DNA of 54,695 nt from the IMG/VR virus record IMGVR_UViG_3300009124_000017, positions 1 to 54,695 of that record, one strand, 5' to 3'. The notes beneath the pieces were generated by a model. It searched no databases. It worked only from the letters and a program-made list of their open reading frames with translations, and was not told where the DNA came from. Shown here piece after piece: positions 1 to 54,695 of the stretch. How positions within the stretch are numbered: the stretch's first letter is position 1; each line of letters opens with the position of its first letter. Made by a program: the position numbers and the translations under genes. Source of the DNA: a virus. Lineage: Duplodnaviria; Caudoviricetes.

Positions 1-1386
1 AGGATCATTTTCATCAAACCTAACTTGAATAGGTTGAGATGCTCTGATTTCAACAGGGATGTCGATATCATCTACAAGAAGAGGATTACTCAATACAGTA
101 TCTTCGTCTGGAGAAACGACAGGATCTGTAGATGGTGCCAATTCTATTCTGTCAGGAACATTAATGTTTTCTGGCAACCTATCAATATTGACTGTTTCTG
201 TTTGAAGACGAGTTACTGTTCCTCCTAATCCTGTTGCTGTCACTAATATATCTATACTTTCTGGTCCGAAGTCATTCCATGGAATTGCTGGTGTGAACTC
301 TTGCTCAATAGAAACACCACTTTCTGAACTTTCATTAGGAGTTAGATTTATAGTTGCGGTATCAGTTGTTCCACCAAAATATAAGTAAGTGAGATCTACT
401 TTGACTTCAGAAGAAGCATATGTTGTAGAGACTGACATCTGCCTGTCAATACCATAATCATAAGTACCTGGAAATGTGACTGCTAACTCTGGTCTTTGAT
501 ACACAGTAATTGTAGCAGTATCACTATCCGACCCACCAAGACCCGATGCATTTAATGTATAAGTTGTAGTTGATGATGGAGATATAGTTTGAGAACTACT
601 AAACAATACTGTTCCAATACCTTGATCAATAGATGCAGAAGATGCAGAACCAGTTACACTCCAAGACAAAGTAGCATTACTACCGTTAACAATTGATGTT
701 GGAGATACAGTAAGAGTAGCTTCTACTGGTTGATAGACTGTAATGGTAACAGATGCACTACTTGATCCACCAGAGTTATTAGCTGTATATGTGTATGTTG
801 TACTGCTCCCTGGCGAAACAGTAGCACTTCCACCAAATCGGTTAGATGTAGTTAGTGTGACGCCAGGTAAAGATGCACTTGACAATCCTATTCCTGATGC
901 ACTCCAAGATAATGTAGAGCTACCAGGAGCAATATATGACGCTGGTGATGCTGATAAACTAACTGTTGGTTTAGCATAAGTACATGATCCATCATCAACT
1001 GTGGCTCTTGAGTTGTAATTTGTAGCCCTTGAATCAGTGCATCCAGCAACAGGAGGTGGTGGACATGCTCCAAGTCCGCCCCATCTATGCCTTGCCCCAT
1101 CTCTAGCAGTTCTATCAGATCCTGCAGCATTATTATAAATCGCGTTTGCGATGTAGGATTGAGTCCTATTATTAACTACCCAGTCATAAACATAACTCTC
1201 TACACCAGTAAGTCCGCCAATTGTTTCACCATATCTACCAAAATAAGCATAATAATATGATGATACGATATTGCGCTTTCCATCATTACCATCAATAGTA
1301 GGACCAGAACCAGGAATCCAAAACCTGCGTCCATAATTACAAGTGGTTCCACCATTAACAAAAAAATGTCCTGCAAGATATCCCAT
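1..1386 (-). CDS. Virion structural protein with Ig/PKD-like repeats, truncated at the window edge; paralogue of 1399..3123
   Basis: Hand-translated and absent from the ORF track: MGYLAGHFFVNGGTTCNYGRRFWIPG...GCTDSRATNYNSRATVDDGSC...TLSWSVTG...DIDIPVEIRASQPIQVRFDENDP. The frame is open to base 1 (462 codons). Confidence 0.85.
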   Translation of the reverse strand, partial: MGYLAGHFFVNGGTTCNYGRRFWIPGSGPTIDGNDGKRNIVSSYYYAYFGRYGETIGGLTGVESYVYDWVVNNRTQSYIANAIYNNAAGSDRTARDGARHRWGGLGACPPPPVAGCTDSRATNYNSRATVDDGSCTYAKPTVSLSASPASYIAPGSSTLSWSASGIGLSSASLPGVTLTTSNRFGGSATVSPGSSTTYTYTANNSGGSSSASVTITVYQPVEATLTVSPTSIVNGSNATLSWSVTGSASSASIDQGIGTVLFSSSQTISPSSTTTYTLNASGLGGSDSDTATITVYQRPELAVTFPGTYDYGIDRQMSVSTTYASSEVKVDLTYLYFGGTTDTATINLTPNESSESGVSIEQEFTPAIPWNDFGPESIDILVTATGLGGTVTRLQTETVNIDRLPENINVPDRIELAPSTDPVVSPDEDTVLSNPLLVDDIDIPVEIRASQPIQVRFDENDP

Positions 1387-2180
1387 CTGTTACACCTACT
1401 ACGATATTTGTCTTAAAGATTTCCAATTAGATTCAATATCAGGATCATCATCATCAAATCTTACTTGGATAGGTCTGGAAGCTCTAATTTCAACAGGAAT
1501 GTCGATATCATCTACAATAATAGGATCACTTAAAACAACATCATCTTCAGGTGAAACAACAGGATCTGTATCTGGTGCTAATTCTAATCTGTCGGGAATG
1601 TTGATGTTATCAGGTAATCTATCGATGTTAACAGTTTCAGTTTGAAGACGAGTTACTGTTCCTCCCAATCCTGTTGCCGTCACCAATATATCAATACTTT
1701 CTGGTCCAAAATCATTCCAATTAATAGTTGGAGTGAAAGTTTGTGTTGTTGCTGCTCCACTCTCAGAACTTGCGTTAGGAGTTAGATTTATGGTCTCAGT
1801 ATCAGTAGTTCCACCAAAATACAAGTATGTAAGATCTACTTTAACTTGACTCGATGCGTATCTTGTAGTAACCGACATTTGTTGATTGATGCCGTAATCA
1901 TAAGTACCTGGGAATACTACAGACAATTCAACAGGTTGATATACTCTAACAGTAACACTATCACTGTCTGATCCACCATTACCTGACGCACTTAACGTAT
2001 AAGTTCTAGTTGATGCTGGCGATACGTTTGTGGAACTAACAAAAAGAACACTACCAATACCTTGATTAATTGACGCAGAAGATGCATCGCCAGTTACACT
2101 CCAAGACAATGTAGTGTTATTGCCTCTCACAATAGGATTAGGAGATGCACTAATGGTAGTTTGTACTGGTTGATATACTG
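1..2180. repeat. Degenerate direct repeat of ~740 bp (1..740 vs 1441..2180, offset 1440)
   Basis: The copies are collinear; gtttgaagacgagttactgttcctcc is identical at ~201 and ~1641. The repeat encodes the shared C-terminal ~245 aa of two adjacent genes. Confidence 0.9.
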
Positions 2181-3123
2181 TTAAGGTTACCTGTTTTGTA
2201 GTCGTTCCTCCTGGTCCAGTTGCTGTGAGTGTATATGTTTTTGAGTTTGAAGGACTTACATTTACAGTTCCAGATGAAGCTGGGTTGCTGACTCCAGTTA
2301 ATGTAATACTGGTAACTAACCCACTAACAGACCAAGATAATCGTGCGGTTTCACCATTATTAATAATACTTGCTTTGTTTAATGAAAGAGTTGCAGTTGG
2401 TGGTGGCGCAGTTTCCCAAGAAATAGTAAGCGTTCCCTCGGAAGATGTTTGACCAGTATTAGCAGATCCAGCAGTAACGTAATCACTACGATATGTTGAT
2501 CCACCAGCACCGCCTCCACCGCCGCCGCCAGAGTTGTCGGTTCCTCCACCGCCTCCTCCTGCACCATTGTCTCCAGCGCCGCCTCCGCCGCCTCCACCAC
2601 CATCAGTACCGCCTGGGTCTCCACCACCACCACCGTTAGTGGGAGTAACTGAAGAAACATTAGATGCCAATCCAGAATTTGCACCACCATTTCCACCACC
2701 TCTGTTGTTGGAAGCACCACCTCCACCACCAGATCCTCCCATACAAATAACTAAAACCCCATCAATAGCAACTCCAGAGGCACCGCCTCCACCACCGCCT
2801 CCGCCTGAGTAGGGAGGATCACCAGCATTGCCACCACGACCACCAGTTCTCAAACCAGAACCACCAGCACCACCAGCAGCATTAGGAGCACTATTTACAC
2901 CATTGCCTCCATCATCTGCAACATAAAGAGTAAATCTTCTTGCCCGATAATTTTGATTGACAACAAAACTTTGTCTTGTAGTTGTTCCACCCCCACCACC
3001 TTGAGCAGCTGCGTCAGTCCCGCCACGTCCACCACGAGCACCACGAAGAGAGATATTGATGTTATATGCATCTGCACCAAGATCTAAAGTATAAGTTCCT
3101 GGCGTGTATGTATTAGAAGGCAT
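1399..3123 (-). CDS. Glycine-rich virion structural protein with Ig/PKD-like repeats
   Basis: N-terminal poly-Gly domain, repeated LSWSV..TYTLTA/TYTLSA beta-sandwich motifs, C-terminal DIPVEIRASRPIQV motif. Confidence 0.8.
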   Translation of the reverse strand: MPSNTYTPGTYTLDLGADAYNINISLRGARGGRGGTDAAAQGGGGGTTTRQSFVVNQNYRARRFTLYVADDGGNGVNSAPNAAGGAGGSGLRTGGRGGNAGDPPYSGGGGGGGGASGVAIDGVLVICMGGSGGGGGASNNRGGGNGGANSGLASNVSSVTPTNGGGGGDPGGTDGGGGGGGGAGDNGAGGGGGGTDNSGGGGGGGAGGSTYRSDYVTAGSANTGQTSSEGTLTISWETAPPPTATLSLNKASIINNGETARLSWSVSGLVTSITLTGVSNPASSGTVNVSPSNSKTYTLTATGPGGTTTKQVTLTVYQPVQTTISASPNPIVRGNNTTLSWSVTGDASSASINQGIGSVLFVSSTNVSPASTRTYTLSASGNGGSDSDSVTVRVYQPVELSVVFPGTYDYGINQQMSVTTRYASSQVKVDLTYLYFGGTTDTETINLTPNASSESGAATTQTFTPTINWNDFGPESIDILVTATGLGGTVTRLQTETVNIDRLPDNINIPDRLELAPDTDPVVSPEDDVVLSDPIIVDDIDIPVEIRASRPIQVRFDDDDPDIESNWKSLRQIS

Positions 3124-3124
3124 C

Positions 3125-4015
3125 TTAGAACTTAATAATGTAACTTACAATAATAAATGGAGTCGATACGTTGTCTAATTTTTTAATATCTTCAACTCCA
3201 ATATTCAAAGTGGTATATACACCATCGGCAGGAATATCAAATGTAGAATGTTGATATTGGAAGTTGTGAGTATAAGTTACTGGTTTTGTAATTTTATGAG
3301 AGTGAGTAGATAGAATTGTAGAGTTAACGTCTGAAATTTCAAGAATGTTTCCTGCACCAGAGTTTCCGCTAAAATTTCCACCATCTTTACCATCACCGCC
3401 TGTCTGGTGTTGTGCAGAATAGTTTACATATCCAACACCAGTAACATTGTGAGCATGACCCTGAAAGTTTTCAATGTCCAAGGTTGTTTCCGAAGAAATT
3501 GTCTCAAACACATATTTTGGGTTGGAGTTAAAATCGTAATTTGTTTGAATTGGATTACCGATAAAATTTCCTACAAAATCACATCGAAGAGAGTTTCCTT
3601 CGTTACTAAAAACTTCAACTTCTGGTCCAACTCTATTAGAACCATCCTGTTCTGTTAGGTCATTAAAATACTGCCCAACTGATCTGTTGGGAATTAATAC
3701 TTTAGATCCTAAGTCGGGGAGTTGAAACTGCCCAAGTTCTCCCGTTTCAGTATTTTCTTGCCTAAGAGTTACACTTTCTTTTTTGAACTTACTTTCATCA
3801 CCAACACCAAGAACTTCACCTAATGCATAGTATTCACTTTTATTCTGAATAGATCCGTCACATTTTAAATAACCAGCAGGAATGTGCTGTTTAAATGTGT
3901 CTGTGTTTGGATCATTAGATCCTTGAATATACGGAGTCGCATGAACTTGAATGGACCCCACGCATCCACCAAACTTTCCTTTGATTTGAGTGTAGTTATT
4001 GGTATTTGCTGCCAT
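3125..4015 (-). CDS. Phage tail-collar domain protein (short tail fibre/baseplate associated)
   Basis: PAGYLKCDGS...YYALGEVLG...FQLPDL collar motif, HxH motifs, C-terminal PFIIVSYIIKF. Confidence 0.75.
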   Translation of the reverse strand: MAANTNNYTQIKGKFGGCVGSIQVHATPYIQGSNDPNTDTFKQHIPAGYLKCDGSIQNKSEYYALGEVLGVGDESKFKKESVTLRQENTETGELGQFQLPDLGSKVLIPNRSVGQYFNDLTEQDGSNRVGPEVEVFSNEGNSLRCDFVGNFIGNPIQTNYDFNSNPKYVFETISSETTLDIENFQGHAHNVTGVGYVNYSAQHQTGGDGKDGGNFSGNSGAGNILEISDVNSTILSTHSHKITKPVTYTHNFQYQHSTFDIPADGVYTTLNIGVEDIKKLDNVSTPFIIVSYIIKF

Positions 4016-4016
4016 C

Positions 4017-5342
4017 TTAGTAAGCTCTAATTAGGTAAAGAGTAGTAACTCCTGGTTGAGTTGTGTTGAAGTTAACTTGTAGAACTCCCTGATTTCTTGT
4101 ATTATCCAAGTTTAGGTTAGAAGCAGGAGCAGTAACATTAACGTTAATAGTAGTATTTGGTCTTAATCCAGATACATCAAAATTAACATCAAACTCATCA
4201 TGAGTATGAGTTCTAATTACATCAGATACACCAGCAGACTGTGTTGTTCTTGTAAAATCCCATCCTTGGTTTGAGTTAAAAGTATCATAAGTTGTTGCTG
4301 TATTTGCATCAGGATAGAAGTTTGTATATCCTGTTGGAATAGTAACTTCATTTCCACCTAATCCATATTTAACAGTTCTTGCTTCACCATCTCCAGAATT
4401 ATAACCAGAAATGCCACCAGACCAAGCATTAACTCCAGAAGTACCATTAATATTTCTAAGATTACTTGGTTCTGTGTAATCTTCTTTAATAGGATTCCAA
4501 ATTAAATTTTGTGGAGTAAAGTTGACAGGTGGGTTTTCTGCATTGATACCACCAACTGTTCTTCCTGGTCTTCCTCCACCAAAACCATTTGGACCTCTGC
4601 CGAAACCAGTGGTACTAAAAGACACAAACAGTTCGTCACCCTGGGGTCCTGGTTCTTCGTCTTTAACTGCTAATCCAAAGTCATACTGAATTGTACTCCA
4701 TGGAATAACACCATCTCCAGGTTGAGTTTGTGGGTTTGGATCAATAGAAGCAACGTTTCTTCCTCCATGTTTGTGACTTCTTAAGTGACCTCTTCCGAGT
4801 TTTCTTGGACCAAAATACATTATTTTTGATCCCTGTGCAGAACCATCAGCAATAGTATTTCCTCTCAGTCTTCCACTGTAATATGGATTGCCATCTGGAG
4901 TTTGATTTCTTTCATTCAAAGTAAAAATAACATCTGTTGCGATGTCATTCCATGTTGTATTAATACCATTATCAGTATTAGGACCAATATAGGGAGTAAC
5001 TTCAGCAGCTGCAATATTGTCTGTGTGTGCATCTGCATCCACTTCAATTGGAGAACTTGATCCAAAATACGAAGTTTCAATATCACATAATGGTCTATTC
5101 AAGATTGACGGAAGAACAATATTTCCTGTGTAGTTAGGGAAGACACCATTGAATGTTGATGTCGTCCCTGAGTTATAAGTATCTTGCATTGCTCTTGCAA
5201 GAAGAGGATAATCAACGGCAGGAATTGCTGATCCATCACAAATAATCCACCCAGCAGGAATGGACGAGATGTTACCCGTCCACGGCATGATAGTGCCTAT
5301 TGCTGCTGCCCTTGCTGTTTTTGATTCCTGATAGAATGGCAT
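4017..5342 (-). CDS. Phage tail-collar domain protein
   Basis: IGTIMPWTG..IPAGWIICDGS...YPLLA collar motif, SHKH and THTH motifs, C-terminal YLIRAY. Confidence 0.8.
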   Translation of the reverse strand: MPFYQESKTARAAAIGTIMPWTGNISSIPAGWIICDGSAIPAVDYPLLARAMQDTYNSGTTSTFNGVFPNYTGNIVLPSILNRPLCDIETSYFGSSSPIEVDADAHTDNIAAAEVTPYIGPNTDNGINTTWNDIATDVIFTLNERNQTPDGNPYYSGRLRGNTIADGSAQGSKIMYFGPRKLGRGHLRSHKHGGRNVASIDPNPQTQPGDGVIPWSTIQYDFGLAVKDEEPGPQGDELFVSFSTTGFGRGPNGFGGGRPGRTVGGINAENPPVNFTPQNLIWNPIKEDYTEPSNLRNINGTSGVNAWSGGISGYNSGDGEARTVKYGLGGNEVTIPTGYTNFYPDANTATTYDTFNSNQGWDFTRTTQSAGVSDVIRTHTHDEFDVNFDVSGLRPNTTINVNVTAPASNLNLDNTRNQGVLQVNFNTTQPGVTTLYLIRAY

Positions 5343-5347
5343 TTAAA

Positions 5348-8300
5348 TTATACCTCGATTAGATACCAACCTGCCTTCGATGCAGGTGCTCCTGGGTTAC
5401 CATCAGCAGTTGATGTTCCAGCATATACAAGTGCAAATGCCGCATTAGGAGTCTGAACAACCAGTTCACCACCACTATGGGTAGAAGTATACTGAGAAGT
5501 TGGTACACCTCCTAACATTGCTCCTCCAGTGTTGCTGGTGGTGCCCTGAACAGAGACCAGAGATGGAGCACGAACAACCAAAGATTGATTATAAGTTAGA
5601 GTTCCACCAATATCTATAATGCGAATCATATCGCCCATTTGAGCACTTGTAGGCAATTTAACAATAGTATTACCCGAGACATTCAAGAAGTAGTTGACGT
5701 TTGCTTCAGCATTAATAACAGACTCAGCAGAATACTCCCACTTACGTCCACCAGTTGGACTGAAGTAATTAGTAATTCCAGCAATGTTAACAGAACCGTC
5801 ATCATCAACTGCAAAGACTTCAGTTCCACCCGAGTTGACTACCAGATCACCACCATTAACTTCAAGATCTCCAGTAATTTCAACAGGACCACCGAATGTA
5901 GAGGTTCCATCTCCAAGTGCAGAGAATGAACCATAGGTAGTAAAGTCACCAGAAGCATTGTTGAATGTTAGACGTGGTGTAGTTCCATCAGTTCCGAAGA
6001 TATTGATGTTACCACCATTCATGGTTAGATTACCAGTTGCACTGTCAATCTGGAATGTGGTTCTCAGTGGAACGGTATCCGAACCACCGTTTGTAATCTT
6101 GAAGAACTCAGTGTTCGTAACAGTAGAACCGTTTAATGTGATAGTGTTCTCAACGGTGAGAGTTCCAGCAATGTTAGTATTGCCGTTTGAACCATCTACA
6201 GTTAGTTTGTTGTATCCTTGTCCTACACCAAGATCTCCAGAAAGAATGGTGTCACCAGTTGTAGAATCAACTTGGAACTGAACAACAGCAGGATCACCAC
6301 CGTCGTTGACTTGCAGAACCTGAACATCAGCAGAAATAATATCTGCAATGCCAACAAATTCAGACTGACTCAATCTCAAGAAGTCTTGAGTGGTTAGAAC
6401 TCCACCGAATTCAGCAACACCCATTCTGACATTGGTAGTGCCAGCACCAAATCCTGTTCTTGGTTCATCAAGAACATCATCATTATTACCATCAACACCA
6501 GTAATAAACGATGCTGCTGCTTGCTTATTAAGTTTTGCGATAATGCAACCATCGGGGTGATCGGTCCAACCTTCACCAGTTGAAGGATCACCAGTTCCTT
6601 CCTGTGCTCTTCTAACAGCAATTCTAAATCCGTCTGAATCCTCAGGATTAGTAAGGTTAGTTAATCCAACAACACGAACGATTTCAGATTTAGCTTGATC
6701 ACGAAGACCAGTGATTGACCCACCACCCTGAACAGTTACAGAGTCAGGTGATGCAGCATTACCACGATCAAGTAAGAGTAGATCACCGATGTCAAAGTCT
6801 GTTGCATCAGGTGTGCTGATTGGCAGGATGTATACATCGCCAGGATCATTAACACCATTAATTTGAAGTGTAATGTTGGGAGCACCACCGCCACCAACAC
6901 TGGAATCAAGAATGGTCAGAAGTTCATTATCGTTATATCCTGTACCAGTGCTTACAATCGTAAGAGTTACAGTGCCATCAAATGCAACATTAACATCAAA
7001 TGCAGCACCAGCACCACTACCACCAGTTGGAAATACAAAGTTGTAGTTACCAGAAACACGAAGACCACTTGGATCAGAAGTATTAACGTTATCAAATCCA
7101 GAGATTTGACCACCACCTTGCAGGTCCGCGTTACCACCCCATGGAGCAACACCCTTAGTATCAATAACTCTACCAGTTGTATTGTACTTATAGAAGTCAA
7201 TGTTTGGTGTATCAAGAGAACCAGTGTTGTGCAGGATTGGAGTTGTAGAGAATCTTCCTCTTACAATCTCGATAATACCTGCACTTGTTCCACCATTTAG
7301 GATGATGTTAGAGTCTGCTCTCAGTGATGCTTGAACGTTCAGTGCGTTTCTGATAGTAGTAGAACCACCAAGTGATGCAAGATTTAAGTTGTTTGCACTT
7401 AAGAATGCATTAACCTCGGTCGTTCTGTCGTCGTCAAAGAGTCTTGCAATCTTGGTCTGAGAGAATAGTCTTGCAGTTCCAGTTCCAGCAGCAATATTGT
7501 AACCAATTTCAAGAGTACCAGCAACAATAGTTTGTCTGGTTCCAAGTAATGTAGATGAGTTGGTATTTTCGTATGCACCACCAATTGCAACTTCACAAGC
7601 ATTAGTTGCTGCATCATTTACAGATGCAATGTCAACTGTTGCATTAGTTGCTTGTGGATGTACACTAAACAGTGTAGTGCCAGCATTTGCACCGATTCTC
7701 AGAACTTGGTTCTGAGTTGAACCACCGATAGAGATGGTTTGATCGTTAGCAGTGTTGTTAGCAATGTTAATTAACTGACCATCACCGAACATGTTCAGGA
7801 TAGTAGCATTATCATTGATAAAGTTGAATGTTCCAGCAGTTGTATTAATGTCTCCACCATCAACGCTGATATCATCGGAAATCAGGAAGTTACCTGTAAT
7901 TCTACCATCACCAATAACAACGAAGTTGCGATCAAGTTCTTTCTCAGCAGTTAATCCAAGAGTAGTATTAATGCCAAGTCTGCCACCATTTACATAAGTG
8001 GAAGTTACTGGGGTCGTTACGTCCGAAGTAGAAACACGAAGTGTTGCTTCTCTTTCAAGATCGTTGCTGTCTCCACCAACTAACAGTGCATTGTCTTGAG
8101 GAATGAATCCTTGGTTAGCAAGATTAGTTCCAGTTAATGCCTCTCTTTGATCGGAGTTAAGATCATGATCGTCATAACGGTTGTCAGTAAGATCACCAGA
8201 AGCATTGTAAGTAGCAAGAGTTTTACCACTAATGAATGCTGTACCAACAACATCAAGGTTGGCACGGGGATCAGTAAACTCGTCAACGTTACCTGTTAGA

Positions 8301-11300
8301 ACGGCAGCATGATTTGATCTTGCGATAGTGTTAATACCAAGTCTCAAATCACCTCTAACATCGGTAATCGTTCTGATTGCTTCAGCACCAAGAACACCAA
8401 CTTCTTTCCAGTTAGAAGCAGATGCAAAAATGTCTGCACCAGTGCCTTCATCTGCCCAGGAATAGGTAATACCAGTTGTTAGAGCATTTGCAATAGTGAA
8501 CTGGAATGATGTACCATTTGGATCAAATCCATCAGCACGAACGTTCCAAGTTCCATTAACAACAGGGTTGCTAAAGTTAACAACTCTAATCTTAGTATTG
8601 ACACCAACACCAGCACTGGAGTTAGTTACAGTAGCAATCCAGTTGACAGTTAGATTCAGTGATCCATCAGTTGTAATATTAAATACTTGACTTTCAATAG
8701 AGTTGTACTGGTTAGAGTAGATCCAACCAAGTGAACCAGATCTGTTGACAGAGCTTCCTTTGAACAGAATGTCTCCTGGTTGTGGTGCATTTCCTGCACC
8801 ATACTCAACTTCCTGAGAAGTATAATACTGCTGTCCAGTAGGTTGCCAGGGAACAATGTTAGATGGTTCTCCAGCAAGATAGTTAGTTCTGAAGGAGTAT
8901 GATTGACCTGCTTCACCACCCAGTTTAGGACGTGCGTTTAGGATGAATACTGCAGACTTAATTCTATTTTCTGCAATAACAATGTCACCATCAACAACGT
9001 TTCTCCATGAACCACGGAAGAGTGTTTGATCATCGCCAGTTTCAATCTTAGACTGAACACGAAGCGCATCGCCTTCTGCTGGTTCTACATTAATCTCAAC
9101 AGGACCGTTGAGAGTTGCCTTGCCTGCAACTGTGATTGTATTGTTGAACGTTACAGGCGAATCAAACGTCGTAACGAGTGAACCGATATCCTCATCCTCG
9201 TCCTCAGAATCAAGAAGTTCTGCAGATTCAAGGAATGTCTCTTCGCCTGTAATAGCGTTGACTTTCTTGTTACCGATGTAGAGGTCACCATTGCTGTTCA
9301 GACCCGTGTAGAAGACGATACCACCGTCTTCACGCTTCGCTTGAGCATAGAAGTCCTGTTTGTCAGTTAAGACGACTTCCTGGCGCAGTGGGAAACCAGT
9401 GGAGTAGTTACCAGGACCGAAACCAAGGTATTCAAACGTGTGGTTACCAGATCTTGCAATCGAAGGACGACGCAGTTCAAGGTAAAGTTTACGCTCAGTT
9501 GGGAACTGAGAGTCACCAGAGATAGGAATTAGTCTATCTTCAGAACCTGAAGTTGCGTTACCTTCCTGTGCTCTGATTCTGTTATCGATGATGTCACCGT
9601 TAGAATCAGTTGTGTTGTTAGTGTAAGTGAAGTAGTTTAATGCAGAAGTCTTAATGATGTCTTCAATACCTTCCTTAGTTTCACTACCCTTAGCATCATT
9701 AACAGTAACTAAACCGTGAACATAGTTGTCAGCAGCAGAGTATGTCTGAGGAACATCCAGAACAGATGTGTCTCTTGTTCCTGTCAAACCATCATATTGG
9801 AACCACAGTGGGTCGTTCTTGTAGTTGATAGGATACAGTTGGGAGATAGGTTGTGAGAACTTGAAGTTTCTGAAGTTCTCACCAACACCAGATCCAGTTG
9901 GGAATGGAGAGATGTTACCACGAATACATGTTAAGTAGTAAATACCATCCTGTTGGTTAGGAATACGCTCCTGAAGCGTATCAATATCGAAAATGTAGAA
10001 TGTGTCATCAAAATCACCTTGATCATCAATATCAGCAATATAATAACCATTACCAGCATCGTCAGTGATTGTATCACCATAACCAGCAGTATAAACGTTA
10101 GCACCCTCTACTCTGTAGAGATAGTTTTCGCGAAGTGACTTATCCTTTCCACCATCAAGTCCAAGACCAATATCTGGATCACCAAAAGAGTTTGGAGTTG
10201 CAACAAGACGACCAATGATGTCTCCTTCTGCAAGAACAATTGTATTACCACCACCATCAGTAGTAGTTGCATTACCTGCAGGAGGGAATGATTGCTTGAA
10301 TTGTACAGTAGAGTTTGAATTCCATTCAATGATACCTTCAACATTCTTAAGAACCAGAGTCTTGACAGAGTTGGTAATATCATCCAATACTGCCTGAATG
10401 TATGCTGAACCCGAAGACTTGTTAGAACCTTCGATCACTTCCCAAGTAATTCTGTTAGCAGGTACACTCTGAGTAGAGTTAGCAGTAAAGTTACCACCTT
10501 GGATATTGCTAACACTTACTAAAGTAAAGATTTCATTCTTAACTGATTGATTAACGATCGTATGATCGAACAGAGTTACCTCAAGGAATTCCTCAGATTC
10601 TCCTGGGGGAATAATTTTTCTTGCTGACTGAATTGTACCAGCAATTTTTGAATCAAATTCTAGAACTTTTGGTGAAACATATGGATCATATAGATTCTGC
10701 TGTTCAGGTAGCAGATCTACAACAGATGGATCAATAGTTCTAATCTGATCTGCAATCAGTTCAGACTTAGTTAGACCGATCTGCTCACCAGCACCTGCAG
10801 GGTTATAGAATGATGCGACAGTATTTGGATTACCTTGGATTGGTCTCAGAAGAAGTCTTTGTGGAACAAGGCGACGCTTGTCGTCAGTTCTTGTCTTGAG
10901 AACAAAACCATTGAGAGGATCACGAACCGTCTCCAGATAGTTAGGAATGACATAACGCATTCTATAAACTCTATCTTCTTTCTCTCTACCATCTTCAATA
11001 CGAAGATAGCGAGTATCAAGAGTTGGGTCAGTCTTAGTCTGATAATCATCTGCTTCCTCAGCACCACCATGGAATCTGGAAAGAATGCTATATCTGTTAT
11101 AACCAGTGGATCCAACAGTAGACTCATCTTCTACATTAACATACCATAGACCAGTTGTATTGACATCAGAAGTAAACTCAGGGTCAAATCTAATTGGAGA
11201 CTCACGCTTATCAGCAAATACGAAGAAGTTTACACCAGTGCCGCTAACAAATGTAAGTGCTCTATCACCAGATTCTGCATCAGCAGCAGTTGTGTGTAGA

Positions 11301-14300
11301 GTAAATCTCTTGTTAGATACGTATCTTACATAGTATAGAGTCTGTGTAGAGATTGTAGAGGAAGTTCCACTTAGTTGTGGTAGTGAAGATCCTTGAATAC
11401 CATTTGCGACTCTAACAAATACTCTCTGGGAAGTCGTGTTTGGAGAAGGAACATCAAAGATGTGTGCAACAGAAGATTCAATCTCAGAAGCACCAACGAC
11501 ATTACACTTGTACTTATGTAGATCATAGTTGTTGTCAAGAACGAACGACTGCAGTTCAATCTGTACATCAGGATCAACAGAGTCAGTCTCTGGAGAATAC
11601 ATGTAGATACCTGCTGCTGCATTCTCAGGTGAGGTTGCAAGCATCAGTTTGTTAGTTGCAGTAGAGTCAAATACACCAGGATATTCTGCAGCGGTTACTG
11701 CAGTAATCTCAATCTCAAGATCTGCAGCACCCTGACCACCAATCTGTGCGTCAGAAATAACAACAATGTCTCCCTGTTGATATCTTGAACCACCATTTGC
11801 AATCGCATCAAGACTTAATGCAGTAGAACCAAGTTCGATAGAACCATCAGCATTAACAGTAATGTTAAAGCGTAAACCAGTTCCAGATGCTAATGCGGTT
11901 CCATCGGTGTCAATCTTAGGTTGTGCAACCAGTGAACGGTAAACACCAGCAGCACCTGCTCTGGTTGGATTAGAAGCAGTAAGACTTGTTCCTGCTGCTT
12001 CAGTTACAGTAATTACTTGATTAGATAGTGCAAAGTTTTCTGGATAGAGATTTCTACCAGGAGCAATAACATAATACTTGGTATTAGTATTAAATCCATT
12101 TGGAAGTCTGATAACTCTCTTATCTGGATTTTGTCCTGCAACTGGTTTTGGAACCAATCTTACAGGAGTTCCAGTCTCAAGATCGTGTGGGTTAGGATTA
12201 CCACCAACATTTCCAGTAGCAAGAGTGAATAGAGTTGCTCTGGAAGCAAGACCACTGAGATCAGAAGTAGGATCAACTCTGGTTACAGTAGAGAACGATG
12301 GTAAAGTCTTAGTGCCAGGAGCAGTACCATTAATAGCACCTGTAATAATAGCAGTCAGTGTAGTGATTGCTGTTGCAATATCTGCACAAGGAGGAGTTAC
12401 CAGAGCACCATTTGCATCATACTCAGGAGCAACATTAGTATCAATAGTTTGTGTTAGTCCATGATCTCCTTGAATAGCAATTGTCTGTTGACGCATTGCT
12501 TCAATTGCTAAGTCTCTTGCAATGTTAAATGCAGCAATTGATTCTGCCTCTTCACCTGCAACATGAGCACCAGTTAAATACAGAGTTGCTGCATCAAATA
12601 CCTGATTGTTGCCGCCAAACTTGATGTTATAAGCAATCGCAGCAAGAGTATTCTCAATGTCGTCTACACAGGCATCCTGAATAGTCTCACCAGTCGATGC
12701 TAACAGACCTTGACCCAGTTTAGTGCCAGCATATGCAGGGTCGTTAGCGACTCTGTAAACTGCTTCTGCAGCAATAAAACGCTTGTTAGCAATAATAGCA
12801 TTATACGCATCAGCTTCTCTACCACCAAGAATGGTATAACCTTCATTCAGAATCAGGAAGATTTGTTCAAAGTATCCAGCAATAGTTGTAGCAATATTCT
12901 GACACTCAGGAAGAGGATTACCAAACTCATCAAGTTGGGAATCTTGAGTAATTGTATCGTCGGTAGAAACTAAGATAGATGTCCAACCACCACTTGCTTC
13001 CATCTCAAAATAGAGATAAGCAGATGAATTTGATCCAATTGCTGGTTGTGTAGGACCACTGCTCAGTTTAGCACCAGCAACACCAAGTTCAATCTGAGTG
13101 TCGCTAATAATCTGCTTAACGAATACATTATTAGTAGGAATGTTTGTACCAATTGGAGTAGCACCTGCATTCAGTTTGCCATTGGTAAAGTCAGCGAGAG
13201 CATACTCTCTAACAGTCATGCCAACCAAAATACCTTCGGTTGAAGGAACTGTAACGATAGCAGAGTTTTCTACAATTTCTGCATCTCGTACAAGATAATC
13301 AAAGTTACGCATTGCTGCAATCATGATGTTCTTGACATAATCAAGAGCATCAATTGTCTCATTTAGTTCACCAGAGACATATGCAACATTGCCACCAATA
13401 AAGTAACCTTCTGCTGCCTGAATAGAGTTGATGTTACCACCAAGTCTCAAGTCATTGACAACAGCATCAACGAAGTATCCAATGTCTCTTTCGCACTTAC
13501 TGATGTTAATAGTTTCTTTGAGAGCAAGTGCTGGATACTTCTGGAGAATATACTGATATGCTTCAGATTGAATAAACTCTTTGTTTGCTTCAATCAAGTT
13601 AGCAGAGTCTTGGGCATAGTTATCAACATTAGCACTGGATGGTGTCAGTGTTTCAATGCCAACATTCCAAGACTTAAATCCATTTGGAGATAGCAGTGAA
13701 CTAAACTCGTTAGGACCAGTTGGTTCTGCAGGATATCTGTCAAGTGTTACATAAAGTCTTTCTTGACTTCTTGCACCAATTCTATAACCATTGATAGAAG
13801 TAGCGGGTCTGTTTTCTGGATCGTCTAAGTTATCTCCAGCAAGATAAACTTTAGTGTGATTTGATCTGGAGTTAGAACCATCAACATCTAAAGTATACCA
13901 CTGATTGATAGCAATGTTGTTCTCATTGATAGTCTCGGGAGGAACAATGTCAGTGATGTATCCACCTTTGTCCTGGTTAAAGGAGAATCCTTTGAAACCA
14001 ACAGAGTGTAGAGATGTGTTACCGAAGTTAGAGTTAGAGTTGGTGATCGACATGTCACCACCTGACTCCATCAGGAAGTGATCGAAGAAACCAACAGCGA
14101 AGACCGAGACGCACTGGATAAAGGAGTCATCAGAAGCACGGATGTGGAAGTTTCTCCAGTCATCTTTCCAGTATGCATCACCCTTGGTGTGGTAAGGGAT
14201 CGTAGCAAATGCATCAGTGAGTGATGCTTGGTTCCAGGTATTGGTAAGTCTGTCGTAACGGATGAATGCACGATCGTCTTTCTGTAGAGAAACACCCGTG

Positions 14301-17300
14301 TACTGAGCAACAACCATGGATTTGAATCCAGTTGCCTTGGATCCATCCGCCCACATACCGCACTGACCCCAGGTAGAGCGGATTGAGCAGTTGAAAACAT
14401 ACGGAGATGCGGACTCAACAGAGTCAATTTCCGCAAGAACTACCGCATTTGTGGAGACTCCACCAACTTCACCAGACAGATATGTCTGTCCAGTAACAAG
14501 TCCAAGTCCTGCTGCGGTATTGAATACCTCATACTTGAAGACTTTTGGATTATCTTGATCAATTTCCGTAACTTTCCACGTACCATTGATCTCATCAGAC
14601 AGTCCAGAATTGATAATTGCTACATACTGACTCTCGAAATAACCATGATCGATCTTTGTGGTAACAGTGATCTTGGTATATCCAAATGATGCGGTAAAGT
14701 TGATTGCTCCACTTCCGCTAATTGCTTGAGACAGAGTAACTGTAGTTCCAGCAATAGACTCAATTCTGGTATTTGGAGGAACAACTGCATTTACATCAGT
14801 TGATGTGATTTCATAACCAACTTCAAGTTCCGAAGCATTAATTACATTACTCAATACAGTTGAGTTGCTTGCATTACCAACGAAAGTAGTGGAATCATCT
14901 ACCTTCATGCTTTCAATGGTTCTGCTATCAGACAGAGGACCAACAATTCTGTTTTCCTGTACCAGTGCTTCCAGTCCACCCTCATCAATATCAGTTTGGA
15001 ACTGCTGGAATGCTTTGCCTACCTTATCATAGTAGTTATCAAGATCTGATTTGTCTGCATACTCCATGATGCAGATCTTGTGGTGAGAATATTCAGGAAT
15101 TGCAAGATCTGTCGAACCTTTCTTGAAGTAAACTTTACCTACACCAGCAGATGCATCATACAGAGGAGATTGTGCAGAGAGGTCACCATCTTTGATGGTA
15201 AACTGCCATAGATAACAACCACCAGTTAGATTAAAGATAGATGTTCTTGCCTGTGTAGTATCAGCAGGATCGGGAACATACAGAGGACGAACAACAGTTC
15301 TTCTGAGGTCGTAACCAATAAGTGAACAACCTCTGGGAACAATACAACCACCAGTTGCAGCGTTAAACTTGTAGAGAACGTTATCAGGGTTTGCAAGATC
15401 AACAATAGAGTTGTCCTGCCACTCTTCCAGTGCTCTGTTATAGTTAAAGGAAGGAAGAACACCTGTAACTTTGATGTCTGCTAAGTTATCAAGGTTTCCA
15501 ACTTCGATAACATCAGTTAAAATCTTAACGAGAGTATCGATAGTTGCCTGAACGTCTTGACAGGTAGCAATATTACCAGATCCAGCATAAGGAATGACTG
15601 CAGTATTTGCACCTGCATATGCAGGACCTTCGGAAATAGTCAGATCCTTAGCAAACAGAGTATTAGTAACTGCTGCTTTTGCCCAAGTTCCAATTGCTTT
15701 GAATGCAGTTACAGATTCTGCTTCTTCGCCAAGCAAACCATTGCTGATTGGGTTACCGAAGCGATCAAAGTATGCCTTAGCATTAGTGATGGTATTTGCG
15801 TTGCCTTCTGTACCAAGGTCATCAACCAGACCATCAACAATGTAACCAGCATCACGCTTACACTTAACTTCACCTGCAGGGATCAAGTCAGATGTAGTCT
15901 CGTCAGGAAGATTACCAAGATTCTCATCAGAAACAACTGTCGTGATGATGCTACCAAGGTTTGCAATCAGTGTCTGAACGTCAGCACATGCAGCAGGGTT
16001 TCCAGAAGGTAGATTCTCTTGTGGATTTGTGGTGCCATAAACTGCATCACCCTCAGTTAGAGTCAGATCTTTGTAGGTAAACAGTTGATTGGTAACTGCC
16101 ATCTGCATCTTAGCAACTGCTTCGTTGAATGCAGTGATAGACTCAGCAGTTTCACCCTGAAGACCATTAACTACCCAGTTATTACCAGTAGAGTCAAAGT
16201 AGTTTTGTGCCAGTTTTCTGGTGTAAACGTTGCCACCAGCAGCATGAACATCAAGTGCCAGTGCATCAATGAATAGTCCTGTGTCACGCTTGCACTTTGC
16301 TTCGCCATCAGGAATGATGTCAGAAACAACTTCAGCAGGAAGAACATCACTCAAAAGGAAGTTGCCATTGTTTGCAGCAAGATCTGCATCATTCATTACA
16401 ACAGGAACAATTGCATATAGATTGTCCATGTATGTCTGGACATCAGAACATGCATTTTCATCTGTGTTAGTAACAGTTCCAGTGCCATCATTGTAAGTAG
16501 GATCACCAGCAGTTACAGTGAGATCCTGATACTCGCTACCAGGAGCAGAAGTAGAAGTATATCTGTTAGTGATTGCTTCTTTCATCAGGTCAAGTGCATG
16601 ACCAAATGCAAATAGAGATGAATTCTCTTCACCACGAAGACCAGCATCTACCCAGTCAGTTCCTGCTTCGTTAAAATAGTTTTGTACAAACTTTCTGGTG
16701 TACTTATTACCACCGCCTTGATGAACATCAAGAGAAATAGCATCAATTAAGAAACCGATGTCACGAACACACTTAGTAGCATAGTTATCAGGAAGTGGAT
16801 TTGGTGGAACCAAACCATTCATGTAATCAAATGCATCCTGAGCAATTAGATCTCTGTTTCTTTGAATTAAACGATATGCATCTTTGTAACGTGACCACTC
16901 ACCAGTCTGTGCATCCTGAGGATAATAGAAGTCAGGATGATCAACAGAGATTTTTGCAACTGCTCTGTCAATGATCTCTTCTCTATTCTTCTGAATTAGT
17001 CTGTAAGAATCCTTGTAGCGAGACCACTCGCCAGTTTGAGGATCACCAGGATAGTAGAAATCAGGATGATCAACGGCAACTTGTGCTACTGCACGGTCAA
17101 TAACCTCCTGACGGTTTGCACGTAGAAGATTAGACGCATCAAAATAACGCTGCTCAACATCAACTTCTGTTACCAGACCAGGACGGTTGTCAATATAGTG
17201 GTTACCAGGCATCAGCATGATGCTGAACTGGTCGAATCTATCGTTGTTTGCACCAGGCAGATACGAATATCTGGAAACTTCAATAAATGCCCTTTGGATT

Positions 17301-17431
17301 GTCTTGAATGGACGTAGAGGTGAGTTACCTCTATTGTCTAATTCATCGGTAGCATTAAAGTCGTCTGGTGATACGTAGAGGTACTTTCCAGTCTTACTTG
17401 AATACAGGTTATCAAGTCTTGTTAAAGGCAT
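5348..17431 (-). CDS. Giant (4027 aa) virion/tail-fibre-like structural protein with five helical Cys-containing repeats
   Basis: N-terminus MPLTRLDNL..YLYVSPDDFNATD..GNSPLRPFKTIQRA is typical of cyanomyophage giant structural proteins; beta-rich G/T/N C-terminal third; late promoter upstream. Confidence 0.85.
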   Translation of the reverse strand: MPLTRLDNLYSSKTGKYLYVSPDDFNATDELDNRGNSPLRPFKTIQRAFIEVSRYSYLPGANNDRFDQFSIMLMPGNHYIDNRPGLVTEVDVEQRYFDASNLLRANRQEVIDRAVAQVAVDHPDFYYPGDPQTGEWSRYKDSYRLIQKNREEIIDRAVAKISVDHPDFYYPQDAQTGEWSRYKDAYRLIQRNRDLIAQDAFDYMNGLVPPNPLPDNYATKCVRDIGFLIDAISLDVHQGGGNKYTRKFVQNYFNEAGTDWVDAGLRGEENSSLFAFGHALDLMKEAITNRYTSTSAPGSEYQDLTVTAGDPTYNDGTGTVTNTDENACSDVQTYMDNLYAIVPVVMNDADLAANNGNFLLSDVLPAEVVSDIIPDGEAKCKRDTGLFIDALALDVHAAGGNVYTRKLAQNYFDSTGNNWVVNGLQGETAESITAFNEAVAKMQMAVTNQLFTYKDLTLTEGDAVYGTTNPQENLPSGNPAACADVQTLIANLGSIITTVVSDENLGNLPDETTSDLIPAGEVKCKRDAGYIVDGLVDDLGTEGNANTITNAKAYFDRFGNPISNGLLGEEAESVTAFKAIGTWAKAAVTNTLFAKDLTISEGPAYAGANTAVIPYAGSGNIATCQDVQATIDTLVKILTDVIEVGNLDNLADIKVTGVLPSFNYNRALEEWQDNSIVDLANPDNVLYKFNAATGGCIVPRGCSLIGYDLRRTVVRPLYVPDPADTTQARTSIFNLTGGCYLWQFTIKDGDLSAQSPLYDASAGVGKVYFKKGSTDLAIPEYSHHKICIMEYADKSDLDNYYDKVGKAFQQFQTDIDEGGLEALVQENRIVGPLSDSRTIESMKVDDSTTFVGNASNSTVLSNVINASELEVGYEITSTDVNAVVPPNTRIESIAGTTVTLSQAISGSGAINFTASFGYTKITVTTKIDHGYFESQYVAIINSGLSDEINGTWKVTEIDQDNPKVFKYEVFNTAAGLGLVTGQTYLSGEVGGVSTNAVVLAEIDSVESASPYVFNCSIRSTWGQCGMWADGSKATGFKSMVVAQYTGVSLQKDDRAFIRYDRLTNTWNQASLTDAFATIPYHTKGDAYWKDDWRNFHIRASDDSFIQCVSVFAVGFFDHFLMESGGDMSITNSNSNFGNTSLHSVGFKGFSFNQDKGGYITDIVPPETINENNIAINQWYTLDVDGSNSRSNHTKVYLAGDNLDDPENRPATSINGYRIGARSQERLYVTLDRYPAEPTGPNEFSSLLSPNGFKSWNVGIETLTPSSANVDNYAQDSANLIEANKEFIQSEAYQYILQKYPALALKETINISKCERDIGYFVDAVVNDLRLGGNINSIQAAEGYFIGGNVAYVSGELNETIDALDYVKNIMIAAMRNFDYLVRDAEIVENSAIVTVPSTEGILVGMTVREYALADFTNGKLNAGATPIGTNIPTNNVFVKQIISDTQIELGVAGAKLSSGPTQPAIGSNSSAYLYFEMEASGGWTSILVSTDDTITQDSQLDEFGNPLPECQNIATTIAGYFEQIFLILNEGYTILGGREADAYNAIIANKRFIAAEAVYRVANDPAYAGTKLGQGLLASTGETIQDACVDDIENTLAAIAYNIKFGGNNQVFDAATLYLTGAHVAGEEAESIAAFNIARDLAIEAMRQQTIAIQGDHGLTQTIDTNVAPEYDANGALVTPPCADIATAITTLTAIITGAINGTAPGTKTLPSFSTVTRVDPTSDLSGLASRATLFTLATGNVGGNPNPHDLETGTPVRLVPKPVAGQNPDKRVIRLPNGFNTNTKYYVIAPGRNLYPENFALSNQVITVTEAAGTSLTASNPTRAGAAGVYRSLVAQPKIDTDGTALASGTGLRFNITVNADGSIELGSTALSLDAIANGGSRYQQGDIVVISDAQIGGQGAADLEIEITAVTAAEYPGVFDSTATNKLMLATSPENAAAGIYMYSPETDSVDPDVQIELQSFVLDNNYDLHKYKCNVVGASEIESSVAHIFDVPSPNTTSQRVFVRVANGIQGSSLPQLSGTSSTISTQTLYYVRYVSNKRFTLHTTAADAESGDRALTFVSGTGVNFFVFADKRESPIRFDPEFTSDVNTTGLWYVNVEDESTVGSTGYNRYSILSRFHGGAEEADDYQTKTDPTLDTRYLRIEDGREKEDRVYRMRYVIPNYLETVRDPLNGFVLKTRTDDKRRLVPQRLLLRPIQGNPNTVASFYNPAGAGEQIGLTKSELIADQIRTIDPSVVDLLPEQQNLYDPYVSPKVLEFDSKIAGTIQSARKIIPPGESEEFLEVTLFDHTIVNQSVKNEIFTLVSVSNIQGGNFTANSTQSVPANRITWEVIEGSNKSSGSAYIQAVLDDITNSVKTLVLKNVEGIIEWNSNSTVQFKQSFPPAGNATTTDGGGNTIVLAEGDIIGRLVATPNSFGDPDIGLGLDGGKDKSLRENYLYRVEGANVYTAGYGDTITDDAGNGYYIADIDDQGDFDDTFYIFDIDTLQERIPNQQDGIYYLTCIRGNISPFPTGSGVGENFRNFKFSQPISQLYPINYKNDPLWFQYDGLTGTRDTSVLDVPQTYSAADNYVHGLVTVNDAKGSETKEGIEDIIKTSALNYFTYTNNTTDSNGDIIDNRIRAQEGNATSGSEDRLIPISGDSQFPTERKLYLELRRPSIARSGNHTFEYLGFGPGNYSTGFPLRQEVVLTDKQDFYAQAKREDGGIVFYTGLNSNGDLYIGNKKVNAITGEETFLESAELLDSEDEDEDIGSLVTTFDSPVTFNNTITVAGKATLNGPVEINVEPAEGDALRVQSKIETGDDQTLFRGSWRNVVDGDIVIAENRIKSAVFILNARPKLGGEAGQSYSFRTNYLAGEPSNIVPWQPTGQQYYTSQEVEYGAGNAPQPGDILFKGSSVNRSGSLGWIYSNQYNSIESQVFNITTDGSLNLTVNWIATVTNSSAGVGVNTKIRVVNFSNPVVNGTWNVRADGFDPNGTSFQFTIANALTTGITYSWADEGTGADIFASASNWKEVGVLGAEAIRTITDVRGDLRLGINTIARSNHAAVLTGNVDEFTDPRANLDVVGTAFISGKTLATYNASGDLTDNRYDDHDLNSDQREALTGTNLANQGFIPQDNALLVGGDSNDLEREATLRVSTSDVTTPVTSTYVNGGRLGINTTLGLTAEKELDRNFVVIGDGRITGNFLISDDISVDGGDINTTAGTFNFINDNATILNMFGDGQLINIANNTANDQTISIGGSTQNQVLRIGANAGTTLFSVHPQATNATVDIASVNDAATNACEVAIGGAYENTNSSTLLGTRQTIVAGTLEIGYNIAAGTGTARLFSQTKIARLFDDDRTTEVNAFLSANNLNLASLGGSTTIRNALNVQASLRADSNIILNGGTSAGIIEIVRGRFSTTPILHNTGSLDTPNIDFYKYNTTGRVIDTKGVAPWGGNADLQGGGQISGFDNVNTSDPSGLRVSGNYNFVFPTGGSGAGAAFDVNVAFDGTVTLTIVSTGTGYNDNELLTILDSSVGGGGAPNITLQINGVNDPGDVYILPISTPDATDFDIGDLLLLDRGNAASPDSVTVQGGGSITGLRDQAKSEIVRVVGLTNLTNPEDSDGFRIAVRRAQEGTGDPSTGEGWTDHPDGCIIAKLNKQAAASFITGVDGNNDDVLDEPRTGFGAGTTNVRMGVAEFGGVLTTQDFLRLSQSEFVGIADIISADVQVLQVNDGGDPAVVQFQVDSTTGDTILSGDLGVGQGYNKLTVDGSNGNTNIAGTLTVENTITLNGSTVTNTEFFKITNGGSDTVPLRTTFQIDSATGNLTMNGGNINIFGTDGTTPRLTFNNASGDFTTYGSFSALGDGTSTFGGPVEITGDLEVNGGDLVVNSGGTEVFAVDDDGSVNIAGITNYFSPTGGRKWEYSAESVINAEANVNYFLNVSGNTIVKLPTSAQMGDMIRIIDIGGTLTYNQSLVVRAPSLVSVQGTTSNTGGAMLGGVPTSQYTSTHSGGELVVQTPNAAFALVYAGTSTADGNPGAPASKAGWYLIEV
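16850..17120 (-). repeat. Intragenic tandem duplication of 43 codons
   Basis: VDHPDFYYPGDPQTGEWSRYKDSYRLIQKNR vs VDHPDFYYPQDAQTGEWSRYKDAYRLIQRNR. Confidence 0.9.
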
Positions 17432-17466
17432 AATTACCCAAGCCCAGTTGTCGTTTTCCTAAAGTT

Positions 17467-17474
17467 TATTTATA
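17467..17474 (-). promoter_or_regulatory. T4-type late promoter TATAAATA
   Basis: Exact consensus 35 nt upstream of the giant structural gene. Confidence 0.8.
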
Positions 17475-17494
17475 CGGCAGACGACGTTGTTAAA

Positions 17495-18091
17495 TCACAT
17501 TACTCGATGTTCAAGTCTTGCTGTTTGACCAAAACAGTTCCAAATAATGTGTTTTTGTCCAGATTTAACATCTGTGGATTTGTGAATAAAATATGGTCCA
17601 CATGGGAACATTAAAATACTACCTTTTTTAGGTTGAACTTTAAGTCTATCACTTAAAAATAATGTATTTCCACCATCAAAATTATCATTCAAATACAGTA
17701 TAAAAGATACTTTTAACTCCAGATCTGTATGTGATTTGTCTACATGCCAAACATAGTTGTCTTTAATATCATAAAAACGATATACAAAATTAGAGAGAAC
17801 GTCATATTCTCTCATAAGACAGTATCCTGCTAAAGGACAATCTACAAGATATTTGTTAAGGAACTCGTATCCAATTTTAAAGCACATATCTTCAATGTAC
17901 TTTATTTCTGGTTCATTGCGAAACATCGCAAAATAATGTGCGTCGTTTTTACGACGATCGTTTCTCTCATTTTGAATGAGATTACGACCTTTCATTTGTT
18001 TTGAACATACGTTAAAAATTTCGTCAACTGTTTCATCAGTTACTGCATTTTCGTATTCGTAAATCCACTGTGTGTGTTTGATTAAATTCAT
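17495..18091 (-). CDS. 2OG-Fe(II) oxygenase (prolyl-4-hydroxylase-like)
   Basis: WHVD...SFILYLND.FDGGNT.F...P.KG..LMFP...H..T.V.SG.K motif set. Confidence 0.85.
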   Translation of the reverse strand: MNLIKHTQWIYEYENAVTDETVDEIFNVCSKQMKGRNLIQNERNDRRKNDAHYFAMFRNEPEIKYIEDMCFKIGYEFLNKYLVDCPLAGYCLMREYDVLSNFVYRFYDIKDNYVWHVDKSHTDLELKVSFILYLNDNFDGGNTLFLSDRLKVQPKKGSILMFPCGPYFIHKSTDVKSGQKHIIWNCFGQTARLEHRVM

Positions 18092-18092
18092 A

Positions 18093-18174
18093 TGTCGCTG
18101 AGAGGACTTGAACCTCCACGAATTACTTCACTGGAACCTAAACCCAGCGCGTCTACCAATTCCGCCACAACGAC
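18093..18174 (-). tRNA. tRNA-Leu (UAG)
   Basis: GTCGTTGTGGCGGAATTGGTAGACGCGCTGGGT-TTAGG-TTCCAG..GTTCAAGTCC..; long variable arm. Confidence 0.9.
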
Positions 18175-18177
18175 GAA

Positions 18178-18250
18178 CTCCTCCACCTGGGCTCGAACCA
18201 GGGACATTCTGATTAACAGTCAGACGCTCTACCGACTGAGCTATAGAGGA
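18178..18250 (-). tRNA. tRNA-Asn (GUU)
   Basis: Cloverleaf TCCTCTATAGCTCAGTCGGTAGAGCGTCTGACT-GTT-AATCAGA..GGTTCGAGCCC. Confidence 0.92.
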
Positions 18251-18254
18251 ATGA

Positions 18255-18764
18255 TTAATGTCCCCAAATTTGAATCGTAAAACGACATTCGGGAACATTA
18301 AATGATACTGGAGTTACCATATGGTCTTCATGATTATCATTGACTACCATAGTGTTTTTTTGAGGAACAAAGGCATTCATGTTGCCTGTGTTTTTTTGTT
18401 CTTCAGTTTGATAAAGAAAAATTCCTCCTCCATTGATATACCATTTTTCGTTTAGGTATATTGTAGCACCAAATTTCTTTCCTTGGTCATTATGCCATGC
18501 AATTGCTGACATAGGTTGCCAAACATAAAACTGAACAACAGTTTTATCGAATGGAGGAACATTGTGCTTTACTTCATCTAAAATACGAGTTTTTAGATTT
18601 TCAGGTATCAAAGTAGAAATACAACTACCTTGGATACCTTGATTTAAAGGAGGTGTCCAAGTCAAACTACTTGAAGACCATACTTGATATGGTATTAATT
18701 GTTTGATAGTGCTTAAGCACTCTTGATATAAATTATCACTTAGAACATTATTAATGATTTTCAC
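18255..18764 (-). CDS. 2OG-Fe(II) oxygenase inserted in the tRNA cluster
   Basis: WHND..GATIYLN..W...GG.F...P.KN.MV...H.VTPV...RFTIQ. Start reassigned to GTG at 18764 (SD AGGAGG) because the longer ORF overlaps tRNA-Ala. Confidence 0.8.
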   Translation of the reverse strand: MKIINNVLSDNLYQECLSTIKQLIPYQVWSSSSLTWTPPLNQGIQGSCISTLIPENLKTRILDEVKHNVPPFDKTVVQFYVWQPMSAIAWHNDQGKKFGATIYLNEKWYINGGGIFLYQTEEQKNTGNMNAFVPQKNTMVVNDNHEDHMVTPVSFNVPECRFTIQIWGH

Positions 18765-18804
18765 ATTAACCTCCTGGTTATGTTCGCTATTCGCAAATAG
18801 CGAA

Positions 18805-18877
18805 TGGAGAATAGGAGACTCGAACTCCTGACAGCCTGCTTGCAAAGCAGGTGCTCTACCAACTGAGCTAATTCCCC
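18805..18877 (-). tRNA. tRNA-Ala (UGC)
   Basis: GGGGAATTAGCTCAGTTGGTAGAGCACCTGCTT-TGC-AAGCAGG..GTTCGAGTC. Confidence 0.93.
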
Positions 18878-18954
18878 TGGAGCCACAAGTCGGACTTGAA
18901 CCGACGACCTACGGTTTACAAAACCGTTGCTCTATCCAGCTGAGCTATAGTGGC
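18878..18954 (-). tRNA. tRNA-Thr (UGU), CCA encoded
   Basis: GCCACTATAGCTCAG..ACGGTTT-TGT-AAACCGT..GGTTCAAGTCC..GTGGCTCCA. Confidence 0.93.
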
Positions 18955-19007
18955 GAATGCTAATGTAGGACTTACAAGGCAGCGTCTGCTGATGCCTACA
19001 TTAACAA

Positions 19008-19081
19008 CGGGACTGAAGGGACTTGAACCCTCGACTTCCTGCGTGACAGGCAGGCGCTCTAACCGACTGAGCTACAACCCC
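19008..19081 (-). tRNA. tRNA-Asp (GUC)
   Basis: GGGGTTGTAGCTCAGTCGGTTAGAGCGCCTGCCT-GTC-ACGCAGG..GGTTCAAGTCC. Confidence 0.93.
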
Positions 19082-19602
19082 ATACGTTTGAATTGAAAAG
19101 GACCATTTTTTGAACCCCAAATTTGTTCTTTGGTGTCAAGGTCAAATCCTTTGTCTTCTACATTATACCACGAATCTCCAAGAATTGCAGTATTTTCTAA
19201 GTAAGTGTCTTTGTTTCCCCATCGGACAAAGCAATTACATCCTGGTTGAATTCTTCCTATAAAATGATCACCCATGTCCTCAAAAATTGTATCACACCCT
19301 CGTTTGTATGTCAAGGGACTTCCAGAAACTAAGTGAAGATTTTTGAAACCAAGATAACGTGACTTATCTGCTGGTTCCATTGATCTTACGATAATTCTAC
19401 CACGACATTCAGAAATTTGCAAGAAAAACTGACGATATGGTGTCTGGGTTTTGTTGAAGTATGCTTGCTCACCATAAAATAAACCGTGATTGTTTACTCT
19501 ACGATGTTCAACAACAATATATGCGTATTTTGATGGGTATGAAAATGCTTGAATTCTATTAGTAAATTTTCCTTCAAACCATTCATAAAATTTATCAATC
19601 AT
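19072..19602 (-). CDS. cpeT: CpeT/CpcT-type phycobiliprotein lyase
   Basis: GKFTNRIQAFSYPSKYAYI..H..FYGEQAY....PYRQ..GCD..F..C...DKGFD...QIWGS..GPFQF. Confidence 0.9.
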   Translation of the reverse strand: MIDKFYEWFEGKFTNRIQAFSYPSKYAYIVVEHRRVNNHGLFYGEQAYFNKTQTPYRQFFLQISECRGRIIVRSMEPADKSRYLGFKNLHLVSGSPLTYKRGCDTIFEDMGDHFIGRIQPGCNCFVRWGNKDTYLENTAILGDSWYNVEDKGFDLDTKEQIWGSKNGPFQFKRMGL

Positions 19603-19867
19603 CTTGGGGCAGCATAGAGGGATTATCTAATGGCAGTTCAAACATTAGTGGGTGCATTTCTTCTTCCACAAGATACGAAGAAACTTTATAAAGTTCTTCC
19701 ATATCAAAATCTCTGCTTCCGAGTGCTTCAGTTTGAATCTGAGGCATCTCTTCAACACCTTTAGGAAGTTCGTCGAAAGTATACGGCAGACCTTGTATGA
19801 AATACATACGCACAACACTACCTTCAAGATAAACGTATCTTTGAGTTAATTGGTAGGTTACAGTCAT
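19595..19867 (-). CDS. Cyanophage hypothetical protein
   Basis: ORF track. Start moved to MTVTYQ because of a GGAGG SD and an upstream late promoter. Confidence 0.7.
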   Translation of the reverse strand: MTVTYQLTQRYVYLEGSVVRMYFIQGLPYTFDELPKGVEEMPQIQTEALGSRDFDMEELYKVSSYLVEEEMHPLMFELPLDNPSMLPQDD

Positions 19868-19885
19868 GCCGCCCTCCGCTATCAT

Positions 19886-19893
19886 TATTTATA
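19886..19893 (-). promoter_or_regulatory. Late promoter TATAAATA overlapping the 3' end of tRNA-Leu(UAA)
   Basis: Exact consensus; positioned to drive the hypothetical gene and cpeT. Confidence 0.7.
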
Positions 19894-19975
19894 GGACCAG
19901 AGGGACTTGAACCCTCACGACCTAACGGTCAACAGATTTTAAGTCTGCAATGTCTACCAATTCCATCATGGTCCC
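19892..19975 (-). tRNA. tRNA-Leu (UAA)
   Basis: GGGACCATGATGGAATTGGTAGACATTGCAGACT-TAA-AATCTGT; long variable arm; GGTTCAAGTCC. Confidence 0.92.
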
Positions 19976-19979
19976 AAGG

Positions 19980-20051
19980 TGGGAAATGGTGGATTTGAAC
20001 CACCGACCTCCGCGTTATCAGCACGTTGCTCTACCACTGAGCTAATCTCCC
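19980..20051 (-). tRNA. tRNA-Ile (GAU)
   Basis: GGGAGATTAGCTCAGTGGTAGAGCAACGTGCT-GAT-AACGCGG..GGTTCAAATCC. Confidence 0.9.
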
Positions 20052-20060
20052 AATGAGACA

Positions 20061-20089
20061 ATCATACCTTAAAGGCAGTGGATTGTCAA
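20061..20089 (-). promoter_or_regulatory. Sigma70-like promoter TTGACA-N17-TATGAT
   Basis: Near-consensus boxes with 17-nt spacing just upstream of tRNA-Ile. Confidence 0.75.
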
Positions 20090-20162
20090 TAGTCCCTACG
20101 GGATTTGAACCCGTGTCGCCTCCGTGAAAGGGAGGTGTCCTAAACCACTAGACGAAGGGACC
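20090..20162 (-). tRNA. tRNA-Glu (UUC)
   Basis: GGTCCCTTCGTCTAGTGGTTTAGGACACCTCCCT-TTC-ACGGAGG..GGTTCAAATCC. Confidence 0.93.
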
Positions 20163-20166
20163 AAGG

Positions 20167-20239
20167 TGGGTTATGTTGGATTCGAACCAACGACTTACAG
20201 GTTAAAAGCCCGCTACTCTACCAACTGAGTTAATAACCC
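20167..20239 (-). tRNA. tRNA-Lys (UUU)
   Basis: GGGTTATTAACTCAGTTGGTAGAGTAGCGGGCT-TTT-AACCTGT..GGTTCGAATCC. Confidence 0.92.
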
Positions 20240-20333
20240 TGGCGGAAGTGGTTGGATTTGAACCAACGGATACATTATAGCATGTATCGGAGGATTAGCA
20301 ATCCTCTGCATTAAACCGCTCTGCCACACTTCC
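20240..20333 (-). tRNA. tRNA-Ser (GCU), CCA encoded
   Basis: GGAAGTGTGGCAGAGCGGTTTAATGCAGAGGATT-GCT-AATCCTC; long variable arm; ends GCCA. Confidence 0.93.
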
Positions 20334-20349
20334 ATGGGGGTTCTTAAAA

Positions 20350-20472
20350 TTAAAGAAGCATTAGTTTCTTCTTGAGCATTTTAGCACGTTTTTTGGCAGA
20401 ACGCAATGCCTGAGGTTTCAGATGTCGTTTTTGCTCCTTCTTGCTATGGTGCTGCCAGTTTGGCGTGGTCAT
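20350..20472 (-). CDS. Small basic protein (40 aa)
   Basis: Hand-translated MTTPNWQHHSKKEQKRHLKPQALRSAKKRAKMLKKKLMLL; ATGA overlap with the upstream gene. Confidence 0.65.
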   Translation of the reverse strand: MTTPNWQHHSKKEQKRHLKPQALRSAKKRAKMLKKKLMLL

Positions 20473-20714
20473 TGGAATAGTCCTTTGTCTCTCATGTAGT
20501 TTAGTGTATCCTTGATTGACCCAACATGCAACGCCCCCAGTGCCACTTGTGGAAATGGCGCACCCTCACCAAATTCTGCCTCGAATGCTCTCATACTGAA
20601 ATGTTGATTAAGACGATACTCAAGAAATTCACCACCCAATGCTTTGAGTAGTTGTGCCATGCGTTCGCACTCTTGTGATCCGTTGCTGTAAATAACTGCT
20701 GTATCTGCGATCAT
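20469..20714 (-). CDS. Glutaredoxin-like protein with degenerate active site (SQEC)
   Basis: VIYSNGSQECERMAQLL...F...APFPQV...HVGS glutaredoxin-fold pattern. Confidence 0.7.
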   Translation of the reverse strand: MIADTAVIYSNGSQECERMAQLLKALGGEFLEYRLNQHFSMRAFEAEFGEGAPFPQVALGALHVGSIKDTLNYMRDKGLFQ

Positions 20715-20893
20715 TTGTTTTCGTGGTTGAATTCGATTACAATCTTTTCGTGCTTAGTAGTTCTATCAGAAACGTAGTAATGTGATGCAGTTCCACCTAA
20801 AAGTTGTTCAATGCTACTTACAAGATTAGCAGCAATTGCTTTGTTAGTTGCTTCTCGCCAGTTTCCTTTAATACGTGGTTCGTTTTCAGTCAT
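20711..20893 (-). CDS. Hypothetical protein
   Basis: ORF track; tightly coupled to neighbours. Confidence 0.65.
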   Translation of the reverse strand: MTENEPRIKGNWREATNKAIAANLVSSIEQLLGGTASHYYVSDRTTKHEKIVIEFNHENK

Positions 20894-21023
20894 GTGCTAA
20901 AGAATATAGATGATTGAGAATTTCATTTAATTCATTATAACGTTTAGTATTAAATTGTTGTAAAGCACGTTCTTGTTCTCTACGAACAATTGCTTCTACT
21001 TCTTGCCATTGACGTTGGTTCAT
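20886..21023 (-). CDS. Small hypothetical protein (45 aa)
   Basis: Hand-translated MNQRQWQEVEAIVRREQERALQQFN...SLAHD; fills the gap between genes. Confidence 0.6.
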   Translation of the reverse strand: MNQRQWQEVEAIVRREQERALQQFNTKRYNELNEILNHLYSLAHD

Positions 21024-21178
21024 GGAAATTTTGGTGTGTTTTGTTGGTGGCGAAGTCCCTTAGTATAACCCATAAGGTATACTTTTTCAACTAATTGATC
21101 CATTTCACGTTGAATCTGCAATAATGCTTCATCAACTTCAAGTTGCTCATCTAATGTGATATGTGGTTTGTCAGTCAC
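21020..21178 (-). CDS. Small hypothetical protein (52 aa, GTG start)
   Basis: Hand-translated MTDKPHITLDEQLEVDEALLQIQREMD...; overlaps both neighbours by 4-8 nt. Confidence 0.5.
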   Translation of the reverse strand: MTDKPHITLDEQLEVDEALLQIQREMDQLVEKVYLMGYTKGLRHQQNTPKFP

Positions 21179-21488
21179 GTTGTCTCCAGTCGTCAGGTTT
21201 GTCTTGTTTGAACCAGTCTACAATTTCATCAGCAGACTTGAACCCCGTTCTGTGATTGGATGGGTCGGGGTCACCTAATCCCATCCTATTCATAAAATCA
21301 TCCATACTACCATCCTGCATATCTGGGTTGGCAGCTGCACGTCTTGCTTTCTTGAGCATCTCATTAGCAGTAGTGTTTGCTCTGCCAAGTTTATCTGCCC
21401 AAATCATGTCTTCAAGTTTTACTTCCTCCCCGTTAGCGATACACTTGCAAATGAACTCTAATCTTAGTCTATATTGTGTAGAAAGCAT
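21171..21488 (-). CDS. Cyanophage hypothetical protein
   Basis: ORF track; MLSTQYRLRLEFICKCI...DDWRQRD. Confidence 0.75.
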   Translation of the reverse strand: MLSTQYRLRLEFICKCIANGEEVKLEDMIWADKLGRANTTANEMLKKARRAAANPDMQDGSMDDFMNRMGLGDPDPSNHRTGFKSADEIVDWFKQDKPDDWRQRD

Positions 21489-21489
21489 T

Positions 21490-21687
21490 TTACTCTTCCG
21501 ACAGATAATGTTCTAACTGATTAATTCTGGAGAATTCTTGATATGCCAATTCTGAACGAATATGAAGAATATCACGAATATCATCCATGATGAATGTTGG
21601 ATCGACACCATCATCAAGGTATTTGTCAATCGATTCTTTTAAATATCGATATCTATGCCACTCAGGACTATATGGTTTGTAGTGCAT
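21490..21687 (-). CDS. Cyanophage hypothetical protein
   Basis: ORF track; YKPYSPEWHR motif; promoters upstream. Confidence 0.7.
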   Translation of the reverse strand: MHYKPYSPEWHRYRYLKESIDKYLDDGVDPTFIMDDIRDILHIRSELAYQEFSRINQLEHYLSEE

Positions 21688-21747
21688 AATGAAGAATCAT
21701 TCAATAGTTATTTAGAGTCACTATGACCCTTGAACCCTTACAGAGTC

Positions 21748-21776
21748 ATCCTACTCGGTTTATGGGGATTTGTCAA
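21748..21776 (-). promoter_or_regulatory. Sigma70-like promoter TTGACA-N17-TAGGAT
   Basis: Perfect -35 and 17-nt spacer; heads the small-gene/tRNA island. Confidence 0.65.
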
Positions 21777-21777
21777 G

Positions 21778-21833
21778 CTCGACTTTTTTGGCAATTTTTG
21801 GGCGGAGAAAATTTTTCGACTTTTATGTAATCA
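21778..21833. repeat. Dispersed ~55-nt intergenic element, copy 1
   Basis: TCGACTTTTTTGGCAATTTTTGGGCGGAGAAAATTTTTCGACTTTTATGTAATCA. Confidence 0.8.
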
Positions 21834-22910
21834 GTTCAGGAAAATCGATTTACCGTTGATTTTAGTAGCACCTTTTGCTTTGATGTTAAGCACAGTAGTG
21901 TCGAAGTCTGATGTGCCGACGAACTTACCTTTAAAGAATGATGCTGCTTTGATTTCAAGAGATCCTTGTGTACCTGCACCCAAATCGAGTAAATATACGG
22001 GATCTTTCTGTCCCTTAGGTGATGTTGAGCGACCAGTAATTTTTGATTTCTTCGTTCCTCTAACTTCTTCGACAGAACTACCACCAACAATAGTAGCAGT
22101 ACCACCTCTTGTTGCTTTAAACAATAGGTGACCAGTTTCGGATTCAAATTGCATATCACCTTTTGACTTTATGCTATAGTTTCCAGAAACAACATGATTA
22201 ATGTCACCAACCGTATTAATAGACGCTGATGCTCCTACCTTATCTTTCTGGTTGACAGCAAATTCACCTGTTCCATCAACATAAAAACCACCACTGGTAG
22301 TAAATCTTGCAAATGATGAATCTACATTAACATCAGCACCTGACATGTTAATTTTACCTTGACCCTCAGCAGATTCTATGTTAATATTCTCTCCTGCGCG
22401 TAAGATAAGATTATTGACTGCATTTAATGTAATATTGTCACCTTTAATGCCAACGTCACCGCCTTGTGACTCTAATGCAACATCACCTTCGACATAAATT
22501 GAGTATGCAGGAGTTTTTTTAGTATCACCAGTAGTATCTTCCTCTGTCTCTTCGTCGTTACCTTTTACATGTAAATTATAAGAACCTGTAGATTCGTGGT
22601 GATTATTAGAGTGAATGATTACTTTACCACCACATCCAGATTGTCCTGGTTTTCCTGTTGCTAATACAATGTTTCCATTTATATCAAAGTGGAACATTGA
22701 TTGTCCATTTGATAAAATAAATCCCGTGGTTCCATCGCTGTTTGTATAGGAACCCATCGTCCATCCATGCTTTGTTGCAATGACATGGAAGTCATCATTA
22801 CAAAACTGACCTTCTTCCTGTGCATCAGAACCTTCTGGTCTTGCTGCGCCTTTCTTTTGAAAGTCTTTTTGTTTTGTACTTGGTTGTTGGTGTATATCTT
22901 TGTGTGCCAT
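21831..22910 (-). CDS. gp5 C-terminal-like beta-helix spike protein
   Basis: Short beta-repeat composition (I.L.A..NI.I.S), ends INGKSIFLN, directly downstream of the gp5 OB-fold gene. Confidence 0.6.
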   Translation of the reverse strand: MAHKDIHQQPSTKQKDFQKKGAARPEGSDAQEEGQFCNDDFHVIATKHGWTMGSYTNSDGTTGFILSNGQSMFHFDINGNIVLATGKPGQSGCGGKVIIHSNNHHESTGSYNLHVKGNDEETEEDTTGDTKKTPAYSIYVEGDVALESQGGDVGIKGDNITLNAVNNLILRAGENINIESAEGQGKINMSGADVNVDSSFARFTTSGGFYVDGTGEFAVNQKDKVGASASINTVGDINHVVSGNYSIKSKGDMQFESETGHLLFKATRGGTATIVGGSSVEEVRGTKKSKITGRSTSPKGQKDPVYLLDLGAGTQGSLEIKAASFFKGKFVGTSDFDTTVLNIKAKGATKINGKSIFLN

Positions 22911-22921
22911 TATCTATTCTC

Positions 22922-25858
22922 CTATGGACAATCAACGTAGGAACCAGTACCAATCTTAGCGTAACCCTTACGCTCAAGTTCATTACTATCTAGGCATACC
23001 ATATTAGGCAAGAATCGTGCTCCTCCACCTCCACCACCAAAGATAATAATCTCTGGCATTGACTCATATCGTTTAGATCTATCGGTAGGTTGTATACTAA
23101 CAACAAATCCTCTCTCATCGATAATTGCTTTTGCAAGATCTCTCTCACCACCAACAAGAACAGTTGGTGCTTGTTCGTATCCACTACCAGGAGAGAGCAT
23201 TGTGAATGAATCTACAACACACTGTAGATTATTATTTCTTGGTGTATTTGGGTTATAATTAACACCTTGTCTTGTAACTCTAACTTCAGTAACAAATCCT
23301 CTGTCATCGATTAGAGCAACACCACCTCCACCATATCCAGGACCAGTGACGATAATTTGCGGTGCTTTTTGATAAGGTCCTCCAGGTACAACGATAGGAA
23401 TCTCAATAATAGAACCATTATCATCAGTGATTGGAGAACCTGCAACTGGTTTCTTGGGAATAAAATCATCCTCTGGAGTTGGATCATCGATTTCATTATC
23501 TCCACCCTCTGCATCTTCACCAATTCTGAAGTTAGTTGAAGCACCTTTCTCTGCAATGATCAAGGTAACTCTTTCGATTCCCTCAACTTCTGTATCATCT
23601 TCAATGCCAATGACAAAGGCAGCAATATTATTTGTTACCGTGAAAGTTCCTGTTAGAGAATTTGAAACAAAATCAGAAGCAGATACATTAGCACCGACCA
23701 TAAAGAATGTTGCTTCTGTGCCGTCAGGAACATTTGTTGTGCTCACTGTCACCAATACATCTTGACCTTCTTGATAGAATTTTTTATCTGTAGTTACGCT
23801 CCAAGTAGAGATAAGATCTCCCTCATCAATCTCTTCATCTGGATTAAATCCTGTGATATCAATAACAACATCCGTTGACGCATCAAGTGGATATGTAGTG
23901 GTTACATCATCCTCATCAGTTTGATCGACACTACCTGTAGCAACAAACGACAACAATTCAGGTGATGTTTCAGTGACACCATCATCAGCAATAAGAACAC
24001 TAACTGTTGCTGTATTATTATTCATGATGAACGTACCTGTTAAGTCACCATTAATATCAGTTTCAGTAATGTTTGGTCCCGATAGTTCGTATGTAAACAC
24101 AGTTCCATTTGGAATGTTTAATCCAACGATAGTGTAGATAATAGTTTCGCCTTCATTGTATAAAGTATTGTCAGCATAACAATCAATGTAAGGTTCATCC
24201 TGAATAGGTAGAGTTACAGGATCTTCGTCATCATCTTCTGGGAACTCAGGAGTTGCATCAATATCATCATCATCTACAATTTCCTCATCTTCTTCATCCT
24301 CTGGTGGATCTATATCAGGAATAGGATAGTCAGTTGTTGCATCACCATCTGGTACTGTATTTGCAGGAGGATCTGTGAAATCATCAAACACACCACCGAT
24401 GAAGAAGACTTCGTTGGCAGCTTTTGGTGGTACATTTTTTGCTTCATTACAAACAAATTGACCGAAGTCACCAATACCAGATTCAATTGCTGCAAGAAGT
24501 TTATCTAATGAATCATCTTCTTTTGTTCCACAATCAGTACACTTTTCTTGGATTGGTTCACACTTTTGTGATGGTCCTGTACATGTGATACCCAAAAGTT
24601 TCATGAAATTATTGATGATACCACCAATGAAGTTCAGTGGTGCAGCAATAGCATCTAAGATTGCTTGAATAGGTGCTAAAATTCTTTGAACCAGTGCATC
24701 AAACTGTGCAAGAATTTCATTCAAGATACCGTCAATAAGATTATCAATAAAACATGCTGCTGCATTGAATACATCAGACAGGTAACCCATGATCAGATCA
24801 GTAATAAATCTTGCAATAGTATCAGTGATGTCTGCAATACTACAACCAAGATCTTTAAAGATATTGTCAAAGATTTCTTTTACTTTCTTGAGTTTATTAC
24901 TTTTCTCTTTGATAGGTTTAAATGCTTCATCTGGGTCTTTGTAAGGACCTTGAGCAACATAACCTACAGTTTTCTCTGTTGTTAAGATAGTTTTATTGAG
25001 ATAATCAATAGCACCACGAAGTGACTTAACAACTTCAGTCTTTCCTCTTGCAATAAAACTTTTAACGAGTCTTACAACACGACTAATGTGATATCGTGCT
25101 TGAGCTACACCATCATAGAGTAAACCATTGATCTTACTGACATAAAAGTCTCCGATCTGTCCACCAGATGCTTGGTTAGCAGCAAGAAGATCTCCCATGA
25201 TTCTGGTGAGACCATTCTTAAGATTGTTTTCTTGACCGCAGTTGGGGTTAGCAATAACAACGCAACTCTTTCCTCCAGTAGGATTAGTTTCTGAATGCTT
25301 AGCATATGCTGCTAATAAAACTGGCGGTGCTCCGTTCTTTTGATCTGCTTTGTCTGCATCAATAACACCTTTGTCAGTGTTGCCACCAGAATCATTCTTA
25401 CCTGCTGGTGTATCTGTAGATCTATTTTGTTTGGGATTAGTCTTAGGATCTAAAACTGCTTTGAAGTTTAGTGGAGCACTTGGGTTGTCATCGTTATTAG
25501 ATTCTTTAGTTGCACCCTTGACACCACCAACAGATCCCATGATAATAGGTTTCTGTTTATCATTGTCCAAATAAAATCCGACTACAAAGCAACCACGTTG
25601 CAGTCCAGGAGATGCACCACCAGTACCACCCTCAATGAATGGTGCGGTGACAGGCATCATGACATGTGCCCAAGGTAATTCTGCTGTAGGTGTAGCATTG
25701 TCACCTGTCTTTAGGTGCTGTCCAATAATACGCACACGGTATCTACCTGACCTTTTAGGGTCATCTTTCTTATTGGTTTCTACCTGACCGATCCACCAAG
25801 AGAATCCGTCAGAACCAATTTGATGTATAGGATACAGCGATGATAAAGATTGATCCAT
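22922..25858 (-). CDS. gp5: Baseplate hub protein with gp5 N-terminal OB fold
   Basis: IGSDGFSWWIGQVE..DP..SGRYRVRIIG.H..LPWAHVMMP..VVGFYLD..QKPIIMGS. Confidence 0.8.
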   Translation of the reverse strand: MDQSLSSLYPIHQIGSDGFSWWIGQVETNKKDDPKRSGRYRVRIIGQHLKTGDNATPTAELPWAHVMMPVTAPFIEGGTGGASPGLQRGCFVVGFYLDNDKQKPIIMGSVGGVKGATKESNNDDNPSAPLNFKAVLDPKTNPKQNRSTDTPAGKNDSGGNTDKGVIDADKADQKNGAPPVLLAAYAKHSETNPTGGKSCVVIANPNCGQENNLKNGLTRIMGDLLAANQASGGQIGDFYVSKINGLLYDGVAQARYHISRVVRLVKSFIARGKTEVVKSLRGAIDYLNKTILTTEKTVGYVAQGPYKDPDEAFKPIKEKSNKLKKVKEIFDNIFKDLGCSIADITDTIARFITDLIMGYLSDVFNAAACFIDNLIDGILNEILAQFDALVQRILAPIQAILDAIAAPLNFIGGIINNFMKLLGITCTGPSQKCEPIQEKCTDCGTKEDDSLDKLLAAIESGIGDFGQFVCNEAKNVPPKAANEVFFIGGVFDDFTDPPANTVPDGDATTDYPIPDIDPPEDEEDEEIVDDDDIDATPEFPEDDDEDPVTLPIQDEPYIDCYADNTLYNEGETIIYTIVGLNIPNGTVFTYELSGPNITETDINGDLTGTFIMNNNTATVSVLIADDGVTETSPELLSFVATGSVDQTDEDDVTTTYPLDASTDVVIDITGFNPDEEIDEGDLISTWSVTTDKKFYQEGQDVLVTVSTTNVPDGTEATFFMVGANVSASDFVSNSLTGTFTVTNNIAAFVIGIEDDTEVEGIERVTLIIAEKGASTNFRIGEDAEGGDNEIDDPTPEDDFIPKKPVAGSPITDDNGSIIEIPIVVPGGPYQKAPQIIVTGPGYGGGGVALIDDRGFVTEVRVTRQGVNYNPNTPRNNNLQCVVDSFTMLSPGSGYEQAPTVLVGGERDLAKAIIDERGFVVSIQPTDRSKRYESMPEIIIFGGGGGGARFLPNMVCLDSNELERKGYAKIGTGSYVDCP

Positions 25859-25877
25859 CTTTTAATAACTCCTACTC

Positions 25878-27272
25878 CTATTTAACCTTGGAATCATACT
25901 CTTTAATACCCATAGTGTCACGAATTAATTCTAATCTGGTATGAAACTCTGGGTTTCCATTGTCCATAACAAAAGCATAGTTGTGAGACAATGCAGCAAT
26001 TAAGTAAGTTCCACTTGCTTCCTCATCATATGGTTGTTCATTTCTTAGTTTTTCTGCTACCATATTAGGTAACATAATTTTAATCTTGTCTCCTACTTTT
26101 AGATCGGAGTTACCAGAAATTTCAATCTGAACTTTATGTGTCTCCATTAAGTATCTTCTACCAATAGCTTGTGCAGTATAAAACTTTGCATTGTCTGGGA
26201 AGTCTGCATCACCATCTTCTTCTGGGTTAGCAATATCTTCTCCGCTATACCATGCCTCATGATCCAGCAGAATACTCATAATTCTACTGGGTTTTGATCC
26301 TAATTCTTTTTGATATTTTGCTAACGTTGTTTGACTTCCAAGATGTGACATGTTGTTAAATGTTTTTGACATATCATAAGTATACTCTTCGTATTTTTGA
26401 GAAGAAATATCAAAATAACACATGTGGGTGGAGAAGATACCGTTGTTTAACTTTTCAGATATATCAATGTCTCCATCAAATGCATAGTTCTCAATGTTAT
26501 AAAAGACTTGATCTGGTTGCATTCCAACAGAAGGTCTTGAGTAATATGTTGCTACAGGTTTACTTCCACCGAAAGAATCTGAACCATCGGAACACAATCT
26601 ATCCATGGATTGAAAATAGAATCCATCTTTGTTCTCAAAGAATAAGTATCCTGCTGTACCAGATGCTTGTTTCTTATTGTTGCCACCCAATTCTGACTGA
26701 CTATTTTTAGTACCACCTGTGCTTCCCTTAGTAAACTTGGTTGACTTGGCAACAGTTTTATACATCAATGACTGCACTAATGCATGACACTTCTTTCCAT
26801 TGGGGAAAATACTCATCTTAAATTGAGATGGTTCTGAATACAATTCTTTCTTAGTCTTTAAGATATTTTTAAGAACATCTTGTACAATTGCTTCTGGATT
26901 TGCTTTATATTTTTCTGTAACTCTTGCAGTATTATTTTCAATCCCTTCACTTGATGTAAGAACCAAAGTATAGTATTGCATTTTACCATCAACAGATCTA
27001 TTGACAATTTTTAGGACACGTAAATTATATTCTACTTCTTCGCCCTGTATATTATTCAATTTAACAATGACTTCTTCTCCACCTTGAATAGGTAAGTTCC
27101 CAATAAAGTTTTGTCCACTATCAATCATCAGCATGTTACCTGTAACAAATGGTTGATAGATGTCCTCGTAGTAAGAAAACATTCCAACTGCTTTAGTTAC
27201 ATCATATTGTTTACCACTAACATCTACGATGGTTACCTTTTGAGGTTCAAATTTCTTTGTTGAGTTTGACAT
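25878..27272 (-). CDS. Baseplate hub protein (gp27-like)
   Basis: YYEDIY.PF.TG...LPIQGGE; YLFFENKDGFYF.S; GNSDL.VGD.I; SGTYLIAALSH; adjacent to gp5. Confidence 0.6.
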   Translation of the reverse strand: MSNSTKKFEPQKVTIVDVSGKQYDVTKAVGMFSYYEDIYQPFVTGNMLMIDSGQNFIGNLPIQGGEEVIVKLNNIQGEEVEYNLRVLKIVNRSVDGKMQYYTLVLTSSEGIENNTARVTEKYKANPEAIVQDVLKNILKTKKELYSEPSQFKMSIFPNGKKCHALVQSLMYKTVAKSTKFTKGSTGGTKNSQSELGGNNKKQASGTAGYLFFENKDGFYFQSMDRLCSDGSDSFGGSKPVATYYSRPSVGMQPDQVFYNIENYAFDGDIDISEKLNNGIFSTHMCYFDISSQKYEEYTYDMSKTFNNMSHLGSQTTLAKYQKELGSKPSRIMSILLDHEAWYSGEDIANPEEDGDADFPDNAKFYTAQAIGRRYLMETHKVQIEISGNSDLKVGDKIKIMLPNMVAEKLRNEQPYDEEASGTYLIAALSHNYAFVMDNGNPEFHTRLELIRDTMGIKEYDSKVK

Positions 27273-29518
27273 TATGCATTAGCTCCTGACAATGATGGTT
27301 CTCCATTAGGGTTTCTTACTGGAAGATTAGCACCTGATGCAGATGCTCTTCTTGCTTGGGCAGCTGCTGATCTTCTATCTTGTGTTCCTGGTGCTGGTAG
27401 TACAATAGGTGGTAATGTTGTTGGTCCTGCTGGTGCTGATGGTGGTGCTGATGGTGTTTGCGGTGTCGCTGTAGGAGATGCGGGTGCTGCAGGTGGGGTT
27501 GTTGGTGTAGTTATTTGACCACCAACAGTAAAGTATGAGTCTGCAAGACCAGCGCCGTCAGCAGGGTTGCCAGCTGATGTATAATATTCCCAATGTAAGT
27601 GTGCTCCTGTCGAACCACCCCCTCCAGGATTTCCAGGAACACCACCAACTTTACCAACCAACGTTCCAGGATAAACTGTTTCACCGTTACTCACACTAAC
27701 TTCACTTAGGTGAACATATCTCGATTCTGTTCCGTCCTCATGTTGAACTCTAACAATACCAGAGACTTCACCTCCTCTTGTAGGAGGAGCGACTTCTACT
27801 ACTTTTCCTCCTTTCTTTAATCCAATAGGTTCACCTTCTGGAATAGCATAATCAATACCCCAATGCATTTTTTGAGTTCCATAGATAGGATGTCTTTGCA
27901 TACCATATCCACGACTTGCTCTGTATTGACCAACAGATCCTCCACCTGTAACCATTCCACCTGCACTAATACCTGTGGCATTTCCTCCAGTAGCTGCATT
28001 AACTGCATTACCTGTTCCAGTTTTACCATTACCTTTACCTGTTCCTGGTGATCCAACCATCATCGATGCCTGTGCAGGAGCACCAAAGAATGCGGTAATC
28101 AGATTAGCAGGTAATCCAAATGCAGCAGCAGCAGGAACAAACAAACGTGACAAAACTGGACGGAACAGTTTAGCAATGCCACCCATGTTGTTGATAACAT
28201 TACCAACGACAGACATAAGTAAACCACCTGCTGCCATCGTAGGTAATTGCAATACCTTAGCAAAAGGATCTGCTTTCTTTGCGTTTTCTTGATTGCCTTG
28301 AACTGCTGATGTCAGTTTGTTCTGTGGAATAATTGCTTGTCCTGTTGTTGGATTGTCAACAATACCACCAGCAGCAAATTTCTCTCGGGGAGTAGGTTTT
28401 GAGTGTTTAATGACTCCACCACTTGCAAACTTTGTTGGCGAAGATTCCATCCTTGGAGTAAATTCACCCTGTCCATGCATTCCTCCACGATCACCAGCAC
28501 CTCTACGTGCCCATGGTGTGGGAGAGTTCATCGGTTGTGGTCCGATAGGAGCAGTGTATTGTGTCCTGCCTCTGCTCAAGTTGCGTGATGCACCTCTGCG
28601 TCTGCCACGCCTACTGAACATACCTAAATTAAATCCACCTCTTCGACGACCACCTCTTCTTCTGCCACGACGACCACGACGACCACCAAAACCAAGTCTG
28701 TCCAGACCAAAGTCAAGCAGTCCACCAAATAGTTTTTTTAATGTAGATCCTTCTCTACGATTATCAATGCCTGCAGTACCAGCACCTGGATCTCTAGCTT
28801 CTGCTAATGCTTCTGCTCTTGCTTGCTTTGCATCATCAGCTTCTTCTTTTTGCTGTTCTAACTGCTCCTGTGAAATCTTTAACTGCTTTTCTTCAATCTT
28901 ATTATTCTTAGAGAAGAACTTTCTAATGCTACCTACATTCTTACTGAGATTTACTACAGTCTTAGGTGTCTGATCTTTTTCTTCTACAGATTTAAGATCA
29001 CTAATTTTTTTCTCAAGAAGACTAATCTTCTGAATAATATCAGTAGCAAGTGATCCTAAGATGCCACCATCTTGAACTGCTTTTGGTGACTGCGGTGTTT
29101 CTCCAGGTGGTGTTTGTTTTCCTACCGATTCTGCTCTTAGCAGTGCTTCAAATCTTTTCTTCTTATCTAATGCTGGATCATTTTGATCAGCAGGATCCAT
29201 TTGGAAGAAACCTTTGGTTCTTCTTTTCAGATCTCCACCAAACTCAGCACCAAGTGCTTTCTTTGCAATGAAACCAAACTCTTGAGAATCTAAATCTTCT
29301 TTTCTTTTTTGTAAGTCTTTTAGTTGCTGCTTCTCTTCGTCTGTTTTGTCTTCTTTTTTGTCCAGTTCAGCAATCTGTTTAGATAGTACACCCTTCTCCT
29401 CATCACGCTTTCGTCTTGATTGTGCTGCCATCGTTAGAGCACTACCAATCTTCCCGCCAATAGCTCCAGCGAGATTTCCATATTGGGGTGCTTCGTAACC
29501 TACGGTGCCTGCTGCCAT
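27272..29518 (-). CDS. Hub/tape-measure-like protein with C-terminal M23 peptidase
   Basis: HWGIDY, YVHL and GAHLHWE zinc-binding motifs of M23/LytM peptidases; coiled-coil N-terminus. Confidence 0.8.
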   Translation of the reverse strand: MAAGTVGYEAPQYGNLAGAIGGKIGSALTMAAQSRRKRDEEKGVLSKQIAELDKKEDKTDEEKQQLKDLQKRKEDLDSQEFGFIAKKALGAEFGGDLKRRTKGFFQMDPADQNDPALDKKKRFEALLRAESVGKQTPPGETPQSPKAVQDGGILGSLATDIIQKISLLEKKISDLKSVEEKDQTPKTVVNLSKNVGSIRKFFSKNNKIEEKQLKISQEQLEQQKEEADDAKQARAEALAEARDPGAGTAGIDNRREGSTLKKLFGGLLDFGLDRLGFGGRRGRRGRRRGGRRRGGFNLGMFSRRGRRRGASRNLSRGRTQYTAPIGPQPMNSPTPWARRGAGDRGGMHGQGEFTPRMESSPTKFASGGVIKHSKPTPREKFAAGGIVDNPTTGQAIIPQNKLTSAVQGNQENAKKADPFAKVLQLPTMAAGGLLMSVVGNVINNMGGIAKLFRPVLSRLFVPAAAAFGLPANLITAFFGAPAQASMMVGSPGTGKGNGKTGTGNAVNAATGGNATGISAGGMVTGGGSVGQYRASRGYGMQRHPIYGTQKMHWGIDYAIPEGEPIGLKKGGKVVEVAPPTRGGEVSGIVRVQHEDGTESRYVHLSEVSVSNGETVYPGTLVGKVGGVPGNPGGGGSTGAHLHWEYYTSAGNPADGAGLADSYFTVGGQITTPTTPPAAPASPTATPQTPSAPPSAPAGPTTLPPIVLPAPGTQDRRSAAAQARRASASGANLPVRNPNGEPSLSGANA

Positions 29519-29519
29519 G

Positions 29520-29575
29520 CTCGACTTTTTTTGCTAAAAATTGGCGGGAAAAATTTTTCGGGATTTATGTAATCA
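29520..29575. repeat. Dispersed ~55-nt intergenic element, copy 2
   Basis: TCGACTTTTTTTGCTAAAAATTGGCGGGAAAAATTTTTCGGGATTTATGTAATCA. Confidence 0.8.
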
Positions 29576-29606
29576 AATAGTGAATTTAGTTTCACCTATG
29601 TATTTA

Positions 29607-32600
29607 TCAATTAGTTTGCAACCTTGCTGCCTTTAAGTTAGCAAGAGTTGTTTGTCTTCCTGTACTATCATAGTAGAACTTAGCAATGCCTTCACCAGTA
29701 TCAACACTCTTTTGATAACCAATAGGAACAGTTTCTCCTGAGTATATGATAGGTTGAATTTTAATCGCATCAAACCTATCGTTTGCTTCCATCTTTGCAA
29801 GGTTAGCAGGCATAGATGGTGCTGTAATTTGAGGGGTGTTTAAAGGAGCATTTGGATTACCACCAAGTGCAGTAATAGCTGCAGTAACTTGATCCATAGA
29901 GAGAGGAGAAGTTGGTGGTGCATGTGGATTCTCTGGTCCTACATGATCTGCTGAACTGTCTGCTGCTGATGGTGATGGTGGAGCAGATGGTGGTGGAGCA
30001 GTAGGAGCAGTAGGAGATCCTCCTGCCTTCACTGCCTCTAACGATCCTCTAACATCTGCTGGAGTTATGGAACTTGACTGTCCTGGGTAAGCAAATGATC
30101 CATCAGACTTTGGTAATGCAGCCCATTCATATGCCAAATTATCCATAAATGCTTCTGTAGATAGTTTGCCCGCTAACCAATCATCTCCACCTCTACCAGG
30201 AATATTAACTTTAGATGCTATTAAGTCTTGGTTTGCTGGACTATACAAATCTGTATCTGGATCTAAACCAGCTGATCTTGCTCTGCCAACAAGATGTTCT
30301 GGGAGTTGTTGATACATACCAACTGCGCCAGTCGCTGTTCTAGCAACCTCAGAAATTGTCATAGTAGTTGCTCCAGGTAACGTTGTGCTTGGATACATTG
30401 CTTCGTAGTTACCACCAGATTCTTTAGAGGCAATAAGTGATAATAATGGACCCCACTTGCCACCTACAGGTCCACCCCTATATGGATTTACTGCTGGTGC
30501 ATTACTTGTCATAGAACTTTGAGCAGATGCACCGCCTGATCCACCACCACCGCCACCACTTCCAGGAATGTTGATGCCTACCTTCTGTCCAACAGATTTA
30601 ACAGCATCAACACCTTTGCCAACAACTTGTGAGACATTAAAGTTTGCAATACCAAACAGTCTCTCAAGTGTTCCAATCTCTTGCTGAATGTATGGTTTTA
30701 CAGGACCAGATAAAGTTTCAGTAATTTGAGAAACAATACCAAGAATAAATGGCATTGAAGATAGTGCAGTATTCTGTACTGATGATACTTCATCAACTAC
30801 CTTCCTACCTTCAGTAGAACTGAGACTAAAGTGCGATTCTGGTCCTGCTTCACCAGTCATGATGCCACCAGATGCAAACTTGGTAGGTCCATGCAATCCT
30901 AATGGATCATTGAGATCATTAGGAAGATTTTCTACGGAACCACTGCCACCTGCATCTTCTAATCGTGATCCTTGAACCAGTGCTTCTCTATCACCAGCAG
31001 ACATGTCCTCTGTGCTTGGTGCTTCTTTCAATGCTTCACGTTTACTATCATCTGCTTCATCTCTTGCTGACTTGGGAGCACTACCAACACCTCCTTCGCC
31101 AGTAACTGCATCATAGATAGCACCACCAACTAAGTCACCAACAATACCACCAGCAATCGTGCCGACACCAGGGATAGGAATCAGTGAACCTAATGCAGCA
31201 CCAAGTGTAGCACCAATTGCTTTTGCTGCTGCTCTACCTACAGATTCTCCCAGTGCAAGAGACACAACGAAGTCAATCAGTCCACCAACAATAGGGATAC
31301 GTTTGAAGATAGGACGCAAGAATCCAATGACTGCTCTGCTTGAGATACCAGTTGCTACTCTGCTTACTACTGCCTGAGTGGTTCTTACTGCTGCAGACTG
31401 TGCTAATCTCCTACCACCAAGTCTTAATGCTAACCTTGTTCCTGCTCTTCTGGCACCACGTCTACCAATTCTACTTGCTGCTCTTTCTGCACCCTCAGCA
31501 CCAGCATCTAATAAAAAATCATCTCCTGTAATAAAATCCAGAGCACGATCCAACATGCTTCTGTCATTGCCACGATCATCACCACCATCATCATCGTCGT
31601 CTTCATCTTCTTCATCATCACGGCGATTATCAACCTCTGCCGTGTCTGCCATTGGATCTCTTTCTTCGGCAGTATCCTCTACCTCAAGAAGTTCAGCATC
31701 ACCTTTCTGTTCATTAGTAAATGCTATAAAATCTTTCTGAATTTCAACAGATTTTTTCTTTAACTCATTACTCTCTTTGATTTCTTCGGTAGCTTCCTTA
31801 ACTTCTATCTGTTGAATTTCATTTGCTACCTTAGATTGCTCTGCTTTCTTTTTCTTAAGAGCAATAAGTTCATCTAATTTTGCTGCTACTTTATCAAATG
31901 CACCAGGAATACCTGACCTTTGTGGTCCTTGGACTGGAGGAGGGAGTGGTCCCTGCTCATTCATGTAAGGTTTTATACTCGCAGCAAACCTTTGACTCCT
32001 ACTTAGTGCAGGATCTTGTGTATCATCTGGGTTAGCAGAAAAATATCCTTTAGTTCTGTTTACTAAATCACCACCAAACTGATTAGTTAATGCCTTACCA
32101 AGATAAAACATTGGTTTCTTGGCAAGTCCTTTGTCAGCACGTCTTGCTTGTGCTGCCATCTTAAATGACTGACCAACTTTAGCACCAAGAAACTCAGCAA
32201 GAGTATCACTCTGTGGAGTTTTTTCTACAGTGATAGCACTTGCGCGTTGCTTTCTTGATACTAATGTTCTTACTACCTCACGCTTCTTTGCTGGTGCAGT
32301 ATCTTCATCTGGATCTTGGATGCTTTTGATTAGTGGACCAAGAAGGTTGCTTTCAAATGCTTCGCCCATTCTCTGGGCAGTGCTAACCTTCTCTTGTGTA
32401 TCAACTTCTTTAGTTGCACCACGATAAATTATACCACCAGACCTACGGCGTGGTAGTTTTATATATTTCTTTGCTACAAAGGGTGCCTCTACTGTGACCC
32501 TAAGTGGTTCTGGTTTATCTGATTCTGGTGGGGGAGCAGGAATTTCTACGACTTGTAGTTCAACTGCAACATCTTTAGGTCCAGGATCTTCTGTTGTGGT

Positions 32601-32915
32601 ATTGGATGGTGGAGGAGAGACTAAATATCTGTCAATCAACCATTCTTGATACTCTCTTTCTGCTTCGCCACTGGTGCTACCAGTTTGAAGCATAGGATAT
32701 CCATCCTCATCCTGCTTCATGTTAGCAATAATCTTATCAGCATCACTGGAAGACAACTGCCTGTCATGAAGCTTGAAGTAACTGGTGCCGCTATCATCTT
32801 TGCCACCAATTAGTTTTGCTTTGACACGATTGAAGATCGCATCCTTCTGACCGCCACCAGGCACACCACTTCTATACCATTCTACTGATGCTGGTGCGGG
32901 CAGATTAAACTTCAT
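29607..32915 (-). CDS. Tape-measure/hub-like protein with lysozyme-like (muramidase/transglycosylase) domain
   Basis: LLSLIASKESGGNY..ATGAVGMYQ..NQD..EWAALP; RIPIVGGLIDF and GSLIPIPGVGTIAGG tape-measure-type segments. Confidence 0.7.
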   Translation of the reverse strand: MKFNLPAPASVEWYRSGVPGGGQKDAIFNRVKAKLIGGKDDSGTSYFKLHDRQLSSSDADKIIANMKQDEDGYPMLQTGSTSGEAEREYQEWLIDRYLVSPPPSNTTTEDPGPKDVAVELQVVEIPAPPPESDKPEPLRVTVEAPFVAKKYIKLPRRRSGGIIYRGATKEVDTQEKVSTAQRMGEAFESNLLGPLIKSIQDPDEDTAPAKKREVVRTLVSRKQRASAITVEKTPQSDTLAEFLGAKVGQSFKMAAQARRADKGLAKKPMFYLGKALTNQFGGDLVNRTKGYFSANPDDTQDPALSRSQRFAASIKPYMNEQGPLPPPVQGPQRSGIPGAFDKVAAKLDELIALKKKKAEQSKVANEIQQIEVKEATEEIKESNELKKKSVEIQKDFIAFTNEQKGDAELLEVEDTAEERDPMADTAEVDNRRDDEEDEDDDDDGGDDRGNDRSMLDRALDFITGDDFLLDAGAEGAERAASRIGRRGARRAGTRLALRLGGRRLAQSAAVRTTQAVVSRVATGISSRAVIGFLRPIFKRIPIVGGLIDFVVSLALGESVGRAAAKAIGATLGAALGSLIPIPGVGTIAGGIVGDLVGGAIYDAVTGEGGVGSAPKSARDEADDSKREALKEAPSTEDMSAGDREALVQGSRLEDAGGSGSVENLPNDLNDPLGLHGPTKFASGGIMTGEAGPESHFSLSSTEGRKVVDEVSSVQNTALSSMPFILGIVSQITETLSGPVKPYIQQEIGTLERLFGIANFNVSQVVGKGVDAVKSVGQKVGINIPGSGGGGGGSGGASAQSSMTSNAPAVNPYRGGPVGGKWGPLLSLIASKESGGNYEAMYPSTTLPGATTMTISEVARTATGAVGMYQQLPEHLVGRARSAGLDPDTDLYSPANQDLIASKVNIPGRGGDDWLAGKLSTEAFMDNLAYEWAALPKSDGSFAYPGQSSSITPADVRGSLEAVKAGGSPTAPTAPPPSAPPSPSAADSSADHVGPENPHAPPTSPLSMDQVTAAITALGGNPNAPLNTPQITAPSMPANLAKMEANDRFDAIKIQPIIYSGETVPIGYQKSVDTGEGIAKFYYDSTGRQTTLANLKAARLQTN

Positions 32916-33094
32916 CGCTGATTTTGTTGCGCTTTGATTTGTTCTTCTTTTTCTTTAATCCACTGGTTAAGAAGAGAGACGTAGACAGTCCTCTCCCATG
33001 GCATCATACCTTCAATCTCAGTCAAAGAATATTTATGGTGTTGCATGAGAGAGAAGTTTGTTCTAAAATAGTTTTCTAACGTATTATAGAACAT
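32912..33094 (-). CDS. gp51: Baseplate hub assembly catalyst
   Basis: NF.LMQHHKYSLTEIE.MMPWER.VYV..L motif; synteny with gp26. Confidence 0.85.
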   Translation of the reverse strand: MFYNTLENYFRTNFSLMQHHKYSLTEIEGMMPWERTVYVSLLNQWIKEKEEQIKAQQNQR

Positions 33095-33096
33095 GC

Positions 33097-33813
33097 TTAT
33101 CCGAAAAAAGACTGCAAGCCCTCCAACGTGTAAGTCGATTCAACACCAGTCTTAGGATTAGTTACCTTGAATTCATGACGAAGCACAGGCATAGATGTAA
33201 AGAATTGTTTGACGCTTTCAAATTGTTTCTGTGTAAGTGACTCTACAAACTGAATCTTTTCTTCCATTGTAGTAGTGCTATCATCATACACTTCTTCACC
33301 TTCATAAATTTGATCGATGCAATTAGCAACAGTTTCAAATACTTTTTGAGGATCATCCAGGTCAGTGCCCATCAGTGTTAAGTCAACAAATTCATCCAGT
33401 CCAGGATACTTCATGATCATACCAACATTATCTGTTAGTTTGATTTTTTTATCGTGACCTTCAGGAATAGAAACTTTTACACTTGAGATGTCAAGTTTAT
33501 AATCTACTCTGGTTTCATTGTCATCCAGACAGGTGATCTTCATGTCAACATCTTCACCAACAGATGCTGCTCTGATCTTTAGGAACAAATATTCCAAGTC
33601 AAATGTTGCAAGATCTTCAATTTTAATTCTTGATAAGACGCAGCTCTTTACAATATTTTTGACTGCATCTTTTACTTCTTTCCTGTCCTCACTTTCTGTA
33701 GCAAGTAACAAAATCTTCTCTTCTTTTACAAGGAAAGGACGATACTTAATCTTCTTTCCTGTAGATGGCAACTCAGTTTCATAAGTTGGTGTTGCCAATG
33801 ATGGTAATGCCAT
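33097..33813 (-). CDS. gp26: Baseplate hub subunit
   Basis: MALP...PTY..ELPSTGK.IKYRPFLVKEEKILL..FDLEYLFL.IRA.SVGE..GLQSFFG. Confidence 0.92.
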   Translation of the reverse strand: MALPSLATPTYETELPSTGKKIKYRPFLVKEEKILLLATESEDRKEVKDAVKNIVKSCVLSRIKIEDLATFDLEYLFLKIRAASVGEDVDMKITCLDDNETRVDYKLDISSVKVSIPEGHDKKIKLTDNVGMIMKYPGLDEFVDLTLMGTDLDDPQKVFETVANCIDQIYEGEEVYDDSTTTMEEKIQFVESLTQKQFESVKQFFTSMPVLRHEFKVTNPKTGVESTYTLEGLQSFFG

Positions 33814-33818
33814 AATAA

Positions 33819-34604
33819 TTAACCAGAATATCGTTGAATGTTGTTGTAGGTAATGGTATGTTTAGAATAATAAAAGTTTGCCGTCACTTTAGTTGCTTGA
33901 GATGTTCCTGCAGATAGAGGAACAGCATCAATAGCATAAGGGAAACAGTCAAGCAATGTATATGCTACTGATGCTCTACCATTAGAAGCATTCTGTCCCT
34001 TCTCAGTCTTAGTGATCAAACATTTTGCCATGTAATCTTCAGGATAATTCAATCTAACTGTTCTTTCAGATAGAATGTTGTTGCCCTCGGTGGCATTTTC
34101 TTTGACTGTTGAAAGTCTTTGACCATTTACAGTAACTGGAGCAATACGTTCGTTATTAGTAGAATACTCCTCGAAGATATGACCATACCAAGTGTTTAAG
34201 AACTTCAATGGTGTCAAGTCTGCATCACAAATCCACCCCAATTGAAAATCAGTGTAGAGTCTGGTGTGTGCATAGTTTACCTGACCTTCGCCAAGTATTC
34301 TACCAGTAGTTTGACCAGTCATCGCAGAAACGTTTGGAAGTTGTGCTTCCTCACAAAAATATTTCAGCACCATGCCCTTTGAGTTAACTGCTCCTCCAAA
34401 AAGATTACCAGCAACAGAACCTTCTTGGTCACCAACACCTTGGGTTCCACCCAGTTGTAAATTAAATCCAAGCTTGCCAAGTTTACTAATTAATGAAGTT
34501 TGTTGATTGTTTACGGTAGGAAACACCCATTCTACATCATAATTATTGCTATACGATATGCCGCCATGAGCAACAATCGTTTGCATGAAGTTTTTAATTG
34601 ACAC
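33819..34604 (-). CDS. Tail-tube-like protein (gp54/gp19 family)
   Basis: CEEAQLP..WY..I..Y.L.DCFP.AI..V.L..V.A.F.Y pattern; synteny. Confidence 0.65.
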   Translation of the reverse strand: MSIKNFMQTIVAHGGISYSNNYDVEWVFPTVNNQQTSLISKLGKLGFNLQLGGTQGVGDQEGSVAGNLFGGAVNSKGMVLKYFCEEAQLPNVSAMTGQTTGRILGEGQVNYAHTRLYTDFQLGWICDADLTPLKFLNTWYGHIFEEYSTNNERIAPVTVNGQRLSTVKENATEGNNILSERTVRLNYPEDYMAKCLITKTEKGQNASNGRASVAYTLLDCFPYAIDAVPLSAGTSQATKVTANFYYSKHTITYNNIQRYSG

Positions 34605-34605
34605 G

Positions 34606-34637
34606 CTAAATAATTGTGGTGGTATATTTATATTTAT
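34606..34637. promoter_or_regulatory. Overlapping opposed late promoters: CTAAATA (+) at 34606-34612 and TATAAATA (-) at 34625-34632
   Basis: Both motifs lie in the 31-nt gap between divergent late genes. Confidence 0.65.
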
Positions 34638-35073
34638 GGCATATTCAGGGATCTATAAGCCCAAACATCCACAGAAGTATAAGGGTAACCCTACCCGTAT
34701 CGTTTACAGAAGTCTGTGGGAACGTAAGTTTATGTATTTCTGTGACATGAACACCTCCATAGTTGAGTGGGGTAGCGAGGAAGTTATCATTCCTTACCGT
34801 TGTCCAACAGACGGACGGATCCACCGCTACTATCCTGACTTCTATATCAAAGTCGTGTCTAAGTCAGGCATGGTCAGTAAATATCTGATCGAAGTTAAAC
34901 CCAAGAAACAAACACAAGCACCGAATGAGAATCCAAAACGTAAGACTGCCTCTTGGAAGAGGGAAGTCCTAACCTACGCGAAGAACCGCGCTAAGTGGTC
35001 CGCAGCGGAGGACTTCTGTGAGGACAGGCAGATGAAATTTTTAATCCTCACCGAAGAACACTTAGGAGTCTAA
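34636..35073 (+). CDS. gp4: Head completion protein
   Basis: MAYSG.YKP.HPQKY.G.P..IVYRSLWE..WGSEE..YYPDF..IEVKP; start reassigned to MAYSG. Confidence 0.92.
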   Translation: MAYSGIYKPKHPQKYKGNPTRIVYRSLWERKFMYFCDMNTSIVEWGSEEVIIPYRCPTDGRIHRYYPDFYIKVVSKSGMVSKYLIEVKPKKQTQAPNENPKRKTASWKREVLTYAKNRAKWSAAEDFCEDRQMKFLILTEEHLGV

Positions 35074-35075
35074 CA

Positions 35076-35738
35076 ATGGCACAAGGATTTAAGTCTGTTC
35101 AACGCACTAAGACTTATACCAGAACCAACACTCTATTTGAAAAAGTATCTAATGCAGCAGGAGGAGAGAAGCAAACTCTCTCATGGTATAAAGCTACAGT
35201 AAAGCAAGCAGCATCAAGTTACAAGCAAGACTTAAGTAAGTTCGTAAGAGACGAACATCAAACTAACCAAGATGAAAATACCCTTCGTCGCTTCACTAAA
35301 GAAGGGCACTTGTTTATGTTTGAATACAAAGCAAAGATGAAACATCTTCCATACTATGACAAGAATCCTCTGGTGTATGTCGTTAAGGCATCACCAACAG
35401 AATTCTTTGGAGCAAACCTACACTACATGAATCCAAAGAAGAGGATCCAAGCGGTGCAAAAACTTATGAAGGGTAGGATTGACATTCCTAAGATATGTTT
35501 TCATAAATACCTACAGGATCATGTTGATGGTCTCCTTCTGGACATTGCTGCCGACGAATGGGACACCGCTATACTATTACCAACTGAAGACTTTGTAAAA
35601 AATATTGGTTCTACTCAGTTCCCTTACGATAAAGAACTTGTCTGGGAAGAAACAGCAGAATCTTTCTACGATAAGATCAAAGGTAGCAGAGTAATCAAAG
35701 GTTACGGAACTAAACAGTCTAAGGAGATGGCGAAGTAA
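35076..35738 (+). CDS. gp2: DNA end protector protein
   Basis: F.Y.AK...LPYYD..PLV..FFG.NLHY..P..R..FHKYL..A..LP.E.F. Confidence 0.8.
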   Translation: MAQGFKSVQRTKTYTRTNTLFEKVSNAAGGEKQTLSWYKATVKQAASSYKQDLSKFVRDEHQTNQDENTLRRFTKEGHLFMFEYKAKMKHLPYYDKNPLVYVVKASPTEFFGANLHYMNPKKRIQAVQKLMKGRIDIPKICFHKYLQDHVDGLLLDIAADEWDTAILLPTEDFVKNIGSTQFPYDKELVWEETAESFYDKIKGSRVIKGYGTKQSKEMAK

Positions 35739-36850
35739 TGGCATATAGTTCTGCCGAAGAAACACAAAATACAGACCCGAATGGTGCTGAAGCAGCACAG
35801 ACTTCTAATGCTGCTGCCTGGGAAAAGGGTGAAAAAGTAAAGTATTCTTTCAAAGGAGACAGAAGTGCTCAACCTACATTAGATTCAAAGAGCAGACTTT
35901 CATATCCATACGATAAAGTTTACTCAAATTTCACTGACTATGTAAAGTTTACTTTTGTCGAATACAATCCTCCCTTTTCTAATCTTGGATCAAATGAATT
36001 TATTGACAAGGATGGTAAACAAACAGCCCTAAAAGGTGGCGAAGCACTTAACATTTACAACAATAGCATTGGAGAATTTGTGAATGCTGGACTCCCTACT
36101 ATTGTAATGTACATGCCCGAAGATGTTGGTGCATCGTATGGTGCTAGCTGGGGTGGTAAAGGATTTACAAACACTGGTGCAGATATTATGCGTGGGGCAG
36201 GAAACCTCCTGAACAGTGGCAGTGCTATTGATAGCATTGGATCAACCCTACAAAACATGGGCAATGCAATGAAGAGAGGAGAAGCATTATTAGCTAGCGG
36301 TATTTCTGGAGCAATGAATGCGTTGCCTGGTAAAATTGGTGGTTCAGTTGACGTTAATGATGTTCTCGGTGGAATTGGTGGTGTCATTCTTAATCCTAAT
36401 GCTGAACTGTTGTTCACTGGATTTGAACTAAGAAAGTTTGATTTAAATTTTAAGATGGCACCTCGTTCTGAAAAAGAAGCAATAATGATTCGTGACATCT
36501 GCACTACATTTAAACGTGCATCCTTACCTAACTTTGGTGCATCACCTGGCAATACATTAAACAATGTATTCAATAAAGGAAACAAACTCGCGCAAGAAAA
36601 CAACAATAGAAACTATATTGGTGTTCCCAACCTTTGTATTGTTGAATTCATGAAGGGAGAAAGTCCTCATCCATACTTAACTCAATACAAACCATGTGGA
36701 ATTCAGGGAGTCAGAATTACATACACACCTGACGGACAGTATTCTACATATAGAGATGGTTCTCCTGTAGCAACAGGTCTATCTCTCGACTTTATCGAAA
36801 GCAAACTTGTATACAGCAACGAAATTTCATACGGAGGATCTTCTTACTGA
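35738..36850 (+). CDS. gp48: Baseplate tail tube cap
   Basis: MYMP..NPNAELLF.G.ELR.F...FK.APRS.KEA..I..F..YTPDG.Y..G.PV..L.F.E. Confidence 0.88.
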   Translation: MAYSSAEETQNTDPNGAEAAQTSNAAAWEKGEKVKYSFKGDRSAQPTLDSKSRLSYPYDKVYSNFTDYVKFTFVEYNPPFSNLGSNEFIDKDGKQTALKGGEALNIYNNSIGEFVNAGLPTIVMYMPEDVGASYGASWGGKGFTNTGADIMRGAGNLLNSGSAIDSIGSTLQNMGNAMKRGEALLASGISGAMNALPGKIGGSVDVNDVLGGIGGVILNPNAELLFTGFELRKFDLNFKMAPRSEKEAIMIRDICTTFKRASLPNFGASPGNTLNNVFNKGNKLAQENNNRNYIGVPNLCIVEFMKGESPHPYLTQYKPCGIQGVRITYTPDGQYSTYRDGSPVATGLSLDFIESKLVYSNEISYGGSSY

Positions 36851-37509
36851 TGCCATACTTCAGATATCTACCAGACATTAAGTATGATACTAAACCTATC
36901 AGTTATCCGTTCTCGGAATCTGATTTTGTTGTAGCAAAGAATTTCTTTCGTAGGTTTAAACTATCAGATGATTTCCAACAGTATGCTGTATTCTTTAGAC
37001 AGTATCAGATCGGAGACTTTGAAAAACCATGGCAAATTGCCGATCAATTTTATGATAGTCCCAACTATGATTGGGTTATCTTATTAACAAATAATATAAT
37101 TAATCCATTGTTTGATTGGCCAATGGATTCATATACTTTCAGAAAGTATCTTGAAGGTAAGTATGCAGATCCATATGGAACCATCAAACACTACGAAACA
37201 TATGAAGTAAAAGATTCTGCTGGTGTAATCCAACAACAAGCAGGACTGATTGTAGACAAAGCATTCTTTGATGGTTCTAAGAAGTTTCGTGACTCTGGCA
37301 CAGGAATCACTGCACCTACGCAGGGCAGCAGTCTGTGTAAACCAGTAACTATATTTGAATGGGAAGAAGCACAGCAAGAGAAGTCAAGAGAGATCTTCAT
37401 TTTGAAACCACAATACCTTGATGGATTCATCAGTCAGTTCAGACAAGCAAACAAGTATAAAGATTCAACTGACTTCATCTCTACCAGACTGAAGAAGACT
37501 GGAGTCTGA
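36850..37509 (+). CDS. gp53: Baseplate wedge subunit
   Basis: YF..LP.I.Y..KNFFRR..IA..FY....DWVILL.NNI..P.FDWP. Confidence 0.88.
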   Translation: MPYFRYLPDIKYDTKPISYPFSESDFVVAKNFFRRFKLSDDFQQYAVFFRQYQIGDFEKPWQIADQFYDSPNYDWVILLTNNIINPLFDWPMDSYTFRKYLEGKYADPYGTIKHYETYEVKDSAGVIQQQAGLIVDKAFFDGSKKFRDSGTGITAPTQGSSLCKPVTIFEWEEAQQEKSREIFILKPQYLDGFISQFRQANKYKDSTDFISTRLKKTGV

Positions 37510-37571
37510 TCGACTTTTTTGCATAAAAAATGGCGGGAAAAATTTTTCCCCCGCCATGAAATCGTTAATCA
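37510..37571. repeat. Dispersed element copy 3; palindromic, possible terminator between convergent genes
   Basis: TCGACTTTTTTGCATAAAAAATGGCGGGAAAAATTTTTCCCCCGCCATGAAATCGTTAATCA; inverted repeat ATGGCGGG/CCCGCCAT. Confidence 0.75.
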
Positions 37572-37753
37572 AATTTGGAAACAAGTCTCTTGCACTTCTC
37601 TAAGTTTTTCTTACAGTAGTTGTGGACATAACTGTCAGCATCAAGACTCATAGTGTAGTGAGCATGGGTGTGAAGTCCCTGAACTAAGATCAGGAACCCC
37701 ACGACCAACAGGTTGAAGTGTGTGATGGGGGAGAAGAAAATCTTCTTCAGCAT
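37565..37753 (-). CDS. Small membrane-anchored hypothetical protein
   Basis: One hydrophobic segment followed by HTHAHY; coupled to gp32. Confidence 0.7.
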   Translation of the reverse strand: MLKKIFFSPITHFNLLVVGFLILVQGLHTHAHYTMSLDADSYVHNYCKKNLEKCKRLVSKFD

Positions 37754-38628
37754 CAGTCTTCAGCAGCAAGACGAGCAAAGTAAGACAGAGCATCGTCGTC
37801 TTCTACAACAGGTGCTGCTTGACGTGCAGGTGCAGCAGAGACAGGAGCAGGATCATACTCTTCGTCCTCGAAGGTAGGAGCAGGTGCTGCCTTGGGTTTG
37901 CCGATGCCAAGAACAGTGTTCAGGCGATCTTCCAGAGCATCATAGGACTTGAACTCGGAAGGAGCAGTGAATGCTTCCAGTGAATACTGTTGACCATAGA
38001 TGGTCTCCAGTTCGTCATCATCAGCACTGAGTGCGGAGGGAGAATCAAACTCAGACGAATCGTAGTTCCAGTAACCAGCAACGGTCTTGATCTTCAGTTT
38101 GAAGTTAGCACCTTCCCAGAAGTCAAAGACGTTGACAGGAGTCTCGTCTTGGAACTCAGGTTGCATAGCAGCAAGGATCTTGTCGTGGATCTTCTTACCA
38201 AACTTGTAGAGGAAGACCTTACCCTCGTTCTCAGGGTGCTTAGGATCCTTCACGACAAGGACATTAGCATAGTAGGAGAGTTTGCGCTTTTGCTTGCGAG
38301 CAATTTCTTTATCGGACTCAACACCACTGTTCCACAGACCATTGTTGTGGGCACAGACAGGGCACTTGTCACCCTGAGTGGTGAGGCAGTTATCAATCAA
38401 CCACCCACCAGGACCTTGGAAGGCATGGGAGTAGACTTTTGCCCAAGGGAGAGACTCTCCTTCGGGTGCAGGCAGGAAACGGAGAACTGCATAACCGTTA
38501 CCTGAAGCGTCAAGTTCTGGTTTCCACAGGCGTTCGTCGGCACCGCCTTCGGTGCTGGACTTGGTGAGTTCCTTCTGCAGGAAGTCAAAGTTTGCCTGAG
38601 ACTTGCGCTTAAGATCTGCGAATGACAT
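37753..38628 (-). CDS. gp32: Single-stranded DNA-binding protein
   Basis: D.RLWKP..D.SGNG.AV.RFLP..HAFQGPGGW.I.NC.TT...CPVC..FDFWEGANFKLK..NYDSSEF; acidic tail; start MSFADLK with SD GAGG. Confidence 0.95.
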   Translation of the reverse strand: MSFADLKRKSQANFDFLQKELTKSSTEGGADERLWKPELDASGNGYAVLRFLPAPEGESLPWAKVYSHAFQGPGGWLIDNCLTTQGDKCPVCAHNNGLWNSGVESDKEIARKQKRKLSYYANVLVVKDPKHPENEGKVFLYKFGKKIHDKILAAMQPEFQDETPVNVFDFWEGANFKLKIKTVAGYWNYDSSEFDSPSALSADDDELETIYGQQYSLEAFTAPSEFKSYDALEDRLNTVLGIGKPKAAPAPTFEDEEYDPAPVSAAPARQAAPVVEDDDALSYFARLAAED

Positions 38629-38682
38629 GTTAGATACCTCGGATTTGTTAGATATGGTTGCGTGACCCCCAACCACTTACAC

Positions 38683-38723
38683 ATAATACTACGGCACAGG
38701 GGTGGGAGTCAACCCCCTGTGCC
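38683..38723 (-). promoter_or_regulatory. gp32 promoter (TTGACT-N18-TATTAT) overlapped by a 10-bp inverted repeat
   Basis: GGCACAGGGG-TGGGAGTCAAC-CCCCTGTGCC; the -35 box lies in the loop. Confidence 0.55.
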
Positions 38724-38729
38724 ACTTTT

Positions 38730-39074
38730 TCATGCGTCCATACGACGCTGTGCTTCTGCTCTCATCTTCTCCACCTTCTCCAGGAGACCGTTGAACATCT
38801 CCAGGAGGTTCTCTCCAGGTTCAGCACCCAGCAGGACAGCACCATCCTTCATGGACTTCAGCATCTCCTGTGCTTCTGGATCATCAGACAGAGACAGTCT
38901 GGTGTAGAAGATCTTCTGCTTTTCAATGAGAGTCATCAAGACATCAAAGTATTCATACTGCTTCTCTGGTGCGAGAGCAGGGAAAGACATCATTGCTCGC
39001 ATACAATACTGCTGCAACTCTGCCATCTCTTGAATGTCCCCACGGACCATTTCGTTCTTGAAAAAATCACTCAT
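38730..39074 (-). CDS. DUF1825-like cyanophage protein
   Basis: FF..EMVR..I...LIEKQKIFY.RL.LSDDPEA. Confidence 0.7.
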   Translation of the reverse strand: MSDFFKNEMVRGDIQEMAELQQYCMRAMMSFPALAPEKQYEYFDVLMTLIEKQKIFYTRLSLSDDPEAQEMLKSMKDGAVLLGAEPGENLLEMFNGLLEKVEKMRAEAQRRMDA

Positions 39075-39319
39075 AGTAGCATCAACTTAGCTCGACTTGT
39101 CTTCTTCATGAAGTTTAACTTCTGTGCATCATACTTAAGTTTCTCCTTAAGTGGTTTGCTTACCAGTTTTGATACTGATTCAATTTCAATCTCATTAATT
39201 TCACAGTAATGTATCACAGCATCAATGTAATTCATGTCAGAATTATTCAACACTAATTTTTCAACATCCTGCGAGAATCTCGCAGCGGTCATAAATTTAT
39301 CCTCCAGATTATCTGCCAT
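39071..39319 (-). CDS. gp33: Late-promoter transcription coactivator
   Basis: YIDAVIHYCE.NEIEIESV.KL.SKPLKEKLK.DA..LNF. Confidence 0.88.
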   Translation of the reverse strand: MADNLEDKFMTAARFSQDVEKLVLNNSDMNYIDAVIHYCEINEIEIESVSKLVSKPLKEKLKYDAQKLNFMKKTSRAKLMLL

Positions 39320-39986
39320 GTTTGTCTTGGTATTCCTGAATGTATTCCTGCAAGCGAAGAAAGTATTCTTTCTTGGGTTCTACAATAGAAACTTGGACTT
39401 CACCATTCTCGCAAGCAACAATGGTTACTAATTGCTCAACAGTAATACCATACAATTCTTGAAGGCAGCAAGCATATGCTGTCTCTTGAACGTAGTAGTC
39501 ATACAACCAAGCTTCTTTCTTTTGTTCAGCAGACGTTTTGAAATCGATGATAGAAAGTTTACCATCATATTCTGCGATGCAGTCAACGCGACCAGCAACC
39601 TTAAGGTAATCAGAATATAACGCTGCTTCTTGTAGGTATACTTTATTTATCTTGTCTAAAATATGCTTGCTTGAGTGGAACATGATCCAAGGAAGAGGCA
39701 TGTCCTTATACTTCTCGGTGTCCAACTCATTGTTGATGTAGTCTTCTACCAGTTTGTGATAACGAGTGCCTCTACCTGCTGCACGGTTAGATACTGCTTG
39801 TGCTTTATCTTTACCAACTCTGTTACGCCAGCGAGCAAGACTTGCCTGCTTCTTAGAGTTGTTACTGATCACAGTGGTGATGGATGGATACTTACCACCA
39901 CTTGGAGTGACATAGTATCTCTTCCCATCGATTGTTTCAGTTGTCATCTCAATGGGATCCATCCCAACATGATCAAATACGTGCAT
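39309..39986 (-). CDS. PD-(D/E)XK exonuclease (RecB/Cas4-like)
   Basis: YPSITTV..RGT..H..AGRVDCIAEYDG.LSIIDFKTS..Y.VQ..AYA. Confidence 0.85.
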   Translation of the reverse strand: MHVFDHVGMDPIEMTTETIDGKRYYVTPSGGKYPSITTVISNNSKKQASLARWRNRVGKDKAQAVSNRAAGRGTRYHKLVEDYINNELDTEKYKDMPLPWIMFHSSKHILDKINKVYLQEAALYSDYLKVAGRVDCIAEYDGKLSIIDFKTSAEQKKEAWLYDYYVQETAYACCLQELYGITVEQLVTIVACENGEVQVSIVEPKKEYFLRLQEYIQEYQDKHGR

Positions 39987-40741
39987 TAGAATCCCAAGTT
40001 AAGTTTAGCAATTAGATAGTTCTTGACCAGACCAGAACGAACGATGTCTTCAATACCATATTCAATCATGGCAAAGTCATCAGTCATACTGGCAACGATC
40101 TTCTGGAAGTCCAGGATGCCTGTCTTCTCATTGATCTTCTGCAGGTCAGACTGGTTGGAGTCACCACAGAACATGATCTTTGTGTCCTGACCACAGCGAG
40201 TCATGATCGAATCAAGTTCATGGAAGTTCAGGTTCTGACACTCATCGATGATGACGATAGAGTTGTCCAGTGTAGTGCCACGAAGGAAAGATGTAGACCA
40301 GAACGATACAGTTTCCTGTGCCTTTAGGTTCTCATAAAGCATCTCGAATGCAGCATCATCAGGCATCTCAAACATGCTTTGAACCATGTTCTTGTAAGGA
40401 ATCTGATACAAGGATGCTTTATCTTCATGGGTGCCAGGGAGGAAACCAATCTCTCTCGTAGCAACCAGTGAACGAACGATGTAAACTTTATCGTATGGTG
40501 TGTATTCATCCAGCACATCTCTCAGTGCCAGGTATAGAGCTACGAAAGTCTTACCTGTTCCAGCACATCCAGAAGCATAGATGTTCTTGCCTTCACCATA
40601 CTGTTCAAACATCAGTCGCTGATTATCTGTCAGCGGTTCAATGTTCAGAAGGTAGTCAGAATTAATTGGTTTCTTTCTACGCATCTGCTTTGCAGACATA
40701 CCGTTAATGTCAGGTTGTGTTTTCTTTCTAGCTCTTGGCAT
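39986..40741 (-). CDS. phoH: PhoH-family ATPase
   Basis: GCAGTGKT Walker A; REIGFLPG; FLRGTT; IIDECQN; GDSNQSD; DIVRSGLV. Confidence 0.95.
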   Translation of the reverse strand: MPRARKKTQPDINGMSAKQMRRKKPINSDYLLNIEPLTDNQRLMFEQYGEGKNIYASGCAGTGKTFVALYLALRDVLDEYTPYDKVYIVRSLVATREIGFLPGTHEDKASLYQIPYKNMVQSMFEMPDDAAFEMLYENLKAQETVSFWSTSFLRGTTLDNSIVIIDECQNLNFHELDSIMTRCGQDTKIMFCGDSNQSDLQKINEKTGILDFQKIVASMTDDFAMIEYGIEDIVRSGLVKNYLIAKLNLGF

Positions 40742-40747
40742 AAATGT

Positions 40748-40990
40748 TTACCACTCTACAGTTGAACCAGGCATGTTTGCCATTTTTTTCATGTGCTCAC
40801 CCCAACCAGGATGAGTCTTATTCATTTTGTTTTTCCAGTCACCGACCTCACCAAATCCAGGTGCGTTCTGAGGAGTGAAGTAGCGTTCCCAGTCTGGGTT
40901 ATCAACTTTCCATTGATCCCAGTCGTGAATGCTCATCTTCACTTCCTTAGTCTCACCAGTTTCTTTGTGTCGTACAGGGTATGTAGCCAT
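40748..40990 (-). CDS. Cyanophage hypothetical protein
   Basis: MATYPV.HKETGE.KEV.MS..DWDQW..DNPDW.R; start set at MATYP. Confidence 0.75.
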   Translation of the reverse strand: MATYPVRHKETGETKEVKMSIHDWDQWKVDNPDWERYFTPQNAPGFGEVGDWKNKMNKTHPGWGEHMKKMANMPGSTVEW

Positions 40991-41625
40991 TAAATCCACT
41001 CCATTGCTTCTGCTACGATAGGAAATTGCTCACAGAAGATTGTCTTACATGCTTCTGCAATGTCCATGTGTTCTTTTTGTGTGCCATTAGCACTACGTAG
41101 ATCTATATAGTGGATCCAAGAACGAACTGATCCTGTCATATAAATGCGAGTAGGAGTAGCGAGAGGAAGAACAAAACGGGCGCACTCTTTAGCAACCCCT
41201 TCACGGAGTAACTCATTATAGAGATCAAGACCCTCGGTAAAATACTTCTGAATCTGCCCTTGAAGTATAGACTTCTTTTCGGGGCTGATATCATCCACTG
41301 AGTTCTGTCTATTCTTGAGATCTTGAGATCGAAGATCTGGGACAGGTATCTCATTACTAAGGAGATTTGTGTCTGCATATCGTTGTGAAAACTCTTGATA
41401 TGTGAAACTGCGGTGGCGTAGGATCTGAGCCGCGATTCCACGGGTAGTATTTATCTCAAGAGTCATGTGTGCTTGCTCGAACACAGACCAGTGGTTGTGT
41501 TTGATGCAATACTTTAGCAGACCAGAAACCTTAGGGTTCTCCTGGTTGTTTGGGTTGCTCACGCGAGCAACATACCCCATAGTCTTCTCAGCATCTGGGG
41601 TTACAGTGATAAGTTTTACTTCCAT
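40990..41625 (-). CDS. thyX: Flavin-dependent thymidylate synthase
   Basis: H.SVFE; RHRSFTYQEFSQRY signature; ECARFVLP. Confidence 0.95.
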   Translation of the reverse strand: MEVKLITVTPDAEKTMGYVARVSNPNNQENPKVSGLLKYCIKHNHWSVFEQAHMTLEINTTRGIAAQILRHRSFTYQEFSQRYADTNLLSNEIPVPDLRSQDLKNRQNSVDDISPEKKSILQGQIQKYFTEGLDLYNELLREGVAKECARFVLPLATPTRIYMTGSVRSWIHYIDLRSANGTQKEHMDIAEACKTIFCEQFPIVAEAMEWI

Positions 41626-41804
41626 CAACACTCCTCTTTGTTAAATTTTTTGCGACATTTCTTCACATCCTTCAGTTCATCCTTGATCATCTGGTAGGCA
41701 TCCTCGGCGGAAATCTTTCGTGCCATTTCCATAGCCGTGATAATTTCTACTCTTGTGCCGAAATGCTTTAGTGCTTCTTCAAAGCAGTTTAGTTCTTCAT
41801 ACAT
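41625..41804 (-). CDS. Small hypothetical protein (59 aa)
   Basis: Hand-translated MYEELNCFEEALKHFGTRVEIITAMEMARKISAEDAYQMIKDELK...; TGATG coupling at both ends. Confidence 0.75.
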   Translation of the reverse strand: MYEELNCFEEALKHFGTRVEIITAMEMARKISAEDAYQMIKDELKDVKKCRKKFNKEEC

Positions 41805-41974
41805 CAGTCAGGATACCCATCGTCATCATCATTGCTGTAGTCAAACCCAAACTTCTTTGGGTCTTGTTGTAACTCAATCTTGTATGCAGATGTATCTGAA
41901 TACACTTCAGACTTCAATGCTTCTACAAGTAGCTCTAAGTTCTTTACGATCAATTTAAGTTTGTCTTTCTCCAT
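41804..41974 (-). CDS. Small hypothetical protein
   Basis: MEKDKLKLIVKNLELLVEALKSEVYSD...DDDGYPD; start reassigned downstream of the promoter. Confidence 0.75.
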   Translation of the reverse strand: MEKDKLKLIVKNLELLVEALKSEVYSDTSAYKIELQQDPKKFGFDYSNDDDDGYPD

Positions 41975-41996
41975 TAGAAGCGAAGATACTGTATGA

Positions 41997-42032
41997 ATTA
42001 TAGCATAAAAAAAGAGGGGTCGCAACCCCTCT
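41997..42032 (-). terminator. Intrinsic terminator fused to a promoter (TTGCGA-N17-TATAAT, extended -10)
   Basis: AGAGGGG-TTGCGA-CCCCTCT followed by a T run, then ATGCTATAAT. Confidence 0.75.
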
Positions 42033-42055
42033 CTCCTCTTATTGTATGATCAATA

Positions 42056-42220
42056 TCACTTGTTATAAGTGTGACCACGATAGCAGAAGGTGCCGTGGGT
42101 TTCCCCTTCACCTTGCTTGCACTCATACTGAACACCACGATAGGATGTCATATGAATTTGTGCATCGTGAATAGCAGCTGCTTTCTTGATCTGATTACGA
42201 ATGAGGTTAAGTGTGTTCAT
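42056..42220 (-). CDS. DUF4278-like small protein
   Basis: Twin YRG motifs (TSYRGVQY, FCYRGHTY); SD AGGAG; downstream of riboswitch-like aptamers. Confidence 0.75.
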   Translation of the reverse strand: MNTLNLIRNQIKKAAAIHDAQIHMTSYRGVQYECKQGEGETHGTFCYRGHTYNK

Positions 42221-42254
42221 TGTAGGTCTCCTAAAGGATGGGTGAGTTAACTCC

Positions 42255-42433
42255 CGTTCCTTCAGTCGTGTGCGTCCCACTTACAGTGAGGTGTTGCTTC
42301 CTTTATGGTTTCAACAATCTCTGTTCTGATAATTTTACTCATGTTTTCATTTGCTTCAATGCGACCGATCATCTCGGTAGCATCTTGGCAAGCAATAGAA
42401 GCATAGAGTAAAAGTTCAAGCATGGGATGAACG
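42255..42433 (-). ncRNA. Glutamine-riboswitch-like aptamer 2, interrupted by an ORF
   Basis: 5' arm CGTTCATCCCA and 3' arm TGGGACGCACACGACTGAAGGAACG mirror aptamer 1. Confidence 0.65.
42262..42423 (-). CDS. 53-aa peptide nested in aptamer 2
   Basis: Hand-translated MLELLLYASIACQDATEMIGRIEANENMSKIIRTEIVETIKEATPHCKWDAHD. Confidence 0.65.
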   Translation of the reverse strand: MLELLLYASIACQDATEMIGRIEANENMSKIIRTEIVETIKEATPHCKWDAHD

Positions 42434-42436
42434 CTC

Positions 42437-42480
42437 CGTTCCGCGACTTACTTGCGTCCCACCCGAGAGCGGGATGAACG
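42437..42480 (-). ncRNA. Glutamine-riboswitch-like (glnA-motif) aptamer 1
   Basis: CGTTCATCCC-GCTCTCGGGT-GGGACGCAAGTAAGTCGCGGAACG: P1 CGTTC/GAACG, P2 TCCC/GGGA, AAGTA element. Confidence 0.7.
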
Positions 42481-42487
42481 TATGGTA

Positions 42488-42535
42488 ATTATACCATACT
42501 ATGTATGCTATGACAACTGTATCGGTTGATACAGT
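42488..42535 (-). promoter_or_regulatory. Sigma70 promoter (TTGTCA-N17-TATAAT) with adjacent NtcA box
   Basis: GTA-N8-TAC at 42519-42532 inside the palindrome ACTGTATC-GGTT-GATACAGT. Confidence 0.75.
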
Positions 42536-42865
42536 TTAACCTCTCTTAACGTGTTCGATTGTAAAATCTTTCGAGTTTAGTTGAGTGCGAATGATTTGAC
42601 ATGCCAGTGCAGAATCACAATCTCCACATGTATAGACATCAACTGCTGCTTTTCTATCCTCTGGCCACGTATGAATACTGATGTGACTCTCAGCAAGCAT
42701 AACAATACCAGTCACACCCTGAGGATAGAACTTATGTGTCATGGTATTGAGGATTGTCATGCCAGCACAGTATGCTGCATCATGAAGAAGTTTTTTAATT
42801 AGTTGTTCATCATCCAACTTGTCTGCATCACATTGATACAGGTCCAACAAATAATGTTCACCCAT
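42536..42865 (-). CDS. speD: S-adenosylmethionine decarboxylase proenzyme
   Basis: HKFYPQGVTG..MLAESHISIHTWPE...A.VDVYTCG. Confidence 0.92.
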   Translation of the reverse strand: MGEHYLLDLYQCDADKLDDEQLIKKLLHDAAYCAGMTILNTMTHKFYPQGVTGIVMLAESHISIHTWPEDRKAAVDVYTCGDCDSALACQIIRTQLNSKDFTIEHVKRG

Positions 42866-43158
42866 TAAGTTACCCAAAATTTATCTTTACCTCTTTTGTT
42901 GCATGTCATGATCTTAACATCATACCCTTTAGAAATAAGAAATTTACCATGAACGAGTGCATCTGCTACACTTCTGTACATAAAAACTTCTGAGTATTTT
43001 TGTGTAGAGACAGGAACACCATTAGAATTAATTCTTCTCAATACTTTTTTATCAGACTTAGGACCATCTGCCATCTTCCAGAATAGCAGACAAAAGTTTT
43101 GATCTCTTGATGGTGTTACTCTTGAGATTTCTCTTTGTTCTTGAGGTGTAATTTCCAT
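42865..43158 (-). CDS. Hypothetical protein
   Basis: ORF track; fits the operon. Confidence 0.65.
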   Translation of the reverse strand: MEITPQEQREISRVTPSRDQNFCLLFWKMADGPKSDKKVLRRINSNGVPVSTQKYSEVFMYRSVADALVHGKFLISKGYDVKIMTCNKRGKDKFWVT

Positions 43159-43160
43159 TT

Positions 43161-43412
43161 CTATTTTTTCTTAGGTGGGTTCCACATTTTAGGATTTATT
43201 CGACCTTCTGTTTGGGTCATGCTGATTAAATCATGACGATACTTATCCCAATATTCATCAAAGATATCTACTCTTTTATTGCCAGAAGCAATATCAAAAT
43301 GTGTCATACCGTCTTGTAGATACTCAACCAAGTATGATGTATAAGGAAGACTGCGATCTTCAGCAAGAGATGGATCGCAGTCTCGGTGCAAAACTTTACA
43401 GCTCTTCGCCAT
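43161..43412 (-). CDS. Cyanophage hypothetical protein
   Basis: DCDPSLA.DRSLPY..YLVEY..IFD.YWDKY..EGR.NPK.W; start MAKSC with TGATG coupling. Confidence 0.75.
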   Translation of the reverse strand: MAKSCKVLHRDCDPSLAEDRSLPYTSYLVEYLQDGMTHFDIASGNKRVDIFDEYWDKYRHDLISMTQTEGRINPKMWNPPKKK

Positions 43413-43846
43413 CAGGAACGACCCCCCCACTTGATCTGAGGAAATGCTTCCTCTACACAAGCACGGGTGATCTTATATTTCTTTTGCAGTGCCTTGTCCT
43501 TGACCAGGACCAAGAGGTTTGCTTCCTCTTCACACAGACCCTCCAGGAGTTGAATGAAGAGGTTCTCACGCTGGGTCTGCTTCAAGGATGAGTTACCACC
43601 TTTGAAGAACAGATACAGGCGACGATACTCTTTCTCCAGGACGCTGTGATCAGTGCCCTTAGGAGCATCGTTAGGAGTGAAGGGAACGTTACCTTCGGGA
43701 AGTAGAGAAACAATGCTCTCGTCGTAGTTAGCAATCAATAGAGAGCGTAGAGCATTAGTGTTATGCTCTTGCAGAAGTTTGACCTTCTGTGATTTAGTTT
43801 TAGCGTTGCTCACTTTTTGGAGCACTTCAGAAATTAACAGTTTCAT
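43412..43846 (-). CDS. T4-like phage hypothetical protein downstream of rnh
   Basis: LISEVLQKVSNAK.K..LP.G.VPF..RE.LFIQLLEGL. Confidence 0.8.
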   Translation of the reverse strand: MKLLISEVLQKVSNAKTKSQKVKLLQEHNTNALRSLLIANYDESIVSLLPEGNVPFTPNDAPKGTDHSVLEKEYRRLYLFFKGGNSSLKQTQRENLFIQLLEGLCEEEANLLVLVKDKALQKKYKITRACVEEAFPQIKWGGRS

Positions 43847-44709
43847 TTTTTAAAAGGTGTTGAACTACGAAAGAAATATTCTTGCATCAGATCATTCAAT
43901 TGATGCTGCTGAAAGTATTCCAGTGGAACTTGTTTCCCATCAATATTTAGGGAGTTATATTCTACCATAATTGCATCCTCAATTTCAACAGGGATGCAAT
44001 CAAAATCAATAAGACGTTGATTTCTATGATAGTTTTCCAGTTGTTCTTTGCTTGAACAAAACTCATGTGGTTTAAGATCAACCCACTTAGCAAGGTTCTT
44101 TTGACTAATAGGACGTTGACGTTCTCCTTTTACAAAACAATCATCGGGTGACAGAAAGTTCGGAATGCCATCCGACTTGTCTCCCTTGATGATATGTTCT
44201 TTGATAAAAGCATGGGGATTATCATACCCCAGACTCTTCTTAGTAATAGGATTGTATTGGTAGACTCCAGGATACTTGTGCAGTTGGATGAAGTCTTTGT
44301 CTCCTGATAGAATTAGTATTAGTTCTTTCGGACCTTTGTTTTTACACAGGGTAGAGATAACATCGTCTGCCTCTGCGCCAAGAACTTCTACTACTTTGTA
44401 TGGGAAGTAAGTTTTGATCTCGTCTCGGATCTTATTCAAGACCTCAAAGATTGAAGACCAGTCGTGACCAGATCGTTCTCGATCTTTCTTTCTATTTTGT
44501 TTGTAGTATGGGAAGACTTCTTTTCTCCAATATTGTTTGGAGTCATAGGCGAGAACCATCTCGCCATACTTCTCCCCATACTGTTTCTCATAAGAGCGTA
44601 ACGAATTGAGAACCATGTGTCGAACAAGTTTCTCATTCAATCGATCGCCTTTCAACTGTGCCATCAGATTACTAATCATAATCTGATTCATGTCAATAAT
44701 AATCATCAT
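43843..44709 (-). CDS. rnh: T4-like RNase H (5'-3' exonuclease)
   Basis: IIDMNQI; YWR...FPYYK.NR; EADD; ILSGDKDF.QL; GDKSDGIPN. Confidence 0.92.
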   Translation of the reverse strand: MMIIIDMNQIMISNLMAQLKGDRLNEKLVRHMVLNSLRSYEKQYGEKYGEMVLAYDSKQYWRKEVFPYYKQNRKKDRERSGHDWSSIFEVLNKIRDEIKTYFPYKVVEVLGAEADDVISTLCKNKGPKELILILSGDKDFIQLHKYPGVYQYNPITKKSLGYDNPHAFIKEHIIKGDKSDGIPNFLSPDDCFVKGERQRPISQKNLAKWVDLKPHEFCSSKEQLENYHRNQRLIDFDCIPVEIEDAIMVEYNSLNIDGKQVPLEYFQQHQLNDLMQEYFFRSSTPFKK

Positions 44710-44920
44710 CCTCCTCTTCTTCGTTAACGAATTTTACTGATAGTAGCTCTTCATTGATCCACACTCCATCCTCATCATACATTTCTGGATGTGAGATCTC
44801 ATTTTTCTTCTGAATTAAATTATAAACTACGTCATTGATATGCCAACCAGCAATGATACCGACAATCAATGATAAGAAAACAAAAACTCCAGAGAAGAAA
44901 AGAATTACTGATGTTTGCAT
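44693..44920 (-). CDS. Small membrane hypothetical protein
   Basis: N-terminal transmembrane segment; HPEMYDEDG motif. Confidence 0.7.
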   Translation of the reverse strand: MQTSVILFFSGVFVFLSLIVGIIAGWHINDVVYNLIQKKNEISHPEMYDEDGVWINEELLSVKFVNEEEEDDDYY

Positions 44921-44935
44921 CGGGGGGACTGCTCC

Positions 44936-45103
44936 TTAGTTGTTAGGAACCTCCCAAGTAAATTCAAATTTGATTTGGAATTTACGCTTCAGGAGGTTGA
45001 ATGTGTGTTCTAAGATAGCACCTTTTCTTTCAGGTGCAGGTTTCTCTCTCCTGAGCATGAGCTCTATGCCTTTATTTATTTTGGTTTCCTCATCATTATT
45101 CAT
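44936..45103 (-). CDS. Small hypothetical protein (55 aa)
   Basis: Hand-translated MNNDEETKINKGIELMLRREKPAPERKG...WEVPNN; TAATG coupling. Confidence 0.6.
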   Translation of the reverse strand: MNNDEETKINKGIELMLRREKPAPERKGAILEHTFNLLKRKFQIKFEFTWEVPNN

Positions 45104-45351
45104 TACTTTTTTGATGATACTAATCCTTTTTGAACAAATAGTTTTGCGGTCTCGACCAAACCTCCAACTGGTTCCCCATCAATTATAACATACGGATAGG
45201 TTTTTGCATCAGGGTAAGCAGAATAAAATTCTTCTTTTAAGATTTCATTAGTGACATTGATCTCTTCATACTCAAACCCCGCACGTTGCATGAGTTCTTT
45301 TACTTGAGAGCAATAAGCACATCCAGGTTTGGTATAGATTTTAATCTCCAT
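45103..45351 (-). CDS. nrdC: Glutaredoxin
   Basis: IYTKPGCAYC..TYPYV.IDG..VGG. Confidence 0.85.
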   Translation of the reverse strand: MEIKIYTKPGCAYCSQVKELMQRAGFEYEEINVTNEILKEEFYSAYPDAKTYPYVIIDGEPVGGLVETAKLFVQKGLVSSKK

Positions 45352-45352
45352 G

Positions 45353-45378
45353 AAAAAAGGGGGTCGTTTGACCCCCCC
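45353..45378 (-). terminator. Intrinsic terminator after psbD
   Basis: GGGGGTC-AAAC-GACCCCC followed by T6. Confidence 0.75.
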
Positions 45379-45384
45379 ATTATA

Positions 45385-46440
45385 TCATAGAGCATTGCCT
45401 CTTGGCAACACTTCTTCAGGGAACACAAAGTTCTCATGTGGTTGATCGACTGGTGCCATCCAGGCACGTAGACCTTCATTCAATAGGATGTTCTTGGTAT
45501 AGAACGTCTCGAACTCAGGATCCTCTGCTGCTCTCACCTCCTGACTTACAAAGTCATAAGCACGAAGGTTAAGAGCAAGACCAATAATGCCAATGGAAGA
45601 GGTCCAAAGACCCATAACAGGAACAAAGAGCATGAAGAAATGAAGCCAACGCTTATTGCTAAACGCAATTCCGAAGATCTGTGACCAGAATCTGTTCGCA
45701 GTGACCATCGAATAGGTTTCTTCTTCTTGCGTCGTATCGAATGCTTTGAATGTGTTTGCTTGTTCGCCATCTTCATAAAGAGTATTTTCTACAGTAACAC
45801 CATGAATTGCTGACAGCAGAGCACCACCAAGGATACCTGCTACACCCATCATGTGGAATGGATTCAACGTCCAGTTGTGGAATCCTTGTAGGAAGAGTAG
45901 GAATCTGAAGATTGCTGCGACACCAAAACTGGGAGCAAAGAACCAGGACGATTGTCCCAGAGGATAGATAAGAAATACGCTGACAAACACAGCGATAGGA
46001 CCAGAGAAAGCAATAGCATTGTACGGACGGATACCTACTAAACGACTAATTTCAAATTGGCGAAGCATGAAACCTATGAGAGCAAAGGCTCCGTGGAGCG
46101 CCACAAAATTCCAGAGTCCCCCAAGTTGGAACCAGCGGACGAGATCTCCTTGAGACTCAGGACCCCAAAGTAGAAGAAGAGAATGACCCATAGCGTCAGC
46201 AGGAGTTGACACTGCTGCCGTGAGAAAATTAGCACCCTCAAGATAAGAAGACGCCAACCCGTGGGTATACCAGCTTGTAACAAACGTCGTGCCAGTAAGC
46301 CAGCCACCAATTGCCATATAAGCAGTGGGAAAAAGAAGTAGTCCAGACCAGCCCACAAAGACAAAGCGGTCGCGTTTAAGCCAGTCATCCAAGACATCGA
46401 ACCATCCTCTCTGCGGGGGTGAAAGTGTTGAAGCAGTCAT
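45385..46440 (-). CDS. psbD: Photosystem II D2 protein
   Basis: [16 protein letters not shown]...[10 protein letters not shown]. Confidence 0.99.
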
Positions 46441-46443
46441 TAA

Positions 46444-46734
46444 TTATACTCCATATTTGTCGAAAGTTTTTCTAATGTTCTGTGTGATCTGCATACCTCC
46501 CGTGAAAGATTCTAACATCTCACCAGCATCATCTGTGACAATGAGAACTGGAGTAGCAGTAACCTTATACTGTTTTGCAAGTGCAAGGTTTTCTTCTGGA
46601 ATAGGAATATCACTAAAGTCTTCAAGGTCAACCTTTTCAATTAGAGATGTACGTTCATCCTTAATAGACTTCATGTATTTGTCTACAAGAGCACAAGGAC
46701 CACAAGATTGCTTAGAGAATAATAGAAATTTCAT
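46444..46734 (-). CDS. Thioredoxin-like protein
   Basis: CGPC active site; V.ATPVLIV. Confidence 0.85.
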   Translation of the reverse strand: MKFLLFSKQSCGPCALVDKYMKSIKDERTSLIEKVDLEDFSDIPIPEENLALAKQYKVTATPVLIVTDDAGEMLESFTGGMQITQNIRKTFDKYGV

Positions 46735-46749
46735 TGGTATACATTCGTA

Positions 46750-46775
46750 AAGTTTTGTAAACTTTCCTTATTTAG
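46750..46775 (-). promoter_or_regulatory. Late-promoter-like CTAAATA plus HLR1-like direct repeat upstream of trx-psbD
   Basis: CCTAAATAAGGAAAG-TTTACAAA-AC-TTTACGAA. Confidence 0.45.
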
Positions 46776-46779
46776 GATA

Positions 46780-47535
46780 TCATCCTTGAAGGAATTTGTC
46801 AAGGGGAGCGTGCTTTGCAATTCTAAGTTCTGCAGTTTCACAGTAAGACTTGCTCATGTCAATGCCAATGTATTTTCTCCCAAGTTTATGTGCAACATAG
46901 GTGGTGGTGCCTGCTCCATTAAAAGGATCAAGAACCACGTCACCCTTGTAAGAAAATAGTTTCAAGCAACGCTCTACTAATTCTTCGGGAAACATTGCTG
47001 GGTGTCCATAGTCTTTCATCTTAGTCTCTGGTGCCATAGACCAGTGACCATTGACATACTTAATGAATTCATCTTTAGTAATGTCAATGTCTTCTTTGTT
47101 TCCAGGATGCTTGAGAGTATCTTTACTGAAAACTTCAATGAACTCAAATGGATACGATAGATATGGACATGATGGTGACTTCCAACTACCCCATGCTGTG
47201 AGCTTTCGGAGATTATTCTTCAACCAAATAATCTCTCCTCTCCAGATCATACCTTCACCAATCATTCTCTGGGTGATCTTGTGATGAGTAGGGAAGTATT
47301 GTTTATAGTTGGGTTGGATGTTGATAATAAGTCTGCCACCAGACTTCAACACACGCTTACACTCAACAAAGACTGCAAGAATTTTCTCAAGATATTCATC
47401 AGCATCACCATCATCATCGTGAGTATCATACTCCATACCATAGTTGTATGGAGGTGAAGTCAAAACAATATCAACAGACTCATCGTCCATTTCTTTCAGT
47501 GCAACGAGAGAATCTGAACAGATGATCTCATTCAT
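46780..47535 (-). CDS. Site-specific DNA methyltransferase (beta class, likely N4-cytosine)
   Basis: Motif IV TSPPY, HPAMFP, motif I DPFNGAGTT, in order IV then I. Confidence 0.93.
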   Translation of the reverse strand: MNEIICSDSLVALKEMDDESVDIVLTSPPYNYGMEYDTHDDDGDADEYLEKILAVFVECKRVLKSGGRLIINIQPNYKQYFPTHHKITQRMIGEGMIWRGEIIWLKNNLRKLTAWGSWKSPSCPYLSYPFEFIEVFSKDTLKHPGNKEDIDITKDEFIKYVNGHWSMAPETKMKDYGHPAMFPEELVERCLKLFSYKGDVVLDPFNGAGTTTYVAHKLGRKYIGIDMSKSYCETAELRIAKHAPLDKFLQG

Positions 47536-48050
47536 ACAATCTTAACTCCTTTAGATCCATTAGTATAGTAGATGATGCGATAAGGAATAGTTTCCTTGCC
47601 AGCATTGATAGTCTTCTTATAAGTGTTCGGTTTGATTGAGACTGGTTCGTCACCAATGAAACCATCAATGCCTTTTGCTTCTTCCTCTACGTTAGCAAGA
47701 CGATAAGACTTACCAGCAGCACACAATTTTAGCACATCGAGTTGAATTTGCAACCCTGAGTGAGTCTTATTGATGATAAGATCTTTGGTCCATGCACGAA
47801 CATCATCTTTAGTAAGTTCGTTAAGGTTCTCTTTCATAGCAAGGACACATTCCCAGATCTTATCTGCTGCAGCATCAATCTTATCATCACCATCATAGAA
47901 CTTCTCCCAGTCATTAACTTCATGACTGGCACACTGATCTCTAAACTGCTGAATCAATTCACTCATCTGACCCACATGTTTAGGTCTGGTTGCCTGCGAA
48001 AAACTGTTAGCAAGGTTGATGACGGATCCAATGTATTTGAGAAGTGCCAT
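47532..48050 (-). CDS. MjaI-family type II restriction endonuclease
   Basis: QATRPKHVGQMSELIQQF..W...LIINKT..G...YRLA..EEEAKGIDGFIGD.PVSIKP.TY; ATGA-coupled to the methyltransferase. Confidence 0.75.
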   Translation of the reverse strand: MALLKYIGSVINLANSFSQATRPKHVGQMSELIQQFRDQCASHEVNDWEKFYDGDDKIDAAADKIWECVLAMKENLNELTKDDVRAWTKDLIINKTHSGLQIQLDVLKLCAAGKSYRLANVEEEAKGIDGFIGDEPVSIKPNTYKKTINAGKETIPYRIIYYTNGSKGVKIV

Positions 48051-48071
48051 GCTTGGTTGTTAACTGAAGTT

Positions 48072-48104
48072 ATTATAGCATAAAAAAGGACCCCAGTGGG
48101 GTCC
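48072..48104 (-). terminator. psbA terminator fused to the extended -10 promoter (TGCTATAAT) of the R-M pair
   Basis: GGACCCC-ACT-GGGGTCC-TTTTTT-ATGCTATAAT. Confidence 0.75.
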
Positions 48105-48128
48105 TTGTGTCAGTTATTCAGTTGGATA

Positions 48129-49211
48129 TCAACCGATAGCAGGTGCGGTGAGAGCAACAGGAGTGCTTTCAGCAGCAGCAAGGTCGAGGGGGAAGTTGTG
48201 AGCATTGCGCTCGTGCATCACTTCCATGCCAAGACCAGCACGGTTGAGAACGTCTGCCCAGGTGTTCAGGACTTTGCCCTGACTATCCATGATGGACTGG
48301 TTGAAGTTGAAACCGTTGAGGTTGAATGCCATGGTGCTAACACCAAGAGCAGTGAACCAGATACCGACAACAGGCCATGCTGCGAGGAAGAAGTGCAGCG
48401 AACGGGAGTTGTTGAAGGAAGCGTATTGGAAGATCAGGCGACCGAAGTAACCGTGAGCAGCAACGATGTTGTAGGTCTCTTCTTCTTGACCGAACTTGTA
48501 ACCATAGTTCTGGGACTCAGACTCAGTGGTTTCACGAACCAGCGAGGAAGTAACCAGAGAACCGTGCATCGCACTGAACAGAGAACCACCGAACACGCCA
48601 GCAACGCCGAGCATGTGGAAGGGGTGCATCAGAATGTTGTGCTCTGCTTGGAAGACAAGCATATAGTTGAAGGTGCCACTAATACCCAGGGGCATAGCAT
48701 CGGAGAACGAACCTTGACCGAAAGGATAGACCAGGAAGACAGCAGATGCTGCTGCAACAGGAGCTGAATATGCAACACAGATCCAGGGGCGCATACCCAG
48801 GCGGTAAGAAAGTTCCCACTCACGTCCCATGTAAGCATAGATGCCAATCAGGAAGTGGAAGATAACAAGTTGGAAAGGACCACCGTTATAGAGCCACTCA
48901 TCGAGAGAAGCAGCTTCCCAGATGGGATAGAAGTGCAGACCGATTGCGTTGGAAGAGGGCACAACAGCACCAGAGATGATGTTGTTGCCATACATGAGGG
49001 AACCAGCAACTGGTTCACGGATGCCGTCAATGTCCACAGGGGGAGCAGCAATGAAGGCAACAATGAAACAGATAGTAGCAGCAAGGAGGCAAGGAATCAT
49101 GAGGACCCCGAACCAACCAACATAAAGACGGTTGTCAGTGCTGGTTACCCAGTTACAAAACTGTTCCCATTGAGAAGTATTCTGTTGTTGTGAAAGAGTA
49201 GATGAAGCCAT
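48129..49211 (-). CDS. psbA: Photosystem II D1 protein (intronless, E130-type, with C-terminal extension)
   Basis: [44 protein letters not shown]; start MASSTL. Confidence 0.99.
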
Positions 49212-49224
49212 TGTTTTGAACAAA

Positions 49225-49322
49225 AAAGTAAGACCATCAGGGACATGGTGGAGTTACTATTTCCCAAGACCCCTCGCCTTGGGATATGAGAGACGTGATT
49301 TAGACACCCTATAGGTCTCGGT
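49225..49322 (-). ncRNA. PhotoRC-II-like structured RNA in the psbA leader
   Basis: CCGAGACCTATAGGGTGTCTAAATCACGTCTC..TCCCAAGG/TCTTGGGA stem..AGTAA..ACCAT/ATGGT..TTACT; position upstream of a phage psbA. Confidence 0.7.
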
Positions 49323-49378
49323 TTGGGGTGTGGTGAGACATGTTACAAACTCGTTAAAGTTCGTTACATTGCTTCATA

Positions 49379-49412
49379 TATTTATTGTAGCATGGTTCGG
49401 TTTCCCCGTCAA
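49379..49412 (-). promoter_or_regulatory. Dual psbA promoter: TTGACG-N17-TACAAT (TGn extended) overlapped by late ATAAATA
   Basis: TTGACGGGGAAACCGAACCATGCTACAATAAATA. Confidence 0.75.
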
Positions 49413-49535
49413 CCCCCAAAATTTAAGCATTTTTACTCATTTGAGGCGGTGTCTCTCGAACACTCCGTTATTATAGCAGATCCAGAAAGCAACCGTGGAC
49501 CCCTGTGACAGTTGTTTGAGTGTCCTCTCCGCTCC

Positions 49536-49543
49536 TATAAATA
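49536..49543 (+). promoter_or_regulatory. Late promoter TATAAATA
   Basis: Exact consensus 34 nt upstream of the ORF at 49578. Confidence 0.8.
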
Positions 49544-49577
49544 ACCATAGAAATAAAAGCAATCTCGGCAGAGTGTA

Positions 49578-52500
49578 ATGGCAGATCGTTTTCCACTTAT
49601 TGTTAATGCGAGTTCAAGGAAGATTGAAGAACTTGTAGCAGGTGACAATTTAGATCTTACTGGCAATGGTATTGTCATCAATGGCGATGTAGGTGATGGA
49701 AAATATCTAAAGAGTGATGGAGGATTTGCAATCTGGGACAATCCTGGTGATGTATATTTAACTGCTACTCAAACAGTTACCAACAAAGTATTTGAAACCT
49801 GTACCCTCTCAGGCACACTTAATACTATAACAAACATTCCAAATACTTCCTTAGTAAATCCTGGTATCACTATTAATGGTTCTACAGTTGCATTAGGAGC
49901 ATCGATAACTACTCCAAATGATAATACAACTTATGAAATTAATGCTGTAGATGGTCTAACTGATGCACAAAAAATTATTAGATTAACAGATAGTTCTTCA
50001 AACACAGATGATGTTACTTTTTCTGTAGGAACACCTGCAACTATTCCAACAGGATCAAATGCTCTAAGTTTATTTTTAACCAGAAATGGTGACAATATTA
50101 CATTATCTGGTCACGTAATTGATAATAATACTGTCACCACAGTTCAATCTTTTAGTGGAGGCACTGCTCAGTCTGGAGCAATTATCTTAAAAGGATCTGG
50201 CGGTGCTACAATCACTCAAGATGTTCAAACAAAAACTATTCAAATTGATACCAGAAACGATGACACCATTACTCAGTTAAGAACTGGTCTTGCTGGTGTG
50301 TATGCTGATGGAGATTTTACCTTCCTACAGGGAGGAGCAACCACAGTATCCCAAGCAGCAAATGGAACTACAGGCGATCCAGAAATTACCATCAGTTCTA
50401 CAGATACTGTAACCAGAGTAAGAGGTGGATCTACTTCATCATTCCTACCATCTACTACAGGAACTGCTAACACCGACGTAACATTTATTGGCGGTTCACA
50501 TAGAGATAGTTCTGTCTCTGTTGTTCAGAATGGAAATAACATTGAGATCGATGCTTTCAATACCGATACTGTAACTAAAATTGGATCTGTAGCTTCTAAT
50601 GGTACGTTTGCTGTACAGTCAGGTGACTTTAGATTTACTTCTTCAGGTGATGCTGAACTAACTCAAACCACAAACGGTGGTGTCACTGAAATTGATATCA
50701 GTTTCACTAACACTGATACTGGTGCTGGTCTTGGTGCTGCTAACGGTATCATCCTAAACAGCGGAAACTTTGAACTTAAAAATGCTGGAGCACTAACAGA
50801 CCAGAAATTGGTGAAGTGGGACTCTGCTAATGCTCAGTTAGTTAATAGCTTAGTAGAAGATAACGGAACAACAGTTACTATTGCTGGTAACTTGAACGTC
50901 ACAGGAACCACAACCACGTTCGACAGCACTGTTTTGAAGGTGGCAGATCCTATCATTGAATTGAGAAAAGGAGCAAGTCTAACTGGTGCTGATGGTGGTA
51001 TCCAAATCAACAGAACAACAACTGCTGATAGCGTTGTTTCGCAATGGATTCAACTACAATGGTATGAAACTGGTGGATATTTTAGAACTTTAGATAACAG
51101 TGGTGTTGCTAAAAGATTAGTAACAGAATCCGACGAACAAACACTAACAAACAAAACTTTAGAGAGTGCTACCTTTACTGGTACTTCTGCTCTTGGTGTT
51201 GCTACTGCCACGACTATTAATGGTCTGGCAATCAGTCAAACGATTAGTTCTACATTAGATTTTGCTGATCAAAAAACATTAACAGTCAATAACACACTAA
51301 CATTTAATGCGACTGATGGTGCAGTAATCAACTTTAGTGCTGGTGGTGGTACTGGTGCTTTGGTTGCATACAACTCATTTAACTTAGGTCAATTTGCTAC
51401 AACAACTTCTGTTCAACTTAGAGGAACAATTAGTGACCCAACAGGTAGTGGACAATTAGTATTCAATACTACCCCAACTATCTCTACTGCTATCAACACA
51501 AGTGATGCTTCATTCTCGGTATTTAATATTAATGCTCAAACTATTAATGCTTTTGGTGCTGCTACTTCTCTCAATCTTGGTGCTGCCACAGGTACAACAC
51601 TTATTAAAAATAGTTTAGATGTTAACGGTGATGTAGTTTTAAATACGAATGATACAGATACATTTGTTGTCGAAGGTATTCCAAACTTCGACAAAAACGA
51701 TATTACTATTCGTGGAACCAGCACCAACCCAATGACAATTGGTAGAGGTAATGGAGGAGTTTCAACTAACACTGCTATTGGACACGAAGTTTTAGGATCA
51801 AACCAAAGTGGATCTCAAAACACTGGTGTTGGATTTGAAGCATTAGGACTAAACGTTTCTGGTCTCGGTAACTGTGCCTTTGGTGATGGAGCACTGGTAT
51901 CTAATGATGTTGGAAACAACAACGTTGCCATGGGTAAGAATGCTGCTCTAACAAACACTGGAGGAGATCATAACGTAGCAATTGGTAATGATAGTTTATA
52001 CTCAGCAAACACTGGAAACGATAACGTTTGTATCGGTGCATTTGCTGGTTACAATATGACTGGCAGCGGTAACGTTCTTATTGGTAGTGGCAGACCAATT
52101 GGCGATCCTGCTATTGCTGGTGCTACATACCAACCTCCTTCTGTTGGCGGTAGTGTTCAGTTAGTAATTGGTAGCACTACAGAAGTTTCAGGATCAAGAG
52201 TATCTGGTACATGGATTAAGGGTGACAATCAATTCAATGTCACCATGGAGAACAATGTTTCTGTTGGTGGAGAACTAACAGTTGATGGTAACCTTACTGT
52301 TAATGGTACAACCACAACTATTAACGTACAAACAATTCAAATTGATGATAATGCTCTTGAGTTAGCAGCAGTACAACTTGCTCAATTTGGTGGTAATGTC
52401 ACCAACGGAAGTCCATTTGTCACTAACGTACAGTCACTGACTGGTGTCGTTCCTGGTATGGAGGTTCAAGTTGTTTCTGGTACTTCACTGCCAGCAGGAA

Positions 52501-53240
52501 CGACAAGAGTTGTAAGTGTCGATACTGCCCAGGGAATCGTTGAACTCTCTCAAAACATCACTGGTTCTGGTGGTACTGGTGTATTCGAAGCACTCGGACC
52601 AACAGATGAGGCAGCTAATGGTGGTGGATTGATTCTGAAAGGAACAACTGTAGATAAAACAATCCTATACGATAACAACAGAGCAAATAAGTATTGGACA
52701 TTCTCAGAAAACATTGAGATCAAAAACAACAGACACATTGCTATCAATGGTGTTGAACTACTCACTGGTACTACACTTGGAACAACTGTTGTCAACTCTT
52801 CACTGACATCTGTTGGTACTCTTCAATCTCTTGCTGTTACTGGTGCTGCATCATTTGGTGGTCGCATCAAAGAAAGCAATGACAATGCATTTGACACTAT
52901 TCTATCACCAAATGCTGGTGTCCTTACAATTAATACTGCTACTTCTAACACTATATGTGGAGCACCAACAGCAAACTCTATTAACACATGGGCATTCACT
53001 AATGTCAATCTAAATAATGGTGAGACACTAACTGTTACTCTTGTATTAGATTCAAATACAAGTGCTTTGTACGGAGACGATTGTACTGTTGACGGTAACA
53101 CTATTACTAATGGTGTTAAGTGGTCTGGAGGTTCTCCACCACTACCCACAAATAATTATGACATTCTCACCTTTATCATTGTAAAGGATGGTGATGGAAC
53201 TATCCAAGTATTTGGTCAAGGTAACACAGACTTCAGCTAA
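49578..53240 (+). CDS. Tail-fibre-like virion protein with YadA-head-like repeats
   Basis: MADRFPLIVN start; NTAIG/NTGVG/NVAIG repeats; GNL.V.GTTTT trimeric-fibre motifs; late promoter. Confidence 0.8.
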   Translation: MADRFPLIVNASSRKIEELVAGDNLDLTGNGIVINGDVGDGKYLKSDGGFAIWDNPGDVYLTATQTVTNKVFETCTLSGTLNTITNIPNTSLVNPGITINGSTVALGASITTPNDNTTYEINAVDGLTDAQKIIRLTDSSSNTDDVTFSVGTPATIPTGSNALSLFLTRNGDNITLSGHVIDNNTVTTVQSFSGGTAQSGAIILKGSGGATITQDVQTKTIQIDTRNDDTITQLRTGLAGVYADGDFTFLQGGATTVSQAANGTTGDPEITISSTDTVTRVRGGSTSSFLPSTTGTANTDVTFIGGSHRDSSVSVVQNGNNIEIDAFNTDTVTKIGSVASNGTFAVQSGDFRFTSSGDAELTQTTNGGVTEIDISFTNTDTGAGLGAANGIILNSGNFELKNAGALTDQKLVKWDSANAQLVNSLVEDNGTTVTIAGNLNVTGTTTTFDSTVLKVADPIIELRKGASLTGADGGIQINRTTTADSVVSQWIQLQWYETGGYFRTLDNSGVAKRLVTESDEQTLTNKTLESATFTGTSALGVATATTINGLAISQTISSTLDFADQKTLTVNNTLTFNATDGAVINFSAGGGTGALVAYNSFNLGQFATTTSVQLRGTISDPTGSGQLVFNTTPTISTAINTSDASFSVFNINAQTINAFGAATSLNLGAATGTTLIKNSLDVNGDVVLNTNDTDTFVVEGIPNFDKNDITIRGTSTNPMTIGRGNGGVSTNTAIGHEVLGSNQSGSQNTGVGFEALGLNVSGLGNCAFGDGALVSNDVGNNNVAMGKNAALTNTGGDHNVAIGNDSLYSANTGNDNVCIGAFAGYNMTGSGNVLIGSGRPIGDPAIAGATYQPPSVGGSVQLVIGSTTEVSGSRVSGTWIKGDNQFNVTMENNVSVGGELTVDGNLTVNGTTTTINVQTIQIDDNALELAAVQLAQFGGNVTNGSPFVTNVQSLTGVVPGMEVQVVSGTSLPAGTTRVVSVDTAQGIVELSQNITGSGGTGVFEALGPTDEAANGGGLILKGTTVDKTILYDNNRANKYWTFSENIEIKNNRHIAINGVELLTGTTLGTTVVNSSLTSVGTLQSLAVTGAASFGGRIKESNDNAFDTILSPNAGVLTINTATSNTICGAPTANSINTWAFTNVNLNNGETLTVTLVLDSNTSALYGDDCTVDGNTITNGVKWSGGSPPLPTNNYDILTFIIVKDGDGTIQVFGQGNTDFS

Positions 53241-53250
53241 GGAACGATAA

Positions 53251-54695
53251 ATGCCAGTAAGTTATAGCAGTCCCGCAAGAAATCTGTTCTTGTTAGGTAC
53301 TACAGGACAGGACGTAGTAACTAATTTCTTTGACAAAATTGACAGATCATCATCTGGATATTTTAGTTTTCTTCCTGTAGAAGTTATTAAAAATAATGTC
53401 GATGAAGAAATTCTCATTGGTTTGAATGCTGATGAAGTATCTCCATCTCAAAGAAATTTTGGTATCATTGAAAAAAGATTAGAGGATGGTACTCAAGAGT
53501 GGGAAACTTTTGTTTCTGCTACCGATCCTAATCAACAAGCATTTCTTCGAGACATTCATTTAGATAGTAACAATAATATTATTGCTTGTGGTGAGGCTGG
53601 TGGATTTCCTTGGATTGCTAAGTATTCTAATGGTGGTGTAATTGATTGGACTTCAACCTCATCAAGCGGAAGTGTTACATACAACGGAGTATCTTCTGAT
53701 AGCAGCGGACAATACTATGCCTGTGGCAACACACCAGAATCAGGAGAAGCACGAGCATTTGTAGAGAAGTTTGATGGCAGTGGTAATCCTGATTGGGGTA
53801 AGTCTGCTTTCATGTTAGGCAGAGATGTTGTCCTCAATGATATTGCTGTTAATGATAGAGGTCATGTAGTTGCTGTTGGTTATCTTGAAGACGATAGTGC
53901 AGACAAAGCATATATTATCAAGATTGATACTAACACTGGTGAAGTTCTATGGGACAGAACTTTATCAAAGTCTGTGGATGTTAGAGCACTTGCTATAACC
54001 ATCGACGATGCAGATGAAATTTATATTGCTGGTGTAAGTGGAACAGAAGATGTCGATACCGATGGTTTTGTCGTCAAATATACTGCCGAAGGTAATATGT
54101 TATGGCAATCAGAAACAGACATCGGTAGCACCACTAATGACTGGATTGTTTTCTCAGACATTGCTGTTGATAATTCTTCTAAGAAAGCATCTATAGGTGG
54201 ATATACTTCTGCTGGGGCAATTGTTATTTCAAGATATGAATCAGATGGAAGATTGTCATGGAGAAGAGAAGCATATCAAGTCACTGCTGGACATCAATAT
54301 ACTTCCATTGATGTAGATCAATCATTTACCTATTTCTTATTTGACGATGGACTTAATCAATATGATTACACTTTCGGAAAAGTAAGTGCAACTGGTAATG
54401 GTTTAGGTGACTTTGAATATAACAATGGAGACGGTTCAGGAATTCCAATTCAGTATGTTCCAACTACAAGTCAAAATGGAACTAATATCACAGAGAAAAT
54501 CGGTAAACTATCTGATGGTTCTGTAAGAAACGACACCAGCGATCTCATCACCTATCCATTCAACGCTAACAAACTACTCTTTGATGACCTTGCTACTCAG
54601 GTCTCTAACAAGAGAAGGCAGATGGATAGTGCTGATAGCTTTGAGTATAGTGGTAGTCCTGCTATTAGACCAGTAGATTTTCCTTCTCTCTACTT
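53251..54695 (+). CDS. Beta-propeller virion structural protein, truncated at the window edge
   Basis: Hand-translated and absent from the ORF track: MPVSYSSPARNLFLLG..., repeated D..(G)...ACG...(W/F)I.KY...G...W blades; frame runs to the window end. Confidence 0.8.
   Translation, partial: MPVSYSSPARNLFLLGTTGQDVVTNFFDKIDRSSSGYFSFLPVEVIKNNVDEEILIGLNADEVSPSQRNFGIIEKRLEDGTQEWETFVSATDPNQQAFLRDIHLDSNNNIIACGEAGGFPWIAKYSNGGVIDWTSTSSSGSVTYNGVSSDSSGQYYACGNTPESGEARAFVEKFDGSGNPDWGKSAFMLGRDVVLNDIAVNDRGHVVAVGYLEDDSADKAYIIKIDTNTGEVLWDRTLSKSVDVRALAITIDDADEIYIAGVSGTEDVDTDGFVVKYTAEGNMLWQSETDIGSTTNDWIVFSDIAVDNSSKKASIGGYTSAGAIVISRYESDGRLSWRREAYQVTAGHQYTSIDVDQSFTYFLFDDGLNQYDYTFGKVSATGNGLGDFEYNNGDGSGIPIQYVPTTSQNGTNITEKIGKLSDGSVRNDTSDLITYPFNANKLLFDDLATQVSNKRRQMDSADSFEYSGSPAIRPVDFPSLY

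What the first reader, a model, noticed from the sequence alone, without database searches (positions are those of the whole stretch)
42255..42433. A whole 53-aa ORF nested in the P2 loop of a riboswitch-like aptamer
Seen: aptamer 2 starts CGTTCATCCC, identical to aptamer 1, and is followed immediately by ATG. The 10-nt P2 insert of aptamer 1 is replaced by ~140 nt of open frame. The last codons (TGG GAC GCA CAC GAC TGA; W-D-A-H-D-stop) are the 3' strand of the aptamer. TCCCA/TGGGA pairing would clamp the start codon to the end of the ORF. Inference: ligand binding loops out and silences the ORF, or its translation unfolds the aptamer and gates the downstream gene. Either would be an unusual RNA logic gate that covariance searches could miss.
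Basis: partly seen in the sequence, partly recalled or inferred. Interest (0 to 1): 0.78.

Follow-up and report, generated by a model that had tools for sequence, protein, structure and literature searches.

The report
Gene nested inside phage glutamine riboswitch
In this T4-like cyanophage a glutamine-sensing RNA switch folds around a real 53-codon gene, so sensing the host's nitrogen state and translating that gene should compete on one mRNA.

Summary
On the minus strand, CGTTCATCCC-ATG opens a 53-codon ORF (42423..42262). Its last codons, TGG GAC GCA CAC GAC TGA, are riboswitch core sequence.

The ORF is a real gene: PHROG 504, median dN/dS 0.25, and full-length relatives in 306 cyanophage records. 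The helix that clamps its start to its end (TCCCA/TGGGA) is kept and covaries in the related phage cassettes sampled.

The "two tandem aptamers" reading needs correcting. Covariation shows a nested fold. The first CGTTC pairs with the last GAACG. The middle GAACG-GAG-CGTTC is a hairpin. The two linkers form one shared P3.

So this is one glutamine-I (glnA, RF01739) aptamer whose P3 carries a second, aptamer-like module. The ORF sits in that module's P2 loop. Rfam's own model aligns two ORF-less relatives this way (43.6 and 50.2 bits). It misses the window (23 bits).

The ORF's GGAG lies in the inner hairpin loop and its AUG lies in P2. A pre-SD tract downstream can pair with the GAAG linker. 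An IF17-like gene follows.

Glutamine binding and the direction of control are inferred, not shown. I found no paper describing this layout, but two key papers were not readable. This scan has noted the same layout before on other cyanophage DNA.

The parts
42488..42516 (-). Sigma-70-type promoter TTGTCA-17-TATAAT with TG. The -10 box lies inside an inverted repeat (ATGGTA..TACCAT). The predicted start is a few bases before the riboswitch.
   Evidence: 11 of 12 matches; sequence. The transcription start site itself is inferred, not mapped.
42476..42480 (-). P1 5' strand (CGTTC) of the outer aptamer. It pairs with 42255-42259.
   Evidence: columns 1-5 with 270-274 are 100% paired. The innermost pair is CG in 72 and UA in 4 of 76 cassettes.
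42457..42474 (-). P2a hairpin of the outer aptamer (TCCCGC..loop..GGGTGGGA). In some relatives its loop also holds an ORF.
   Evidence: (three pairs with changes on both sides)
42449..42456 (-). J2/3, CGCAAGTA. It supplies the third-strand ACGCA and the AGUA half of loop E.
   Evidence: alignment to the RF01739 consensus CGGAAGUA; invariant in A1
42444..42448 (-). P3 5' strand (AGTCG). It pairs with 42264-42268.
   Evidence: Other cassette classes carry GAGCATA/TATGCTC, GATCG/CGATT and GGCG/CGCC at the same place.
42429..42441 (-). Inner hairpin H2, GAACG-GAG-CGTTC. The loop plus the closing G reads GGAG, the likely Shine-Dalgarno of the nested ORF.
   Evidence: CAACG with CGTTG 82, GAACG with CGTTC 142, discordant 0; GC 47, CG 29; p about 0.70; GGAG in 171 of 224 ORF-bearing against 1 of 74 ORF-less cassettes
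42423..42427 (-). P2b 5' strand (TCCCA). The last base is the A of the ORF's ATG.
42262..42423 (-). Nested ORF of 53 aa plus stop (PHROG 504; T4-GC_430 in isolate annotations). Predicted two-helix hairpin with invariant C12 and C47.
   Evidence: dN/dS 0.25; 306 phage records
42275..42279 (-). P2b 3' strand (TGGGA), read as Trp plus the first two bases of Asp.
   Evidence: closure probability: native median 0.93 against 0.35 for codon-shuffled interiors
42269..42274 (-). Inner J2/3 (CGCACA), inside the ORF's last codons.
42264..42268 (-). P3 3' strand (CGACT). Its last T opens the stop codon TGA.
42260..42263 (-). J3/1, GAAG, the second half of loop E. It can alternatively pair with the pre-SD tract.
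42255..42259 (-). P1 3' strand (GAACG) of the outer aptamer.
42228..42254 (-). Expression platform: a variable hairpin (GGGAG..CTCACCC), a pyrimidine tract TCCTTTA complementary to TGAAGGA, then the SD AGGAG.
   Evidence: a YTTYA motif abuts GG in 153 of 157 platforms
42056..42220 (-). Downstream gene of 54 aa (PHROG 545, T4-GC_937). It has a weak DUF4278 match, so it is IF17-like.
   Evidence: (E 7.9e-4, 20.2 bits, below the cut-off of 25.3)
42005..42034 (-). Intrinsic terminator: G+C hairpin followed by a run of seven T on the minus strand.
   Evidence: sequence. One search lists the hairpin, but only on the + strand.

Best explanation
The stretch is part of a self-contained early cassette: promoter, riboswitch, nested gene, IF17-like gene, terminator.

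**The RNA.** It is one glutamine-I (glnA-type) three-way-junction aptamer.
- P1 is the first CGUUC paired with the last GAACG.
- P2a is an ordinary hairpin.
- Loop E is split between the two linkers (AAGUA and GAAG).
- P3 (AGUCG:CGACU) does not end in a loop. It opens into a second three-way junction made of a hairpin with the P1 sequence (GAACG-GAG-CGUUC), an A, a second P2 (UCCCA:UGGGA) and ACGCA. This is an aptamer-like core fused to the first through the shared P3.

**The ORF.** The 53-codon ORF is the loop of that inner P2. Its GGAG is the inner hairpin loop. Its AUG is in P2. Its last five codons and its stop codon are the inner linker and the P3 3' strand.

**Shown by sequence comparison.** The nested fold, the long-range closure and that the ORF codes for protein.

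**Inferred.**
1. The RNA binds glutamine, because it keeps the nucleotides that contact glutamine in solved structures.
2. Glutamine stabilises P1 and loop E. That frees the YUUYA-GGAG tract, which otherwise pairs with UGAAGGA, and turns the downstream IF17-like gene ON, as in gifB.
3. The folded state buries the nested ORF's start. Ribosomes on the ORF open P2b, P3 and P1. The nested gene and the sensor therefore exclude each other, which probably gives reciprocal or time-gated expression of the two genes.
For: **Anatomy and conservation**
- 14 of 14 isolates share the anatomy.
- 424 phage records match.
- 306 records hold a full-length ORF relative.

**Nested rather than tandem**
- A3 with B5 is concordant in 224 and discordant in 0. 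A5 CGTTT goes with B3 AAACG in 8 of 8.
- the nested model has 99.9% of cells paired and 7 pairs with changes on both sides, reached by 0 of 500 shuffles.
- the cis model leaves 29 of 76 cassettes unpaired at both innermost pairs.
- RNAalifold predicts the outer helix and the inner hairpin unprompted, on ORF-less relatives and on ORF-bearing ones.
- Rfam RF01739 aligns L104 (43.6 bits) and L397 (50.2 bits) as one aptamer with a 38-46 nt insert in P3.

**P3**
- several complementary versions exist. They are AGTCG:CGACT, GATCG:CGATT, GAGCATA:TATGCTC and GGCG:CGCC, always next to AAGTA and xAAG.

**P2 across ORFs**
- TCCCA/TGGGA, CCCCA/TGGGG, GTCTA/TAGAC, GATTA/TAATC. For ORFs ending inside the helix: TCTCA/TGAGA, TCTTA/TAAGA, TCCTA/TAGGA.

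**Coding**
- dN/dS 0.25. Codon-position entropies are 0.96/0.47/1.30, but 0.51/0.33/0.42 in the six codons that overlap the core.

**Closure**
- native sequence closes better than codon-shuffled in 35 of 38 cassettes.

**SD in the inner loop**
-.

**Expression platform**
- UAAAG goes with CUUUA in 33 of 33. No A-C combination occurs.

**Ligand contacts and ON switching**
- These are taken from passages of PMC6698751 and PMC6212724.
Against: - No experiment was done: ligand binding, the transcription start and translation of either ORF are all inferred.
- Only one position varies in each of the two P1-type helices, so nested against cis rests on two covarying pairs plus P3, the loop-E logic and the model alignments. 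The variants may stem from few mutational events.
- In the commonest ORF-less class, the third P3 pair is A-C in 45 of 57 cassettes.
- RNAalifold proposes other linker registers.
- 6 of 8 relatives given to Rfam had no hit at gathering score.
- L035 and L037 lack the outer 5' half and still keep the ORF-bearing module, so the full nested fold is not indispensable.
- In CAACG-type cassettes GGAG is present in only 26 of 75.
- The plain thermodynamic fold of the window gives P2b p about 0.43 and does not form the outer helix.
- The metatranscriptome contigs give no ends and no strand.
Confidence: 0.62

Rival explanations
1. Passenger gene. The nested fold is real and regulates only the downstream IF17-like gene. 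The P2 loop projects away from the core and is simply a tolerated landing place for small genes, so the ORF has no regulatory link to the sensor beyond being transcribed with it.
For: - ORF-less relatives with the same RNA are common: 74 of 298 cassettes.
- Metatranscriptome contigs of relatives skip the ORF.
- Unrelated cargo occurs: a 173-aa HNH-like ORF sits in the P2a loop of L075.
- Either P2a, P2b or both can carry an ORF.
- P3 is said to project to one side in the solved structure.
Against: - The ATG is fixed to one or two positions of the helix in 236 of 236 nested ORFs.
- Stop codons lie at two fixed places.
- GGAG appears in the inner hairpin loop almost only when an ORF is present (171 of 224 against 1 of 74).
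- The small-protein families found in P2 loops are related to each other. The family is found once per phage record.
- Native ORF interiors favour closure over codon-shuffled ones.
- Whatever the intent, a ribosome on the ORF must open P2b, P3 and P1.
Confidence: 0.22
2. Two independent tandem aptamers in cis, as the first reader drew them. Each has its own P1, and the second has the ORF in its P2 loop, giving pseudo-cooperative control as described for glutamine doublets.
For: - Most sequences have identical P1 strands, so either pairing is possible.
- The review PMC9481103 lists 157 glutamine doublets as tandem, pseudo-cooperative systems (passages).
- Rfam gives a weak cis hit for the first unit (23 bits).
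- L035 and L037 show that the second unit can stand alone.
Against: - The cis model has mismatches at both innermost pairs in 29 of 76 cassettes. In the larger set the cis mismatches number 62 and 69 cassettes, while the crossed pairs are always standard.
- Each cis unit has only half of loop E.
- The Rfam model scores the outer reading above its cut-off in two ORF-less relatives.
- RNAalifold picks the nested helices.
Confidence: 0.07
3. Relic or coincidence. The conserved flanks serve coding (the WDA[HN]D tail) and translation initiation, and no ligand-sensing RNA fold forms across the ORF.
For: - The window's element fails Rfam's gathering scores.
- The 3' half lies within codons.
- No direct binding data exist.
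Against: - The same RNA words flank ORFs that end elsewhere, and they also flank short hairpins with no ORF.
- Third-codon-position variation collapses only in the last six codons.
- Compensatory changes span 150-200 nt.
Confidence: 0.05

Closest known systems
Glutamine-I riboswitch (glnA RNA motif, Rfam RF01739), for example the Synechocystis gifB/IF17 leader (PMC6212724)
   Same: - Same P1 words CGUUC/GAACG, J1/2 A, a P2 of the uCccc/gggGa type, J2/3 CG(G/C)AAGUA, a P3, and J3/1 GAAG (loop E).
- Precedes a DUF4278/IF17-like small gene.
- Plausible ON switching by freeing the ribosome site.
   Different: - P3 is not a short hairpin. It opens into a second aptamer-like junction that holds a 53-codon gene.
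- The span is 226 nt (42480..42255) instead of about 60.
- It fails the family's gathering score in the window.
- It is encoded by a phage.
Glutamine-II riboswitch (Downstream-peptide motif, RF01704; structure in PMC6698751)
   Same: - The inner module, like glutamine-II, has the P1-type helix, the stacked hairpin and a CGCA third strand, and it has no loop E.
- RF01704 is the best weak Rfam hit in the window (26.3 bits).
   Different: - No pseudoknot: the P1-type helix is a plain hairpin closed by a 3-4 nt loop.
- The module sits inside another aptamer's P3.
Tandem or doublet glutamine riboswitches and the two-aptamer glycine riboswitch (review PMC9481103)
   Same: Two sensor cores for one ligand on one leader, with a steeper or combined response expected.
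   Different: The cores are not side by side with their own P1 helices. They are nested and share P3, so neither can fold without the other's strands. One of them encloses a gene. The word 'nested' does not occur in that review.
Homing-endonuclease ORFs in peripheral loops of group I introns (from my own knowledge, not checked here)
   Same: A protein-coding ORF sits in a loop of a structured, functional RNA whose closing helix must form around it. One relative (L075) indeed carries an HNH-like ORF in P2a.
   Different: The host RNA here is a ligand sensor in an mRNA leader, not a self-splicing intron. The usual cargo is a family of small two-cysteine proteins whose start and stop codons are built into the helix.
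Long-range RNA pairing opened by translation in RNA phage MS2, and leader-peptide attenuation (from my own knowledge, not checked here)
   Same: Ribosomes on an upstream ORF melt a structure that decides expression of the next cistron.
   Different: Here the structure that is melted is itself a metabolite-binding aptamer, so two inputs (ligand and translation) meet on one fold.

Membership tests
Glutamine-I riboswitch (RF01739) | P1 helix CGUUC/GAACG closing the aptamer | tested here: met
   42480-42476 pairs with 42259-42255. 100% of cells are paired on 76 cassettes, with CG changed to UA in 4. RNAalifold predicts the helix.
Glutamine-I riboswitch (RF01739) | J1/2 A followed by a P2 hairpin of the uCccc/gggGa type | tested here: met
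   P2a at 42474-42457. Three pairs show changes on both sides. It aligns to the model.
Glutamine-I riboswitch (RF01739) | J2/3 CGGAAGUA and J3/1 GAAG, which together form loop E | tested here: met
   CGCAAGTA at 42456-42449 and GAAG at 42263-42260. They lie in the same aptamer only in the nested reading. In the consensus alignment of the relatives the model matches both. The window has C where the consensus has G (CGC against CGG). Some relatives have CGG.
Glutamine-I riboswitch (RF01739) | A P3 helix between the loop-E halves | tested here: met
   AGTCG:CGACT is 99.7% paired. Other complementary versions occur in other classes. It is atypical in having a junction rather than a loop at its end. 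In one class the third pair is A-C.
Glutamine-I riboswitch (RF01739) | Score at or above Rfam's gathering cut-off (35 bits) | tested here: not met
   In the window only 42433-42482 scores, at 23.0 bits, and nothing is reported at gathering score. The ORF-less relatives L104 and L397 score 43.6 and 50.2 bits over the whole nested unit. 6 of the 8 loci given had no hit.
Glutamine-I riboswitch (RF01739) | Selective binding of L-glutamine | not testable with these tools
   The nucleotides named as ligand contacts in PMC6698751 (C1:G59, G2:C58 and a G of the third strand) are invariant in both modules.
Glutamine-II riboswitch (RF01704) | Pseudoknot between the 5' CGUUC and a GGAACG held in the loop of a 3' hairpin | tested here: not met
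   The best hit is 26.3 bits, below the cut-off of 33, and several pairs of the 3' hairpin are flagged non-standard. The GAACG strands pair in nested helices, not as a pseudoknot.
DUF4278 / IF17-like proteins (downstream gene) | Match to PF14105 above its curated cut-off | tested here: not met
   E 7.9e-4, 20.2 bits against a cut-off of 25.3, covering residues 26-53. The gene is a clear member of PHROG 545. Calling it IF17-like rests on this weak match and on its position behind a glutamine switch.

The most novel reading that the evidence does not exclude
One ligand-sensing fold controls two genes in opposite directions and takes translation as a second input. At low glutamine, or early during transcription, ribosomes load at the GGAG/AUG of the inner module. 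They make the small two-cysteine protein and hold the sensor open. When the ORF is clear and glutamine is present, the two P3-fused cores close. That buries the ORF's start and releases the ribosome site of the IF17-like gene. This would be a natural riboswitch that contains a gene as a working part, built from a head-to-head, P3-sharing pair of aptamers that may bind two glutamines cooperatively.
Probability: 0.35. Interest if true: 0.9.

Novelty: new variant of a known kind. Interest (0 to 1): 0.8.

Why it matters
Riboswitch aptamers are treated as compact non-coding units that sit ahead of the genes they control. Here a whole gene is a loop of the sensor, with its start and stop codons built into sensor helices, and this layout is widespread in marine cyanomyoviruses.

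If the coupling is functional, it would be a natural example of an RNA device that combines a metabolite signal with its own translation. It would also let a phage read host glutamine early in infection and choose between a small unknown protein and a likely glutamine-synthetase-inactivating factor.

It shows a blind spot as well. Covariance-model scans miss aptamers with long insertions. Adjacent "tandem" hits may in fact be nested units that share helices. Both claims can be tested directly on a roughly 270-nt RNA.

Tried and rejected
**Rfam.** At gathering score, Rfam found nothing at the locus on the window or on the own record.

**NtcA box.** Another first-reader note on this stretch names an NtcA box. 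By eye the promoter holds GTA-N9-TAC overlapping the -10 box, not the GTA-N8-TAC that I recall as the consensus. I did not pursue it.

**Nested protein.**
- Pfam gave no family.
- The ESM Atlas gave only 'hypothetical protein' clusters.
- The AlphaFold model is a confident two-helix hairpin (pLDDT 88.8), but Foldseek against the PDB gave no match at E <= 0.001. Its function stays unknown.

**HNH-like ORF of L075.** No Pfam hit at E <= 0.01. 'HNH-like' is my reading of its motifs only.

**RNA evidence.** One search for sequencing runs gave only metatranscriptome runs holding a small share of the words. Laying four of them showed contigs of relatives over the conserved parts. One 189-nt contig spans 42253-42436. 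The contigs show no ends, no strand and no proof of transcription. Parts without cover are not counted as evidence.

**Cellular genomes.** The pattern scan of cellular genomes gave 105 hits, about what I estimate by chance for that pattern. Only 4 have riboswitch context, and all 4 lie on MAG contigs. This does not show absence from cyanobacteria, because the pattern was exact and narrow.

**ORF interior.** The interior helices that RNAalifold predicts are poorly conserved, so I claim none.

**Literature.** Searches, and passages read, gave no description of an ORF inside a glutamine aptamer or of nested cores. Ames and Breaker 2011 (PMC3127080) and Ren et al. 2015 are not held. Supplements are closed. 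Either could hold such a description.
Full report
**What the window is.** It is a T4-like cyanomyovirus. The stretch 42000-42560 is 98.2% identical to Synechococcus phage S-H9-2. Nearby genes are speD, thyX and phoH. All genes here run on the minus strand.

**The observation.** Read on the minus strand, a promoter-like site TTGTCA-17-TATAAT (42516..42488) is followed by this string: CGTTC-A-TCCCGCTCTCGGGTGGGA-CGCAAGTA-AGTCG-CG-GAACG-GAG-CGTTC-A-TCCCA-TG...(ORF)...TGGGA-CGCACA-CGACT-GAAG-GAACG-GG. The ORF has 53 codons (42423..42262).

**The ORF is a gene.**
- It matches PHROG 504 end to end (E 3.5e-23). It is annotated as a hypothetical protein (T4-GC_430) in many isolates.
- tblastn finds a full-length relative in 306 of 50,697 phage records, once per record, all cyanophages.
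- For 98 distinct 53-codon versions (1102 pairs with dS above 0.05), median dN/dS is 0.25, and 98% of pairs are below 1.
- Variation by codon position is 0.96/0.47/1.30 bits in codons 2-47. It is 0.51/0.33/0.42 in the last six codons, where an RNA constraint is laid over the coding one.
- Cys12 and Cys47 are invariant in 61 aligned relatives.
- AlphaFold gives a confident two-helix hairpin with no significant PDB neighbour.

**How widespread the layout is.**
- All 14 other isolates fetched share it, in different genomic neighbourhoods: after speD, after nrdB, and before talC or a carbamoyltransferase gene.
- In 236 parsed nested ORFs the ATG begins at the fifth base of the P2 5' strand in 231 and one base later in the other 5.
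- Stops fall at two places. Either 15 nt after the start of the P2 3' strand, that is inside P3 and J3/1 (200 of 211 ORFs in the second P2). Or on the first three bases of the P2 3' strand itself.
- In the second case the 5' strand follows the stop codon: TCTCA/TGAGA, TCTTA/TAAGA and TCCTA/TAGGA.
- Across ORFs of the window's family the helix also appears as CCCCA/TGGGG, GTCTA/TAGAC, GATTA/TAATC and TCCCT/AGGGA.

**Tandem or nested.** In most sequences the two CGTTC and the two GAACG words are identical, so the partners are ambiguous. A common variant resolves this. Label the four words A5, A3, B5 and B3 in 5' to 3' order.
- In 230 distinct full cassettes, A3 = CAACG always goes with B5 = CGTTG (82). 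A3 = GAACG always goes with B5 = CGTTC (142). None is discordant.
- A5 = CGTTT goes with B3 = AAACG in 8 of 8.
- The cis combinations are mismatched in 62 and 69 cassettes. The third scan selected for CAACG but left B5 free.
- I aligned 76 dereplicated ORF-bearing cassettes. These are the cassettes of at most 240 nt among 118 parsed, which came from 155 dereplicated out of 193.
- On that alignment the nested structure has 99.9% of cells paired and 7 pairs with changes on both sides, reached by 0 of 500 shuffles.
- The cis structure leaves 29 of 76 unpaired at the innermost pair of both P1 helices.
- RNAalifold, given no hint, predicts the outer helix and the inner hairpin. It does so on 57 ORF-less relatives and on the 76 ORF-bearing ones.

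**The shared P3.** With the nested helices enforced, the fold pairs GUCG of the first linker with CGAC of the second.
- In 298 cassettes this helix appears in several versions: AGTCG:CGACT (the majority), G-U intermediates, GATCG:CGATT, GGCG:CGCC and GAGCATA:TATGCTC. It is always flanked by AAGTA on one side and xAAG-GAACG on the other.
- That is exactly the layout of the glutamine-I consensus: P1, A, P2, CGGAAGUA, P3, GAAG, P1.
- Rfam's own model confirms it. On two ORF-less relatives it aligns one aptamer from the first CGUUC to the last GAACG, with the inner part as a 38- or 46-nt insert in P3, at 43.6 and 50.2 bits against a cut-off of 35. Six of the eight loci given had no hit.
- In the window the insert is about 190 nt, and only the first part scores, at 23 bits. 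That is why scans miss the element.
- Weak points: in the commonest ORF-less class the third P3 pair is A-C in 45 of 57. RNAalifold also offers other linker registers.

**The inner module.** Inside P3 lie CG, the hairpin GAACG-GAG-CGUUC, an A, the second P2 and CGCA(C/A)A. These are the P1, P2 and third-strand words of a glutamine aptamer, connected so that P1 is capped by a loop and P3 is open. It has no loop E, like glutamine-II. Passages of PMC6698751 place the ligand against C1:G59, G2:C58 and a G of the third strand, and say that P3 projects to one side. Those bases are invariant in both modules. Whether the inner module binds glutamine is open.

**Links between fold and translation.**
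- The inner hairpin loop, together with its closing G, reads GGAG in 171 of 224 cassettes with an ORF in the second P2. It does so in 1 of 74 without (not corrected for relatedness). The figure is 145 of 149 in GAACG-type cassettes but only 26 of 75 in CAACG-type ones. The spacing to the AUG is 10 nt.
- In 38 natural cassettes (every second row of the 76), the predicted probability of the clamp helix has a median of 0.93. After shuffling the ORF's codons it is 0.35. Native is higher in 35 of 38. The ORF interior therefore seems to fold on itself and let the ends meet. In the window itself the values are 0.63 against 0.34.

**The downstream gene.**
- Its platform keeps a YUUYA tract abutting GG(AG) in 153 of 157 distinct cases, 8-10 nt before the ATG in nearly all.
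- The tract is complementary to J3/1. UAAAG goes with CUUUA in 33 of 33. UGAAG goes with C (67) or U (51) at the facing position. No A-C combination occurs.
- This fits the model given for gifB, in which glutamine melts an inhibitory helix and turns translation ON (PMC6212724, passages).
- The gene is PHROG 545 with a sub-threshold DUF4278 match. DUF4278 marks the glutamine-synthetase-inactivating factor IF17.

**Relatives that inform the history.**
- ORFs occur in the first P2, in the second, or in both (L008, L046, L052 and others).
- The small-protein families are related. Short against long second-P2 families give 97.9% hhalign probability. The first-P2 family gives 52-67%, with the two cysteines aligned.
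- One group (L075, L111, L241, L394) has a 173-aa HNH-like ORF in the first P2 and a plain hairpin as the second.
- L035 and L037 have lost the outer 5' half.
- L080-type loci have about 60 extra nucleotides in the inner hairpin loop.
- In one genome per species of bacteria and archaea, only 4 of 105 pattern matches had riboswitch context, all on MAG contigs.

**Known or new.**
- The sensor class is known.
- Weinberg 2010 (passages) and the tandem-riboswitch review (passages) describe glutamine doublets as tandem. Neither mentions nesting or an enclosed ORF.
- My searches found no such description.
- Ames and Breaker 2011 and Ren 2015 could not be read, and supplements are closed.
- Earlier notes of this scan (read after my analysis) report the same layout in other cyanophage genomes and also call the cores interlocked. 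They agree with my result but are not independent evidence.

**Verdict.** The fold and the coding status are well supported. Ligand binding, the ON switch and the reciprocal or gated logic are inferences that a handful of ordinary experiments would settle.

Noticed in passing
window 42481-42500 (minus strand); also L015-L439 upstream of the riboswitch: The -10 box of the cassette's promoter sits inside an inverted repeat (ATGGTA-TAAT-TACCAT). The arms change together in relatives (GGTCTATAATAGACC, GGTAGTATCTACC, GATAGAGTATACTATC). This could be an operator or a hairpin over the -10 box. A first-reader note calls this an NtcA box, but the spacing I see is GTA-N9-TAC.
   Followed up: partly
L075:33-600 (also L111, L241, L394): A 173-aa ORF with HNH-like motifs (no Pfam hit) occupies the loop of the first P2 (TCCCA...TGGGA, about 520 nt apart). 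It ends in W-D-A-S-R-A, read from the aptamer core. In these loci P3 is GAGCATA:TATGCTC and the second P2 is a plain hairpin.
   Followed up: partly
window 49249-49345 (minus strand): A PhotoRC-II RNA scores 76 bits, well above its gathering score of 39.
   Followed up: no
window 18093-20333 (minus strand): A cluster of ten tRNA genes.
   Followed up: no
window 41997-42025 (minus strand): A second promoter-like site (TTGCGA-17-TATAAT, 10 of 12) overlaps the cassette's terminator. The next small genes may therefore have their own start.
   Followed up: no
L477, L491, L516, L537 (genome collection): The cassette occurs on contigs of MAGs. Those whose titles I saw are labelled Verrucomicrobiales (L477), uncultured bacterium (L491) and Euryarchaeota (L516); L537's title was not shown. 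These are probably cyanophage contigs binned by mistake.
   Followed up: no
L332, L338, L388, L391, L397: These relatives have the canonical CGGAAGTA linker and other P3 words (for example GGCTAACG with CGTTGAGC). They precede different small genes. L388 and L391 start an ORF right after ATC(T/C)-ATG in the second P2. The nested layout may therefore reach beyond the cyanomyovirus cassette studied here.
   Followed up: no
window 42275-42436, runs X1-X4: Metatranscriptome contigs join across the ORF with short replacements of 9 or 27 letters. These are relatives with a plain hairpin in place of the gene, present in the same samples as ORF-bearing forms.
   Followed up: partly

What the first reader, a model, noticed from the sequence alone, without database searches (positions are those of the whole stretch)
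46780..48104. Apparently complete type II restriction-modification pair inserted between psbA and psbD
Seen: a MjaI-like endonuclease translationally coupled (ATGA) to a TSPPY beta-class methyltransferase, with its own extended -10 promoter fused to the psbA terminator. The endonuclease gene comes first. Established: phages usually carry orphan methyltransferases, MjaI is reported to recognise CTAG, and in S-PM2 a free-standing homing endonuclease (F-CphI) lies downstream of psbA. By eye I found only about a dozen CTAG sites in the window (not an exhaustive count; CTAG is often scarce anyway). Inference: a phage weapon for degrading host DNA or excluding unmodified co-infecting phages, or a selfish element that drags the photosynthesis locus.
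Basis: partly seen in the sequence, partly recalled or inferred. Interest (0 to 1): 0.8.

Follow-up and report, generated by a model that had tools for sequence, protein, structure and literature searches.

The report
Mobile CTAG restriction-modification cassette in cyanophage
A marine cyanobacterial virus carries an intact pair of genes for a DNA-cutting enzyme and its protective methylase, and viruses that carry this cutter have almost erased its likely target (CTAG) from their own genomes, which suggests the enzyme really cuts DNA during infection.

Summary
On the minus strand, between psbA and a thioredoxin gene/psbD, lie an MjaI-family endonuclease gene (R, 47532-48050; Pfam RE_MjaI E 3.9e-46) and a beta-class TSPPY methyltransferase gene (M, 46780-47535; N6_N4_Mtase E 4.2e-46). 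They overlap by ATGA. R is preceded by the psbA terminator hairpin fused to TGCTATAAT.

The pair is not new as an annotation. GenBank already labels it in phages S-H9-2 (99% nt), S-RIM32 and S-CAM3, and labels R alone in S-SM2.

New here:
- **Mobility.** The 1.2-kb cassette moves on its own. It is 90% identical in S-CAM3 at a different locus, while the alignable syntenic core segments (HSPs of 300 nt or more) are 66-80% identical.
- **Selection.** R and M are under strong purifying selection (dN/dS 0.02-0.20).
- **CTAG depletion.** Carriers are depleted in CTAG (observed/expected 0.07-0.19), against 0.91-1.06 in four non-carrier genomes. Across 26 carrier groups the median is 0.19, against 0.91 for 84 non-carriers.
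- **S-SM2.** It keeps R but has no detectable DNA methyltransferase, and has zero CTAG in 190,789 bp.

Best reading: an active CTAG nuclease that acts on unmethylated host or rival-phage DNA. Which of those is the target is untested. "Drags the photosynthesis locus" is not supported.

The parts
48086..48106 (-). psbA intrinsic terminator hairpin (9-bp stem, 3-nt loop) followed by a T-run. The cassette begins directly after it.
   Evidence: terminator scan; sequence. A GC-rich hairpin plus T-run follows psbA in all 8 other complete cyanomyovirus genomes looked at, with or without the cassette.
48072..48080 (-). TGCTATAAT, an extended -10 promoter-like element 21 nt upstream of the R start codon.
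   Evidence: A TATAAT-like hexamer 20-35 nt before the R start recurs in many of the other genomic contexts examined, though not in the S-SM2-like clade loci or L018-20. Four different hairpins, each followed by a T-run and a TGn-prefixed -10-like element, precede R in unrelated contexts. Function as a promoter is inferred.
47532..48050 (-). R: MjaI-family type II restriction endonuclease gene, 172 aa.
   Evidence: Pfam RE_MjaI E 3.9e-46, full length. Invariant E123, E124, G127-I128-D129-G130, V137, I139, K140 and E153 across 18 homologues. pLDDT 93.4. dN/dS 0.06-0.20 in 36 pairs.
47532..47535 (-). ATGA overlap of the R stop codon and the M start codon.
   Evidence: The same overlap or a gap of at most about 30 nt, on the same strand, is seen in 23 of 27 IMG/VR loci.
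46780..47535 (-). M: beta-class amino-methyltransferase gene (TSPPY motif IV), 251 aa. Probably makes N4-methylcytosine at CTAG.
   Evidence: PF01555 E 4.2e-46. PADLOC MTase_II 2.4e-72. Closest solved chains are 2zie (putative modification methylase, E 8e-24) and 8s9m/8s9n (DNA cytosine-N4 methyltransferase, E 1e-22). TSPPY is found in 64 of 64 cellular partner methylases and 29 of 29 viral ones. dN/dS 0.02-0.12.
46774..46802 (-). Promoter-like TTGACA-17-TGaTATCCT overlapping the M stop codon, facing the thioredoxin gene.
   Evidence: 10 of 12 matches, TG present. The number of such sites in the region is not above shuffles, so this is only a candidate.
46444..46734 (-). Thioredoxin-like ORF (context, not part of the cassette).
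   Evidence: Pfam Thioredoxin_2 E 4e-07. Absent in L010, where the order is psbA-R-M-psbD.
41997..42032 (-). Second copy of the composite stem-loop + T-run + TGCTATAAT element elsewhere in the window.

Best explanation
This is an intact, self-contained type II restriction-modification cassette. It pairs an MjaI-family PD-(D/E)XK-type nuclease that cuts CTAG with a beta-class methyltransferase that most likely makes N4-methylcytosine at CTAG. It is carried by a lytic T4-like cyanomyovirus and can move between such phages as a 1.2-kb module placed after a terminator and provided with a -10-type promoter. Proposed mechanism: virion DNA arrives already methylated, so transcribing the nuclease gene first carries little risk for the phage. 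R and M are made together. R cuts unmethylated CTAG DNA in the cell, meaning the host chromosome and any co-infecting phage that lacks the cassette. The phage's own DNA is protected twice, by methylation and by having lost most of its CTAG sites. Shown here: gene integrity, family membership, mobility, purifying selection, and CTAG depletion linked to carriage of R. Inferred: enzymatic activity, CTAG specificity, m4C chemistry, timing of expression, and which DNA is the relevant target.
For: Family: RE_MjaI E 3.9e-46 and N6_N4_Mtase E 4.2e-46. R is 46% identical to the R of a Methanocaldococcus genome (L109). MjaI is an active CTAG enzyme (PMC2615612, passages), and M.MjaI makes m4C at CTAG (PMC11033074, passages). 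Partner lineage: 65 of 80 cellular R loci have an M homologue nearby, and TSPPY is present in 64 of 64 alignable partners. Selection: all 9 R variants are intact 519-nt ORFs with dN/dS 0.06-0.20, and M has 0.02-0.12. CTAG footprint, observed/Markov-expected: window 10/131, S-H9-2 61/450, S-RIM32 32/428, S-CAM3 79/424, S-SM2 0/291; non-carriers S-T4 404/380, S-WAM2 534/537, S-8S29 384/423, Syn19 368/403. Across 26 carrier groups the median is 0.19, against 0.91 for 84 non-carriers (Mann-Whitney p 2e-11, not corrected for phylogeny). Same isolation host WH 8102: S-H9-2 0.14 against S-8S29 0.91. S-SM2 has R but no PF01555, PF02086 or PF00145 methylase, and CTAG is its rarest tetranucleotide. The M-less R clade stays under dN/dS 0.07-0.11. 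Mobility: the cassette is 89.9% identical to S-CAM3 at a non-syntenic site, against 66-80% for syntenic core HSPs of 300 nt or more (psbA and psbD about 84%). Cyanomyoviruses lack T4's denA, denB and ndd host-DNA degradation genes (PMC2984593, passage).
Against: No enzyme activity, methylation or expression timing was measured. Five of 26 carrier groups are not clearly depleted: L011 1.11, L014-16 0.90, L008/9 0.60, L013 0.56, L025 0.54. These rest on short contigs. Depletion is therefore not universal, and methylation alone may suffice. One R-less locus (L213) is also depleted, at 1 of 12 expected. Carrier groups are not phylogenetically independent. CTAG frequency in host genomes was not obtained, so usefulness against the host is unquantified. 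The fold search gave only weak nuclease matches (Z 5.1; Foldseek E > 0.6). The direction of cause is open: a CTAG-poor genome might simply tolerate acquiring the cassette.
Confidence: 0.65

Rival explanations
1. A purely selfish mobile R-M element. The nuclease is active, but the cassette persists only because it spreads between co-infecting phage genomes by cutting unmodified rivals and being copied or retained during recombinational repair. It gives no net benefit to the phage.
For: The cassette occurs in several unrelated genomic contexts. It is 90% identical between genera at different loci. It is flanked by terminator-promoter composites on both sides in L003, L007, L008 and L013, resembling the PeSL shuffling modules of T4-type phages (PMC2839356 abstract in the listing; PMC4122927 passages). 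CTAG depletion shows that carriage has a cost.
Against: The R clade is old and diverse within marine phages (one 26-row clade, SH-aLRT 100, down to 51% identity) and under strong purifying selection. In the S-SM2 lineage R was kept after M was lost, which is hard to explain unless R itself is useful. This rival overlaps with the best explanation rather than excluding it.
Confidence: 0.2
2. The CTAG depletion is imposed by host CTAG-specific restriction systems. The methylase is the useful part (anti-restriction), and the nuclease is a passenger with little or no activity.
For: Phage orphan methylases commonly serve this role; the S-H9-2 paper reads its R-M genes this way (PMC10194205, passage). 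The same genomes also avoid CCGG, GGCC and RGCY, for which they carry no nuclease.
Against: S-H9-2 and S-8S29 were both isolated on WH 8102 yet have CTAG o/e of 0.14 and 0.91. The strongest depletion is in the lineage that has R and no methylase. R is under dN/dS 0.06-0.20 with every invariant residue kept. No cyanobacterium appears among the best 80 of 548 cellular relatives. The phage Rs form their own clade.
Confidence: 0.1
3. A homing-endonuclease-like element tied to the psbA locus, analogous to F-CphI of S-PM2.
For: Position directly downstream of psbA in the window, S-RIM32, L010 and the divergent L026-28 lineage. F-CphI is adjacent to psbA in S-PM2 (PMC6083498, passage). The weak best structural match is to the homing endonuclease I-Ssp6803I (Z 5.1, rmsd 3.8, 77 residues aligned).
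Against: The same cassette sits between regA and hsp20 in S-CAM3 and in other contexts. It has a cognate methylase. The genome-wide CTAG purge indicates a 4-bp target rather than a long homing site. None of 80 loci anchored on the closest psbA genes carries R.
Confidence: 0.05

Closest known systems
MjaI / M.MjaI of Methanocaldococcus jannaschii (and the isoschizomer system MthZI)
   Same: Same Pfam family for R (PF09568; the family search rings in M. jannaschii among the 14 control genomes). R is 46% identical to a Methanocaldococcus homologue. The partner is a TSPPY beta-class methylase. MjaI cuts CTAG, and M.MjaI makes m4C at CTAG.
   Different: Carried by a lytic virus, not a cell. Gene order is R then M on one strand with ATGA overlap, whereas the Methanocaldococcus pair is convergent and most cellular pairs are M-upstream or convergent. 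The phage Rs form a separate clade on a long branch.
The same cassette as annotated in Synechococcus phages S-H9-2, S-RIM32, S-CAM3 and (R only) S-SM2
   Same: 99.1%, 92.6% and about 90% nt identity. Identical position in S-H9-2 and S-RIM32. Product names 'type II restriction enzyme/endonuclease' and 'DNA methylase'.
   Different: Those records only name the genes. The S-H9-2 paper discusses them generically as possible resistance to host restriction. The CTAG purge, the mobility and the methylase-less lineage are not described in any paper my searches found.
RsaI-like R-M pair of cyanophages Syn19 and ACG-2014j (GenBank annotation)
   Same: Another complete type II pair in T4-like cyanophages, also R first and overlapping M. 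In Syn19 it lies upstream of hsp20, as the CTAG cassette does in S-CAM3.
   Different: Unrelated nuclease family. The methylase is only about 29% identical. Syn19 shows only moderate depletion of GTAC (o/e 0.48); GTAC as the RsaI site is my recollection.
Eco29kI-type R-M operons (R gene before and overlapping M)
   Same: Same unusual gene order with overlapping genes (PMC3113576; abstract seen in the search listing only).
   Different: A plasmid or cellular system that must solve the problem of establishing itself in unmethylated DNA. A phage whose packaged DNA is already methylated does not face that problem (inference).
T4 host-DNA nucleases (denA, denB) with modified-cytosine self-protection; chlorella-virus R-M systems
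   Same: A virus-encoded nuclease that spares viral DNA because the viral DNA is chemically different. Cyanomyoviruses lack denA, denB and ndd (PMC2984593). The chlorella-virus parallel is recalled, not checked.
   Different: Here self-protection is by site-specific methylation plus loss of the sites themselves. In S-SM2 it is by loss of the sites alone.
PeSL promoter-terminator cassettes of T4-type phages
   Same: A stem-loop terminator joined to a sigma-70-like promoter, flanking variable genes and proposed to mediate modular shuffling. Composites of this kind precede R in four contexts and follow M in four loci.
   Different: No -35 box is evident in the window copy. Only two copies were found in the window. 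A term search of PMC4122927 for 'cyanophage' and 'S-PM2' found neither.

Membership tests
RE_MjaI (PF09568) restriction endonucleases | Full-length match to the family profile above the curated cut-off | tested here: met
   157.3 bits against a cut-off of 22.7; profile positions 3-164 of 164.
RE_MjaI (PF09568) restriction endonucleases | Conserved acidic and lysine residues of a PD-(D/E)XK-type active site | tested here: met
   E123, E124, D129, K140 and E153 are invariant in 18 sequences down to 41% identity. PF09568 is listed in the PD-(D/E)XK superfamily survey (PMC3424549, table passage). Assigning these residues to catalysis is inference.
PD-(D/E)XK nuclease fold | Structural similarity of the model to solved PD-(D/E)XK nucleases | tested here: inconclusive
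   Model pLDDT 93.4. Best VIA match is I-Ssp6803I (Z 5.1, rmsd 3.8, 77 residues aligned, model 92-172). Foldseek top rows are R.SwaI, Hjc and splicing endonucleases, but with E 0.66 or worse.
Type II (IIP) restriction-modification system | Separate nuclease and methyltransferase genes side by side | tested here: met
   PADLOC REase_II and MTase_II.
Type II (IIP) restriction-modification system | The methylase belongs to the lineage that partners this nuclease family elsewhere | tested here: met
   65 of 80 cellular R loci have an M homologue at 25-42% identity (L032 70%) within 1.4 kb. TSPPY is present in 64 of 64.
Type II (IIP) restriction-modification system | Nuclease cleaves a defined short palindrome (CTAG) | not testable with these tools
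   Indirect support only: CTAG is depleted 5- to 14-fold in complete carrier genomes and absent in S-SM2.
Type II (IIP) restriction-modification system | Methylase modifies the same site and blocks cleavage | not testable with these tools
   Indirect: some carriers keep near-normal CTAG density (L011, L014-16), which needs protection if R is active.
Beta-class N4/N6 DNA methyltransferases (PF01555) | Motif IV (S/D)PP(Y/F) lies N-terminal to the AdoMet motif FxGxG | tested here: met
   TSPPY at residues 26-30 and FNGAGTT near residue 207. PF01555 positions 1-220 of 221. The link between S in motif IV and N4-cytosine specificity is recalled; the nearest named solved relatives are N4C methylases.
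PeSL-type mobile regulatory cassette | Stem-loop terminator joined to an early-type promoter, on both sides of the variable gene block, repeated in the genome | tested here: inconclusive
   An upstream composite is present. Downstream of M in the window there is only a promoter-like site without a hairpin. Both flanks are present in L003, L007, L008 and L013. Two copies are found in the window.
Free-standing homing endonuclease (F-CphI-like) | Long specific target in the cassette-free allele of the neighbouring gene; no cognate methylase | tested here: not met
   A cognate methylase is present. The cassette occurs at unrelated loci. The genome-wide 4-bp purge argues against a long target.

The most novel reading that the evidence does not exclude
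T4-like cyanophages use a CTAG-cutting restriction enzyme offensively, against the host chromosome and above all against rival phages sharing the cell. Living with this weapon has reshaped their genomes: carriers purge CTAG. One lineage (S-SM2 and five metagenomic relatives) finished the purge, discarded the methylase, and now carries a solitary restriction enzyme whose only self-protection is that the genome has no target left. That would be restriction without modification, in a virus.
Probability: 0.5. Interest if true: 0.8.

Novelty: new member of a known kind. Interest (0 to 1): 0.62.

Why it matters
Complete restriction-modification pairs in lytic phages are usually passed over as annotation curiosities. 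Here the phage genomes themselves record that the nuclease is active. Its probable target is nearly erased from carriers, and fully erased where the methylase is gone.

This gives a concrete, testable candidate for two open matters. The first is how some cyanomyoviruses, which lack T4's denA, denB and ndd genes, might break down host DNA. The second is how marine phages compete inside co-infected cells.

It also offers a simple sequence signature for predicting active phage-borne nucleases in metagenomes: a nuclease gene together with loss of its site. Cultured material exists for direct tests: S-H9-2 and S-8S29, both isolated on Synechococcus WH 8102, with 61 and 384 CTAG sites, and S-SM2.

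Tried and rejected
Fold assignment. Foldseek against PDB gave no match at E <= 0.001. The wide VIA search gave at best Z 5.1. A profile search of PDB sequences gave only chance-level hits. I therefore do not claim the fold from structure.

Weak Pfam hits. The R hits to Diphtheria_C (E 0.014, below cut-off), DUF6794 and Phage_spike_P1 are treated as chance.

Expression. Contigs from RNA libraries cover the whole R-M stretch in X15 (depth about 7-24) and parts of it in X16 and X17, against 10^3-10^5 over psbA. These are contigs, DNA carry-over is possible, and depth cannot rank genes. I draw no conclusion on transcription. X18 showed no cover over R-M, which is likewise no evidence.

Internal promoter for M inside R. 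One promoter-like site lies at 47753-47726, but the number of such sites in the region (5) equals the shuffle mean of 5.3. Rejected as evidence.

S-SM2 neighbour genes. The 379-aa and 193-aa ORFs beside R have no Pfam match, so no hidden methylase was found there.

Host CTAG frequency and host-encoded MjaI homologues. I could not obtain a marine Synechococcus genome. The absence of cyanobacteria among the best 80 of 548 relatives is not proof of absence.

A longer recognition site. Residual CTAG sites in carriers occur in all ten flank classes. They show some bias (GCTAGC over-represented, CCTAGA, CCTAGG and TCTAGA under-represented), but no flank class is spared, so I keep CTAG as the core site.

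RsaI-like parallel. Syn19's own R-M does not come with strong GTAC loss, so the 'nuclease gene predicts site loss' rule is not general.

Literature. Searches found no paper that links cyanophage R genes to CTAG depletion or describes a methylase-less phage restriction enzyme. Subscription papers (for example the original S-SM2 and S-CAM3 genome papers) and all supplementary files were not visible to me and may bear on this.

The careful tree search did not finish in 288 s. The quick tree is what I report.
Full report
**What is there.** The window (54,695 bp, which is also the whole record held) is a piece of a T4-like cyanomyovirus. On the minus strand the order is:
- psbA (48129-49223)
- a 9-bp-stem hairpin at 48106-48086 with a T-run
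- TGCTATAAT at 48080-48072
- a 172-aa ORF, R (47532-48050)
- a 251-aa ORF, M (46780-47535), overlapping R by ATGA
- a thioredoxin-like ORF (46444-46734)
- psbD (45385-46440)

R matches Pfam RE_MjaI over the full profile (E 3.9e-46). M matches N6_N4_Mtase (E 4.2e-46). PADLOC calls them REase_II and MTase_II. M has TSPPY near the N-terminus and the AdoMet motif near the C-terminus, which is beta-class order. Its nearest solved relatives are 2zie (a putative modification methylase) and two cytosine-N4 methyltransferases.

**Already annotated.** The same pair, at the same place, is annotated in Synechococcus phage S-H9-2 (99.1% nt) and cyanophage S-RIM32 (92.6%). It lies at another place in three S-CAM3 isolates (about 90%). 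An R homologue alone (62% aa) is annotated in S-SM2. The S-H9-2 paper mentions the genes only generically and reads them as possible resistance to host restriction (PMC10194205, passages). PHROGs holds R as family 14722, 'unknown function'.

**Family and likely specificity.**
- MjaI (MJ0984) is an active CTAG enzyme (PMC2615612, passages). M.MjaI makes m4C at CTAG (PMC11033074, passages).
- The family search rings in M. jannaschii among the 14 control genomes. The window R is 46% identical to the R of a Methanocaldococcus genome.
- At least 548 species genomes encode a relative.
- Of the best 80 loci, 65 have a homologue of the window's M nearby, mostly upstream on the same strand or convergent. 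All 64 alignable partners, and all 29 viral ones, carry TSPPY.
- Eighteen R homologues down to 41% identity keep E123, E124, GIDG (127-130), V137, I139, K140 and E153. That pattern is compatible with the PD-(D/E)XK superfamily, in which PF09568 is listed (PMC3424549, table passage).
- The AlphaFold model is confident (pLDDT 93.4), but the fold searches were weak, so the fold is not shown by structure.

**A phage clade.** The protein search found 2,362 relatives at E <= 0.001, many in marine metagenomes. In a quick maximum-likelihood tree of 107 distinct R sequences, the window, S-RIM32, S-CAM3, S-SM2 and the marine viral contigs form one group of 26 rows. That group is split from all cellular rows with SH-aLRT 100. 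The careful search did not finish, and the root is arbitrary. No cyanobacterium is among the best 80 cellular loci.

**Gene arrangement.**
- In 23 of 27 IMG/VR loci found with R, an M homologue follows on the same strand, overlapping or within about 30 nt.
- One locus ends inside R.
- Three loci (a separate, cell-like lineage) have a distant M on the other strand.

**Mobility.**
- Against S-CAM3, the window's syntenic HSPs of 300 nt or more are 66-80% identical. psbA is 84.6% and psbD 84.2% identical.
- The cassette is 89.9% identical over 1,232 nt (window 46820-48051) and lies about 30 kb away from S-CAM3's psbA-psbD, which are adjacent with a 70-nt spacer.
- There the cassette sits between regA and hsp20.
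- Homology begins at the R start codon and ends 40 nt before the M stop. The photosynthesis genes are therefore not carried along.
- R is directly downstream of psbA also in L010 (no thioredoxin) and in the divergent L026-28 lineage (R 51%, M 74%). Other contexts occur too.
- None of 80 loci anchored on the closest psbA genes has R.
- A hairpin plus T-run follows psbA in all eight other complete genomes checked, so the hairpin belongs to psbA.
- In four unrelated contexts, four different hairpins are each followed by a T-run and a TGn-prefixed -10-like element before R.
- In L003, L007, L008 and L013 a similar composite follows M. The window holds a second copy at 42032-41997.
- This resembles the PeSL promoter-terminator modules proposed to shuffle genes in T4-type phages (PMC2839356, abstract in the listing; PMC4122927, passages). 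I rate membership as inconclusive.
- Three earlier first-stage notes of this scan describe the same kind of pair between palindrome/promoter elements in another genome.

**Selection.** Nine R variants are all intact 519-nt ORFs. Pairwise dN/dS is 0.06-0.20 for R (36 pairs) and 0.02-0.12 for M, where dS could be estimated.

**The CTAG footprint.** In complete genomes, CTAG observed against second-order Markov expectation is as follows:

| Genome | R / M status | Observed | Expected |
|---|---|---|---|
| window | R + M | 10 | 131 |
| S-H9-2 | R + M | 61 | 450 |
| S-RIM32 | R + M | 32 | 428 |
| S-CAM3 | R + M | 79 | 424 |
| S-SM2 | R only | 0 | 291 |
| S-T4 | none | 404 | 380 |
| S-WAM2 | none | 534 | 537 |
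| S-8S29 | none | 384 | 423 |
| Syn19 | none (RsaI-like pair instead) | 368 | 403 |

- I merged near-identical contigs into 26 carrier groups. These combine the 3 complete genomes S-RIM32, S-CAM3 and S-SM2 with 23 groups of IMG/VR loci. The window and S-H9-2 are represented by S-RIM32.
- The carrier groups have a median o/e of 0.19 (range 0-1.11), and 21 of 26 are below 0.43.
- The 84 non-carriers (80 psbA-anchored loci and 4 genomes) have a median of 0.91 (range 0.09-1.33). Mann-Whitney p is 2e-11, not corrected for relatedness.
- Against my reading: L011 (1.11), L014-16 (0.90), L008/9 (0.60), L013 (0.56) and L025 (0.54) are carriers without clear depletion, on short contigs. One R-less locus (L213) is depleted.
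- S-H9-2 and S-8S29 were both isolated on WH 8102 yet differ seven-fold. This argues against a host cause.
- In S-H9-2, 20 of 61 sites sit in two 5-kb bins that lie in poorly conserved regions. They look like recent imports.

**The methylase-less lineage.**
- S-SM2 has no homologue of M, and no PF01555, PF02086 or PF00145 match in six frames. The three R+M genomes each have one PF01555 and one PF02086 match.
- CTAG is S-SM2's rarest tetranucleotide: 0 observed against 686 expected from composition. The next rarest is 56 of 448.
- Five metagenomic contigs whose R is 89-95% identical to S-SM2's also lack M and hold 0-2 CTAG each.
- Four contigs at 78-80% identity have M adjacent.
- In the tree the M-less group is sister to that R+M group and nested among R+M lineages, so M was lost.
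- R in the M-less group keeps all invariant residues and shows dN/dS 0.07-0.11.

**How it most likely works.**
- Shown: an intact, conserved, mobile R-M pair whose carriage goes with loss of CTAG.
- Inferred: R cuts CTAG, and M methylates it (probably m4C).
- Inferred: because packaged DNA is already methylated, the R-first order carries little risk in a phage.
- Inferred: R attacks unmethylated DNA in the cell. Non-carrier cyanomyoviruses offer about 370-530 sites each, so rivals are exposed. The host chromosome may be exposed as well.
- Cyanomyoviruses lack T4's denA, denB and ndd (PMC2984593, passage).
- Residual self-cutting would explain why carriers lose sites. Complete loss would make M dispensable.
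- I could not decide between host and rival-phage targets, and a purely selfish reading remains possible.

**Not established.**
- Activity, methylation and timing of expression were not measured.
- RNA-library contigs do cover the cassette, but they cannot show transcription.
- Host CTAG content is unknown.
- Supplementary files of papers were not open to me.

**Novelty.** As an annotated gene pair this is known, and it is a regular member of a known enzyme family. The CTAG purge tied to R carriage, the cassette's independent movement, and the methylase-less, CTAG-free lineage were not found in any paper reached by my searches. The library lacks most subscription journals.

Noticed in passing
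window, whole; also complete genomes of S-H9-2, S-RIM32, S-CAM3, S-WAM2, S-8S29, Syn19: CCGG is absent from the window (0 against 94 or 31 expected) and occurs 0-1 times in six of eight complete cyanomyovirus genomes. GGCC, AGCT and GGCT/AGCC (together RGCY) are also 3- to 10-fold low. None of these phages was seen to carry a matching nuclease.
   Followed up: partly
window 41997-42032 (-): A second stem-loop + T-run + TGCTATAAT composite, the same design as the one in front of R.
   Followed up: partly
L004 / whole S-SM2 record (GU071095.1): S-SM2 has a solitary MjaI-family nuclease gene, no detectable DNA methyltransferase of three Pfam families, and not one CTAG in 190,789 bp.
   Followed up: yes
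L026:5890-6000, L027, L028: In this divergent lineage, a hairpin with a T-run lies between the TATAAT box and the R start codon. It could be an attenuator in the leader.
   Followed up: no
L018-L020, about 110 nt upstream of R: The sequence directly upstream of R looks like a tRNA gene. It was not checked with ARAGORN.
   Followed up: no
S-H9-2 record, 26.6-30.9 kb and 44.3-46.0 kb: Twenty of the 61 remaining CTAG sites fall in two 5-kb bins (25-30 kb and 45-50 kb), inside regions only about half conserved with S-RIM32. These are probably recently imported DNA not yet purged.
   Followed up: partly
complete carrier genomes (S-H9-2, S-RIM32, S-CAM3): Surviving CTAG sites are biased by flank. 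GCTAGC is 4-fold over-represented among survivors, while CCTAGA, CCTAGG and TCTAGA are under-represented (chi-square p 5e-9). This may reflect flank preference of R or M.
   Followed up: partly
L115 (Syn19) and ACG-2014j: Another complete R-first pair annotated as an RsaI-like endonuclease plus methylase, upstream of hsp20 in Syn19. S-WAM2 has very low GTAC (43 against 576 expected), yet tblastn found no such nuclease in it.
   Followed up: partly
psbA-psbD spacer in related phages (L112, L113, L114, L010, S-CAM3): The spacer cargo varies: nothing (S-CAM3 70 nt, S-WAM2), a 47-aa ORF (S-T4), ferredoxin (S-8S29), R-M alone (L010), or R-M plus thioredoxin (window). This marks it as a hot spot for gene insertion.
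   Followed up: partly
window 46404 / 48121: One contig in RNA library X15 joins these two places, skipping the 1,716 nt that hold thioredoxin, M and R. Only 29 nt lie on the shorter side, so it is probably a relative with psbA next to psbD.
   Followed up: no
S-8S29 complete genome: GATC is depleted (194 against 719 expected, o/e 0.27), unlike in the other eight genomes (0.85-0.99).
   Followed up: no
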